From: Comamonadaceae bacterium
GTDB taxonomy: Bacteria; Pseudomonadota; Gammaproteobacteria; Burkholderiales; Burkholderiaceae_C
Reading direction: 5' to 3'
NCBI GenBank assembly: GCA_012274225.1
Contig: JAAOZX010000211.1
Span: forward strand, 1 to 44,193
DNA length: 44,193 nt
The stretch's first letter is position 1; each line of letters starts with the position of its first letter. The notes under the pieces are model-generated. The model worked only from the letters and a program-made list of their open reading frames with translations, had not been told where the DNA came from and searched no databases. The translations under genes and the position numbers were made by a program. This document shows positions 1 to 44,193 of the stretch, piece after piece.

Positions 1-147
1 AGTCCGCGCGCGAAGCGCGGACCGTCACAGTATGAGCCTCTGCCGGGTGCCGCCTGACGCGACGCGCTGTGGCTCGACTGCTGGCCACCGCCTGCCTTGA
101 CGCGCGGCCCCTCGAGACGGAGAGCGCGCGCGACCTAAACCAGGGAA

Positions 148-1134
148 CTAGCTGCCCAACAACTGAACGATCGACCCGCCGGAGTGGATGTTGGAGATCG
201 CATCGGCGAACAGTTTCGCGCTGGACAGCACCACCAGCTTGTCGCGGACCTTGCCCTGGCTCACCCGGAACGGCGGGACCGAGTCGGTGACGACGATCGA
301 GTTGAGCGCGTCATCGGCCAGGACCTGCGGCGCATCGCCGACGAACAGGCCGTGTGACGCCGCGGCATGAACGGCTGTGGCGCCCAGCGAGCGGCAGGCC
401 TTGACCGTGCGCGCAATGGTGGTGCCGCTGCCGATCATGTCGTCGACGATGACGGCGGTGCGCCCCTTGACGTCGCCGACGATCAGTTCGCCGCTCACCA
501 CGCCCTCGCTTCGATGCTTCTCCGCGAAAGCCGCGGCGATTGGGCGGCCCAGCGCGGCGCCCAGGCGCTGGCGGAAGCGGTCGGCGCGCTTGATGCCGCC
601 GGCGTCGGGCGCGACCACCACCACGTCCTGGCCGCGCAGCAGCGCGGCGAAATGGTCGACGAACAGGCCGTTCGCCTCCAGGTGCTCGGTGCGGCAACGG
701 AAGGCGTTCTGGAACGCAGCGAGGTTGTGCACGTCGATCGTCACCAGCCGGTCGGCGCCGACGGCTTCGAACAGGCCGGCCACATAACGGGTGGTGACCG
801 GATCGCGTGACTTGGACTTCTGGTCCTTGCGCGCATAGCCCAGGTAAGGAGCGACGGCGGTGACCGAGCGTGCCGAGGCATCCTTGAGCGCGCCGATGAA
901 GAACAGCAACCGGCACAGCTTGTCGTTGACACTCTGCCCGGCGTCGCCGTACAGCGATTGCACGACGTAGACGTCGCGCGAGCGGACATTGACGAGCGGT
1001 CGGCTCTTGTGTTCCCCGTCCTCGAAACTGCGCTCTTCGTGCGGGCTGACGGCGAACCCGAGATGGTGGGCCACCGCTTCGCCGAATTCACGGGAGGCGT
1101 CGAGAGCGAAGAGGCACAGGGCGGACGAGTTCAT
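148..1134 (-). CDS. prs: ribose-phosphate pyrophosphokinase (PRPP synthetase)
   Basis: [24 protein letters not shown] and [10 protein letters not shown] (PRPP-binding loop) motifs. Confidence 0.95.
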
Positions 1135-1234
1135 GGCGGTCCATTCAGGGGTTTGCGGTAGGCTGGGCGCGGGCCGGGTTCAGGACAAGGTCATCGTCAC
1201 GCGGCGCAGTCTGCGCCGGCCTTGGCACTGCATG

Positions 1235-1248
1235 TTGACCGGGATCAA
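1235..1248. promoter_or_regulatory. FNR-type box upstream of prs
   Basis: TTGAC-CGGG-ATCAA; minus-strand -10-like CAGACT (1213-1208) 21 nt away. Confidence 0.75.
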
Positions 1249-1378
1249 AAATCGGACCGGCGTTCGCTGTAACTCGACGCTTCGCTGCCGTGGCAATCCG
1301 GCGTCGGTCTCGAATCCATCCGGTAGCGGCTCCTCGCCGTCCAGCTCGAGCGTATGCGCGGGCGAACGACCGCAGGTG

Positions 1379-1392
1379 TTGCGTCAGGTCAT
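1379..1392. promoter_or_regulatory. degenerate FNR-type box upstream of groEL
   Basis: TTGCG-TCAG-GTCAT; -10-like TACTGT at 1414-1419, 21 nt downstream. Confidence 0.55.
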
Positions 1393-1466
1393 ACCCAGCC
1401 AGTTACCGCGAACTACTGTTACCTGTTGAATGTGATCGGCGCCGTGCCGATCGTGGAGGTAACGCC

Positions 1467-3098
1467 ATGGCAACCAAGCAACTGATATTCGGGCAGGACG
1501 CCCGCGACAAGATCCGGCGCGGGGTCGACATGCTCGCCGATGCGGTGAAGGTCACACTGGGTCCGCGCGGCCGCACGGTGATCCTGGACCGGGAGTTCGG
1601 GCCGCCGCAGATCGTCAATTCGGGCGTGGTGGTGGCCCGTTCGATCGATCTGGAGGACCGGTTCGCGAACATGGGTGCCCAGTTGCTGCGCGAGGTGGCG
1701 TCACGCACCAGCGAGATGGCTGGGGACGGAACCACTACCGCCGTCGTACTCGCGCACGGCATGATCCAGGAGGGATTGAAGTACCTGGCGGCGGGCATGA
1801 ACCCGATGGACCTCAAGCGTGGCATCGAGACGGCCATCGAGGCAGTGGTCGCCGAGCTCAAGAAAATGGCCCAGCCCTGCGCCACGTCGCAGGAGATCGC
1901 CCACGTGGCCGCCATCTCGGCCAACAACGACCGGTCCATCGGCGATTTGGTGGCCCGCGCGATGGACAAGGTGGGCCGGGAAGGCGCTGTGTCGATCGAG
2001 GACGGCTCGGGCATGGTCAGCGAATTGGAAGTGGTGGAGGGATTGAAGTTCGACCGGGGCTACCTGTCGGCCTATTTCATCAACAACGCCGAGCGCCAGT
2101 CCGCCGTGCTGGAGGACGTGGCCATCCTGCTGTATGACCAGAAACTGAGTGCGCTGAAGGAACTGGTGCCGCTGCTGGAGGCGGCGGCGAAGGAAGGCCG
2201 GCCGCTGCTGGTGATCGCGGAAGAAGTGGAAGCCGACGCGCTGGCCACACTGGTGGTCAACAGCATCCGCGGCGTCATCAAGACCTGCGCCGTGAAGGCG
2301 CCGGGCTTCGGCGACCGGCGCAAGGCGATGCTGCAGGACATGGCGGTGCTCACCGGCGGCCAGGTGATCGCGGCCGAGGCGGGGCTCTCGCTGGAGAAGG
2401 CCGGGATAGCCCATCTGGGACGGGCACGCCGCGTCGAGGTCGACAAGGACAGCACCACGATCATCGGCGGTGGCGGCGATCCGTCGGCCATTCGCGACCG
2501 CGTGGCGGTGCTCAAGAAGGAGCGCGACGGCCTCACTGGCGAATACGACCGCAAGCAGATCGACGAACGGGTCGCGCGGCTCGCGGGCGGCGTGGCCGTG
2601 ATCAAGGTCGGCGCGGCGACCGAAACCGAATTGAAGGAGCGCAAATTGCGGGTCGAGGATGCATTGCACGCGACCCGCGCCGCGGTCGAGGAGGGCATAG
2701 TCCCCGGCGGCGGCGTCGCCCTGCTGCGCGCGCGCAAGGTATTGCAGGGGATGATCTTGCCCTCGCTGGACCAGGACTCGGGTTTGAAGATCGTCGCGCG
2801 GTCGCTGGAAGAGCCGCTGCGGCGCATCGTCAGCAACGCGGCGGAAGAGCCCTCCATCGTCCTGCATCGCGTGGACGAGTCCGGTCAGCGCAGCTTCGGC
2901 TACAACGCCGCCACGCGCGAATACGGCGACATGCTCGAGATGGGCGTGATCGACCCAGCCAAGGTGACCCGGCTGGCCTTGCAGAACGCCGGCTCGATCG
3001 CCAGCCTGATCCTCACCGTGGACTGCATGATCGCCAACGCGCCGAAGAAGGAAGCACCTACCGCGCACGGAATGGGCGAGCAACCGGACATGTATTGA
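1467..3098 (+). CDS. groEL: chaperonin GroEL paralogue (no adjacent groES; Ser at position 52)
   Basis: [30 protein letters not shown] and [12 protein letters not shown] motifs; start placed at ATG 1467 after a GGAGG SD. Confidence 0.95.
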
Positions 3099-3112
3099 GC
3101 GGGGGAGGCCAG

Positions 3113-4906
3113 ATGCCGGTTGTCAATGCCGATGTGGCGGCGGTCTTCAACCAGATCGCCGATCTGCTCGAAGTGCAGGGCGCCAACCCGTTCCGCATTC
3201 GCGCCTACCGCAATGCCGCGCGCAACGTGTCCGAACTCGGCGGCAGCGTGGCCGAAATGCTCAGCCGCGGCGAGGATCTCGATGTCCTGCCGGGCATAGG
3301 GGCGGACCTGGCGGGCAAGATCACCGAGATCGTGGCGAGCGGCACCTGCCAGCAGCTGGAAAGCCTGCGCAAGGAAGTGCCGCCTGCCATCACCGAATTG
3401 CTGGCGATTCCGCGGCTGGGCCCCAAGCGCGTCCGCGCGCTTCATCACGAACTGGGCGTGCAGACCCTGCCGGAACTGTTGAAGGCGGCCCGCGACGGGC
3501 GCATCAGCCGGGTGCCGGGCTTCGGCCCCAAGATGGAGCAACAGATCCTGGAGGCCGCCGCTTCGCGCCTGGCGCAGGAGCGCCGGTTCAAGCTGGGCGT
3601 GGCGGCCCAGGTCGCCGATGCCCTGCTGGCCGAGCTGACGCAGGTGCTGGGCGTCGGACAGGTCGTGGCCGCCGGCAGTCTGCGGCGCATGCGGGAAACG
3701 GTGGGCGACCTCGATCTGCTGGTCACCGCCCGGCGCGGCAGCCCGGTGATGGAGCGTTTTGCCGGCAGCCCCGATGTCGGGCAGGTATTGTCCAAGGGGC
3801 CGACCCGCGCCAGCGTGGTGCTGCGCAATGGCCTGCAGGTCGACCTGCGCAGCGTGCAGCCGGCCAGCTTCGGCTCGGCGTGGCTGTATTTCACCGGTTC
3901 GAAGGCGCACAACATCGCGCTGCGGCGCATGGCACAGGACGCCGGGCTCAAGCTGAACGAATACGGGCTGTGGCGCGGCGGCGAGCGGATCGCCGGCGAG
4001 ACCGAAGCGTCGGTGTACCGCGCGCTCGGCCTGGCGTACATCGAGCCCGAACTGCGCGAGGACCGCGGCGAGATCGAGGCCGCGCGCGGCCACCGGCTGC
4101 CCAAGCTGGTGCGCCTGGCGGACCTGCGGGGCGACCTGCATGTGCATACCAGGGAAAGCGATGGCAGGGACAGCCTGACCGCCATGGCCGAAGCGGCCCG
4201 CTCGCGCGGCCTGCGGTACCTGGCCATCACCGAGCACTCGAAACGGCTCGCGCTGGCGCGCGGCCTGGATGCGGGCCGGCTGGCGCGCCAGATCGACCAG
4301 ATCGACGAGTTGAACGCGGGCCTGCACGGCATCACCTTGCTCAAGGGCATCGAGGTCGACATCCTGGAGGACGGCCGGCTCGATCTGCCCGACGTGGTGC
4401 TCGAACGGCTGGACCTGGTGGTCGGCGCCGTTCACGAGGAGTTCGAGCTGCCGCGCGAGCGCCAGACCGACCGGCTGTTGCGCGCGATGGACCATCGCTG
4501 CTTCACCATCCTCGCCCACCCCACGGGGCGCCTGATCGACGAGCGGCCGGCCTGTGACATCGACCTGGAGCGGGTGATCCGGCACGCTCGCCAGCGGGGT
4601 TGCTACCTGGAGCTCAACACCCAGCCGGCACGCCTGGACCTCACCGACCTGGCTTGCCGCATGGCGCGCGACGAAGGCGTGCTGGTGAGCATCGCATCCG
4701 ACGCGCACAGCACCCTGGAGCTGGACCACATGCGCATGGGCATCGGCCAGGCCCGCCGCGGCTGGCTGCGGGCACAGGAGGTGCTGAACGCGAGGCCACT
4801 GACCGCACTGCGGGCCTTGCTGGACGCGACGATGGGCCGGGCCGCGCGGCCCCGGCGAGCCGCTGTCGCCGCGGCCCCGGAGCCCGCCGACGCGCACGCC
4901 GAATAA
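3113..4906 (+). CDS. polX: DNA polymerase X / PHP-domain 3'-5' exonuclease
   Basis: N-terminal lyase/HhH (NPFRIRAY, GIG, LGPK); GSLRR and catalytic GDLD...VDLR; FTGSKAHN; PHP motifs DLHVHT, ITEHS, GIEVD, AHP, SDAH; GGAGG SD before ATG 3113. Confidence 0.95.
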   Translation: MPVVNADVAAVFNQIADLLEVQGANPFRIRAYRNAARNVSELGGSVAEMLSRGEDLDVLPGIGADLAGKITEIVASGTCQQLESLRKEVPPAITELLAIPRLGPKRVRALHHELGVQTLPELLKAARDGRISRVPGFGPKMEQQILEAAASRLAQERRFKLGVAAQVADALLAELTQVLGVGQVVAAGSLRRMRETVGDLDLLVTARRGSPVMERFAGSPDVGQVLSKGPTRASVVLRNGLQVDLRSVQPASFGSAWLYFTGSKAHNIALRRMAQDAGLKLNEYGLWRGGERIAGETEASVYRALGLAYIEPELREDRGEIEAARGHRLPKLVRLADLRGDLHVHTRESDGRDSLTAMAEAARSRGLRYLAITEHSKRLALARGLDAGRLARQIDQIDELNAGLHGITLLKGIEVDILEDGRLDLPDVVLERLDLVVGAVHEEFELPRERQTDRLLRAMDHRCFTILAHPTGRLIDERPACDIDLERVIRHARQRGCYLELNTQPARLDLTDLACRMARDEGVLVSIASDAHSTLELDHMRMGIGQARRGWLRAQEVLNARPLTALRALLDATMGRAARPRRAAVAAAPEPADAHAE

Positions 4907-4928
4907 GACCACACCGAAAGGAGCTGCC

Positions 4929-5678
4929 ATGGAACCCGCCAAGCGCATTGCCGCCGTGACCGGAGGCACCGGGGGACTGGGCGAGACCATCTGCCGGCGG
5001 CTGTATGGCGATGGCTTCGCCGTCGTCGCCCTGCACACGCCGGGCAACACGCGGGTGTCGGAGTGGCTGGCGGCGCAGGAGAGCGAAGGCTACTGCTTCG
5101 CCGAGGTGGCGGTCGACGTCGCCGATTTCGCCAGTTGCGCGGCGGCGGCAGCAGCCATCCGCGCGCGTCACGGCCCGGTCTCCGTGCTGATCAACAACGC
5201 CGGCATCACGCGCGATGCCAGCTTTCGCAAGATGACGCAGGACGACTGGGGCAGCGTGGTGCGAACCAACCTCGACTCGATGTTCAACATGACCAAGCAG
5301 GTCATCGAGGACATGCTCACGCTCGGCTGGGGCCGCATCGTCAACATCTCGTCGGTCAATGGTCAGCGCGGCGCCTTCGGGCAGGCCAATTACGCGGCGT
5401 CCAAGGCCGGCATCCACGGCTTCACCAAGTCGCTGGCTCTGGAATTCGCGAAGAAAAACGTCACCGTGAACACCGTCTCGCCCGGCTACCTGCGCACGAA
5501 GATGGTGGAGAAGGTGTCGCCGCAGGTGCTGCAGGAGCGCATCCTGCCCGAAATTCCGGTGGGCCGCCTGGGCGATCCCGATGAGGTGGCACAACTCGTC
5601 GCCTACCTTGCATCGGAGCGCGCGGCCTTCATCACCGGCGCCAATCTCTCGATCAACGGCGGGCAACACATGTACTAG
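4929..5678 (+). CDS. phaB: acetoacetyl-CoA reductase (SDR)
   Basis: TGGTGGLG, NNAGITRD, GRIVNISSVNGQRG and NYAASKAG motifs; NGGQHM C-terminus typical of PhaB. Confidence 0.9.
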   Translation: MEPAKRIAAVTGGTGGLGETICRRLYGDGFAVVALHTPGNTRVSEWLAAQESEGYCFAEVAVDVADFASCAAAAAAIRARHGPVSVLINNAGITRDASFRKMTQDDWGSVVRTNLDSMFNMTKQVIEDMLTLGWGRIVNISSVNGQRGAFGQANYAASKAGIHGFTKSLALEFAKKNVTVNTVSPGYLRTKMVEKVSPQVLQERILPEIPVGRLGDPDEVAQLVAYLASERAAFITGANLSINGGQHMY

Positions 5679-5795
5679 CCGAGCGCGAGCTGCCACGGGG
5701 AGCTGCTGCGAGAACGATGCCCCCCACGCTGCTCGGTCCAGGGCTTGGTGCGGCGGGCGCAGCTACCGCGCTCGTGTCTCGCGAGCTCCGGTGCA

Positions 5796-5945
5796 TCACA
5801 GCGAATTGCGCCCGCTGAGGAACTGCAACAGGATCACGACGATGGCGACGACGAGCAGGATGTGGATCAGTCCGCCCGCCGTGAAGGAGGTGACCAGTCC
5901 CAGCAGCCACAGGACCACGAGGATGACGGCGATGGTATAGAGCAT
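5796..5945 (-). CDS. small membrane protein, lmo0937/DUF5670-like
   Basis: 49 aa MLYTIAVILVVLWLLGLVTSFTAGGLIHILLVVAIVV..., two hydrophobic helices; AAGGA SD. Confidence 0.85.
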   Translation of the reverse strand: MLYTIAVILVVLWLLGLVTSFTAGGLIHILLVVAIVVILLQFLSGRNSL

Positions 5946-6024
5946 GATGGTTCCTTGAAGTGAACGAATGACCAGTTGGCCCGTGGCCGGTGACCGAACC
6001 CTAGGTCGCGCATCCCATATCGCC

Positions 6025-6038
6025 ATGATCACGGTCAA
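6025..6038. promoter_or_regulatory. FNR-type box for the small membrane protein gene
   Basis: ATGAT-CACG-GTCAA; minus-strand TAGGGT (6003-5998) 21 nt away. Confidence 0.6.
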
Positions 6039-6138
6039 GTTTATTCCGTGCCGCGATGACTGTGTGAGGTACCGAACCCAGGCTTCGTTTACGGTCGAGC
6101 AAGCAACAACTCAGGCTCGACCGCTGCGCCATTGAACA

Positions 6139-6152
6139 TTGACGTGAGTCAT
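6139..6152. promoter_or_regulatory. FNR-type box, BON copy 1
   Basis: TTGAC-GTGA-GTCAT, identical in both repeat copies; -10 match weak (CATAAA). Confidence 0.55.
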
Positions 6153-6205
6153 GGCGGCGCTGGAGCCTGCGCCCCATAAATGATCTGCAACTTCAAAGGA
6201 AAATC

Positions 6206-6532
6206 ATGAAACACGCCCGAGCACTTGCAATTGCCGCCCTGGTGGGCGCCACCGTCGCCACCGCAGGCTTCACCACCGGCTGCGCCGTTGGACGCGGTCA
6301 GGAAACCGCGGGCGCCTATGTGGATGACACCGCCATCACCACCGAGGTGAAAGCCAAGTTCGGCAGCGACCCCACGGTGGCCACCACCTCCATCAGCGTG
6401 GAAACGCTCAATGGGACGGTGCAGCTGCGAGGTTTCGCCAAGTCCGCGGCCGAGAAATCCCAGGCCGAGAGCATCGCGCGCGGCGTGAAGGGCGTTAAGA
6501 GCGTGCGCAACGACATCATCGTTCGGCCTTGA
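6206..6532 (+). CDS. single-BON-domain (OsmY-like) lipoprotein, copy 1
   Basis: signal peptide ending TTGC; BON pattern DDTAITTEVKAKF...ISVET..GTVQLRGF...GVKSVRNDI. Confidence 0.9.
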   Translation: MKHARALAIAALVGATVATAGFTTGCAVGRGQETAGAYVDDTAITTEVKAKFGSDPTVATTSISVETLNGTVQLRGFAKSAAEKSQAESIARGVKGVKSVRNDIIVRP

Positions 6533-6615
6533 GTCCGCCTCGGGGGAACCGCCTCGCAGCAGGCCGATGGGCTGCCGGTAGGTTTTCCTGAAGCACAGCA
6601 TTGGGAAGGCCTGCC

Positions 6616-7413
6616 ATGACTGCAACCGTGCTTGCGATCGACAAAGCCCACTCGTTCCGATCGCCGTGGCCCGCTCTGCGCCGCGCGGAGACGACGGTTC
6701 GCACCGAGAGCTTGCCGGGACAGGCAGGCAACCGGCTGCTCGCGATGCTGCCAGCGGCCGAGTATCAGCGGCTGCTGCCGCACATGGTTCCCGTGCCATT
6801 GCTGCTGGGGCAGGCCATTTACCAGGCCGGCAGCCCAGCCCATCAGGTGTTCTTCCCGACGGACGGCATCGTGTCCATGGTCCATCTCACGGCGGCAGGC
6901 GAGTCGTCCGAGCTCGCGGTCGTTGGCAATGAAGGCGTGCTCGGGATCTTTCAGATCCTCAGCGGGGTGATGTCCTGGCCTTACAGTTCGGTTGTGTACG
7001 CCGCCGGTCACGCGTTGCGAATTCCCGCTTCGGTGTTGAAGCAGGAATTCGAGCGTTGCGGCGTGTTGTTCGATGTGCTGATGCGCTACACCCAGTTGCT
7101 GATGACACAGGTGGCGCAGACCGGGGTGTGCAATCGGCATCACACCGTGGAGCAGCAACTTTGCCGATTGATTCTGCTCAGCCTGGATCGGTTGCCGTCC
7201 AATGGGGTCGTTCTGACCCACGAACTGATCGGGCGCATGCTGGGCGTTCGTCGCGAAGGTGTGAGCCAGGCGGCCAAGCATCTGCAGCAGGCGGGGATGA
7301 TTCAATACCGGCGCGGCCACATCACGGTGCTGGATCGCGCGAAACTCGAGAGGCGCGTTTGCGAGTGCTACGCCGTGGTCAGGCGCGAACAGCACCGCTT
7401 GCTGATGGGCTAG
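6616..7413 (+). CDS. Crp/Fnr-family transcriptional regulator
   Basis: NRLLAMLP, VFFPTDGIVS, VGNEG, CNRHH and HTH LTHELIGRMLGVRREGVS; no FNR N-terminal Cys cluster; start uncertain. Confidence 0.9.
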   Translation: MTATVLAIDKAHSFRSPWPALRRAETTVRTESLPGQAGNRLLAMLPAAEYQRLLPHMVPVPLLLGQAIYQAGSPAHQVFFPTDGIVSMVHLTAAGESSELAVVGNEGVLGIFQILSGVMSWPYSSVVYAAGHALRIPASVLKQEFERCGVLFDVLMRYTQLLMTQVAQTGVCNRHHTVEQQLCRLILLSLDRLPSNGVVLTHELIGRMLGVRREGVSQAAKHLQQAGMIQYRRGHITVLDRAKLERRVCECYAVVRREQHRLLMG

Positions 7414-7503
7414 CAGGTCTGCTGCGCCGGGCACCGCGGCGTACACTTTCACCCGCCTGCCCTCGTGTAAGCGGACCGGGGCCAGCAGTTTCACCAGCGA
7501 ACA

Positions 7504-7517
7504 TTGACGTGAGTCAT
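7504..7517. promoter_or_regulatory. FNR-type box, BON copy 2
   Basis: TTGAC-GTGA-GTCAT. Confidence 0.55.
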
Positions 7518-7571
7518 GGCAGCGCTGGAGCCTGCGCCCCATAAATGACCTGCAACTTCGAAGGAAAAACC

Positions 7572-7898
7572 ATGAAACACGCTCGAGCACTTGCCATTGC
7601 CGCCCTGGTGGGCGTCACCGTCGCCACCGCAGGCTTCACCACCGGCTGCGCCGTCGGGCGCGGCCAGGAAACCACGGGCGCCTATGTGGACGACACCGTG
7701 ATCACTACCGCGGTGAAAGCCAAGTTTGCCGAAGACCCCACGGTGGCCGCCACATCCATCAGCGTGGAAACGCTCAAGGGGACGGTGCAGCTGCGAGGTT
7801 TCGCCAAGTCCGCGGCCGAGAAATCCCAGGCCGAGAGCATCGCGCGCGGCGTGAAGGGCGTGACGGGCGTGCGCAACGACATCATCGTCCGGCCTTGA
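7572..7898 (+). CDS. single-BON-domain lipoprotein, copy 2
   Basis: 98 of 108 aa identical to 6206-6532 by hand count; AAGGA SD. Confidence 0.9.
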   Translation: MKHARALAIAALVGVTVATAGFTTGCAVGRGQETTGAYVDDTVITTAVKAKFAEDPTVAATSISVETLKGTVQLRGFAKSAAEKSQAESIARGVKGVTGVRNDIIVRP

Positions 7899-9333
7899 CC
7901 AGCGCCAGTTCGTCCTGATCGAGCGGCTGCGCGATCGTCTCCAGCTTGTCGAGCACGTCGACATCCGCTTCCGAGGCGTCGCCGCTGCGCAAGCGCAGGC
8001 GCTGGCGCAGTACGTCTGGCGGGGCCTGACAGTCCAGGATGGCGTAGGGGACGCTCAGTTCCTGTGCGAGCGCCTGCGCCCGCGCGCGCTCGGCGCGCAG
8101 CAGGAAAGCGGCATCGAGTACCACCGGGTAACCGGCCTGCAGCAGTGAGCGGGCCGCCGTGAAGAGGTACTCGTAGGTGCGTGCAGTCGCCTCGGCGTTG
8201 TACAGGTCCAGCCCGCGCGAACGCGAATCGTCCAGCATGCCCAGCCCGAACAAGCGCTTGCGTTCGACGTCGGTGCGCAAGCGGATGGCGCCGTCGCGTT
8301 CCAGCAGCCGTTGCGACTCGAAGGTCTTGCCCGAGCCCGGCAATCCATGGGTGATCCACAGGCGGGGAGATGGCGGCGCGGTCCATTCCAGCGCCGTGGC
8401 GACGAACCGCCGTGCGCTTTCCGCGCGCGGGGCTCCGCGCAGATGTTCAACCTGGGCCCGCACCAGCGCGCGGTAGACGGCCGAGAAACGCAGGGCCGGT
8501 AGCGCACCGTGATCGCCGGTGCGATCGAGCCAGCCATTGAGCAATCGGAAAGCGAAGTCGCGGCGCCCGCGCGCGGTGAAGTCCATCACCGGGAACGCGA
8601 TGTCGTCGATCACGTCGATCCAGCGCAAGGCCGGGTCGAATTCGATGCAATCGAAGGCCGCAACGCCGCTGTCCAGGCTGACCACGTTGTCCAGGTGCAG
8701 GTCGCCGTGGCCTTCGCGCACGCAGCCCGCATCCAGGCGGGTGCGCCACAATGGAACCAGCGCATCGGCTTGGGCTTCCAGCCAATCCCGCAGGCGGGCC
8801 AGATCGTGGGGCTCGATCTCCGTCGCGGCGCCTGCCAGGGCCGCCTGGGCAACCCGCCGGCGACCTTCGACGCAGCCGAAGCCGTTGTCGGCCGCCGTGC
8901 GCGGGGCGTCGCGATGAAATTCGCCCAACAACGCGGCGAGCTGGTCGACGTCGGCGCTCTGGAGTTGATTCGCGGCGAGGCGCTCGCCGAACAGCGCGCC
9001 CGGCGGAAAGCGGTGCATCCGAACCGCGTATTCCAGCACCGGGCCTGGACCGTCGATTTCGGGCACACGGTGCGTCCCCGTGATGCGGCTCACGCCGATA
9101 TACAGTGACGCGGCGAGCCTTCGGTTGAGCCGCACTTCTTCCTCGCAAAACCCGCGCCGAGCGTCCAGCGTCGCGTAGTCGACGAATGGCAACTTCACCG
9201 GTTTCTTGATCTTGTAGGCCAGATCGCGGGTCAGCAGCACCCACGATATGTGGGTTTCGATGACTTGCGCGTGCAGGACCCGGGCCAGGGCCGTGACCAT
9301 GGCCTGCGTCAAGTTGATGCCGGCGGTTTGCAT
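7882..9333 (-). CDS. bifunctional APH-like kinase / AAA_33 P-loop protein (Rv2004c-like)
   Basis: IETHISWV, YKIKKPV, EEVRLNRRLA, HGDLHLDN, FDCIEF motifs; P-loop GLPGSGKT; start 9333 or 9300. Confidence 0.9.
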   Translation of the reverse strand: MQTAGINLTQAMVTALARVLHAQVIETHISWVLLTRDLAYKIKKPVKLPFVDYATLDARRGFCEEEVRLNRRLAASLYIGVSRITGTHRVPEIDGPGPVLEYAVRMHRFPPGALFGERLAANQLQSADVDQLAALLGEFHRDAPRTAADNGFGCVEGRRRVAQAALAGAATEIEPHDLARLRDWLEAQADALVPLWRTRLDAGCVREGHGDLHLDNVVSLDSGVAAFDCIEFDPALRWIDVIDDIAFPVMDFTARGRRDFAFRLLNGWLDRTGDHGALPALRFSAVYRALVRAQVEHLRGAPRAESARRFVATALEWTAPPSPRLWITHGLPGSGKTFESQRLLERDGAIRLRTDVERKRLFGLGMLDDSRSRGLDLYNAEATARTYEYLFTAARSLLQAGYPVVLDAAFLLRAERARAQALAQELSVPYAILDCQAPPDVLRQRLRLRSGDASEADVDVLDKLETIAQPLDQDELALVKAGR

Positions 9334-9366
9334 GAAGCAAGGGTAGTGCGCGACGCGGCCCTTTCG

Positions 9367-9380
9367 TTGACCCGGCGCAA
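9367..9380. promoter_or_regulatory. bidirectional FNR-type box (usp / APH-AAA)
   Basis: TTGAC-CCGG-CGCAA; TATAGT at 9402-9407 (+) and TACCCT at 9345-9340 (-), each 21 nt away. Confidence 0.7.
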
Positions 9381-9447
9381 AGTCTTGCGGCGGTGCCTCC
9401 CTATAGTCAAGAGGTCGACAAGGCAGGTTCACGCGCAAGGAGGCCTC

Positions 9448-9948
9448 ATGTACCAACGAATCCTAGTTCCAATGGACGGCAGCGCCACGTCCGACTGCGG
9501 GGTGCGTGAAGCGATCGCGCTCGGCCGAGGCCAGAAGGTGACGCTGTTCTTCCTGCACGTCGTGGACGATTTCTCGATGCTGGTCGAGATGACGTCGGTG
9601 CGCAGCTACGACGAGATGCTCAAGGGCCTGCGCCAATACGGGCTCGAATTGCTGGCCAAGGCCAGGCGTGCCGCCGAAGAGGCCGGCGTGCACGGCGAAT
9701 CGCTGCTCCGAGAGGTCACCAATGAGCGGGTCGCCGACGTCATCGTCGAGCAGGCGAAGCAGCATGCGTGCGACGTGATCGTGATGGGAACGCACGGACG
9801 CCGCGGCTTCAGCCGGATTGCGATGGGCAGCGAAGCCGAGCAGGTGGCGCGGACCAGCCCGGTGCCGGTGCTGCTGGTGCGGCAGCCAGGGGAAGTGGTG
9901 GACGCCGAGGTCAAGGCCGCCGGCACGAGCGCCAAAACCAGCAAATAG
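9448..9948 (+). CDS. universal stress protein (UspA family)
   Basis: MYQRILVPMDGS, LHVV and DVIVMGTHGRRG...MGSEAEQV...PVPVLLV motifs; AGGAGG SD. Confidence 0.95.
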   Translation: MYQRILVPMDGSATSDCGVREAIALGRGQKVTLFFLHVVDDFSMLVEMTSVRSYDEMLKGLRQYGLELLAKARRAAEEAGVHGESLLREVTNERVADVIVEQAKQHACDVIVMGTHGRRGFSRIAMGSEAEQVARTSPVPVLLVRQPGEVVDAEVKAAGTSAKTSK

Positions 9949-9963
9949 GGTCGCCGGCCGCCG

Positions 9964-11157
9964 TCAGGGCGCGCGGGTCTTCACTCGCTTGCCGTCGGCA
10001 ACGGCTGACGGTGGATAGACGATCACCGTCTGGTCGGCGACAAGGCCGCTTCGCACCCAGGCATGGGTGCCGTTGCGCCCGCCCACCTCGACCGGTTGGA
10101 GTCGCGCGCGCTTGCCATCCAGCACATAGACCGCCATGGACTGGCCCTGCGGAAAGAGCGCGCCCACCGGCACCAGCAGCGCCGGATCGACGCTGGCGGT
10201 GATCACCCGCACCACCACCCGGAAGCCGTCGCCCATGGCCTGCCATTGCTCGGGCGGGCTGGTGACGTCGATCAGCACGTTCACCCGTTGTTCCTCGATG
10301 CCGAGCGCCGATACCTTGGTGAACGCTGCCGGCTCGACGCGGCGCACCCGCCCTTCCACCGCCGGGCCGCCCCAGCGCTCGATGACCGCGCGCCGGCCCG
10401 GCTGGGCCTGCACGGCGTCGGTGGTGAGCAACTCGCTCAGCACTTCCATCTGCCGCGGATCGCCGACGTCGAGCAGGGCGGTGCCGGCCGGCAGCGTGGC
10501 CTCGCTCGGCTGCGCCACCTTCAGGACAACGCCGGCCACCGGGGACCGGACTTTCAGCGACCCCAGCCTGGTGTCGGCAGCACTGGGCGGGCGCAGCACG
10601 GCGGCCGCCTGCTGCTGCTCGTGAACCGCGAGATCGTGTTCGGCGATCGCCACGTCCAGTTCGCGTTGGGCAGCGGCCAGGGCCAGCCGGTCCGAGTCGA
10701 GCCGCGATCCCGGCAGGAACCCCTCCGCGGCCAGTCGCTCGGTGCGCTGCACCTCCAGCTGGGCCTGCTGCACCGCGATCCGCGTCCGTGCGATCCGGGC
10801 TGCGCCCCGCTCGACGCTGGCCGAAGCGCCCTCCAGTCGGGCCTTCGCTTCCCGGATGCTGCGCTCGTCGACCATCGACGACATCACGGGCGTCAACAGC
10901 GCGACGATATCCCCGGCCGCCACCCGGTCGCCTTCGCGCAAGGAGATGCGCTCCAGGCGTGCCGCGACCGGCGCGGAGATCGTGTAGCGCTGCTTCAGCC
11001 GGGTGCGGCCATCTTCCTCGATGGCCTGCTCGAAGCGGCCCTGCCGGACGGCTGCGACCTCGACCTCGACGGGACGCGGCGCAAAGGCCCAGGCCAGCGC
11101 GGCCACGGCTGCGACCACCCCGGCGAGCCAGCCCCATGTGCTTTTCTTGAAGTCCAC
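9964..11157 (-). CDS. HlyD-family periplasmic adaptor (membrane fusion protein)
   Basis: N-terminal TM anchor, ISAPVAA, coiled hairpin, VRSPVAGVV, TKVSALGIEEQRV; GTG start just after the permease stop. Confidence 0.9.
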   Translation of the reverse strand: MDFKKSTWGWLAGVVAAVAALAWAFAPRPVEVEVAAVRQGRFEQAIEEDGRTRLKQRYTISAPVAARLERISLREGDRVAAGDIVALLTPVMSSMVDERSIREAKARLEGASASVERGAARIARTRIAVQQAQLEVQRTERLAAEGFLPGSRLDSDRLALAAAQRELDVAIAEHDLAVHEQQQAAAVLRPPSAADTRLGSLKVRSPVAGVVLKVAQPSEATLPAGTALLDVGDPRQMEVLSELLTTDAVQAQPGRRAVIERWGGPAVEGRVRRVEPAAFTKVSALGIEEQRVNVLIDVTSPPEQWQAMGDGFRVVVRVITASVDPALLVPVGALFPQGQSMAVYVLDGKRARLQPVEVGGRNGTHAWVRSGLVADQTVIVYPPSAVADGKRVKTRAP

Positions 11158-11159
11158 GG

Positions 11160-13526
11160 CTATTCCCTGGTTTTCAGCGCGGCAACCATGTCCAGCCGAT
11201 CGATGCGCTGGCGCACCACCATCGCGCTGGCCACGCCGGCTGCGACGACGCAAAGGGCGGCGAAGGCGTAGGTGCGGGCGCGAATGATGACCGGAAAATA
11301 GAACTGGTCGGATCGCATGAGTTCCACGATACCGTGCGTCAGACCCCAGCCCAGCGCCATGCCCAGCGGCAGCGCGACGGCAATGCCCAGCGCCAGTTCG
11401 CCGAGCAGCAGCAGCGACACCTCGGCTCGCGTGAAGCCCAGCACGCGCAGGCTGGCCAGTTCCCAGGCGCGCTCGGCCAGGGCGTTGCGCGCGTTGTTGT
11501 AGACCACGCCCACGGCGATCACGGCGGCAAAGCCCGTGAGGATCGCGCTCATGATCAGGATGTTGCGGGCCGTCACTTCCTGCATGTTGCGCAGCATGGT
11601 CGCCTTGCTGAAGGCGCCGGACACGCGGGGCAGGGCCTTCGTCGCTTCCAGGACCTGGTGCTCCTCGCCTTGGGCGATGCGCAGCGTGAACTCAGAGGCG
11701 ACGTCGCCTTCGCCCAGCAACCGGTTGAGCGAGCGGCGCTCCATGTAGGCATTCAGTCCCATCATGTCGCGCACCAGCTGCTGCACCGTCACCTCGCGCA
11801 CCAGCCGGCGGCCTTCGCGCAGCTCGACGGTCACGCTGTCACCCACGCGCAGCCCCAGCTTGTCGGCCAGGCGGTCGCTGATCAGCAACCCTTCGGTGGG
11901 CGGCACGGCGACCCGGCCGTCCACGTCGATCACGCGCTGCAGGTTGGGCGGCGCGGTACGGCCCTGGATCACGCCGGTTTCGCTGCGTTGACCATGCACG
12001 AACCGGACGGCCACGCGGCGCCCGGGCTCGACCTGCAGCACGCCGGGCAGCCGCTCCAGCGCGCGAGTGGCGTCCGCGTCGATGGGATCGACCGTCCACA
12101 TCGCGATGTCGCCGCGCATGCCCAGGTTGAAGTTGGTGTCCAGGATGACGTCGATGGCATCCCGGAAGAAGTTGCCCATGACGACGATCGCCACCGAGGC
12201 GGCGATGCCGCCTACCGTGATCGACGCGCGCAGTGGGCGCCGCTCCACGTTGCGCAGGATCATGCGCAGCGCCGGTCCGGTGTGCAGGCGCGGAATGCGC
12301 TCGAGCAGCGAGCGCCGGTAGCGGCCCGGGACGGGCGGGCGCATCGCCTCCGCCGGCTGCAGCCGCACGGTCGCGGCGATGGCAGTGAGCGTGCCCACCA
12401 GAGCGGTGACTGCCACGACGCCCAGGCTCACGGTCACAAGTTCGGAGGGCACGACATGCACGAATACCGGGAAGCGGAAGACCTCGTCGTACAGGCCCAT
12501 CAGCGACAATCCCAGCCATTTGCCGAGCGCCAGGCCCAGCAGCCAGCCGCCGGCGGCCATGGGCGTGATCAGCTTGAGGTAGTGCAGGGCGATGGTGCGG
12601 TTGGGATACCCGAGCGCCTTGAGCGCCGCCACCTGCTCGCGCTGGGTCGCGACCAGCCGCGCCGTGACGACGTGCAGCAGGAAGGCGGCCACCGCCAGGA
12701 AGATCGAGGGCAGCACCGTGCCGAGCACCTGCTGCTCGCGGATCTCGGCGTCCAGGATGGCGTGCGACATCTGGTCGACGCGGCCGTTCGCCGGCAATCC
12801 GCCGAACGCGGCGAGCTGCCGGCTCACCGCATCGACGGTCGCCGGCTCCGACGTGCCGGGCGCCAGCTTGATCGCCACGCGGTTGAACGCGCCCTGCATG
12901 TCCAGCGCCGCGGCGAGCTCGTCGGCATCGAGCCAGAACACGCCGAAGGCACGCGCATCGGGCATGCCCCACATGCCGGCGAAGATGTACTCGGGCGACA
13001 GCGCCGTGCCGGTGATGAGCAGGCGTCGCTGCTTGCCGTTGACCAGCGCCGATACGAAGGAGCCGGGTGTGAGCTGATGGGCCTGCGCGAACACCTCGGT
13101 CACCACGGCGTCGAGTTCGCCGCCGGCCCGCGTGCCCGGCTCGGGCAGGCGGCCTGAACGCAGCGACACGCGGTTCAGGCGCTGCGGGTGGCGGGTGTCC
13201 AGTCCGATCAGCTGGCCGATCACCGGGTCGGTGCTGTCCGGCACCGTGACGCGCGCCCCCGCCTCGACGGTCGCCTGGACGTCGACCACCCCGGGCAGCT
13301 CGGCCAGCCGTCGCGCCTGCGCCAGCGGCGCGCGCTTGACGGTGGCAAAGACGTCGGCGAAGTGGCCAATCTCGTAGAAGCGTTCGCGGGCGAGCGACAG
13401 CGACTCGACGGCCGACAGGCAGCCCACGAAACCGCCGATACCGCTGCCGATCACCAGCGCGATGGTGACGGCCTGGCTCCACAGCAGCCTGAGGTCCCTG
13501 AACACCTTGCGGTCGAGCGCCTTCAT
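11160..13526 (-). CDS. FtsX/MacB-like ABC transporter permease (duplicated domains)
   Basis: two MacB-PCD plus FtsX halves, with QREQVAALKALGY and ERAWELASLRVLGF motifs. Confidence 0.9.
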   Translation of the reverse strand: MKALDRKVFRDLRLLWSQAVTIALVIGSGIGGFVGCLSAVESLSLARERFYEIGHFADVFATVKRAPLAQARRLAELPGVVDVQATVEAGARVTVPDSTDPVIGQLIGLDTRHPQRLNRVSLRSGRLPEPGTRAGGELDAVVTEVFAQAHQLTPGSFVSALVNGKQRRLLITGTALSPEYIFAGMWGMPDARAFGVFWLDADELAAALDMQGAFNRVAIKLAPGTSEPATVDAVSRQLAAFGGLPANGRVDQMSHAILDAEIREQQVLGTVLPSIFLAVAAFLLHVVTARLVATQREQVAALKALGYPNRTIALHYLKLITPMAAGGWLLGLALGKWLGLSLMGLYDEVFRFPVFVHVVPSELVTVSLGVVAVTALVGTLTAIAATVRLQPAEAMRPPVPGRYRRSLLERIPRLHTGPALRMILRNVERRPLRASITVGGIAASVAIVVMGNFFRDAIDVILDTNFNLGMRGDIAMWTVDPIDADATRALERLPGVLQVEPGRRVAVRFVHGQRSETGVIQGRTAPPNLQRVIDVDGRVAVPPTEGLLISDRLADKLGLRVGDSVTVELREGRRLVREVTVQQLVRDMMGLNAYMERRSLNRLLGEGDVASEFTLRIAQGEEHQVLEATKALPRVSGAFSKATMLRNMQEVTARNILIMSAILTGFAAVIAVGVVYNNARNALAERAWELASLRVLGFTRAEVSLLLLGELALGIAVALPLGMALGWGLTHGIVELMRSDQFYFPVIIRARTYAFAALCVVAAGVASAMVVRQRIDRLDMVAALKTRE

Positions 13527-13566
13527 GTCAGTCCGGCGGAACGCAGAGCGCGTGGGTGCATCATTT

Positions 13567-14298
13567 TCACCATGAGAGCTCGGCCGGCGTCAGGCGACGC
13601 GGCGGCACTTCGATGCTGGCGATGCGCCCATCGGAGAGGCGGATCACGCGATCGGCCATCCCGGCGATCGCGGCGTTGTGCGTGATGATGACGGCGGTGG
13701 TCCCCAGCTCCCGGTTGATGTTGGCGATGACTTCCAGCACCAGCTTGCCGGTGACGTAGTCGAGCGCCCCGGTCGGCTCGTCGCACAGCAGCAGCTGCGG
13801 TCGCTTGACGATGGCGCGCGCGATGGCCACACGCTGCCGCTCACCGCCGGACAGTTGCGAGGGAAAGTGGTCGCGCCGCGGCGCCAGCGCCACCAGTTGC
13901 AACGCCTCGTCGACCGGCATGGGGTTGCTGGCGATGTCGGTGACCAGGGCCACGTTCTCGTGCACCGTCAGGCTGGGAATGAGGTTGTAGAACTGAAAGA
14001 CGAAGCCCACATGTTCGCGCCGGTAGCGCGTGAGTTCGTCGTCGGAAGCATCGGTGAGGCAATAGTCAAAGAAGCGGACATCGCCGCTGGTGGGACGGTC
14101 GAGTCCGCCCAGGATGTTCAACAGCGTCGACTTGCCGCTGCCGGAGGCGCCGAGCAGCACGATGAATTCGCCGCTGCGCACGTCCAGGTCGACATTCCTC
14201 AGGGCATTCACCGCGGCTTCGCCGCTGCCATAGGTCTTGCACAGCGACCGGAGGCTGAGCACCGGGGCGTCGGAGATTTTCGCCGGTGCCCGGTCCAC
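13567..14298 (-). CDS. ABC transporter ATP-binding protein (LolD/MacB type)
   Basis: Walker [10 protein letters not shown], signature LSGGE, Walker [13 protein letters not shown] switch. Confidence 0.95.
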
Positions 14299-14308
14299 GG
14301 GAAGGCCC

Positions 14309-14737
14309 CTATTGCACGGTCACTTTGCGCGAAGCGGCGGTGGTCTTCTTGGGCAGCTGCAGGGTCAGCACGCCGTCCGCGTATTTCGCCTCGGCCTTGC
14401 TGTCGTCCACGTCGTCGGCCAGGCTGAACGTGCGCGAGACGGTGCCGTAATAGCGCTCGCTGCGCAGAACCTTGTCGCCGTTGCCCTTGGTTTCCTTCTC
14501 CCGCCGGACCTCGGCGTCGATCTGAACGACGTTGCCGTCGATGCGCACGTTGATGTCTTCCTTCCGGACGCCGGGGATGTCGGCCTTGACCTCATAGGCG
14601 TTGTCCTTTTCGGCCACGTCAATGCGCATCTTCAACGCCGGGGCTTCAGTCTCCATGGCGACGGGCGCGAAGAAGCGGCGCAGTGCCGTCTCGAAGTTGT
14701 CGCTGAACGCCGGATCCAGTAAACGAAGCGAGCTCAT
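14309..14737 (-). CDS. Hsp20 / alpha-crystallin small heat-shock protein
   Basis: [17 protein letters not shown]...[19 protein letters not shown] and C-terminal VTV motif; GAGG SD. Confidence 0.95.
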
Positions 14738-14781
14738 GGTATTACCTCTCTGAACGAGTGGGAGAAACGGCCGGCCGCTAT

Positions 14782-15435
14782 TCAGCCGACCACCTGGAGA
14801 TGGTCCACGACATGCGACACGCCGTGCGCGGAGAAGGCGACGCCGACCGCGGCGTCGTGCTCCGCCATCGAGTGGACCTTGCCGCTCAATGTGACGATGC
14901 CGCCCTCGACTTCGATGCCGATGTTCCTGGCCTCGCGGGTGGCCTGCCGTGTCAGGGCGGCGGTAATCTCGGAGGCGATGTCCTTGCTCTGAACCCGGGG
15001 CTTGACGGTGATCTTGTTGAAGAGGCCGCGCACGCCAGCCAGCGGCCGGATGCATTGTTCCGCGCTGGCGAGCTGGTAGCCCCAGTCGACCTCACCGGTC
15101 AGCGTGACCCAGCCTTTCTCGACTTCGACCTTGACCTGGCCGCGCGGCACCAGCGTATTGAGCGCCAGCCCCGCCGTCGCCGCGCCGGCGATGTCGGCAT
15201 CGGTGCGCTGGTGCTCGGTCGACAGCTTGACGTCGAGGTCGAGCGCGATGCCGCGCACCCCGGCGACGCGGCGCACCGCGCGCTCGACCGCGTGCTTCTC
15301 CGCGAAACTGTCGAGGTGGCCCGCCAGGGTCACCACGCCGTCCTGCACCATCACACCCACATGGGTGGCGTTGATGGCAGGGTCCCAGGCCAGTTCGTCA
15401 GTGACATCGGCCTTGAGTTGGACGTCGGTCTTCAT
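14782..15435 (-). CDS. triple-BON-domain protein, no signal peptide
   Basis: MKTDVQLKADVTDELAWDP start; three GxVTLxG repeats; AGGAG SD. Confidence 0.9.
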   Translation of the reverse strand: MKTDVQLKADVTDELAWDPAINATHVGVMVQDGVVTLAGHLDSFAEKHAVERAVRRVAGVRGIALDLDVKLSTEHQRTDADIAGAATAGLALNTLVPRGQVKVEVEKGWVTLTGEVDWGYQLASAEQCIRPLAGVRGLFNKITVKPRVQSKDIASEITAALTRQATREARNIGIEVEGGIVTLSGKVHSMAEHDAAVGVAFSAHGVSHVVDHLQVVG

Positions 15436-15517
15436 GGGAGCTCCTTGCGGTGTGCCGCCTTGCGTTGGCTCGCAATGGCGGTCCCGAATAACTCTAGTTC
15501 GGCGTTCCGCTATATCT

Positions 15518-15531
15518 TTGATATGGAGCAA
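15518..15531. promoter_or_regulatory. FNR-type box for the BON-hsp20-ABC unit
   Basis: TTGAT-ATGG-AGCAA; minus-strand TAGAGT (15496-15491) 21 nt away. Confidence 0.75.
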
Positions 15532-15630
15532 TCGACGGTCGGTGCACGCGGGAGCAGGGCGATCACTGACGCGCCGCGATGCGGCGCCAGGCGTGCTCAT
15601 GCTTGCTGCGGTGGCAGCGCTGCGAGCGTC

Positions 15631-16635
15631 TCAGGGAATGAGGACGGCGGCCCCGCTCACCGTGCTGTCGCGCAGGGCCTGGACGGCCGCATTGGCGTCG
15701 GACAGCGCGTACGTCTGAACATGGGTCTGCAGCGAAAGCTCGGCCACCAGCTTGAAGAATGCATCGCCGTCGGCGCGCGTGAGATTGGCCACCGACTTCA
15801 GCACGCGCTCGCCCCACAGCAACCGGTAATCGAAAGACGGGATCGCGCTCATGTGAATTCCTGCGCACACCACGGTTCCGCCTTTGCGCGTCGCCGCCAG
15901 CGCTGTGGGCACGAGCGCGCCGACGGGGGCGAAGATCAGCGCCGCATCGAGCGGCTGCGGCGGCATCTCATCGGAGCCGCCGGCCCAGGTCGCGCCGAGG
16001 CTGCGCGCGAACGCCTGTCCGGCCGAGTCGCCGGCACGGGTGAAGGCGTAGACCTCCTGGCCGCGCGCCACGGCAATCTGGCCAGTGATGTGGGCCGCGG
16101 CGCCGAAGCCGTACAGGCCCAGGCGGTGCGGCGTGGCGGCACCGGCCAGCCGCCACGCGCGAAACCCGATCAGGCCCGCGCACAGCAGCGGCGCGGCATG
16201 CGCATCGTCGTATCGGTCGGGCAGGGCGAAGCAGAAGCGTGAGTCCGCGGACACGTATTGCGCGAAGCCCCCGTCACGGTCGTAGCCGGTGAAGATCGGG
16301 TGGTCGCACAGGTTCTCGCGGTCCATGGCACAGAACGCGCAGTGGCCGCAGGCCTGTCCCAGCCAGGGGATGCCGATGCGCTGGCCGATGGCGAAGGGCC
16401 GGGCCTGCGGTCCGCGCGCCATCACCCTGCCAACGACCTCGTGACCCGGTATGACCGAGGGCCGATGCGGCGGCAGCTCGCCGTCGATGATGTGCAGGTC
16501 GGTGCGACAGACCCCGCAAGCCGCCACCTTGACCAGGACCTCATGGCCATGAGGCTTGGGTACCGGCCGGTCGACGGGCAGCAGCCGCTTCTGCGACGCC
16601 GAAACGGTCATTGCGCACATGGAGGCCGGCAGCAT
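15631..16635 (-). CDS. zinc-dependent alcohol dehydrogenase
   Basis: CGVCRTDLH, PGHEVVG, structural Zn site CGHCAFC...C, LLCAG, GLYGFGAAA; start uncertain. Confidence 0.93.
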   Translation of the reverse strand: MLPASMCAMTVSASQKRLLPVDRPVPKPHGHEVLVKVAACGVCRTDLHIIDGELPPHRPSVIPGHEVVGRVMARGPQARPFAIGQRIGIPWLGQACGHCAFCAMDRENLCDHPIFTGYDRDGGFAQYVSADSRFCFALPDRYDDAHAAPLLCAGLIGFRAWRLAGAATPHRLGLYGFGAAAHITGQIAVARGQEVYAFTRAGDSAGQAFARSLGATWAGGSDEMPPQPLDAALIFAPVGALVPTALAATRKGGTVVCAGIHMSAIPSFDYRLLWGERVLKSVANLTRADGDAFFKLVAELSLQTHVQTYALSDANAAVQALRDSTVSGAAVLIP

Positions 16636-16685
16636 GCGCCATGTTAAACAGACCACCGCGGCAGAGCAGGCGATTCGCAGCGCTG

Positions 16686-16699
16686 TTGACCTCGCGCAA
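16686..16699. promoter_or_regulatory. FNR-type box upstream of phaC
   Basis: TTGAC-CTCG-CGCAA; TACGGT at 16722-16727. Confidence 0.65.
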
Positions 16700-16736
16700 T
16701 TGCGTTTGGCCGGGCACTGACTACGGTTAGTGGGCG

Positions 16737-18515
16737 ATGGCTGTCATCGCGCCCTTGTCGCCCATGGTAACAATCACAGAACGCCCCAACGGCCACGGAC
16801 CCGACCCGACGGACCGCCCGCTCAAGCTGGGGCTGGCCCGGTTGGCGAACGGCATCTCGCCCAGCTCGGTGTCGATGGCTTATGCAGACTGGCTCACCCA
16901 TCTGCTGGTATCGCCGTCCAAACGGGCCGATCTGGCGTCCAGCGCCTTGCGCAAGAGCCTGATGTGGCTGCAGTATTCGAGTCACGCATGGCATGGCGAG
17001 TGCCACCACTGCGTCGATCCGGCGCCCGAGGACAAGCGGTTCTCGCCCAAGGGCTGGGACGTTCCGCCGTTCAGCGCCTTGTCGCAGGCGTTTCTGCTGC
17101 AGGAGCAGTGGTGGAGCGAAGCCGCCCATGGCGTGCGCGGTGTGTCCCGGCACCATGAAGACCTCGTCGGTTTCACCTTGCGGCAATGGCTTGACATGTG
17201 GTCGCCGTCCAATTTCATCGCGACCAATCCGCAGGTTCAACAGCACACACTGGCCGTCGGCGGCACCAACCTGGTCACGGGTTTCGCGAATTGGTCGCGC
17301 GACGCGCTGGCCGTGCTCGGCAACGCCAAGCCGCGCGGTATCGAGCGCTTCCTGCCGGGCAAGGCCGTCGCCCTGACGCCGGGCAAGGTCGTCTTTCGCA
17401 ACCGGCTCATCGAGCTCATTCAGTACGAGCCGGCGACACCCTCGGTCCACAGCCAACCGCTGCTGATCGTCCCGTCCTGGATCATGAAGTACTACATCCT
17501 CGACCTCACGCCCGACGATTCGCTGGTCAAGTACCTCGTGGGACAGGGGCACACGGTGTTCATGGTGTCCTGGCGCAACCCCGGCAGCGAGGATCGCGAC
17601 CTGGGCATGGAGGATTACCTGCAACTGGGCGTGATGGCGGCCGTGAATGCGGTGCGCAAGCGCTATCCTGAGATTGGCATCCACGCCGCCGGCTACTGCC
17701 TGGGCGGAACGCTGTTGGCCATTGCGGCCGCCCTGCTGGGGGGCCGCCCCGGCAACCCGATCAAGACTGTGACGCTACTGGCGAGCGAGGTCGATTTTCA
17801 CGAGCCGGGCGAGTTGGGCCTCTTCATCGACGAAAGCCAGATTGCGTTCCTGGAGGACCTGATGGCCGATCACGGCTATCTGGACGGTCGCCAGATGGCC
17901 GGTGCGTTCCAGCTGATCAATTCGAAGGACCTGGTCTGGTCGAAGCTGGTGTACGAGTACCTGATGGGCGCGCAGACGCCCATGACCGCCATGCGCGCCT
18001 GGAACGCGGACGCGACGCGGCTGCCGGCGCGCATGCACAGCGAGTACTTGCGTCGGCTGTACCTGCACAACGACCTGGCCGAAGGACGCTATCCGACCGA
18101 GGTCGGCCCGGTGTCGCTGGCCGACGTCCGGGTTCCGCTGTTCGTGGTGGCGACCGAGCGCGACCATGTGTCGCCCTGGCGCTCGGTCTACAAGGTGCAG
18201 CGGCTGGTCAGCTCACCGGTCAGTTTTGTGCTGACCTCGGGCGGACACAACGTGGGAATCGTCAATCCACCCGTCGGGCCCATGGCGCATCCGCAGGCGA
18301 GCTATCGCTTCGACTCGCATGCCCACGGCGCCGCGCCCATCGATGCGCAGGCATGGTTCGACGCCGCGCCGACGTTCGCGGGCTCGTGGTGGCCATGCTG
18401 GCACCGCTGGCTGGACCAGCACTCGGCGGGGAAGGTCAAGGCGCAACCGGTGGTGGGGCTGATTCGTTCTGGCAAGCAGATCCTGGCGCCTGGCACCTAT
18501 GTCCATCAGGAATGA
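16737..18515 (+). CDS. phaC: polyhydroxyalkanoate synthase
   Basis: SPSNF..TNP, TPGKVVFRN, KYYILDL, lipase box GYCLGG, catalytic Asp (RDHV) and His (SGGHN), GSWWP, APGTYV; start could be 16764. Confidence 0.93.
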   Translation: MAVIAPLSPMVTITERPNGHGPDPTDRPLKLGLARLANGISPSSVSMAYADWLTHLLVSPSKRADLASSALRKSLMWLQYSSHAWHGECHHCVDPAPEDKRFSPKGWDVPPFSALSQAFLLQEQWWSEAAHGVRGVSRHHEDLVGFTLRQWLDMWSPSNFIATNPQVQQHTLAVGGTNLVTGFANWSRDALAVLGNAKPRGIERFLPGKAVALTPGKVVFRNRLIELIQYEPATPSVHSQPLLIVPSWIMKYYILDLTPDDSLVKYLVGQGHTVFMVSWRNPGSEDRDLGMEDYLQLGVMAAVNAVRKRYPEIGIHAAGYCLGGTLLAIAAALLGGRPGNPIKTVTLLASEVDFHEPGELGLFIDESQIAFLEDLMADHGYLDGRQMAGAFQLINSKDLVWSKLVYEYLMGAQTPMTAMRAWNADATRLPARMHSEYLRRLYLHNDLAEGRYPTEVGPVSLADVRVPLFVVATERDHVSPWRSVYKVQRLVSSPVSFVLTSGGHNVGIVNPPVGPMAHPQASYRFDSHAHGAAPIDAQAWFDAAPTFAGSWWPCWHRWLDQHSAGKVKAQPVVGLIRSGKQILAPGTYVHQE

Positions 18516-18561
18516 GGGGAGTGCCGCGCACATTGGCAGTGCACGATAGCCGCCGCGCGGA

Positions 18562-19044
18562 TCAGGATTTCGCGCGGGAGCCGGCCGCGGCCCGGCGCGG
18601 GAAAAGCTGGCTGACGCCGGGGACCGCCTCGAGCGCCTCGATGGCCGACGCGCTCTCCAGGACGGCGTCTGCGTTCATCAGGTGACTGGCGCATCCCATG
18701 ATTTCGGTCTGGGTCTCGAGCGCCGCGGCGGCGAGTTCCTGCCAGTAACGCGTGGCGCCTTGCAGGTCCTCCTGCAGCAAGCCGAACGGGACCGTCATCA
18801 GGTCGTTCGGGGCGCAGTTTCCGCGCATCTGGTTCGCCGCGGTTTCGTGGCGCGCCGATGCCTGTTGCGCGGCTTGCTGCTGGATGGTGCGCATCGTTTC
18901 GAAGCCGCGGAACATTGCGGCGGACGCATCCATCATCACGGCCAGTTGCTCACGGCCGAAGTCGGCCAGGAAGTCGAAGCCGGAAACCTTGCCTTGGCCA
19001 GCAGCGGCAACGGGTCGTCGGGCCACGCGTGCTTTGGAACTCAT
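18562..19044 (-). CDS. phasin-family (PHA granule-associated) protein
   Basis: Ala/Gln-rich helical protein (REQLA...FRGFETMR..QQQAA...RYWQEL) next to phaC. Confidence 0.65.
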   Translation of the reverse strand: MSSKARVARRPVAAAGQGKVSGFDFLADFGREQLAVMMDASAAMFRGFETMRTIQQQAAQQASARHETAANQMRGNCAPNDLMTVPFGLLQEDLQGATRYWQELAAAALETQTEIMGCASHLMNADAVLESASAIEALEAVPGVSQLFPRRAAAGSRAKS

Positions 19045-19460
19045 GAGTTTTTTCCCTTGGACAGATGCAGCGTAGCACGGCGGGCACCGACGCCGCGGCC
19101 ATGCTCATGGATATCCTGGCAACCGGTGCAAAAGGGTGTTGCCGGCATCGCCATCAGGCGGCGCAGGTCGATCGGTTCGCCGCAGTCGAGGCATTCGCCA
19201 TAGGCTTGCTCGGCCAACCGCTTGCGCGCGGCGATGACCTGCTCGAGCTCTTCCAGCGCGTGGTCGGCCTTGGCTTCGTCCACCACCGACTGGGTTTCCT
19301 CCACCGCCATGTCCTTGAAGTCGAGCACTTCACGCGCCTGTGTCTCGGGTGCCGCCGCCGCGAAATCCCCGGTCGAGCGCAGGATGGTGCGCAGTTCGCT
19401 TTCCCGCTTCGCCAACAGTTTGGTGAAGCGCGGCGCCAGGGTGCGGGTATAGATGTCCAT
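19041..19460 (-). CDS. TraR/DksA-family C4 zinc-finger protein
   Basis: coiled coil with DFKDMA (DxxDxA); YGECLDCGEPI...RL..P.TPFCTGC; GAGG SD before ATG 19460. Confidence 0.88.
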   Translation of the reverse strand: MDIYTRTLAPRFTKLLAKRESELRTILRSTGDFAAAAPETQAREVLDFKDMAVEETQSVVDEAKADHALEELEQVIAARKRLAEQAYGECLDCGEPIDLRRLMAMPATPFCTGCQDIHEHGRGVGARRATLHLSKGKNS

Positions 19461-19513
19461 TGAAACCTCGTAGCGGGGGCCAGTCATTCTGGAAGGCGGC
19501 GCTCCGGCTGTCC

Positions 19514-19527
19514 TTGATCTGGAACAA
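19514..19527. promoter_or_regulatory. bidirectional FNR-type box (dksA-like / pat-like)
   Basis: TTGAT-CTGG-AACAA; TACTCT at 19550-19555 (+) and CAGAAT at 19491-19486 (-), each 22 nt away. Confidence 0.75.
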
Positions 19528-19605
19528 GCTGGGGTCCGCGTTCGGCGCCTACTCTGGACAGAGGGGGGCGGCCCTGTCGTTCCCCGGAGTTCGCCAAGGA
19601 ATGCC

Positions 19606-22278
19606 ATGAGTGTTCGCAATCTCGAAGCCCTGCTGGCCCCGGCCTCGGTGGCAGTGATCGGGGTCTCCGATCGGCCGGACAACCTGGGCCAGGTCGTCTT
19701 GCGCAACGTGCAAGGCTCGGGTTTCAAGGGGCCGGTGTGGGTGGTGGACCATCGCAACGGCAACGTGGCGGGCCAGGCCACTTTTCCCGATGTCGAGTCG
19801 TTGCCCGCGGCACCCGATCTGGCCGTGATCTGCACGCCGGCAGCCACCGTTCCGGGCCTCATCGAAGCGCTGGCCCACAAGGGCACCCGGGCCGCCGCCG
19901 TGCTCTCGGCCGGCTTGAAGCAAAGCGTGGGCGGCGTGACCCTGGAGCAGTCCATGCTCGAGGCGGCACGCCCGCACCTGCTGCGCATTCTCGGGCCCAA
20001 CTGCCTGGGCCTGCTGGTGCCCGGCGCCCAGCTCAACGCCAGCTTCGCGCCTGGCAATGCCTTGCCCGGCTCGCTGGCGTTCATCACCCAGTCGGGCGCG
20101 CTGGCCACCGCCATGCTGGACTGGGCCAACGCCCACAGCATCGGCTTCTCCCATTTCATATCGGTTGGTGACAGCGCGGACGTCGATTTCGGCGACATGC
20201 TGGACTACCTGGCCAGCGATCCGGGCACCCGCGCCATCCTGATGTACATGGAATCGGTGAAGGCCGCCCGCAAGTTCATGTCCGCCGCGCGCGCCGCGTC
20301 GCGCAACAAGCCGGTGATCGTCGTGAAGGCCGGGCGCGCCCCGGCGGGCGCTAAGGCGGCGGCATCGCACACCGGCGCGCTGGCCGGCTCGGATGCGGTC
20401 TTCGACGCCGTGGTGCGGCGTGCCGGCATGTTGCGGGTCGACACGCTCGAGTCGCTGTTCGACGCGGCGGAGACCCTGGCGCACGTGAAACCCTGGCGCG
20501 GCGAACGGCTGGCCCTGCTCACCAATGGCGGGGGTGCCGGTGTGCTCGCCGCCGACGCGCTGTCGCTGGGCGGCGGTCAACTGGCTGAGCTCGGCCCCGA
20601 GACGCTCAAGGCACTGGACCAGTGCCTGCCGGCCACCTGGCCGGGCGCCAACCCGGTCGACATCATTGGCGACGCGCCGGTGGCTCGCTATGGCGCCGCG
20701 CTGCGCGTGCTGCTGGCAGCGCCCGAAGTCGACGGCGTCCTGTTGATGCACGCCCCCACGGCCATTGTCCCGTCTGCCGAGATCGCCGCCGAATGCCTGC
20801 CGTTGATCCAGCAAGCAGCCAAGCCGGTGCTGGCCTGCTGGCTGGGCGGCGCCACCGTCGCAGCCGCACGCCAGGCGTTCAACAGGGCCGGCATCGCCAG
20901 CTACGGCACACCCGAGCGCGCGGTGGCCGGCTGGCTGCAGCGCGTGACTTATCTGCGCAACCAGGAGGCCCTGTTGCAATTGCCGTCCGCCGTGCTGGAC
21001 GATTTCCGGCCGGATACGGCGCAGGCGCAGGCCTTGCTGGACCAGGCCCTGCGCGATGGCCGCGAATGGCTGGACGAGGAGCAGGCCAAGTTGCTGCTGC
21101 AGGCGTACGGCATTCCGACGGTGGAAACGCAAAAGGTCCATGACGCCGAAGAGGCTGTGGCCGCCGCGACGCGAATCGGTTTCCCGGTGGCGCTGAAGAT
21201 CCTGTCGCCGCAGATCCTGCACAAGTCCGACGTCGGCGGCGTGGCGCTGAACCTGGAATCGGCCGACGACGTGCGCAGCGCGGCGATGCGGATGCGCCAG
21301 CGCGTGGCGCACGCGCAGCCGAACGCTCACGTCCTCGGCTTCACCGTGCAGGCCATGGCGCAACGGCGCGGCGCGTACGAACTGATCGTGGGCGTGGCCA
21401 GCGATGCGGTGTTCGGGCCGGTGATCCTGTTCGGCGAGGGTGGGACGGCGGTGGAGTTGCGCAAGGATCGCGCGGTCGGGCTGCCGCCCTTGAACGAAAG
21501 GCTGGCGCGCGATTTGATCGCGCAGACCCAGGTCGCCGCGCTGTTGGCCGGCTACCGCGGGCGCGCTGCGATCGACCAGGGGGCGTTGATCGGCGCGATG
21601 CTCAAGGTTTCGCAAATGGCTTGCGACCTGCCGGCGCTGGCTGAGCTGGACATCAACCCGTTATTGGCCGACGCCCAGGGCGTGCTCGCGCTGGATGCCC
21701 GCGTGCGGGTGCGCCGGCCGGTTGCGGGCGAGCCCAGCCGGCTGGCCGTGCGGCCCTACCCGTCGGCGCTCGAGGAAAAGCTGACCGTGGGCGGCGTCGA
21801 GTTGCTGGCGCGGCCGATCCGGCCGGAGGACGGCGAGCGGCTGGCGGCGTTCTACGCCAAGGCTTCGCCCGCGGACATGCGGTTGCGTTTCTTCATGGCG
21901 CGGCGCGAAGTGCCCCATTCGGAGCTGGCGCGCTACTGCCAGATCGACTACGAGCGGGAAATGACTTTTGTCGCGCTGGCACCGGGTGGCGGCGACGCAC
22001 CGGCGATGGCCGGTGAAGTGAGGGCAGTGTGCGATCCGGACAACCGCACGGCGGAGTTCGCGATGCAGGTGGCCGCGAGCTGGCAGGGCAAGGGCCTGGG
22101 TCGGGCGCTGCTGGCCAAGCTGATCCGCTATCTGCGCGAGCGCGGGACCGGGGAAGTGATCGGCCAGTGCCTGGTCGAAAACGTGGCGATGGCGGCGCTG
22201 GCGCGTCGCCTGGGCTTCGAGGTGGACGCAGAAGGCAAGGATGGCGTCATGGCAATGCGCCTGGTGCTGAGCGGCTGA
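19606..22278 (+). CDS. NDP-forming acyl-CoA synthetase-like plus GNAT fusion (Pat/PatZ-type protein acetyltransferase)
   Basis: P.SVAVIG, GPNCLG, QSGA, SHTGALAG, HKSDVGGV, ELDINP motifs; C-terminal GNAT with WQGKGLG. Confidence 0.92.
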   Translation: MSVRNLEALLAPASVAVIGVSDRPDNLGQVVLRNVQGSGFKGPVWVVDHRNGNVAGQATFPDVESLPAAPDLAVICTPAATVPGLIEALAHKGTRAAAVLSAGLKQSVGGVTLEQSMLEAARPHLLRILGPNCLGLLVPGAQLNASFAPGNALPGSLAFITQSGALATAMLDWANAHSIGFSHFISVGDSADVDFGDMLDYLASDPGTRAILMYMESVKAARKFMSAARAASRNKPVIVVKAGRAPAGAKAAASHTGALAGSDAVFDAVVRRAGMLRVDTLESLFDAAETLAHVKPWRGERLALLTNGGGAGVLAADALSLGGGQLAELGPETLKALDQCLPATWPGANPVDIIGDAPVARYGAALRVLLAAPEVDGVLLMHAPTAIVPSAEIAAECLPLIQQAAKPVLACWLGGATVAAARQAFNRAGIASYGTPERAVAGWLQRVTYLRNQEALLQLPSAVLDDFRPDTAQAQALLDQALRDGREWLDEEQAKLLLQAYGIPTVETQKVHDAEEAVAAATRIGFPVALKILSPQILHKSDVGGVALNLESADDVRSAAMRMRQRVAHAQPNAHVLGFTVQAMAQRRGAYELIVGVASDAVFGPVILFGEGGTAVELRKDRAVGLPPLNERLARDLIAQTQVAALLAGYRGRAAIDQGALIGAMLKVSQMACDLPALAELDINPLLADAQGVLALDARVRVRRPVAGEPSRLAVRPYPSALEEKLTVGGVELLARPIRPEDGERLAAFYAKASPADMRLRFFMARREVPHSELARYCQIDYEREMTFVALAPGGGDAPAMAGEVRAVCDPDNRTAEFAMQVAASWQGKGLGRALLAKLIRYLRERGTGEVIGQCLVENVAMAALARRLGFEVDAEGKDGVMAMRLVLSG

Positions 22279-22312
22279 GGCGCGTCGCGCGAGCGCCGAC
22301 GCACAGGAAGGA

Positions 22313-23110
22313 TCAGGCCGGACGGCTCAGTTGCAGGTCCTGCTGGTTGACGATGCGGCGCAGGGCGCCGGTGTCGACGATGCGCACGTGGCGCTGGCGG
22401 ACCTCGACGATGCCTTCTTCGGCGAACTTGGAAAAGGTGCGGCTGACGGTTTCCAGCTTCAGGCCCAGGTAGCTGCCGATTTCCTCGCGCGTCATGCGCA
22501 GCACCAGCTCCGAGCGGGAGAAGCCGCGGGCGTGCAGCCGCTGCACCAGGTTGAGCAGGAAGGCGGCCAGGCGCTCTTCGGCACGCATGCTGCCCAGCAG
22601 CAGCATGACACCGTGCTCACGCACGATCTCGCGGCTCATGATGCGATGCACATGGTGCTGCAAGGCGTTGACTTCGCGCGAGAGTTCGCCGATGCGGTCG
22701 AACGGCATCACGCAGACCTCGGCGTCCTCCAGCGCCACGGCGTCGCAGGTGTGGTGGTCGTTGACGATGCCGTCCAGGCCGATGATCTCGCCGGCCATCT
22801 GGAAACCGGTCACCTGGTCGCGACCGTCTTCCGCCGTGACGCAGGTCTTGAAGAAGCCGGTGCGGATGGCGAACAGCGACTGGAACGACTCGCCGTTGCG
22901 AAACAGGGTGGTGCCGCGCTTGACCTTGCGCCGCACGGCAACCACCTCATCGATGCGAATCAGCTCCTGGGGGCTCAGGCCGACCGGCATGCACAGCTCG
23001 CGCAGGTTGCAGTTCGAGCACGCGACCTTCATGCTGTGCCCGTCGAACAGCGGATTGTCCCCGGGCGGTATCAGGGTTACCTCGTGGGCGGTCATAGGGG
23101 TTTCGTTCAT
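22313..23110 (-). CDS. fnr: O2-sensing [4Fe-4S] regulator FNR/Anr
   Basis: N-terminal CSNCNLRELC, central HTCD Cys, HTH MTREEIGSYLGLKLETVSR. Confidence 0.95.
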   Translation of the reverse strand: MNETPMTAHEVTLIPPGDNPLFDGHSMKVACSNCNLRELCMPVGLSPQELIRIDEVVAVRRKVKRGTTLFRNGESFQSLFAIRTGFFKTCVTAEDGRDQVTGFQMAGEIIGLDGIVNDHHTCDAVALEDAEVCVMPFDRIGELSREVNALQHHVHRIMSREIVREHGVMLLLGSMRAEERLAAFLLNLVQRLHARGFSRSELVLRMTREEIGSYLGLKLETVSRTFSKFAEEGIVEVRQRHVRIVDTGALRRIVNQQDLQLSRPA

Positions 23111-23123
23111 GGCGCAGTCAGTT

Positions 23124-23137
23124 CTGATCTAGGTCAA
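23124..23137. promoter_or_regulatory. FNR-type box over the predicted fnr transcription start (autorepression candidate)
   Basis: CTGAT-CTAG-GTCAA, 13 nt upstream of the fnr start codon. Confidence 0.6.
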
Positions 23138-23164
23138 ATTGTCCGGGTGGGCGCAGGCCCCGGG

Positions 23165-23178
23165 TTGACACAGATCAA
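23165..23178. promoter_or_regulatory. FNR box between fnr and hemN
   Basis: TTGAC-ACAG-ATCAA; CACAGT at 23201-23206 (+) and GACAAT at 23143-23138 (-). Confidence 0.8.
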
Positions 23179-23237
23179 GCATGACGGGCATGGTGGCCTG
23201 CACAGTACCATGCAATGCTGTCCTTTAGAAGCCCCCA

Positions 23238-24620
23238 ATGACGCCACTTTCTCCCGACCTGTTGCGACGTTTCGACGTCCCGGGTCCTCGCTACACCTCG
23301 TACCCGACGGCCGACCGGTTCGTCGAGGCCTTCACGGCCGCCGACTACAGCCAGGCCCTCGATCAGCGGCGCGCCGGCCCCGCTGCCCTGGCGCTGCCCC
23401 TGTCGCTGTACATCCACATTCCATTTTGCGAGTCGCTTTGCTATTACTGCGGCTGCAACAAAATCATTACAAAGCATCACAACCGGGCCGCGAGCTATCT
23501 GCGCTACCTGGCCCGGGAAGTGGACCTGCACACCGAGAAGCTGGGCGTGGGCCAGGCCGTAACGCAATTGCACCTGGGCGGGGGCACCCCCACCTTCCTG
23601 TCGGACGAAGAACTGCGCGAACTGATGGCCATGCTGCGCCGCAGCTTTGCGATGGCACCCGGTGGCGAATATTCGATCGAGGTCGACCCGCGCACCATCG
23701 ACAAGGGCAGGCTGCAGACCCTGGCCGATCTCGGCTTCAACCGCCTGAGTTTCGGCGTCCAGGACTTCGACCCCGACGTGCAAAAGGCCGTGCATCGGAT
23801 CCAGCCGTTCGAACAGGTTGCCAAGCTGATGGAGGAGGCCCGTGACATCGGATTCGATTCCATCAACATGGACCTGATCTACGGCCTGCCGCGGCAATCG
23901 CCGGAATCGTTCGCGCGCACGCTCACGCAGGTCAACGGCCTCAGGCCCGACCGCATCGCCCTGTACGCCTATGCGCACCTGCCGGAGCGCTTCAAGCCGC
24001 AGCGCCGCATCATCGGGTCCGAGCTGCCGGGAGCCCCTTCCAAGCTGGCGATGCTGTCGCAATCGCTCGCGGCTTTCCAGGAAGCCGGTTATGTGTACGT
24101 CGGCATGGACCACTTCGCCTTGCCCAACGACGCGCTGGCTGTGGCCAAGCGCCAGGGCCGCCTGCATCGCAATTTCCAGGGCTACAGCACGCACTCCGAC
24201 TGCGACCTGATCGGGCTGGGCGTTTCCGCCATCGGCAAGGTCGGCGCCACCTACAGCCAGAACGCCAAGACGATGGAGGAGTACTGCGACCACCTCGACC
24301 AGGGCCGGTTGCCGGTGGTGCGCGGCCTGGCGCTGACCCGCGACGACCTGACGCGCCGCGCCGTGATCATGTCGCTGATGTGCCAGGGACAAGTGGTGTT
24401 CGAATCGATCGAACTGGCCTGGCTGCTGGATTTCCAGCAGTACTTCGCGCCCGAGCTCGAAGCGATGCGCGACCTCGCCGACAAGGGCTTGGTGGTGCTC
24501 GACGACGCCGGCATCCAGGTGACCGGCATGGGCTGGTACTTCGTGCGGGCCGTCGCCATGGTGTTCGACCGCTATCTGCAGGCCGACCGCAACCGCGCCC
24601 GGTTCTCGCGCATCATCTAG
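23238..24620 (+). CDS. hemN: oxygen-independent coproporphyrinogen III oxidase
   Basis: GPRYTSYPTA, radical SAM CESLCYYCGC, GGGTP, RNFQGY, RFSRII end. Confidence 0.97.
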   Translation: MTPLSPDLLRRFDVPGPRYTSYPTADRFVEAFTAADYSQALDQRRAGPAALALPLSLYIHIPFCESLCYYCGCNKIITKHHNRAASYLRYLAREVDLHTEKLGVGQAVTQLHLGGGTPTFLSDEELRELMAMLRRSFAMAPGGEYSIEVDPRTIDKGRLQTLADLGFNRLSFGVQDFDPDVQKAVHRIQPFEQVAKLMEEARDIGFDSINMDLIYGLPRQSPESFARTLTQVNGLRPDRIALYAYAHLPERFKPQRRIIGSELPGAPSKLAMLSQSLAAFQEAGYVYVGMDHFALPNDALAVAKRQGRLHRNFQGYSTHSDCDLIGLGVSAIGKVGATYSQNAKTMEEYCDHLDQGRLPVVRGLALTRDDLTRRAVIMSLMCQGQVVFESIELAWLLDFQQYFAPELEAMRDLADKGLVVLDDAGIQVTGMGWYFVRAVAMVFDRYLQADRNRARFSRII

Positions 24621-24637
24621 GTTCACCGCCTCATCGG

Positions 24638-25318
24638 ATGTCGTTCGCCCTTGCCCTTTCGGCGCTGCTGATGGGGCTGGCCGGCGGCCCGCATTGCATT
24701 GCGATGTGCGGCGCCGCATGCGCCGGCCTCACCCGCCTGGGCGCCGCGTCACCGTCGCGCTCCCTCTGGATGTTCCAGGCCGGGCGGCTGGCGGGCTATT
24801 CGGCGGCGGGTGCCGCAGCCGCCTTCACCGTGCAAAGCCTGGGCTGGCTGACCTCGCAGGCGGCCAGCCTGCGGCCGGTCTGGACCTTGTTCCACCTGGC
24901 CGTCCTGGCCTGGGGCCTGATGCTGATCGCCCAGGCGCGCCAGCCGATGTGGGTCAGCAGCGCCGGGCGCAGCATCTGGTCGCGCGTGCGTCCCGCGGTC
25001 TCGGCGCGCGGCGGGGTTTTCGCGACCGGCATGCTGTGGACGTTCATGCCTTGCGGGCTGTTGTACTCGGCGTTGCTGGTGGCATCCCTCAGCGGCGGAC
25101 CGCTGGACGGCGCGCTGGCAATGGCTTTGTTCGCTTTGGGCAGCGGTGCGTCGCTGTCGTTGGCTCCTGCGCTGCTGGCGCGCTTGCAGCAGGCCGGCAA
25201 CCGCTGGCGCCAGGACTGGGGCACCCGCGCCGCCGGCGCGCTGCTGGTACTGGCTGCCGTGTGGGGCCTGTGGATGGACCTGGCCCATCGCATCGCGATC
25301 TGGTGCGGCCTGGCCTGA
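24638..25318 (+). CDS. TauE/SafE-like (DsbD_2) membrane protein
   Basis: multi-TM; HCIAMCG and MPCGLLY motifs; common beside hemN/fnr. Confidence 0.85.
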   Translation: MSFALALSALLMGLAGGPHCIAMCGAACAGLTRLGAASPSRSLWMFQAGRLAGYSAAGAAAAFTVQSLGWLTSQAASLRPVWTLFHLAVLAWGLMLIAQARQPMWVSSAGRSIWSRVRPAVSARGGVFATGMLWTFMPCGLLYSALLVASLSGGPLDGALAMALFALGSGASLSLAPALLARLQQAGNRWRQDWGTRAAGALLVLAAVWGLWMDLAHRIAIWCGLA

Positions 25319-25415
25319 CCCAAGCCCCCAGCTGGGCGGCTAAGGACACTCTACAAGAACCGCGCATTCCAGCATGTGGACCGCGCGGAGCATCGCCCAG
25401 CGATTTATTCCGGAG

Positions 25416-26774
25416 CTACGCCAGCTCCACCGTCTCGAGGTAATAGGGCATCGCGCACTGCCAGTGAAGTTCCCGCTCGATGCGCTGGCGCAGTGCGTCG
25501 GCTGCTGCCGGCTCGCCGTGCGTGATGAAGGTGTGGCGCGGCGGCGCGGCGAAGCCCTTCAGCCAATCGATGATTTCCCCGGCGTCGGCATGGGCCGACA
25601 GCGTGTCCAGCATGGCGATTTCGGCCCGCACCGGGATGTCCTGACCGTGGATGCGCACCGTCGGCGCGCCGCTGACCAGCGTCGCACCGCGCGTGCCGCC
25701 GGCCTGGTAACCCGTGAACAGGATGGTGTTGCGCTGGTCAGGCGCGAAGGCCTTCAGGTGATGGACCACCCGGCCGCCGGTGGCCATGCCGCTGGCCGCG
25801 ATGATCACCATCGGGCCGTGCCGGGCATTGAGCTGCTGCGATTCCTCGGGCGTGGCCACCACCTGCACGTCGCGGGTCATGGCCCGGCACTCGACGGCGC
25901 TCAGACGCAGCTCCGGCAGATGGTCGAGGTAGGCAAGCGTCGCGCTCGCGGCCATCGGACTGTTGAGATAGACCGGGACGTTGCGGATGGTTCCGCGCTC
26001 TTTCAGCACCTGGATGGCATGCAGCAGCGTCTGGGCCCGGCCCACCGCGAAAGCCGGAATCACCACCACGCCGCCGCGCGCCGAGGTTCGATTGATGACG
26101 TCGGCCAGTTGCTGCAGGGGATCGGTGCGGTCGTGCAGGCGATCGCCATAGGTTGACTCCACCACCAGGTAATCGGCCCCCGCCATGCGGGTCGGGGCTT
26201 TGAGCACCGGGTCCTCGGGGCGACCGAGGTCGCCGGAAAAAAGGATCGAGCGGCGGCCGTTGTCGATGCGAACGAATGACGAGCCCAGCATATGGCCCGA
26301 GGGCGAAAGGCTTGCTTGCAGGCCAGCCGCCAGCGCCCAGGACTGGCCCGCCTCGATGGGATGGAACAGCTTCAGGCAGCGCAGCGCGTCCTCACGCGTG
26401 TACAGCGGCAGCGCTGGTGCATGCTTGGTGAGCTGATGGCGGTTGAGGTATTGCGCTTCTTCCTCCAGCAGATGGCCCGAGTCGGTGAGCAGGATGCGGC
26501 ACAGGTCGCGAGTGGCTGGCGTGCAGTAGACCTTGCCGCGAAAGCCCTGTCGGGCCAGCAGCGGCACATAGCCGCTGTGGTCGATGTGGGCATGGGTCAG
26601 GATCACCGCGTCGATGTCCGCGGCGGGCACCGGCAACGGCGTCCAGTTGCGCAGGCGCAGTTGCTTGTAACCCTGGAACAGGCCACAGTCGACCAGCACC
26701 CTGGCGTTGCCCTCGCGCAGCAGGTACTTGGAGCCGGTGACCGTGTCGGTCGCGCCGAGGAACTGAAGATTCAT
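25416..26774 (-). CDS. MBL-fold beta-CASP ribonuclease-family protein
   Basis: LGATDTVTGS, DCGLFQG, THAHIDH, GHMLGS, SGDLG, ESTYG, SAHAD and ITHGE motifs. Confidence 0.92.
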   Translation of the reverse strand: MNLQFLGATDTVTGSKYLLREGNARVLVDCGLFQGYKQLRLRNWTPLPVPAADIDAVILTHAHIDHSGYVPLLARQGFRGKVYCTPATRDLCRILLTDSGHLLEEEAQYLNRHQLTKHAPALPLYTREDALRCLKLFHPIEAGQSWALAAGLQASLSPSGHMLGSSFVRIDNGRRSILFSGDLGRPEDPVLKAPTRMAGADYLVVESTYGDRLHDRTDPLQQLADVINRTSARGGVVVIPAFAVGRAQTLLHAIQVLKERGTIRNVPVYLNSPMAASATLAYLDHLPELRLSAVECRAMTRDVQVVATPEESQQLNARHGPMVIIAASGMATGGRVVHHLKAFAPDQRNTILFTGYQAGGTRGATLVSGAPTVRIHGQDIPVRAEIAMLDTLSAHADAGEIIDWLKGFAAPPRHTFITHGEPAAADALRQRIERELHWQCAMPYYLETVELA

Positions 26775-26807
26775 GATTCAGTCTAGGAAGCACGGGCGCG
26801 AAACCCG

Positions 26808-26821
26808 TTGATCTGAATCAG
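26808..26821. promoter_or_regulatory. FNR-type box for the beta-CASP gene
   Basis: TTGAT-CTGA-ATCAG; minus-strand TAGACT (26785-26780) 22 nt away. Confidence 0.75.
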
Positions 26822-26879
26822 GTTAAGTCCCGTCCCGCGGCGATTTCATTGCCGATCCTGTCGGCGCTGCAGGAGGGCG

Positions 26880-27479
26880 CTACAGTGGCTTGATCTGCAC
26901 CTTGCGGAATTTCACGACGCCGCCGGCGTACTGCAGCGCGATCGGACCGCTGGGCAGCTTGCCGTCGTCGGCCTGCGCCGTCTGCACGCCATTCAGGACG
27001 ACCGTCATGCGGGTGCCCTTGGCCGTGATGTCGAAGGTGTTCCATTTGCCACCCGCCTTGGGCATCGGCGAGACCGGCGAGAGGTGGACGATGGCCCCGG
27101 TGCCATAGGTCGGGTCGGGCCGGCGGTCGAAGATGTTCGCCTCGTAGCAGGTCCGGTCGGTCATCGGCCGGGTCGCGGCGCAACGCATGTAGATGCCGCT
27201 GTTGGCGTCGTCGCTGACCCAGAACTCGACGCGGATCTGGAAATCCTTGTAGCTCTTCTTCGAAACCAGGAAGGTGCTGTCGTTGCCCGGCCGCCGGTCG
27301 GCGACGATTGCGCCGCCTTCGGCCCGCCAGTTGGCGCCGCCCAGGTCGGTGAAGTTCTCCATCCCGTTGGCGCCGTCGATCAGCGTTTCCCAACCGGTGG
27401 CGCTGTCCATTGCGGCGCAGCCCGCCAGCGAAAGCGCGGTTACCAGCGAGGCCGCAGCGAGGGAACTCAGTCGATTCAT
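26880..27479 (-). CDS. DUF1080 (3-keto-disaccharide hydrolase-like) lipoprotein
   Basis: lipobox LAGC; W..LIDG, YKDF, ANSGIY, YEANI, GKWN and GPIALQ motifs. Confidence 0.88.
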   Translation of the reverse strand: MNRLSSLAAASLVTALSLAGCAAMDSATGWETLIDGANGMENFTDLGGANWRAEGGAIVADRRPGNDSTFLVSKKSYKDFQIRVEFWVSDDANSGIYMRCAATRPMTDRTCYEANIFDRRPDPTYGTGAIVHLSPVSPMPKAGGKWNTFDITAKGTRMTVVLNGVQTAQADDGKLPSGPIALQYAGGVVKFRKVQIKPL

Positions 27480-27557
27480 CGTCGTCTCCCGTGAATGATT
27501 GGACTAGGACTTATAGCAATGAAGCCGGGCCGCGGCAAGGCGGTTTTCGCCGGGCTG

Positions 27558-28007
27558 CTAGCGCGGCCGGATCACGTAGCGTGACAGCGGGTCTTGCTCG
27601 GCGAAGCGGCCGGAAAGCCGATGGGCCAGCTGGTTGCCTTCCTGTGCCACCCAGTACAGCTGGGCCCAGCCTTCGGCGCGCATCGCGTTGCACAGCCATT
27701 CGATCAAGGCGCTGGCGATGCCGCGGCCGCGGGCGGACGGCACCACATACAGGTCTTGCAGGCAGCAAACCGCCTGGCGCTCGAGGGTGTGCTCGTGGAC
27801 CACGCAATGCGCCAGGCCGTACACCTGACCCTCGACCTCGGCCACGATGCACATGACGGCTGAGTCGGGATCGAGAATGCGGGTCCAGGTGCGGCGCGTG
27901 ACGTCCTGGCCGGCGCTCACGCCGATGTCGTCGCAGTAACCGCGCCAAAGCTGCAGCCAGGCCGCCTCGTCGGCGGGCAGGGCGGAGCGGATGACGGGCG
28001 TGTCCAT
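27558..28007 (-). CDS. GNAT-family N-acetyltransferase
   Basis: W..LW.GY; LQDLYVVPSARGRGIASALI acetyl-CoA motif; LYW. Confidence 0.88.
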   Translation of the reverse strand: MDTPVIRSALPADEAAWLQLWRGYCDDIGVSAGQDVTRRTWTRILDPDSAVMCIVAEVEGQVYGLAHCVVHEHTLERQAVCCLQDLYVVPSARGRGIASALIEWLCNAMRAEGWAQLYWVAQEGNQLAHRLSGRFAEQDPLSRYVIRPR

Positions 28008-28014
28008 CCAGAGT

Positions 28015-31000
28015 TTAGAGTTGCGCCGCCAGCAGGACGGCGGCATGGACGGCCTCGCGCTGGGCTCCGTCCTGGATCTGATGGCGGCAGCTGGTGCCGT
28101 CGGCTACCACGATCGCGCCGGGATACTTGCGCACCGCGGGCAGCAGGGTCAGCTCGGCCATCTGCATCGACACGTCGTAATGGTCGGCGTCGTACCCAAA
28201 GCTGCCGGCCATGCCGCAGCAACTGCCCTCGATCACCTCGGGCTGCACGCCCGGAATGAGGCGCAGCACCTCGACGATGGGCGGTACGGCCGCGAACGCC
28301 TTCTGGTGGCAGTGGCCGTGCAGCAGCACGCGCTGGTCGAGCGGACGCAGCTTGCCCTTCAGCGCGTCGAGCCGGCCGGCCCTGGCTTCGCGCGCCAGGA
28401 ATTCCTCCAGCAGGAAAGCCTGTTTGGCCACAGCCTGGGCGTCGGCGCCGAGACCCATGGACAGCATTTCGTCGCGCAGCGTGAGCAGGCAGGACGGCTC
28501 GAGCCCGACGATGGGGATCTCCTTCCGCGCGAACGGCGACAGCGACTCGATCACCTCGCCGGCCTTGGCCCTGGCTTCGTCCACCATGCCGCTGGTCAGA
28601 TAGGTCCGGCCGCAGCACAGGTGCTTGCCGTCCGGGCGCAACTTGGTGGCCACGTGGACCGTATAGCCGGCGGCCTGCAGCACCTTGAGGGCCGCCCGTG
28701 CGTTGAGCGACTCGAAATAGCCGTTGAAGGTGTCGACGAACAGCACCACCGGTCGCGCCGCCGCGAGTGCTTCCTCACGGGTGGCGGTCACCGGCGCGTG
28801 GCCGAAGAAGGGTCGGGCTTCCCATACCGGCAGCCGGCGGCGCGCCGACAGCCCAAGCATTCTTTCGCCGAGCCGCGCCATCCAGGCACTGCCATTGCGC
28901 AGGTTGAGCAGCGGTGCGATCCGGCTCGCCTGCGCGGCGTAGTCCGGCAGGCGGGCGATCAGCTTGTCCTTCCAGGTGAAGCCGTAGCGCAGCTTGTAAT
29001 GGTGGAGGAACTCGATCTTCATCTTCGCCATGTCGACGCCGGTGGGGCAGTCGCGCTTGCAGCCCTTGCAGCTGACGCAAAGGTCCAGGGCGTCCTTGAC
29101 CGCTTCCAGCGCGCCGTCATCCCAGGTGCCAGGCAGCACGTTGTCGACCCCGGTGGTCGTGCTGGCGGCGAACGCCGAAGGGTGGAAATCGACCGGCACA
29201 ATGCCCTTGCCGGCGGCCGGGGCCGGGCGTGGCACCATGCCCAATTGCCCCGACAGCGCAAGGCGCAGCGTGTTCGCGCGGCCGCGCGTGGAGTGCTTTT
29301 CCTCGCGCGTGACCCGGTAGCTCGGGCACATGGTGGCGGCGTCGAACTTGCGGCAGTGCCCGTTGTTGTTGCACATGTCCACGGCCTTGGCCAAACCCGC
29401 CGCCGGGTCGCCGCCGGAGCCGGGCGGCGTGATGCGCTCGGTGGCAGCGTCGTTCTGCACGTCCCAGCCGCTCCAGTCCAGCGCGGTCTGCAGCGGGATC
29501 ACCTTGTAGCCGGTCGAATAGCGCATCAGCCGGGTGTCGTCCATGCGCGGCGGGTTGACGATGCGCCTGGGGCAAAGCAGCCGCTGCGGGTCGAACAAGT
29601 CCTTGATCCGGGCAAACGCCTCGTTGATTTTCGGGCCGAACTGCCAGGCGACCCATTCGCCGCGCGACAGGCCGTCCCCGTGCTCTCCGCTGTAGGCGCC
29701 CTTGAAGCGCGCCACCAGGGCGGAGGCCTCCTCGGCGATGGCCCGCATCTTGGTCGCCCCCTGGCTGCGCATGTCCAGTATGGGCCGCACGTGCAACGTG
29801 CCGACCGACGCGTGGGCATACCAGGTGCCGCGGGTGCCGTGCTTGCGGAAGACCTGGCTGAGCGCGTCGGTGTACTCGGCCAGGTGCTCCAGCGGAACGG
29901 CGCAGTCCTCGATGAAACTCACCGGCTTGCCGTCGCCCTTGAGGCTCATCATGATGTTCAGGCCGGCCTTGCGCACTTCCCAGAGGTTCTTCTGCGGCGC
30001 GTCGTCGGTCATGCGCACCACCGATCCGGGCAGGCCGAGGTCGCCCATCAGTTCGACCAGCTCGTCGAGCTTGCGCACCAGCGCGGCCTTGTCGCTTCCG
30101 GAGAATTCCACCAGCAGCACGGCGTCGGGCTGGCCGATCACCGCGGTGCGGATGACCGGAGCAAAGGCGGGGTTCTGCAGCGACAACTCGATCATCGTGC
30201 GGTCGACCAGTTCGACCGCGGTCAGCGTCGCGCCGCCACCCCCCTGCGCCAGCTTGACGATGTGCTGGGCGCAGTCCATCGCCTTGTAAAAGGTCGGGAA
30301 ATTGACCACCCCCAGCACCTTCGCTGCCGGCAGTTCGGCCAGTTGCAGGGTCAGCGAGCGGGTCAACGCCAGCGTGCCTTCGCTGCCGACCAGAAGATGC
30401 GCGAGGTTCACCGATCCGTCGGACGTGTAGGGCCGCGGGTTCTGGTTGTGGAAGACGTCCAGGTTGTAACCGCCCACGCGCCGCAGCACCTTGGGCCAGC
30501 GGTGATCGATTTCCGGCGCCAGTGCGGCGGCCAGCGCCTGCACCTGCAGCCCCAGTTCGCGCGCGCCGCCTTCGGCTTGATCGAAGCGGCCGAAGCGGTG
30601 CAGGCGGCCGTCCGCGGTCCAGGCCTGCATGCCCAGCACGTTGTGCACCATGTTGCCGTAGGCGATGCTTCGGCTGCCGCAGGAGTTGTTGCCCGCCATG
30701 CCGCCGAGCGTCGCCTGCGCGCTCGTGGACACGTCGACCGGATACCACAGGCCCAATTTCTTGAGCGCCGAGTTCAGGTGGTCCAGCACCATGCCGGGCT
30801 CGACCTCGGCGATCCGCCGCTGCGCGTCGAAATGCAGGATGTTGCGCACGTGGCGCGAATGATCGATCACCAGCCCCGCTCCGACCGTCTGGCCGCACTG
30901 GCTGGTGCCCGCGCCGCGCGCGACGATCGGCACTTTCAGGTCGCGGCAGATGTCCAGGGCCAGCGGCACATCGTCGCAGCCGTGCGGAACGAACACGCCG

Positions 31001-31200
31001 ACCGGCATTACCTGGTAGATCGACGCGTCGGTGGCGTAGCGGCCCCGGTCGGCCGCGGAGAACAGCACGTCGCCCTGGGTCTCGGCAACCAGGCGCCTGG
31101 CCAACAGCCCGGCGACTTCATTGCCGCCCCGGGCCACCGCCTCATAAGCGCCCGAGCCGGGCAGGGTGCGGGTCACCTTCAACGGCAAGGGCGCGTTCAT
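28015..31200 (-). CDS. FAD-linked oxidase plus Fe-S/CCG-domain oxidoreductase (D-2-hydroxyacid dehydrogenase-like)
   Basis: YATDASIY, RGAGTSQCGQ, GGMAGNNSCG, GSEGTL, SGEHGDG; Fe-S motifs CNNNGHC...CP and CVSCKGCKRDCP; two CCG motifs; ATGA overlap with gntR. Confidence 0.92.
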   Translation of the reverse strand: MNAPLPLKVTRTLPGSGAYEAVARGGNEVAGLLARRLVAETQGDVLFSAADRGRYATDASIYQVMPVGVFVPHGCDDVPLALDICRDLKVPIVARGAGTSQCGQTVGAGLVIDHSRHVRNILHFDAQRRIAEVEPGMVLDHLNSALKKLGLWYPVDVSTSAQATLGGMAGNNSCGSRSIAYGNMVHNVLGMQAWTADGRLHRFGRFDQAEGGARELGLQVQALAAALAPEIDHRWPKVLRRVGGYNLDVFHNQNPRPYTSDGSVNLAHLLVGSEGTLALTRSLTLQLAELPAAKVLGVVNFPTFYKAMDCAQHIVKLAQGGGGATLTAVELVDRTMIELSLQNPAFAPVIRTAVIGQPDAVLLVEFSGSDKAALVRKLDELVELMGDLGLPGSVVRMTDDAPQKNLWEVRKAGLNIMMSLKGDGKPVSFIEDCAVPLEHLAEYTDALSQVFRKHGTRGTWYAHASVGTLHVRPILDMRSQGATKMRAIAEEASALVARFKGAYSGEHGDGLSRGEWVAWQFGPKINEAFARIKDLFDPQRLLCPRRIVNPPRMDDTRLMRYSTGYKVIPLQTALDWSGWDVQNDAATERITPPGSGGDPAAGLAKAVDMCNNNGHCRKFDAATMCPSYRVTREEKHSTRGRANTLRLALSGQLGMVPRPAPAAGKGIVPVDFHPSAFAASTTTGVDNVLPGTWDDGALEAVKDALDLCVSCKGCKRDCPTGVDMAKMKIEFLHHYKLRYGFTWKDKLIARLPDYAAQASRIAPLLNLRNGSAWMARLGERMLGLSARRRLPVWEARPFFGHAPVTATREEALAAARPVVLFVDTFNGYFESLNARAALKVLQAAGYTVHVATKLRPDGKHLCCGRTYLTSGMVDEARAKAGEVIESLSPFARKEIPIVGLEPSCLLTLRDEMLSMGLGADAQAVAKQAFLLEEFLAREARAGRLDALKGKLRPLDQRVLLHGHCHQKAFAAVPPIVEVLRLIPGVQPEVIEGSCCGMAGSFGYDADHYDVSMQMAELTLLPAVRKYPGAIVVADGTSCRHQIQDGAQREAVHAAVLLAAQL

Positions 31201-31892
31201 TCGGCGGCTCCGGAAGCGGCGTGCTGCGCATCTCGGTGCAATTGCTGCAGCACCACGTCCAGCTTGCGATGCAGGTGGCTGAGCAGGACTTCGCGCATCG
31301 CCGCAGCGTCGCGCGATGCCAGGGCAGCGATCATTTGCTCGTGCTCCTTGGCCGCGTGATCCCACTTCTCGCCGTCCTGGTTGGAGCGGAACCGCAGCGC
31401 CTGCAACCGGGCATTGACCTGGTTGTAGGTGGCCGACAGCACCGGGTTCTTGGCCGCCGCGTTGATGGCGCTGTGGATCAGCGCGTTGATGCGGTAGTAG
31501 TTGGACAAGTCGCGCCGCGTGAAAGCCGCCATCATCTCGAACTGCATCGCCCGGATCTCGGCCAGCTCCGCGTCGGTGATGCGCTGGGCGGCCAGTTCGC
31601 CCGACAGGGCCTCCAGCCCGGCCATCACCTCGAAGGTGTTGCGCACATCAGTCTCGGTCAGCGCAATGGCAATGGCCCCCCGGTTGGGCAGCAATTCGAC
31701 CAGTCCTTCGGCGGCGAGCATCTTGATGGCTTCGCGCAGCGGCGTTCGCGACACCTGCAGCACTTCCGCCAGCTCGCGTTCGTTGAGCTTGGCGCCGGGT
31801 GCGATTCGCCCCTCTACCAGCATCTGGCGCAGGCGCTGGGCGACCTGCTCATGCAGTGCGGCGCGACGGATGGAAATGATGTCGGCGGTCAT
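31197..31892 (-). CDS. GntR-family (FCD domain) regulator
   Basis: PGAKLNERELAEVLQVSRTPLREA wHTH; FCD His residues (IH, EH, SH). Confidence 0.95.
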   Translation of the reverse strand: MTADIISIRRAALHEQVAQRLRQMLVEGRIAPGAKLNERELAEVLQVSRTPLREAIKMLAAEGLVELLPNRGAIAIALTETDVRNTFEVMAGLEALSGELAAQRITDAELAEIRAMQFEMMAAFTRRDLSNYYRINALIHSAINAAAKNPVLSATYNQVNARLQALRFRSNQDGEKWDHAAKEHEQMIAALASRDAAAMREVLLSHLHRKLDVVLQQLHRDAQHAASGAAE

Positions 31893-31901
31893 GGTGGGCT
31901 A

Positions 31902-31979
31902 TTTTGTATGCATAAAACCGGACTGTAAAGCCAACGCATTGGTGCTGTCGCCATTGACATTTGAATTTTGCATGCAAAA
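31902..31979. promoter_or_regulatory. paired palindromic operators in the divergent gntR/aminotransferase promoter
   Basis: perfect 14-bp palindrome TTTTGCATGCAAAA (31966-31979); 12/14 copy TTTTGTATGCATAA (31902-31915); TTGACA at 31954. Confidence 0.7.
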
Positions 31980-32012
31980 ATCCGAGCCTAAGCTTTTGCA
32001 AAGGACCCAGCG

Positions 32013-33248
32013 ATGTTGACGCTCGACTTCCACCCCACCGGCCGTCATTTCCTGCAGATCCCCGGACCGTCCCCGGTGCCCGATCGCATTCTGCGCGCAA
32101 TGAGCCTGCCCACCATCGATCACCGTGGGCCCGAATTCGGCGCACTGGGGCTGAAGGTGCTCAAGGGCATTGGCCAGATCTTCCAGACCCGGCATCCGGT
32201 GGTGATCTATCCGGCCTCCGGCACCGGCGCCTGGGAAGCGGCACTGGCCAACGTGCTGAGCCCGGGCGACGCCGTGCTGATGTACGAGACCGGCCATTTC
32301 GCCAGCCTGTGGAGCAAGATGGCCAGCCGGCTGGGGCTCAAGCCCGAATTCCTGGGCCTGCCGGGCATCGAGGGCTGGCGCCGCGGCGTGCAGGCCGACA
32401 TGATCGAGGAGCGGCTGAAGGCCGACACGCAACACACCATCAAGGCCGTGTGCGTGGTGCACAACGAGACCTCCACGGGCGTGACCAGCAACATCCCGGC
32501 GGTGCGCAAGGCCATCGATGCCGCGCGCCATCCGGCGCTGCTGATGGTCGACAGCATCTCGGGCCTGGCCTGCGCCGAGTACCGCCACGACGACTGGGGC
32601 GTGGACGTCACCATCAGCGGCTCGCAGAAAGGCCTGATGCTGCCGCCGGGCATCAGCTTCAACGCGCTATCGCCCAAAGCCATCGAAGCCAGCAAGAGCG
32701 CGCGGCTGCCCAAGTCGTTCTGGGCCTGGGACGAGATGGTCGAGATGAACAAGACCGGCTATTTCCCGTACACCCCCAACACCAATCTGTTGTACGGACT
32801 TTCCGAAGCCTGCGACATGCTGATGGCGCCCGAGCACGGCGGCCTGCCGGCGGTGTTCGCGCGCCACGAGCGCTGGGGGCAGGGCGTGCGCGCGGCCGTG
32901 AAAGCCTGGGGTCTGGAGATCCAGTGCGTCGACCCGACGGTCTATTCCCCGGTGCTCACCGGCGTGATGACGCCGGCCGGTGTCGACGCGGACGCCGTGC
33001 GCAAGATCATCTACGACCGCTTCGATTGCTCGCTGGGCACGGGCCTGGGCAAGGTCAAGGGCAAAATGTTCCGCATCGGCCATCTGGGCGACAGCAACGA
33101 CCTGACGCTGGTGGCGACCCTGGCCGGATGCGAGATGGGACTGAAGCTCGCCGGCGTCAAGCTGGCGGCCTCCGGCGTGCAGGCCGCCATGAACTATTTC
33201 TCGGAACACGCCTGCAGCGTCAACGCCACCGGGACGCGGGCGGCGTAA
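32013..33248 (+). CDS. class V PLP aminotransferase (serine/alanine-glyoxylate type)
   Basis: HFLQIPGP, IDHRG, SGTGAWE, VHNETSTG, PLP lysine SGSQKG, FPYTP, FRIGHLG. Confidence 0.93.
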   Translation: MLTLDFHPTGRHFLQIPGPSPVPDRILRAMSLPTIDHRGPEFGALGLKVLKGIGQIFQTRHPVVIYPASGTGAWEAALANVLSPGDAVLMYETGHFASLWSKMASRLGLKPEFLGLPGIEGWRRGVQADMIEERLKADTQHTIKAVCVVHNETSTGVTSNIPAVRKAIDAARHPALLMVDSISGLACAEYRHDDWGVDVTISGSQKGLMLPPGISFNALSPKAIEASKSARLPKSFWAWDEMVEMNKTGYFPYTPNTNLLYGLSEACDMLMAPEHGGLPAVFARHERWGQGVRAAVKAWGLEIQCVDPTVYSPVLTGVMTPAGVDADAVRKIIYDRFDCSLGTGLGKVKGKMFRIGHLGDSNDLTLVATLAGCEMGLKLAGVKLAASGVQAAMNYFSEHACSVNATGTRAA

Positions 33249-33301
33249 AGGCTATCCTGTGGTGATTTGCGGCTTCTCTTCAACTACCTGAGGTGACAAC
33301 G

Positions 33302-34327
33302 ATGAAAAATCCGATCTCGAAATTCCTGGGCAAGGCCTCCCTGTTGCCGCTTTCGCTGGCAGCGTTGGCGGCGATCGCGACCTTGCCCGCGCAAGCGGCA
33401 TGGGAGCCGACCAAGCCGGTGGAGGTGGTGGTGCCGGCCGGCGCCGGCGGCGCTTCCGACCAGATGGCCCGCACCATCCAGGGGATCGTCGTCAAGCACC
33501 AGCTGATGAAGCAGCCCATGCTGATCCTGAACATGGGCGGCGCCAGCGGCGCGGAAGGCCAGATGGACGTCAAGGGTGCGAAAGGCAACCCGCACAAATT
33601 GATGGTGGCGTTCTCCGCCATCTACACGCTGCCCATCGCGGTGAACCTGCCGTTCAACTGGCGCGACCTCAATCCGGTGGCGATGATCGCGCTGGATGAA
33701 TTCGTGCTGTGGGACAACGCCGAGGCACCGTCCAAGACGACCAAGGAATTCCTGGCGGCCGTCAAGGCGGCGCCTCCCGGAACCTTCAAGATGGGTGGCA
33801 CCGGCATCAAGCGCGAGGACCACATCATCACCGTGGCGATCGAAAAGGCCGCCGGCGTGAAGTTCTCCTACATCCCCTACAAGAGCGGCGGCGAAGCGGC
33901 GACCCAGCTGGTGGGCAAGCACATCGATTCGAACGTCAACAATCCGAGCGAGAACATCGCCCAGTGGCGCGCCGGCCAGGTGCGGGCCCTGTGCGTGTTT
34001 TCCGACCATCGCATGGCGTTCAAGGAAAAGATCACCACCGACCAGTCGTGGGCGGACATCCCCACCTGCAAGGAGTCAGGCCTGGACGTCCAGTACCAGA
34101 TGTTGCGTGCCTTCTTCCTGCCGCCCGACACCACCAAGGAGCAGGCCGCGTTCTACGTCGACCTGCTGAAGAAGGTGACAGCGACGCCGGAATGGAAGGA
34201 GTACCTGAGCAAGCAGGCATTGAAGGAATCGTTCCTGACCGGCACCGATTTCACCAAGTTCCTGGAAAAGGACGAGGCCTTCCACACCAAGCTGATGAAC
34301 GAGGCCGGGTTCGCCGCCAAGAAGTAA
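33302..34327 (+). CDS. tripartite tricarboxylate transporter substrate-binding protein (TctC/Bug)
   Basis: signal peptide ending AQA, WEPTKPVEVVVPAGAGGASD, IPYKSGGE, DIPT. Confidence 0.92.
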   Translation: MKNPISKFLGKASLLPLSLAALAAIATLPAQAAWEPTKPVEVVVPAGAGGASDQMARTIQGIVVKHQLMKQPMLILNMGGASGAEGQMDVKGAKGNPHKLMVAFSAIYTLPIAVNLPFNWRDLNPVAMIALDEFVLWDNAEAPSKTTKEFLAAVKAAPPGTFKMGGTGIKREDHIITVAIEKAAGVKFSYIPYKSGGEAATQLVGKHIDSNVNNPSENIAQWRAGQVRALCVFSDHRMAFKEKITTDQSWADIPTCKESGLDVQYQMLRAFFLPPDTTKEQAAFYVDLLKKVTATPEWKEYLSKQALKESFLTGTDFTKFLEKDEAFHTKLMNEAGFAAKK

Positions 34328-34354
34328 TTGCGGCTCGCCGCAGCGGAGACAGAC

Positions 34355-34867
34355 ATGGACAGCAAGAAGATGCGAAACCCGCTTGCCCGCGGGCTTTCGC
34401 ACAGCAACGTGGAGGCGATCGCGGCGGTCGCCATCTTCCTCATCGGCGTGGTGATGATGGTCGACAACTACAAGGTTGGCGCCGGCTGGGCAACCGATGG
34501 GCCGCAGTCGGGGTACTTCCCGTTCCGGGTGGGCGCCATCATCTGCATCTCGGCCGTCGTGGTCTTCATCAAGGCGCTGTTCGGCAAGAACCGTCGGAAC
34601 GAGGTCTTCGTTTCGTGGGAACGATTCCGCCTGGTGCTGATGGTCCTGGTGCCCACCATCGTCTACGTGCTGGCCACGCAGTTCGTCGGCATCTATGTCG
34701 CCTCCACGATCTTCATCGCCGCCTTCATGCGGGTGATGGACAAGCGCGCCTGGTGGAAGGTGGCGCTGATCAGCGTCGGGACGAGCGTCACGCTGTTCTG
34801 GCTGTTCGAGATCCAGTTCATGGTGCCGCTGCCGAAGGGGCCGCTCGAAGCCCTGCTCGGTTACTGA
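34355..34867 (+). CDS. TctB-family small membrane subunit
   Basis: four TM segments, GPQSGYFP, LFEIQFMVPLPKGP. Confidence 0.88.
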   Translation: MDSKKMRNPLARGLSHSNVEAIAAVAIFLIGVVMMVDNYKVGAGWATDGPQSGYFPFRVGAIICISAVVVFIKALFGKNRRNEVFVSWERFRLVLMVLVPTIVYVLATQFVGIYVASTIFIAAFMRVMDKRAWWKVALISVGTSVTLFWLFEIQFMVPLPKGPLEALLGY

Positions 34868-34890
34868 TAACAGGAACGGAGACGCGGTCC

Positions 34891-36414
34891 ATGGAAAATC
34901 TCGAAGCCCTGTTTCACGGGTTCGCCGTCGCGATGACCTGGTACAACGGTCTGATGATGCTGATCGGCCTGGTGCTGGGCATCGTCATCGGTGTGCTGCC
35001 GGGCCTGGGCGGGCCGAACGGCGTGGCCATCCTGCTGCCGCTGACGTTCACGATGCCGCCCACCTCGGCGATCATCATGCTGTCGTGTATCTACTGGGGG
35101 TCGCTCTTCGCCGGCGCCATCACCTCGATCCTGTTCAACATTCCGGGCGAGACCTCGGCGGTGGCGACCACCTTCGACGGCTATCCGCTGGCCCAGCAGG
35201 GCAGGGCGGGGGAGGCGCTCACGGCCTCGTTCACCGGATCGTTCATCGGCGCCTTCGTGGGTGTGCTGCTGATCACCTTCCTGGCGCCCCTGGTGTCGAG
35301 CTTCGCGCTCAAGTTCGGGCCGCCCGAGTTCTTTGCCGTCTTTCTGCTGACGTTCTGCAGTTTCGTCGGCGCCGATACCAAGACCCCTTTCAAGACCATC
35401 ATCTCCATGATGCTCGGCTTCGGTTTGGCCGCCATCGGCATGGACACCGTCAGCGGCGAACTGCGCATGACCTTCGGCCTGTCGGAACTGCTGCGCGGCG
35501 TCGATTTCCTGGTGGTCGTGATCGGGCTGTTCGGCCTGGGCGAGATTCTGGTCACCATGGAAGAGGGTCTTGCGTTCGAAGGCAAGCACGCCAAGATCAA
35601 CGCCAAGGTGGTCTGGCAAACCTGGAAACGGCTGCCCAAGTACTGGCTGACGCTGATCCGCAGCTCCGTCGTCGGTTGCTGGATGGGCATCACGCCCGGC
35701 GGTGCCACCGCCGCCTCGTTCATGGGTTACGGCATCGCGAAGCGCTTTTCTCCCGACAGCGACAAATTCGGCAGCGGCCAGATCGAAGGCGTTATCGCGC
35801 CGGAGACCGCCGCGCACGCCGCCGGGACCGCGGCCTTGCTGCCGATGCTGGCGCTGGGCATTCCCGGCTCGGCCACCGCGGCGGTGCTGCTGGGCGGGTT
35901 GATGATCTGGGGCCTGCAGCCCGGGCCGCTGCTGTTTGTCGAACAGAAGGACTTCGTCTGGGGCCTGATCGCCAGCATGTACCTGGGCAATCTGGCGGGC
36001 CTGTTCATCGTCCTGAGCACCGTGCCGCTGTTCGCGGCGATCCTGCGTATCCCGTTCTCGATCATCGCCCCGATCATCATCGTGGTCTGCGCCATCGGCG
36101 CCTATGCGGTGCATGGCGCCATGCTCGACGTCTGGTTCATGGTCTTGTTCGGCATCGCCGGTTACATCCTCAAGAAGCTCGAGTATCCGCTGGCGCCACT
36201 GGTGCTGGCGGTGGTGCTGGGCGACAAGATGGAGTCCGCCTTTCGCCAATCGATGATCGGCCCCACCGGCGGACTGGCCATCTTCTGGTCGAACCCGCTG
36301 GTCGGCACGATCACGACGCTGGCACTGCTCTTGCTGTTCTGGCCGGCGCTGGTCTTTGTCTGGCGCAGGCTGATCGGCATTCTGGGCGGCGGCCCGGTCA
36401 AGGCGCCGCGATGA
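34891..36414 (+). CDS. TctA-family large permease
   Basis: GVLPGLG, SILFNIPGE, TTFDGYP, FGPPEFF, APETA, LGIPGS, GLQPGP motifs. Confidence 0.95.
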   Translation: MENLEALFHGFAVAMTWYNGLMMLIGLVLGIVIGVLPGLGGPNGVAILLPLTFTMPPTSAIIMLSCIYWGSLFAGAITSILFNIPGETSAVATTFDGYPLAQQGRAGEALTASFTGSFIGAFVGVLLITFLAPLVSSFALKFGPPEFFAVFLLTFCSFVGADTKTPFKTIISMMLGFGLAAIGMDTVSGELRMTFGLSELLRGVDFLVVVIGLFGLGEILVTMEEGLAFEGKHAKINAKVVWQTWKRLPKYWLTLIRSSVVGCWMGITPGGATAASFMGYGIAKRFSPDSDKFGSGQIEGVIAPETAAHAAGTAALLPMLALGIPGSATAAVLLGGLMIWGLQPGPLLFVEQKDFVWGLIASMYLGNLAGLFIVLSTVPLFAAILRIPFSIIAPIIIVVCAIGAYAVHGAMLDVWFMVLFGIAGYILKKLEYPLAPLVLAVVLGDKMESAFRQSMIGPTGGLAIFWSNPLVGTITTLALLLLFWPALVFVWRRLIGILGGGPVKAPR

Positions 36415-37196
36415 TGAGTGCGAACACCGGAACAGTCCGGCTCGCGATAGACGGTGCAATCGCATCGGTGGTGTTCGACCGGCCCGCGGCGCGCAACGCG
36501 ATGACCTGGACCATGTACCAGGAGCTGGGCGCCATCTGCGACCGGATCCATGGCGAGCCGTCGGTGCGCGTGGTGTCGTTGCGTGGCGCCGGTGGCGAAG
36601 CCTTCGTGGCCGGCACCGACATCGAGCAGTTCAAGGCGTTCCGCGACGGCCAGGCCGGCGTGGACTATGAGCGCAGCATCGACGAGGCCATGGCCCGGCT
36701 GGAAGGCCTGCCGGTGGCCACGGTGGCGGTGATCGAGGGCTGGTGCGTGGGCGGCGGCCTGGCCATCGCCACCGCGTGCGACGTCCGCATCGCCACGCCG
36801 TCGGCACGGATGGGCGTGCCGATCGCCAGGACGCTCGGCAATTGCCTGTCGATGGGCAGCATCGCCCGGCTGGTGGCCGCGTTCGGCCGCCCTCGTGTGC
36901 AGCGGATGTTGATCGCGGCCGAGATTCTCAACGCCGGTGAGGCCTTGGGTTGCGGTTACCTGACCGAGGTGGTGGCCGCCGACGCGATCGATGCCACCGC
37001 TGCCAGCCTGTGCCAGCGCCTGGCGACGCTGGCCCCGGTGACCCAGGCGGTGAGCAAGGAGGGCCTGCGCCGCTTGCTGCTGAACAATTTGCCCGATGCG
37101 CAGGACCTGATCATGCGCACCTACGGCAGCGAGGATTTCCGCGAAGGCGTACAAGCCTTCAGCGAAAAGCGGCCACCGGTCTGGCGCGGCCGGTAA
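36411..37196 (+). CDS. crotonase-superfamily (enoyl-CoA hydratase/isomerase-like) protein
   Basis: RPAARNA, FVAGTDI, CVGGG, SEDFREG..AF.EKR.PVW; ATGA overlap with tctA. Confidence 0.9.
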   Translation: MMSANTGTVRLAIDGAIASVVFDRPAARNAMTWTMYQELGAICDRIHGEPSVRVVSLRGAGGEAFVAGTDIEQFKAFRDGQAGVDYERSIDEAMARLEGLPVATVAVIEGWCVGGGLAIATACDVRIATPSARMGVPIARTLGNCLSMGSIARLVAAFGRPRVQRMLIAAEILNAGEALGCGYLTEVVAADAIDATAASLCQRLATLAPVTQAVSKEGLRRLLLNNLPDAQDLIMRTYGSEDFREGVQAFSEKRPPVWRGR

Positions 37197-37352
37197 TTCC
37201 ACGCGCCGGGCAAGCGAGAGCCGCGACCGGCGAGCCCACCGTTATGGCGTGCAGGTCGATGTAACAACCCGTACTGGTCCTACAGACACGGAGGCAATGG
37301 CGATGAAGTATTCACTATCCGCCTCTTCTTCGTGTCACAGGGTCCGAACGTC

Positions 37353-39014
37353 ATGCGCCTGCCCGCGGGATTTCCTCACTTGCTTTGCCTGTTGGCGGCT
37401 TGCCTGTCGCCGCAGCTCGCGTTGGCGGAAAAGCAGACCGTGTGCACCATCACAGTCAATTCCCCCGACGAACAGGAATCGTTCCGCCGCTTCCTGCCCG
37501 CTTCGAAGTACCAGTTTGTCGAACTCGTCGAGCGCCACCGCCCCGATTGGCTGGCCTCGGCCTGCCAGCAGCGCGTCTCCTGCGATGTGCTCGTGATTTC
37601 CGGTCACTACGGCGCCGGCAACGAGTTCTTTTCGGATGCACTGGAGGCGCGCGAATTCCTGCCCATCGCCGAACTCGAACGCGTGTCCTGCTCGGATTCC
37701 TGTCCGAGCCTGTTTTCCAGGCTGAAGGAGGTCTATCTCTTCGGCTGCAACACGTTGAATCCGCAGGCGCAACACAGCGCCTCGGCGGAGATCGCACGCA
37801 GTCTCGTGCGCGATGGGCGTTCGCCGGTGGAGGCCGGGCGGCTCGCGCGATTGTTGAGTGCGGGGCACGGCGAAAGCAGCCGCGACCGGATGCGGATGGT
37901 GTTCAAGGACGTTCCGGTGATCTACGGCTTTTCAGCGGCAGCGCCGTTGGGCCCGACGGCCGCCTCCACGCTCAACCGCTATTTCCAGGCTACCGGCGCG
38001 AAAGACGTGGGCACCGGCCGCGCCAGCAGCCGACTGCTGTCGAGCTTCGCGCCCAACGGGATGACGGTGGCCCAGGGCATGACCGACGCGGATCCGCACG
38101 CCGCCGTGCGGCAGGACATGTGCCGGTTTGCCGATGACCGGTTGTCGAACGTGGAAAAACTGCGCTTCGTCCATGAGCTACTGCAAAGACCGACGGCGGA
38201 AGCCAGGATGTTTCTCGACCGCATCGAAAGATACACGGCGGGGCTCGACGCGAGCGAGCGGCAGGCGCCGGAGGTGGCGCAGGAGCTCGATGCCATCGGG
38301 CACGACGCTGGCGCCCGCGGACGCTATCTCGCTTTCGCGCGCGACGCCGATCAACCCGCGGTACGGGCACGCATGCTGAATCTCGCGCACGACCTGGGCT
38401 GGTTGTCGGCCGACCAACGGCGCGATGAGCTGGTGCGGATGATGAGCGACTTGCTGGCCCACGACGAGATCGCCGGCACCGAGGTGGACCTGGCATGCAC
38501 GCTCAACAAGGAGCACGACCTCGATGGCGTGCAGGGCCAGTTCGCCTCAGCGGCGGGCGGGGTCGATGACGTGGGGCACGCCGCCGTTCGCGCCTGCATG
38601 GGCAGCGCCGAGGGCCATGTGCGCACGCTGCAGGGGCTGGTCAGCCCGTCCGACGCCGATGTCCGGATCGCCCAGACCTATCTTCATCACCGGCCGATCA
38701 CCGACGTCGGCGAACTGCGAGCAGTCATCGCGGCCATCGTCCGCATGAACGGGTCCGAGGCGCAAGTGCGCGCGCTGGATGCACTGGCACAGCACTATCT
38801 GTCCGATCGCGAAAGCCTGGACATGCTGGCGACGCTTTTTTCGCAGACGCCATCATGGCCCGTCCAGAACGCGATTGCGGGCATACTGATTCGCTCGGAC
38901 GTCCGGTCGATCGACAGCCAGGAGCTTCTGCTCACGCTGCGCGAGCGCCGCCACAAGCCCCCCTCGGGTGACAACATGGTCGACGCTCTGATCAGTCGGC
39001 TGCAACTGCCCTGA
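37353..39014 (+). CDS. exported hypothetical protein, paralogue A, caspase/CHAT-like His-Cys domain plus helical C-terminus
   Basis: long ORF, signal peptide, full-length similarity to 39118-40791; DVLVISGHYG and LKEVYLFGCNT motifs; function inferred. Confidence 0.8.
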   Translation: MRLPAGFPHLLCLLAACLSPQLALAEKQTVCTITVNSPDEQESFRRFLPASKYQFVELVERHRPDWLASACQQRVSCDVLVISGHYGAGNEFFSDALEAREFLPIAELERVSCSDSCPSLFSRLKEVYLFGCNTLNPQAQHSASAEIARSLVRDGRSPVEAGRLARLLSAGHGESSRDRMRMVFKDVPVIYGFSAAAPLGPTAASTLNRYFQATGAKDVGTGRASSRLLSSFAPNGMTVAQGMTDADPHAAVRQDMCRFADDRLSNVEKLRFVHELLQRPTAEARMFLDRIERYTAGLDASERQAPEVAQELDAIGHDAGARGRYLAFARDADQPAVRARMLNLAHDLGWLSADQRRDELVRMMSDLLAHDEIAGTEVDLACTLNKEHDLDGVQGQFASAAGGVDDVGHAAVRACMGSAEGHVRTLQGLVSPSDADVRIAQTYLHHRPITDVGELRAVIAAIVRMNGSEAQVRALDALAQHYLSDRESLDMLATLFSQTPSWPVQNAIAGILIRSDVRSIDSQELLLTLRERRHKPPSGDNMVDALISRLQLP

Positions 39015-39117
39015 GCACCCGGGCGAGTCCGGGGCGAACTTGCACCGGGTTACATATCGCTGTGAAGCGCCGAGCTGTGCAATACTGGCTGCCCAGCCGC
39101 GTCGAGTTGTCCTGCCC

Positions 39118-40791
39118 ATGCCCCTCCTGTCCCTGTCCGCCTTCAGCAGACTGGCCGTCCTCGCCGCGTGCGTCGCCGCGGCGTGCCCGTTCGATGCGAG
39201 CGCCGCTCCGAAGACGGTGTGCACGATCACGGTGAACTCGCCGGACGAAAAGGAGACCTTCCAGCGGAATCTGCCGCCTGGCGAATACCGGTTCGTCGAG
39301 CTGGTGGAGCGCGGCCGGCCGGACTGGCTGGCCTCCGCCTGTCAGCAGCGCGTTTCCTGCGACGCGCTCATCATTTCCGGCCACTTCGACGGCGGCACCG
39401 AGTTCTATACCGATCGCCTCGACGCCAGCGAGTACCTGTCAGTGGAGGAGATGGAGCGCGCTTCGTGCAGCGACTCCTGTCCCGGCGTGTTTTCGCAGCT
39501 CAAGGAAGTCTATCTGTTCGGCTGCAACACCTTGAAACCGGAGCCCCAGCACAGTGCGTCGGCGGAGATCGAGCGCAGCCTCCTGCGCTCGGGCCACTCT
39601 GCGTCGGACGCCGTACGGCTATCGGGCCTTTTGAGCGAGCGGCACGGCGAAAGCAATCGCGACCGTATGCGGCACATCTTCAGGAACGTGCCGGTACTCT
39701 ACGGTTTTTCGTCGAAGGCGCCGCTTGGCCGCTCCGCGGCGCCGCTGCTGGATCGCTATTTTCAATCGGCCCCACCGGGCGAGGTCGGGGGCGGCCGCGT
39801 GAGCGCGAGGCTGCTAGGCCTTTTCGCCCCAAGCTCAATGACCGTCGCGGCCGGCCTGACCGACGCGGATCCGCAGGCGGACTTCCGCAGCGACGTCTGC
39901 CACTTCGTGGACGATCGACTCTCGGATGCACAGAAGGTCGGCTTCATGCACGAGCTGCTGCAGCGCGATATGGCCGAAGTGCGCATGTATCTCGAGCATC
40001 TCGAGAGCTACTCGGCCTCGATTGGACCGGCGCAGCGGCTTGCACCGGAGACGGCCGCAGCGCTCGCCGCGATCGCGGGCGACAGCGCCGCGCGCGAACG
40101 CTATCTCACCTTTGCGCGCGACGCCGACCAGCCGGCGGTCCGCACCCGAATGATGGCGCTGGCGCGCAGCCTTGGATGGCTGTCGCCCGCGCAGGAGCGT
40201 GCGGAATTCATGCGGATGATCGCGGATCAGATGGCGCGCGATCGCCTGGGCAGGGATGAGGTGGAGCTGGCTTGCACCCGCGACCAGGGCCCCGAGCCGG
40301 GCCTCGCACTGCAAGGGTTGGGCGCGGCCGCAGCACAGTCGGGCAACGTGGCGCAGGCCGCCGTGCTGGCCTGTCTCGGAAGCGCCGAGGCGCACGCGCG
40401 CGTCGTTCATGCACTCACGAGCGCCAACGCAGACGATGTCGCGATCGCACAGGTCTACCTGCGCCGGCGGCCACTGGCCGACGTCGGCGAACTGCGCGCC
40501 GTCACATCGGCTATCGCACGCATGCCCGCATCCGACGCCCAGGTGCGGGCCCTGAACACGCTGGCTCAGCAACGCCTGGCCGACCCGGAGAGCCTGCGGG
40601 AAATCACCCGCCTCTTCCCGCTGGCCCGGTCGGTCGATGTGCAGCGCGCGATCGCCGGCATTCTGATCCGGTCCGACTATCGCGTGCTGGGGCGGTCCGA
40701 CCTGGCACGTTCGCTGCGGCAGCACCGCCTCAAGTCGCCGGACGGCAACGACGTGATCGACGCGCTGATTCGCGTGCTCCAGGCTAGCTAG
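39118..40791 (+). CDS. exported hypothetical protein, paralogue B, caspase/CHAT-like His-Cys domain plus helical C-terminus
   Basis: signal peptide ending ASA; DALIISGHFDG and LKEVYLFGCNT motifs; colinear with paralogue A. Confidence 0.8.
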   Translation: MPLLSLSAFSRLAVLAACVAAACPFDASAAPKTVCTITVNSPDEKETFQRNLPPGEYRFVELVERGRPDWLASACQQRVSCDALIISGHFDGGTEFYTDRLDASEYLSVEEMERASCSDSCPGVFSQLKEVYLFGCNTLKPEPQHSASAEIERSLLRSGHSASDAVRLSGLLSERHGESNRDRMRHIFRNVPVLYGFSSKAPLGRSAAPLLDRYFQSAPPGEVGGGRVSARLLGLFAPSSMTVAAGLTDADPQADFRSDVCHFVDDRLSDAQKVGFMHELLQRDMAEVRMYLEHLESYSASIGPAQRLAPETAAALAAIAGDSAARERYLTFARDADQPAVRTRMMALARSLGWLSPAQERAEFMRMIADQMARDRLGRDEVELACTRDQGPEPGLALQGLGAAAAQSGNVAQAAVLACLGSAEAHARVVHALTSANADDVAIAQVYLRRRPLADVGELRAVTSAIARMPASDAQVRALNTLAQQRLADPESLREITRLFPLARSVDVQRAIAGILIRSDYRVLGRSDLARSLRQHRLKSPDGNDVIDALIRVLQAS

Positions 40792-40804
40792 CTAGCTGGC
40801 TAGC
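40783..40804. repeat. GCTA tetranucleotide run at the paralogue B stop
   Basis: gctagctagctagctggctagc. Confidence 0.8.
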
Positions 40805-40909
40805 GGCGACGACGCGTGCCCGCACTGCGGGAGCGTCGGCACTTTGGCCGGCAGGAACTGCCCGGAGCGCCAGGGCCGCGGCACCCAGCACCGCGCATCC
40901 GGACGGCTG

Positions 40910-41263
40910 CTACTTCGACGCGTCGACTGGCGACAGGTAAAGGTCAAAGGAAGTATTCCGCGCCAGGGTCAGGGTATAGCCCCTTCGCACGTTCCCGTGA
41001 CGCGCCGTGACTTGATAAGTGCCGGGCGGCAGGGGCAAGTCAATCAAGGAAGTCGCGTCATCGAGCGACAGCATTCTGTTGCCGCCCATATCCTCGACGA
41101 AAACCTGGATCGGCTCGCGATCCTTCCGGAGCGAATGCTTCAGGCCCATCGCACGGCAGGCCAACGCCAGGATCGACCGGATTGTCCCCACGGCGTCCCC
41201 TGTGTGGATGAGGAGGCGGGCCGAGGCGATTGCCGCAACTCTGCCATCCTGGCACGAGCTCAT
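40910..41263 (-). CDS. hypothetical protein with carboxypeptidase-regulatory/transthyretin-like C-terminal beta domain
   Basis: LPLPPGTYQVTARHG motif; AGGAG SD upstream. Confidence 0.6.
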   Translation of the reverse strand: MSSCQDGRVAAIASARLLIHTGDAVGTIRSILALACRAMGLKHSLRKDREPIQVFVEDMGGNRMLSLDDATSLIDLPLPPGTYQVTARHGNVRRGYTLTLARNTSFDLYLSPVDASK

Positions 41264-41280
41264 TGCGAAGGGCTCCTGGT

Positions 41281-41733
41281 TCAGCCGTCGACCAGTGTCA
41301 GGTTGTCAGCGCTTTCCAGTTTCGGTTGACGCCTTTTGCTGCGTTCCAGCAGGAGCGCCACCAGCAGTGCGCCTGCGGCGGACGCCGCCAGCTGCGGCGA
41401 GTTCGACAGCATTTGTGCCAGTCCATCGACCGCTTCCACGCTGACCTGTTGCGCATGCTCTACCAGTGCCACGACATCGCTTGCGTGAACGCCTGAGAGC
41501 TCCTCGAGCTGAATGTGCATCTGGCTCCAGCCGCTGCGAAACCGGATGCTCGCAAACACCCCGTGGGCTACGGCAACCAGCGACAGCACCCCCAATGGCC
41601 GAAGCAACTGCTCCAGGATGTGGCGGCGTTCCGTTGGTGGCGCAATCTCATAGACCTGGGCCACCAGTTCGGGGATGGCCGCTGGCTGCGGCGGGGTGAG
41701 GCGTTCGTCTTGCGGGGGTAAAGCTGAGGTCAT
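41281..41733 (-). CDS. hypothetical protein (helical, C-terminal hydrophobic segment)
   Basis: ORF with protein-like composition, AAGGA SD, 17 nt upstream of the next co-oriented gene. Confidence 0.6.
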   Translation of the reverse strand: MTSALPPQDERLTPPQPAAIPELVAQVYEIAPPTERRHILEQLLRPLGVLSLVAVAHGVFASIRFRSGWSQMHIQLEELSGVHASDVVALVEHAQQVSVEAVDGLAQMLSNSPQLAASAAGALLVALLLERSKRRQPKLESADNLTLVDG

Positions 41734-41870
41734 GGATCCGGTTCCTTCCGTTGAGGCGCACCGCACGATGCGAGCCAGGATCTTCAATCGCGAAACGGTG
41801 CTGCCGTGTGTCGGCAGCAGCGCGAAGCGTTGCATCTGAAATGGAGCAGCACGCCGGCGCGTCGGCGCGG

Positions 41871-43949
41871 TCAGCGCAAGAGTTCTGCCAGCGCTCGCGC
41901 GAGCTCGGTTCGTTGCAGAGGTTTGCTGAGCAGTCGCGTAACGCCGGCTTCCGCTGCGCGAGACGCCAGCTGGGCGCCCCCGTAACCCGTCACCAGGAGG
42001 ACGGGAAGATCCGGCCGGGTGGCCCGCAATTCGCGGGTCAGCTGGGTACCGGTCAAGACGGGCATAACCTCATCCGTGATGACGGCGGCGTAACGGTTCC
42101 CGTTCCCGCGCAAGGCTTGCAGGGCCGCGACCGGGTCGGCATACCCCTCGGGGTCGTAGCCCAGCCCCTTGAGCATCTCCGTGGCCATGGCCACCAGGGC
42201 CGGATCGTCGTCCACCACCAGCACGGGCTGGCCGGCCCCACGTGGCGCCGTCTTGGTCATGGGCACTGCCGGGCCGACGGGATCGTTGCACTCGGGAAGG
42301 TAGAGCGTGAAGCAGGCACCCCGTCCGGGTGCACCCTGGACATCGATCGCCCCGCTGAATTCGGCTACCACGCCATGGACGACGGCAAGGCCGAGCCCGG
42401 TGCCCGACTGCTCGCCACGCGTGGTGAAGAAGGGCTCGAAGAGGCGTTCCATGACCTCCGGCGTCATGCCGGTGCCTTCGTCCTGCACCGCCAGCTCGAG
42501 GTAATCTCCCGCCTCCAGGCGGCTGTGCGACAGCACTCGCGGCGCCGCGACATGCACCCGCGCCATCCGCACGCTCAACCGGCCTGCGCCCGGCATGGCC
42601 TGCATCGCGTTGGTGCAAAGATTCATGACCGCTTCGAAAACCTGGGCAGGGTCACCGCGCAGCCGGGCGCCCGGGGCGTCGAGCGCCCGCTCCAGCACAA
42701 CGCCGCTTCGCAGGGACACGCTGATCAGGGCAAGGACTTCCTCGACGATCGGTTCCAGCTCGAAAACGAGGGACACCCGCGCGCCGCCTCGGCTGAAGGC
42801 CATGATGCGCTCGATGAGGGTCCTGCCGCGTACCGCCGCCTGGAGCACCTTGCCGATCTGACGCTCCTGGGCGCTGCCCTTGGCTGCAGAGTCTTGCGCC
42901 ATTTCGCCAAAGCCGACGATCGCCGCGAGCACATTGTTGAAGTCATGTGCGACGCCACCCGCAAGCGTGCCCAGCGCTTCCAGTTTGCTGGCGCGTGAGA
43001 GCTGCGATTGCAGCGCCCTCTGGGCCTGGTCGCGGTGACGGTCGGCACGGCGCACCTGCAAAGCCGAGCCGGCCAGAACCGCCAGCAGCAACGCGATCCC
43101 CGCCGTGGTCAGCTGTGCGGTCTGGCGCCAGCCGGACAGGGCAGCGTCCAGATTGCGCGTCAGAATCACCTTCAAGCCAAAACGCTGAACCTCGCGAATC
43201 TCAATGAGGCGCTGCTTCCCATCGCGGAACCGCCCCAGCTCCTGGGGCTGGCCGCTCGCCGGCGGTTCGGCCAGGCGTGCCGCATCGGCGTTCGGCAACT
43301 TGCCGGCAGCGCCGGCCAGGCGCACGCCGTCGCTGCGGAACACCGCCATGCGGGCATCGGACGCCGGCGTGGCCACGGAAAACGCGCCCAAAAGAGCATT
43401 GGCCGGTATGGCGGCGAAAATCCATCCGCCCCCGGTTCCGACAGACGGGTCGGAAAGCCGCATGGCCACCGCAATGAAGGTCGCGTGGCTTTGCCCGTCG
43501 CTGAAGGGACTGCTGATGGCGATCGAGTCATCACCAAGCCGGCCGAGGGCCGGCAGGAACGACGCAGCCGTCGGCGCGGGGCTCTTGTCCGACGCCGACA
43601 GGACACGATATCCGGAATCAACCAGCCAAAGCTTGTCCACCAGCGGCATCAAATAGGCACGGGTTTGCAGGGCGCGCGTGGCCTGCGCGCCGCTCACCGG
43701 CAAACGGTCTTCCTGCAACTCGATCTTCATGGCCTGCAGGCCTTCTTGCGCATCCTGCAAACCACGGTCGATTTCATCGGTCAACGCAATCGAAAGCAGG
43801 GTGAGCTCGCGCTGTTGCGCTGCCATCGCCGAGTTCCGCAGGTGCCACAATGCGGCCACGGCGACCAGGACCAATGCGATCACCGGCGCAATCACCAGCG
43901 TCCATCGCCCCGCCGTGCCGACCGTCCGCTCGTTCATGTCCAGGTTCAC
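41871..43949 (-). CDS. membrane hybrid sensor histidine kinase (Cache-like sensor, HisKA, HATPase, receiver; VirA-like layout)
   Basis: two TM helices; H-box AHDFNN, N-box NLCTNA, DEGTGM, FEPFFTT, GTGLGL; receiver VVDDD...TD...SKP. Confidence 0.93.
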   Translation of the reverse strand: MNLDMNERTVGTAGRWTLVIAPVIALVLVAVAALWHLRNSAMAAQQRELTLLSIALTDEIDRGLQDAQEGLQAMKIELQEDRLPVSGAQATRALQTRAYLMPLVDKLWLVDSGYRVLSASDKSPAPTAASFLPALGRLGDDSIAISSPFSDGQSHATFIAVAMRLSDPSVGTGGGWIFAAIPANALLGAFSVATPASDARMAVFRSDGVRLAGAAGKLPNADAARLAEPPASGQPQELGRFRDGKQRLIEIREVQRFGLKVILTRNLDAALSGWRQTAQLTTAGIALLLAVLAGSALQVRRADRHRDQAQRALQSQLSRASKLEALGTLAGGVAHDFNNVLAAIVGFGEMAQDSAAKGSAQERQIGKVLQAAVRGRTLIERIMAFSRGGARVSLVFELEPIVEEVLALISVSLRSGVVLERALDAPGARLRGDPAQVFEAVMNLCTNAMQAMPGAGRLSVRMARVHVAAPRVLSHSRLEAGDYLELAVQDEGTGMTPEVMERLFEPFFTTRGEQSGTGLGLAVVHGVVAEFSGAIDVQGAPGRGACFTLYLPECNDPVGPAVPMTKTAPRGAGQPVLVVDDDPALVAMATEMLKGLGYDPEGYADPVAALQALRGNGNRYAAVITDEVMPVLTGTQLTRELRATRPDLPVLLVTGYGGAQLASRAAEAGVTRLLSKPLQRTELARALAELLR

Positions 43950-44193
43950 AATGCGAATCTGCCTTTGGTCAGTACCGGCGCTTCATGCCGTTGGGCCCGT
44001 CCGGTCCCGCGCCATGCAGACCCGGCCGAGGATAGCAGCTGGGCAGGGGCGGGAACTTCAGGCAGCCTGGGGTTGTCCATGAATCCAAGCTCGACATCAA
44101 GTGCCGCGAGCGGGACGCGTCCTTTGGGACTTTCGCAACCTGCTGCCGCGGCGCTGCCCATCATCTGATAACCCGGCACACCATGACCACCTC

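Follow-up and report, generated by a model that had tools for sequence, protein, structure and literature searches.

Two adjacent genes, here called A and B, in the window (the whole 44,193-nucleotide stretch of DNA that was analyzed) are best read as members of an unmodelled family of clan CD proteins. It is somewhat probable that they are old paralogues encoding likely exported cysteine endopeptidases, which would form one interdependent, regulated unit acting outside the cytoplasm on a specific protein. Taken separately, the interdependence of A and B is fairly likely, and direct processing or binding of one protein by the other is a tentative suggestion. The carrier of the two genes is a soil or freshwater bacterium.

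Gene A (37353..39014, forward strand, start ATG 37353) encodes 553 residues and falls in a clade with all 68 first-position genes, and gene B (39118..40791, forward strand, start ATG 39118) encodes 557 residues and falls in a clade with all 64 second-position genes. The products are 58% identical over 532 residues without a gap, the GC3 of both genes is 0.82–0.83, and their GC content equals that of the window. The preliminary description, made from the letters of the DNA, had reported two colinear open reading frames with His codons at 37605 and 39382, Cys codons at 37746 and 39523, and nine matched cysteines, all of which were confirmed; the distance from His to Cys is 47 residues in both proteins, and each mature protein has its nine cysteines at equivalent positions. 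The 103-nt spacer (39015..39117) is without a consensus terminator or promoter; no consensus promoter was found at the A-B locus, and its terminator matches were no better than chance. In four metatranscriptome studies, contigs from relatives match portions of A and B, and two of these contigs span the spacer; the shares are small throughout, and such contigs cannot prove transcription.

Searches with known models placed neither protein. In Pfam, A and B had no match to any family at E<=1, including PF12770 and PF00656, and no clan CD family was matched among 38 distant family members; NCBIfam and PADLOC had no model over the catalytic domain, and PDB sequence searches returned nothing beyond weak helical-repeat rows. 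Leads in the ESM Atlas outside the family's own clusters were all below 0.9 (CHAT 0.78, DUF6345 0.84). The UniRef record for the A orthologue of Ramlibacter alkalitolerans reads "Caspase domain-containing protein," and the same protein has no PF00656 match. No description of the family was found in the literature covered, which consisted mostly of open-access papers without their supplements. The family itself is large: 3282 of the 7997 scored candidates had E<=0.001 and the members form 859 clusters at 50% identity, so the likeness within it is far above chance.

The N-terminal domain of A (approximately residues 26–245; 37428..38087, forward strand) almost certainly has the clan CD, or caspase-haemoglobinase, fold, as judged from its AlphaFold model (pLDDT 92.9). 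The best Foldseek rows for this domain were caspase-3 and SAVED-CHAT (E 5e-4 to 1e-3), with TM-scores of about 0.4, and every one of VIA ranks 1–16 was a caspase fold, which bears out the caspase/CHAT-like fold proposed at the outset. SAVED-CHAT came first in VIA (Z 10.7, rmsd 3.5, 165 aligned), and ranks 2, 4, and 5 were taken by legumain (Z 9.7), the OaAEP1 ligase (9.5), and a GPI transamidase subunit (9.0). A C11 peptidase (Z 9.6) was level with legumain and about one unit under SAVED-CHAT, and the CHAT-type rows other than SAVED-CHAT had Z values of 8.0–6.0. Between strands 5 and 6, the model of A has two helices (175–189 and 201–206).

Within this fold, the predicted catalytic residues of A are His85 (37605..37607, forward strand), which ends strand 3 in the motif SGH, and the putative nucleophile Cys132 (37746..37748, forward strand), which would be unpaired and ends strand 4 in LFGC. 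Their predicted counterparts in B, His89 (39382..39384, forward strand) and Cys136 (39523..39525, forward strand), are invariant in the family alignment, and the dyad is intact in both proteins. The invariance on which the first proposal had been made to depend was found almost throughout, with Cys in 490/490 homologues and His in 488/490. Clan CD is defined by a His after strand 3 and a Cys after strand 4 (PMC4357240), and in the model of A strand 54–58 is followed by His and strand 101–105 by Cys (model numbering); together with a profile alignment to 26 CHAT domains, in which His fell on His and Cys on Cys in a weak match (E 0.037, probability 1.4%), this places the dyad in the caspase register, as had been claimed. 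The 26 domains were chosen via a small-residue pattern, and the set merely illustrates the usual residue after His. In the family, that residue is Phe in 254, Tyr in 202, His in 33, and Thr in 1 of the 490 sequences and is never Gly, so that the early caveat about Tyr or Phe in place of Gly is upheld. Caspase-7 binds the P1 residue through Gly145 and has its polar S1 residue, Gln184, two positions before Cys (PMC4357240); at the latter position the 490 sequences have Phe (460), Tyr (14), Met (12), Leu (3), or Cys (1), a hydrophobic residue and Gly preceding the catalytic Cys (FGC). A and B would very probably be catalytically active.

The remaining eight cysteines probably form four disulfides, an arrangement that, with one free Cys, had been suggested from the count of nine and that is now backed by co-loss and covariation among homologues. 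C71 and C117 are lost jointly in 25/490 sequences and singly in 3/490 and are the top covarying pair; C382 and C415 are lost jointly in 5/38 distant homologues; covariation of S114 with R253 supports C113–C257; and C31–C77 would follow by elimination. Export via Sec is likely for both proteins from their N-terminal sequences. Heuristic prediction gives Sec/SPI signal peptides covering residues 1–25 of A, ending in ALA (37353..37427, forward strand), and residues 1–29 of B, ending in ASA (39118..39204, forward strand). An N-terminal hydrophobic region is present in 69/70 first genes and 70/70 second genes, with AxA close to the mature start in 44/70 and 57/70, respectively. Both signal regions contain LAAC as well as an AxA site, and LAAC had been put forward as a possible lipobox; its cysteine is a Cys in 52/122 close homologues, a lipobox-like pattern occurs in 6/70 first genes and 10/70 second genes (5/137 in a further count), and because the cysteine is so poorly kept, lipoprotein (SPII) anchoring is unsupported. 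A twin-arginine signal on B was also considered and rejected, the pattern being found in 9/70 second genes against 8/70 first genes. The rarity that the preliminary description had implied for an exported protein of this type was overstated: the periplasmic TPR-CHAT protein DdvA (PMC11506125) is on record, as are metacaspases that probably have signal peptides (PMC3501461), and exported C11 peptidases and gingipains are among the structural matches of the A model.

Two further elements may bear on regulation. The model of A has a helical hairpin after the catalytic Cys (residues 144–172; 37782..37868, forward strand), a candidate lid that is located where caspases have their inter-subunit linker and is deleted in some homologues. 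In three cases (G375, G357, and G048) the second gene is without the hairpin and the first gene has it; loss extends beyond second genes, as in P0289, which groups with a first gene. The HEAT/ARM-like character first noticed in the C-terminal half is seen in the predicted structure of A as a helical solenoid (residues 266–551; 38148..39005, forward strand) that includes the probable C382–C415 disulfide, and the solenoid of B (39925..40782, forward strand) is assigned by ungapped homology to A.

No third partner gene was found by clustering the open reading frames of 77 loci (drawn from the best 80 of 746 matches ranked by likeness to A), by clustering 36 low-GC loci, or by a Pfam scan of the 139 nearest flanking genes, a scan that left 127 second-nearest genes outside it. 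Among the same 139 genes, Pfam showed no toxin neighbors and no recurrence of peptide-uptake or secretion genes, of sigma/anti-sigma or other output partners, or of defense families; one PIN-domain gene was among them. Neither the 77-locus clustering nor the 139 flanking genes revealed a recurring gene for a substrate or a sorting signal. PADLOC run on the family proteins gave chance-level rows; with no recurring defense neighbor by Pfam, membership of an anti-phage defense system is not supported. Relatives were found neither on IMG/VR viral contigs nor on PLSDB plasmids, and as the GC content is also like that of the window, recent mobile cargo is not indicated.

In Betaproteobacteria, the pairing of A and B is nearly obligate. 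The question of whether the genes always occur in pairs had been raised with the first proposal, and all 22 judgeable whole genomes have both genes; the order within the pair is fixed, with A first. The family is absent from 101/118 genomes of a genus sample, and 16 of the 17 positives have the pair, the remaining one being fragmented; pairs were also found in 4/4 full-length positives of a family-level sample and 2/2 positives of an order-level sample, and at 76 of the 77 scanned loci the genome has at least two family genes. One fragmented genome (G1039) has A alone, and in the genome G1037 the two genes lie 10 kb apart. Because relatives almost never keep one gene alone, A and B likely work together. 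By their sequences, A and B form two sister clades of old origin (SH-aLRT 95 each); the distances in the two trees mirror each other (r 0.89), as expected for any linked genes. Fixed differences between A and B are clustered, in the family alignment, in what would be substrate-binding loops: 7/20 lie in two windows, the hairpin that follows His and the loop behind strand 5 (p 3e-4), which were picked post hoc and make up 19/231 jointly conserved columns. The family spans two phyla at 36–47% identity. Its distant members are mostly lone genes, and those with names are mostly Bdellovibrionota; a lone gene stands at 35/36 low-GC metagenome loci of this distant branch, many of them short, and the fold is therefore able to work without a tandem partner. 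In a FastTree phylogeny that includes metagenome pairs, tandem pairs seem to have originated, or to have been homogenized, several times; dosage or simple specificity expansion could also account for such recurrent pairs. Cultured carriers (R. alkalitolerans, R. monticola, and Bdellovibrio sp. HCB209) make experiments feasible.

The lone distant genes, the recurrence of tandem duplicates in several lineages, the dyad kept alike in A and B, and the location of their differences in substrate-binding loops would all suit independent active exported proteases of complementary specificity, joined by nothing more than shared regulation and co-transfer, for example in digesting an outside protein. 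This is nevertheless unlikely: the locus is missing from most genomes of the genus, yet none of the 22 judged whole genomes has a lone complete gene, despite an orthologue divergence of about 35–38%, and peptide-uptake or secretion genes do not recur beside the pair.

Under the preferred reading of an interdependent unit, each protein would be exported by Sec and fold oxidatively into four disulfides, leaving Cys132 or Cys136 free as the nucleophile; the hairpin after this Cys would act as a lid that holds the enzyme latent, and the solenoid would pick a folded substrate. A and B would recognize different sequences and one would need the other, most simply through trans activation or two successive cuts. 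As no gene for the target lies next to the pair, the target would be either foreign or a protein of the host envelope. Counted against this explanation were the residue after His that is never Gly, the weak CHAT profile match, the TM-scores of about 0.4, the lone distant genes, and the genomes G1039 and G1037. A prediction of the A-B complex (the first 495 residues of mature A and mature B, with 60 rows in the paired alignments and without controls) scored 0.19 against a mark of 0.32 and weighs neither way on binding.

A more elaborate version, which we regard as rather improbable, is a periplasmic initiator-effector cascade, in which one paralogue would sense a trigger via its ARM solenoid and open or clip the hairpin lid of its partner, and the partner would then cut an envelope or invader protein; a family shared with predatory Bdellovibrionota would thus have been made repeatedly, in Betaproteobacteria, from a single enzyme into a two-step pair. 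Very unlikely, too, is that A and B are transpeptidases or ligases that, like GPI transamidase and the asparaginyl ligases, would cleave at a motif and join the protein to an acceptor in the envelope instead of to water: legumain, OaAEP1, and the GPI transamidase subunit rank high in VIA and the aromatic residue that follows His could help to form the acceptor side, but hydrolytic C11 peptidases reach the same Z values and SAVED-CHAT is close, and the scanned loci and flanking genes show no recurring gene for a substrate or a sorting signal. Equally doubtful are non-catalytic or rarely active binding or sensor scaffolds, comparable to Raptor or resting DdvA, with a peptide bound between caspase domain and solenoid, a reading consistent with the unusual residue after His, with Raptor, which has the same domain order and whose inactive caspase-like domain binds TOS peptides in the solenoid cleft (PMC6325617), and with DdvA, which keeps a dyad but showed no induced cleavage (PMC11506125); retention of His and a free Cys over two phyla would, however, be costly in an oxidizing compartment without catalysis, and the pair has no membrane anchor and no output partner nearby.

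Clan CD thereby gains a sizeable family for which Pfam, NCBIfam, and PADLOC have no model. Its architecture is unusual in that a predicted exported, disulfide-locked caspase fold, whose catalytic His is followed by an aromatic residue, precedes ARM/HEAT repeats. The near-obligate pair with intact dyads offers a compact case for protease cascades or hetero-oligomers arising by duplication. Should A activate B, the pair would represent a caspase-like cascade in the bacterial envelope, and if the cascade set out above were true, a protease switch complete in two genes and located outside the bacterial cytoplasm; should A not activate B, the proteins would represent one further unannotated secreted clan CD family.

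Among known systems, the C14 caspases and metacaspases differ from A and B, which have no PF00656 match, no Gly after His, and no polar S1 residue before Cys. The C80 proteases (MARTX CPD) resemble them in FGC against Val138-Gly139-Cys140 and in a His–Cys spacing of 47 against 49–50 (PMC4357240), and the C80 effector Tce1 matches the A model with Z 8.2 (Tce1/Tce2: PMC13323088); A and B are stand-alone Sec-type proteins, however, not toxin-embedded or T6SS cargo, and between strands 5 and 6 the A model keeps helices that a beta-flap replaces in CPD. Clostripain/C11, gingipain C25, and legumain C13 share the fold (Z 7–9.7) and are exported cysteine endopeptidases, whereas A and B are without a Pfam match to them, share 6–11% identity, have an ARM/HEAT tail instead of a prodomain or Ig-like domains, and form a near-obligate paralogue pair. 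Raptor likewise has a caspase-like domain followed by a HEAT/ARM solenoid but is eukaryotic, cytoplasmic, and inactive and has a WD40 domain (PMC6325617); its Foldseek row against whole-chain A was weak (E 0.013, TM 0.17, rmsd 25), and it was absent from the 50 VIA rows of the full model, none of which stood out as a match spanning both domains.

In DdvA (PDB 8rot; Z 8.0), too, a CHAT-like domain with helical repeats and an intact dyad lies outside the cytoplasm, and DdvA is a transmembrane anti-sigma factor linked to an ECF sigma factor (PMC11506125); A and B instead carry cleavable-type signal peptides and have no recurring sigma/anti-sigma neighbor. A model for the cascade reading is provided by the Haliangium SAVED-CHAT to PCaspase system, two co-encoded clan CD proteases of which one activates the other (bioRxiv 10.1101/2023.06.23.546230). 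That cascade, as described there, is cytoplasmic, triggered by cyclic oligoadenylate, built from two unrelated subfamilies, and encoded beside CRISPR genes, whereas A and B are paralogues, predicted to be exported, with no sensor or third gene. The highest-ranking structural match, by about one Z unit, is SAVED-CHAT (PDB 8tl0; Z 10.7–11.3, rmsd 3.3–3.5, 162–165 aligned), one of the CHAT proteases (PF12770), with which craspase TPR-CHAT and separase are also grouped; these proteases have the same His/Cys register and a comparable coupling to a helical repeat domain. From these A and B are set apart by the lack of a PF12770 match, by an identity of 12%, and by the absence of a CRISPR/CBASS context; the small residue (Gly, Ala, or Ser) that usually follows the catalytic His in CHAT proteases is replaced by an aromatic one, the repeats are C-terminal ARM/HEAT rather than N-terminal TPR or SAVED, and both proteins are predicted to be exported and disulfide-bonded.

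The two colinear reading frames of the preliminary description, A (window positions 37353–39014, + strand, 553 aa) and B (39118–40791, + strand, 557 aa), align without gaps over 532 residues at 58% identity, and the adjoining genes have a similar codon-position GC. Their His codons (37605 and 39382) and Cys codons (37746 and 39523) were verified, as were the spacing of 47 residues between them and the nine cysteines of each mature protein. A and B are the only family copies in their own genome, which is 82% complete, and the nearest named relative is a Ramlibacter MAG (94% identity to A, 92% to B). No clear ribosome-binding motif precedes the ATG of A; a strong one (GGAGG, 37290–37305, + strand) lies upstream of an ATG at 37303 that starts, in another frame, a 97-codon ORF overlapping the start of A.

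A scan of 1.84 billion representatives returned 859 clusters in two tiers. Members of the first are 550 aa long, and all 77 loci fetched from GTDB have titles naming Betaproteobacteria, Burkholderiales, or an unspecified member of Pseudomonadota; members of the second, distant tier are roughly 500–1150 aa long at 36–47% identity, those with names being Bdellovibrionota (one "Deltaproteobacteria") with HEAT repeats. The 77 loci stem from the best 80 of 746 hits, a selection biased towards A, and carry the tandem pair in 71 cases, while in one more the contig ends within the opening part of a second gene; of the other five, four belong to genomes with additional copies, and a fragmented MAG (G1039) is the only genome among them with one family gene. 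Whole-genome searches, which are free of this ranking bias as regards pairing, found the family in 17 of 118 genomes of the genus (adjacent pair in 16, fragmented in one, leaving out one helical-only hit), and pairs in 4 of 250 other genomes sampled from the taxonomic family (with the locus of one further genome cut by a contig end, and leaving out two helical-only hits), 2 of 300 other genomes of the order, and 1 of 400 of the phylum, already among those counted. Thus, the locus is rare and patchy but all-or-none. Pairing is nearly always seen in the first tier, but the distant tier shows just one gene in 35 of its 36 low-GC loci, of which many are short. One low-GC distant locus (L127:5959–10747) has its own recent tandem duplicate, another locus (L019:5195–10566) has three consecutive copies, the first frameshifted, and genome G1038 (contig C2) combines a tandem pair with one separate gene and one broken copy.

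No third gene recurs beside the pair among the 77 loci and their 139 nearest flanking genes, which are assorted metabolic, transport, and stress genes without recurrence of defence, sigma/anti-sigma, immunity, or secretion-partner functions, and neither viral contigs nor plasmids gave a match to the family. Upstream in the window lies a catabolic cluster (28015–37196) read from translations, with a Pfam check on the enoyl-CoA hydratase only, that also comprises an FAD/4Fe-4S oxidoreductase, a GntR-type regulator, an aminotransferase, and a tripartite tricarboxylate transporter. B is directly followed by a 117-aa ORF (40910–41263, + strand) and then a 184-aa ORF (41281–41835, − strand), both lacking Pfam, NCBIfam, and PADLOC matches and found beside the pair in none of the 77 related loci. 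A hybrid histidine kinase/response regulator (41871–43949, − strand; best model VirA-like, below cut-off) is convergent on the pair, and a similar kinase adjoins it in one of 77 loci (L075).

Since most relatives lack the locus and lone genes are almost never left despite 35–38% divergence, we infer that the paralogues are interdependent. The reading that we favour, with somewhat more confidence than doubt, is that A and B would depend on each other as exported cysteine endopeptidases, gated by a lid, with the helical solenoid picking the substrate. That A and B are independent enzymes of complementary specificity is a rather unlikely alternative, and a transpeptidase role or an inactive scaffold, modelled on Raptor (PMC6325617) or resting DdvA (PMC11506125), is improbable. 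In a quick-search tree of 203 rows, from which broken or cut genes were excluded, all 64 second (B-position) genes form one clade and all 68 first (A-position) genes another (SH-aLRT 95 each), and distances among A mirror those among B (r 0.89). With metagenome pairs added (FastTree), further lineages carry their own first/second split, and the starred branches require at least three label changes; pairs therefore arose repeatedly or underwent homogenisation by conversion. At twenty columns A and B have different fixed residues, and seven of these columns are in the post-His hairpin and the loop following strand 5 (p 3e-4, windows post hoc), the regions with which caspases bind substrate. Several losses have affected a helical hairpin, about 30 residues long, that follows the catalytic Cys (absent from 9 of 584 pattern-matched sequences). 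Gene context in three of these losses (L201 in genome G375, L202 in G357, and L008 in G048) places the loss in the second gene while the first keeps the hairpin, and one homologue without it (P0289) nevertheless clusters with a first gene (FastTree).

Profile searches of A and B against Pfam, NCBIfam, and PADLOC gave no real match, and none of 38 distant members matched a clan CD profile. An AlphaFold2 model of A residues 26–266, built from a 113-row alignment, is confident (pLDDT 92.9, pTM 0.88) and places His immediately after strand 54–58 and Cys immediately after strand 101–105, the layout described for clan CD in PMC4357240. With this model, Foldseek returned five matches at E ≤ 0.001, four of them caspase or SAVED-CHAT structures and the fifth the response regulator RcsB, with low TM-scores of about 0.4. 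In VIA, which searched 48,161 chains, the top rank went to SAVED-CHAT (Z 10.7, rmsd 3.5, 165 aligned); below it came legumain, C11, the OaAEP1 ligase, GPI transamidase, caspases, Tce1, MALT1, metacaspases, and DdvA, with unrelated flavodoxin-like folds from Z 6.8 down. Aligned as profiles, 26 CHAT domains give a weak match (E 0.037, probability 1.4%) that nonetheless pairs His with His and Cys with Cys. The modelled structure supports the caspase/CHAT-like fold proposed earlier, and the C-terminal half, all-helical in the full mature model of A (pLDDT 91.5), resembles ARM/HEAT solenoids in structure searches, as its repeat-like segments had suggested.

Of 767 hits, 490 homologues cover the domain (effective number about 200), and conservation was assessed in these. 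Cys132 of A is present in 490 of 490 and His85 in 488. The proposal of four disulfides and one free cysteine appears sound from co-loss and covariation for three pairings: C71 and C117, the top covarying pair, are lost jointly 25 times and singly three times among the 490, C113–C257 is supported by covariation of S114–R253, and C382 and C415 are jointly lost in 5 of 38 distant members. C31–C77 is assigned by elimination alone. With these four pairings, Cys132 is the cysteine most likely to carry a free thiol. In the 490 homologues His is followed by Phe, Tyr, or His and never by Gly, in keeping with the caveat entered at the outset, and the residue two before Cys is Phe in 460. The invariant polar residues N36, S37, and E40 following strand 1 could determine specificity just as well as these positions, which by themselves would therefore not define the P1 preference.

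Scored by heuristic, a hydrophobic N-terminal region lies ahead of the mature start in nearly all first genes (69 of 70), all second genes (70 of 70), and most distant members (123 of 137). The suggested lipobox is not supported, lipobox-like patterns being rare (6 of 70, 10 of 70, and 5 of 137, respectively), so that Sec/SPI is the likely export route judging from sequence; the predicted disulfides are a separate sign of an oxidising compartment.

In its predicted fold and in the placement and conservation of its His and Cys, the family agrees with clan CD peptidases and would work like one, although it falls outside CHAT, C14, and C80 as profiled. It differs at His+1 and Cys-2 from caspase-7, for which PMC4357240 gives Gly145 and Gln184, and resembles C80 at Cys-2/-1 (PMC4357240). 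Besides the pair, the same genome as A and B has genes for two canonical CHAT-domain proteins (G000:C230:1132–1932 and G000:C482:9002–9760), both with Ala directly after the catalytic His. A UniRef record labels one A orthologue "Caspase domain-containing protein," so the fold guess pre-exists as an automatic label; literature searches did not find a description of the family. The extracytoplasmic location predicted for A and B is less unusual than had been supposed: DdvA, C11 peptidases, and gingipains are likewise extracytoplasmic, and PMC3501461 reports a possible signal peptide in 46 of 398 single-domain metacaspases. A two-protease cascade is already known from the cytoplasm (bioRxiv 10.1101/2023.06.23.546230). 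What is new beside these systems is the family itself, its caspase-then-ARM architecture with predicted export and an aromatic His+1, and the near-obligate pairing of two intact paralogues.
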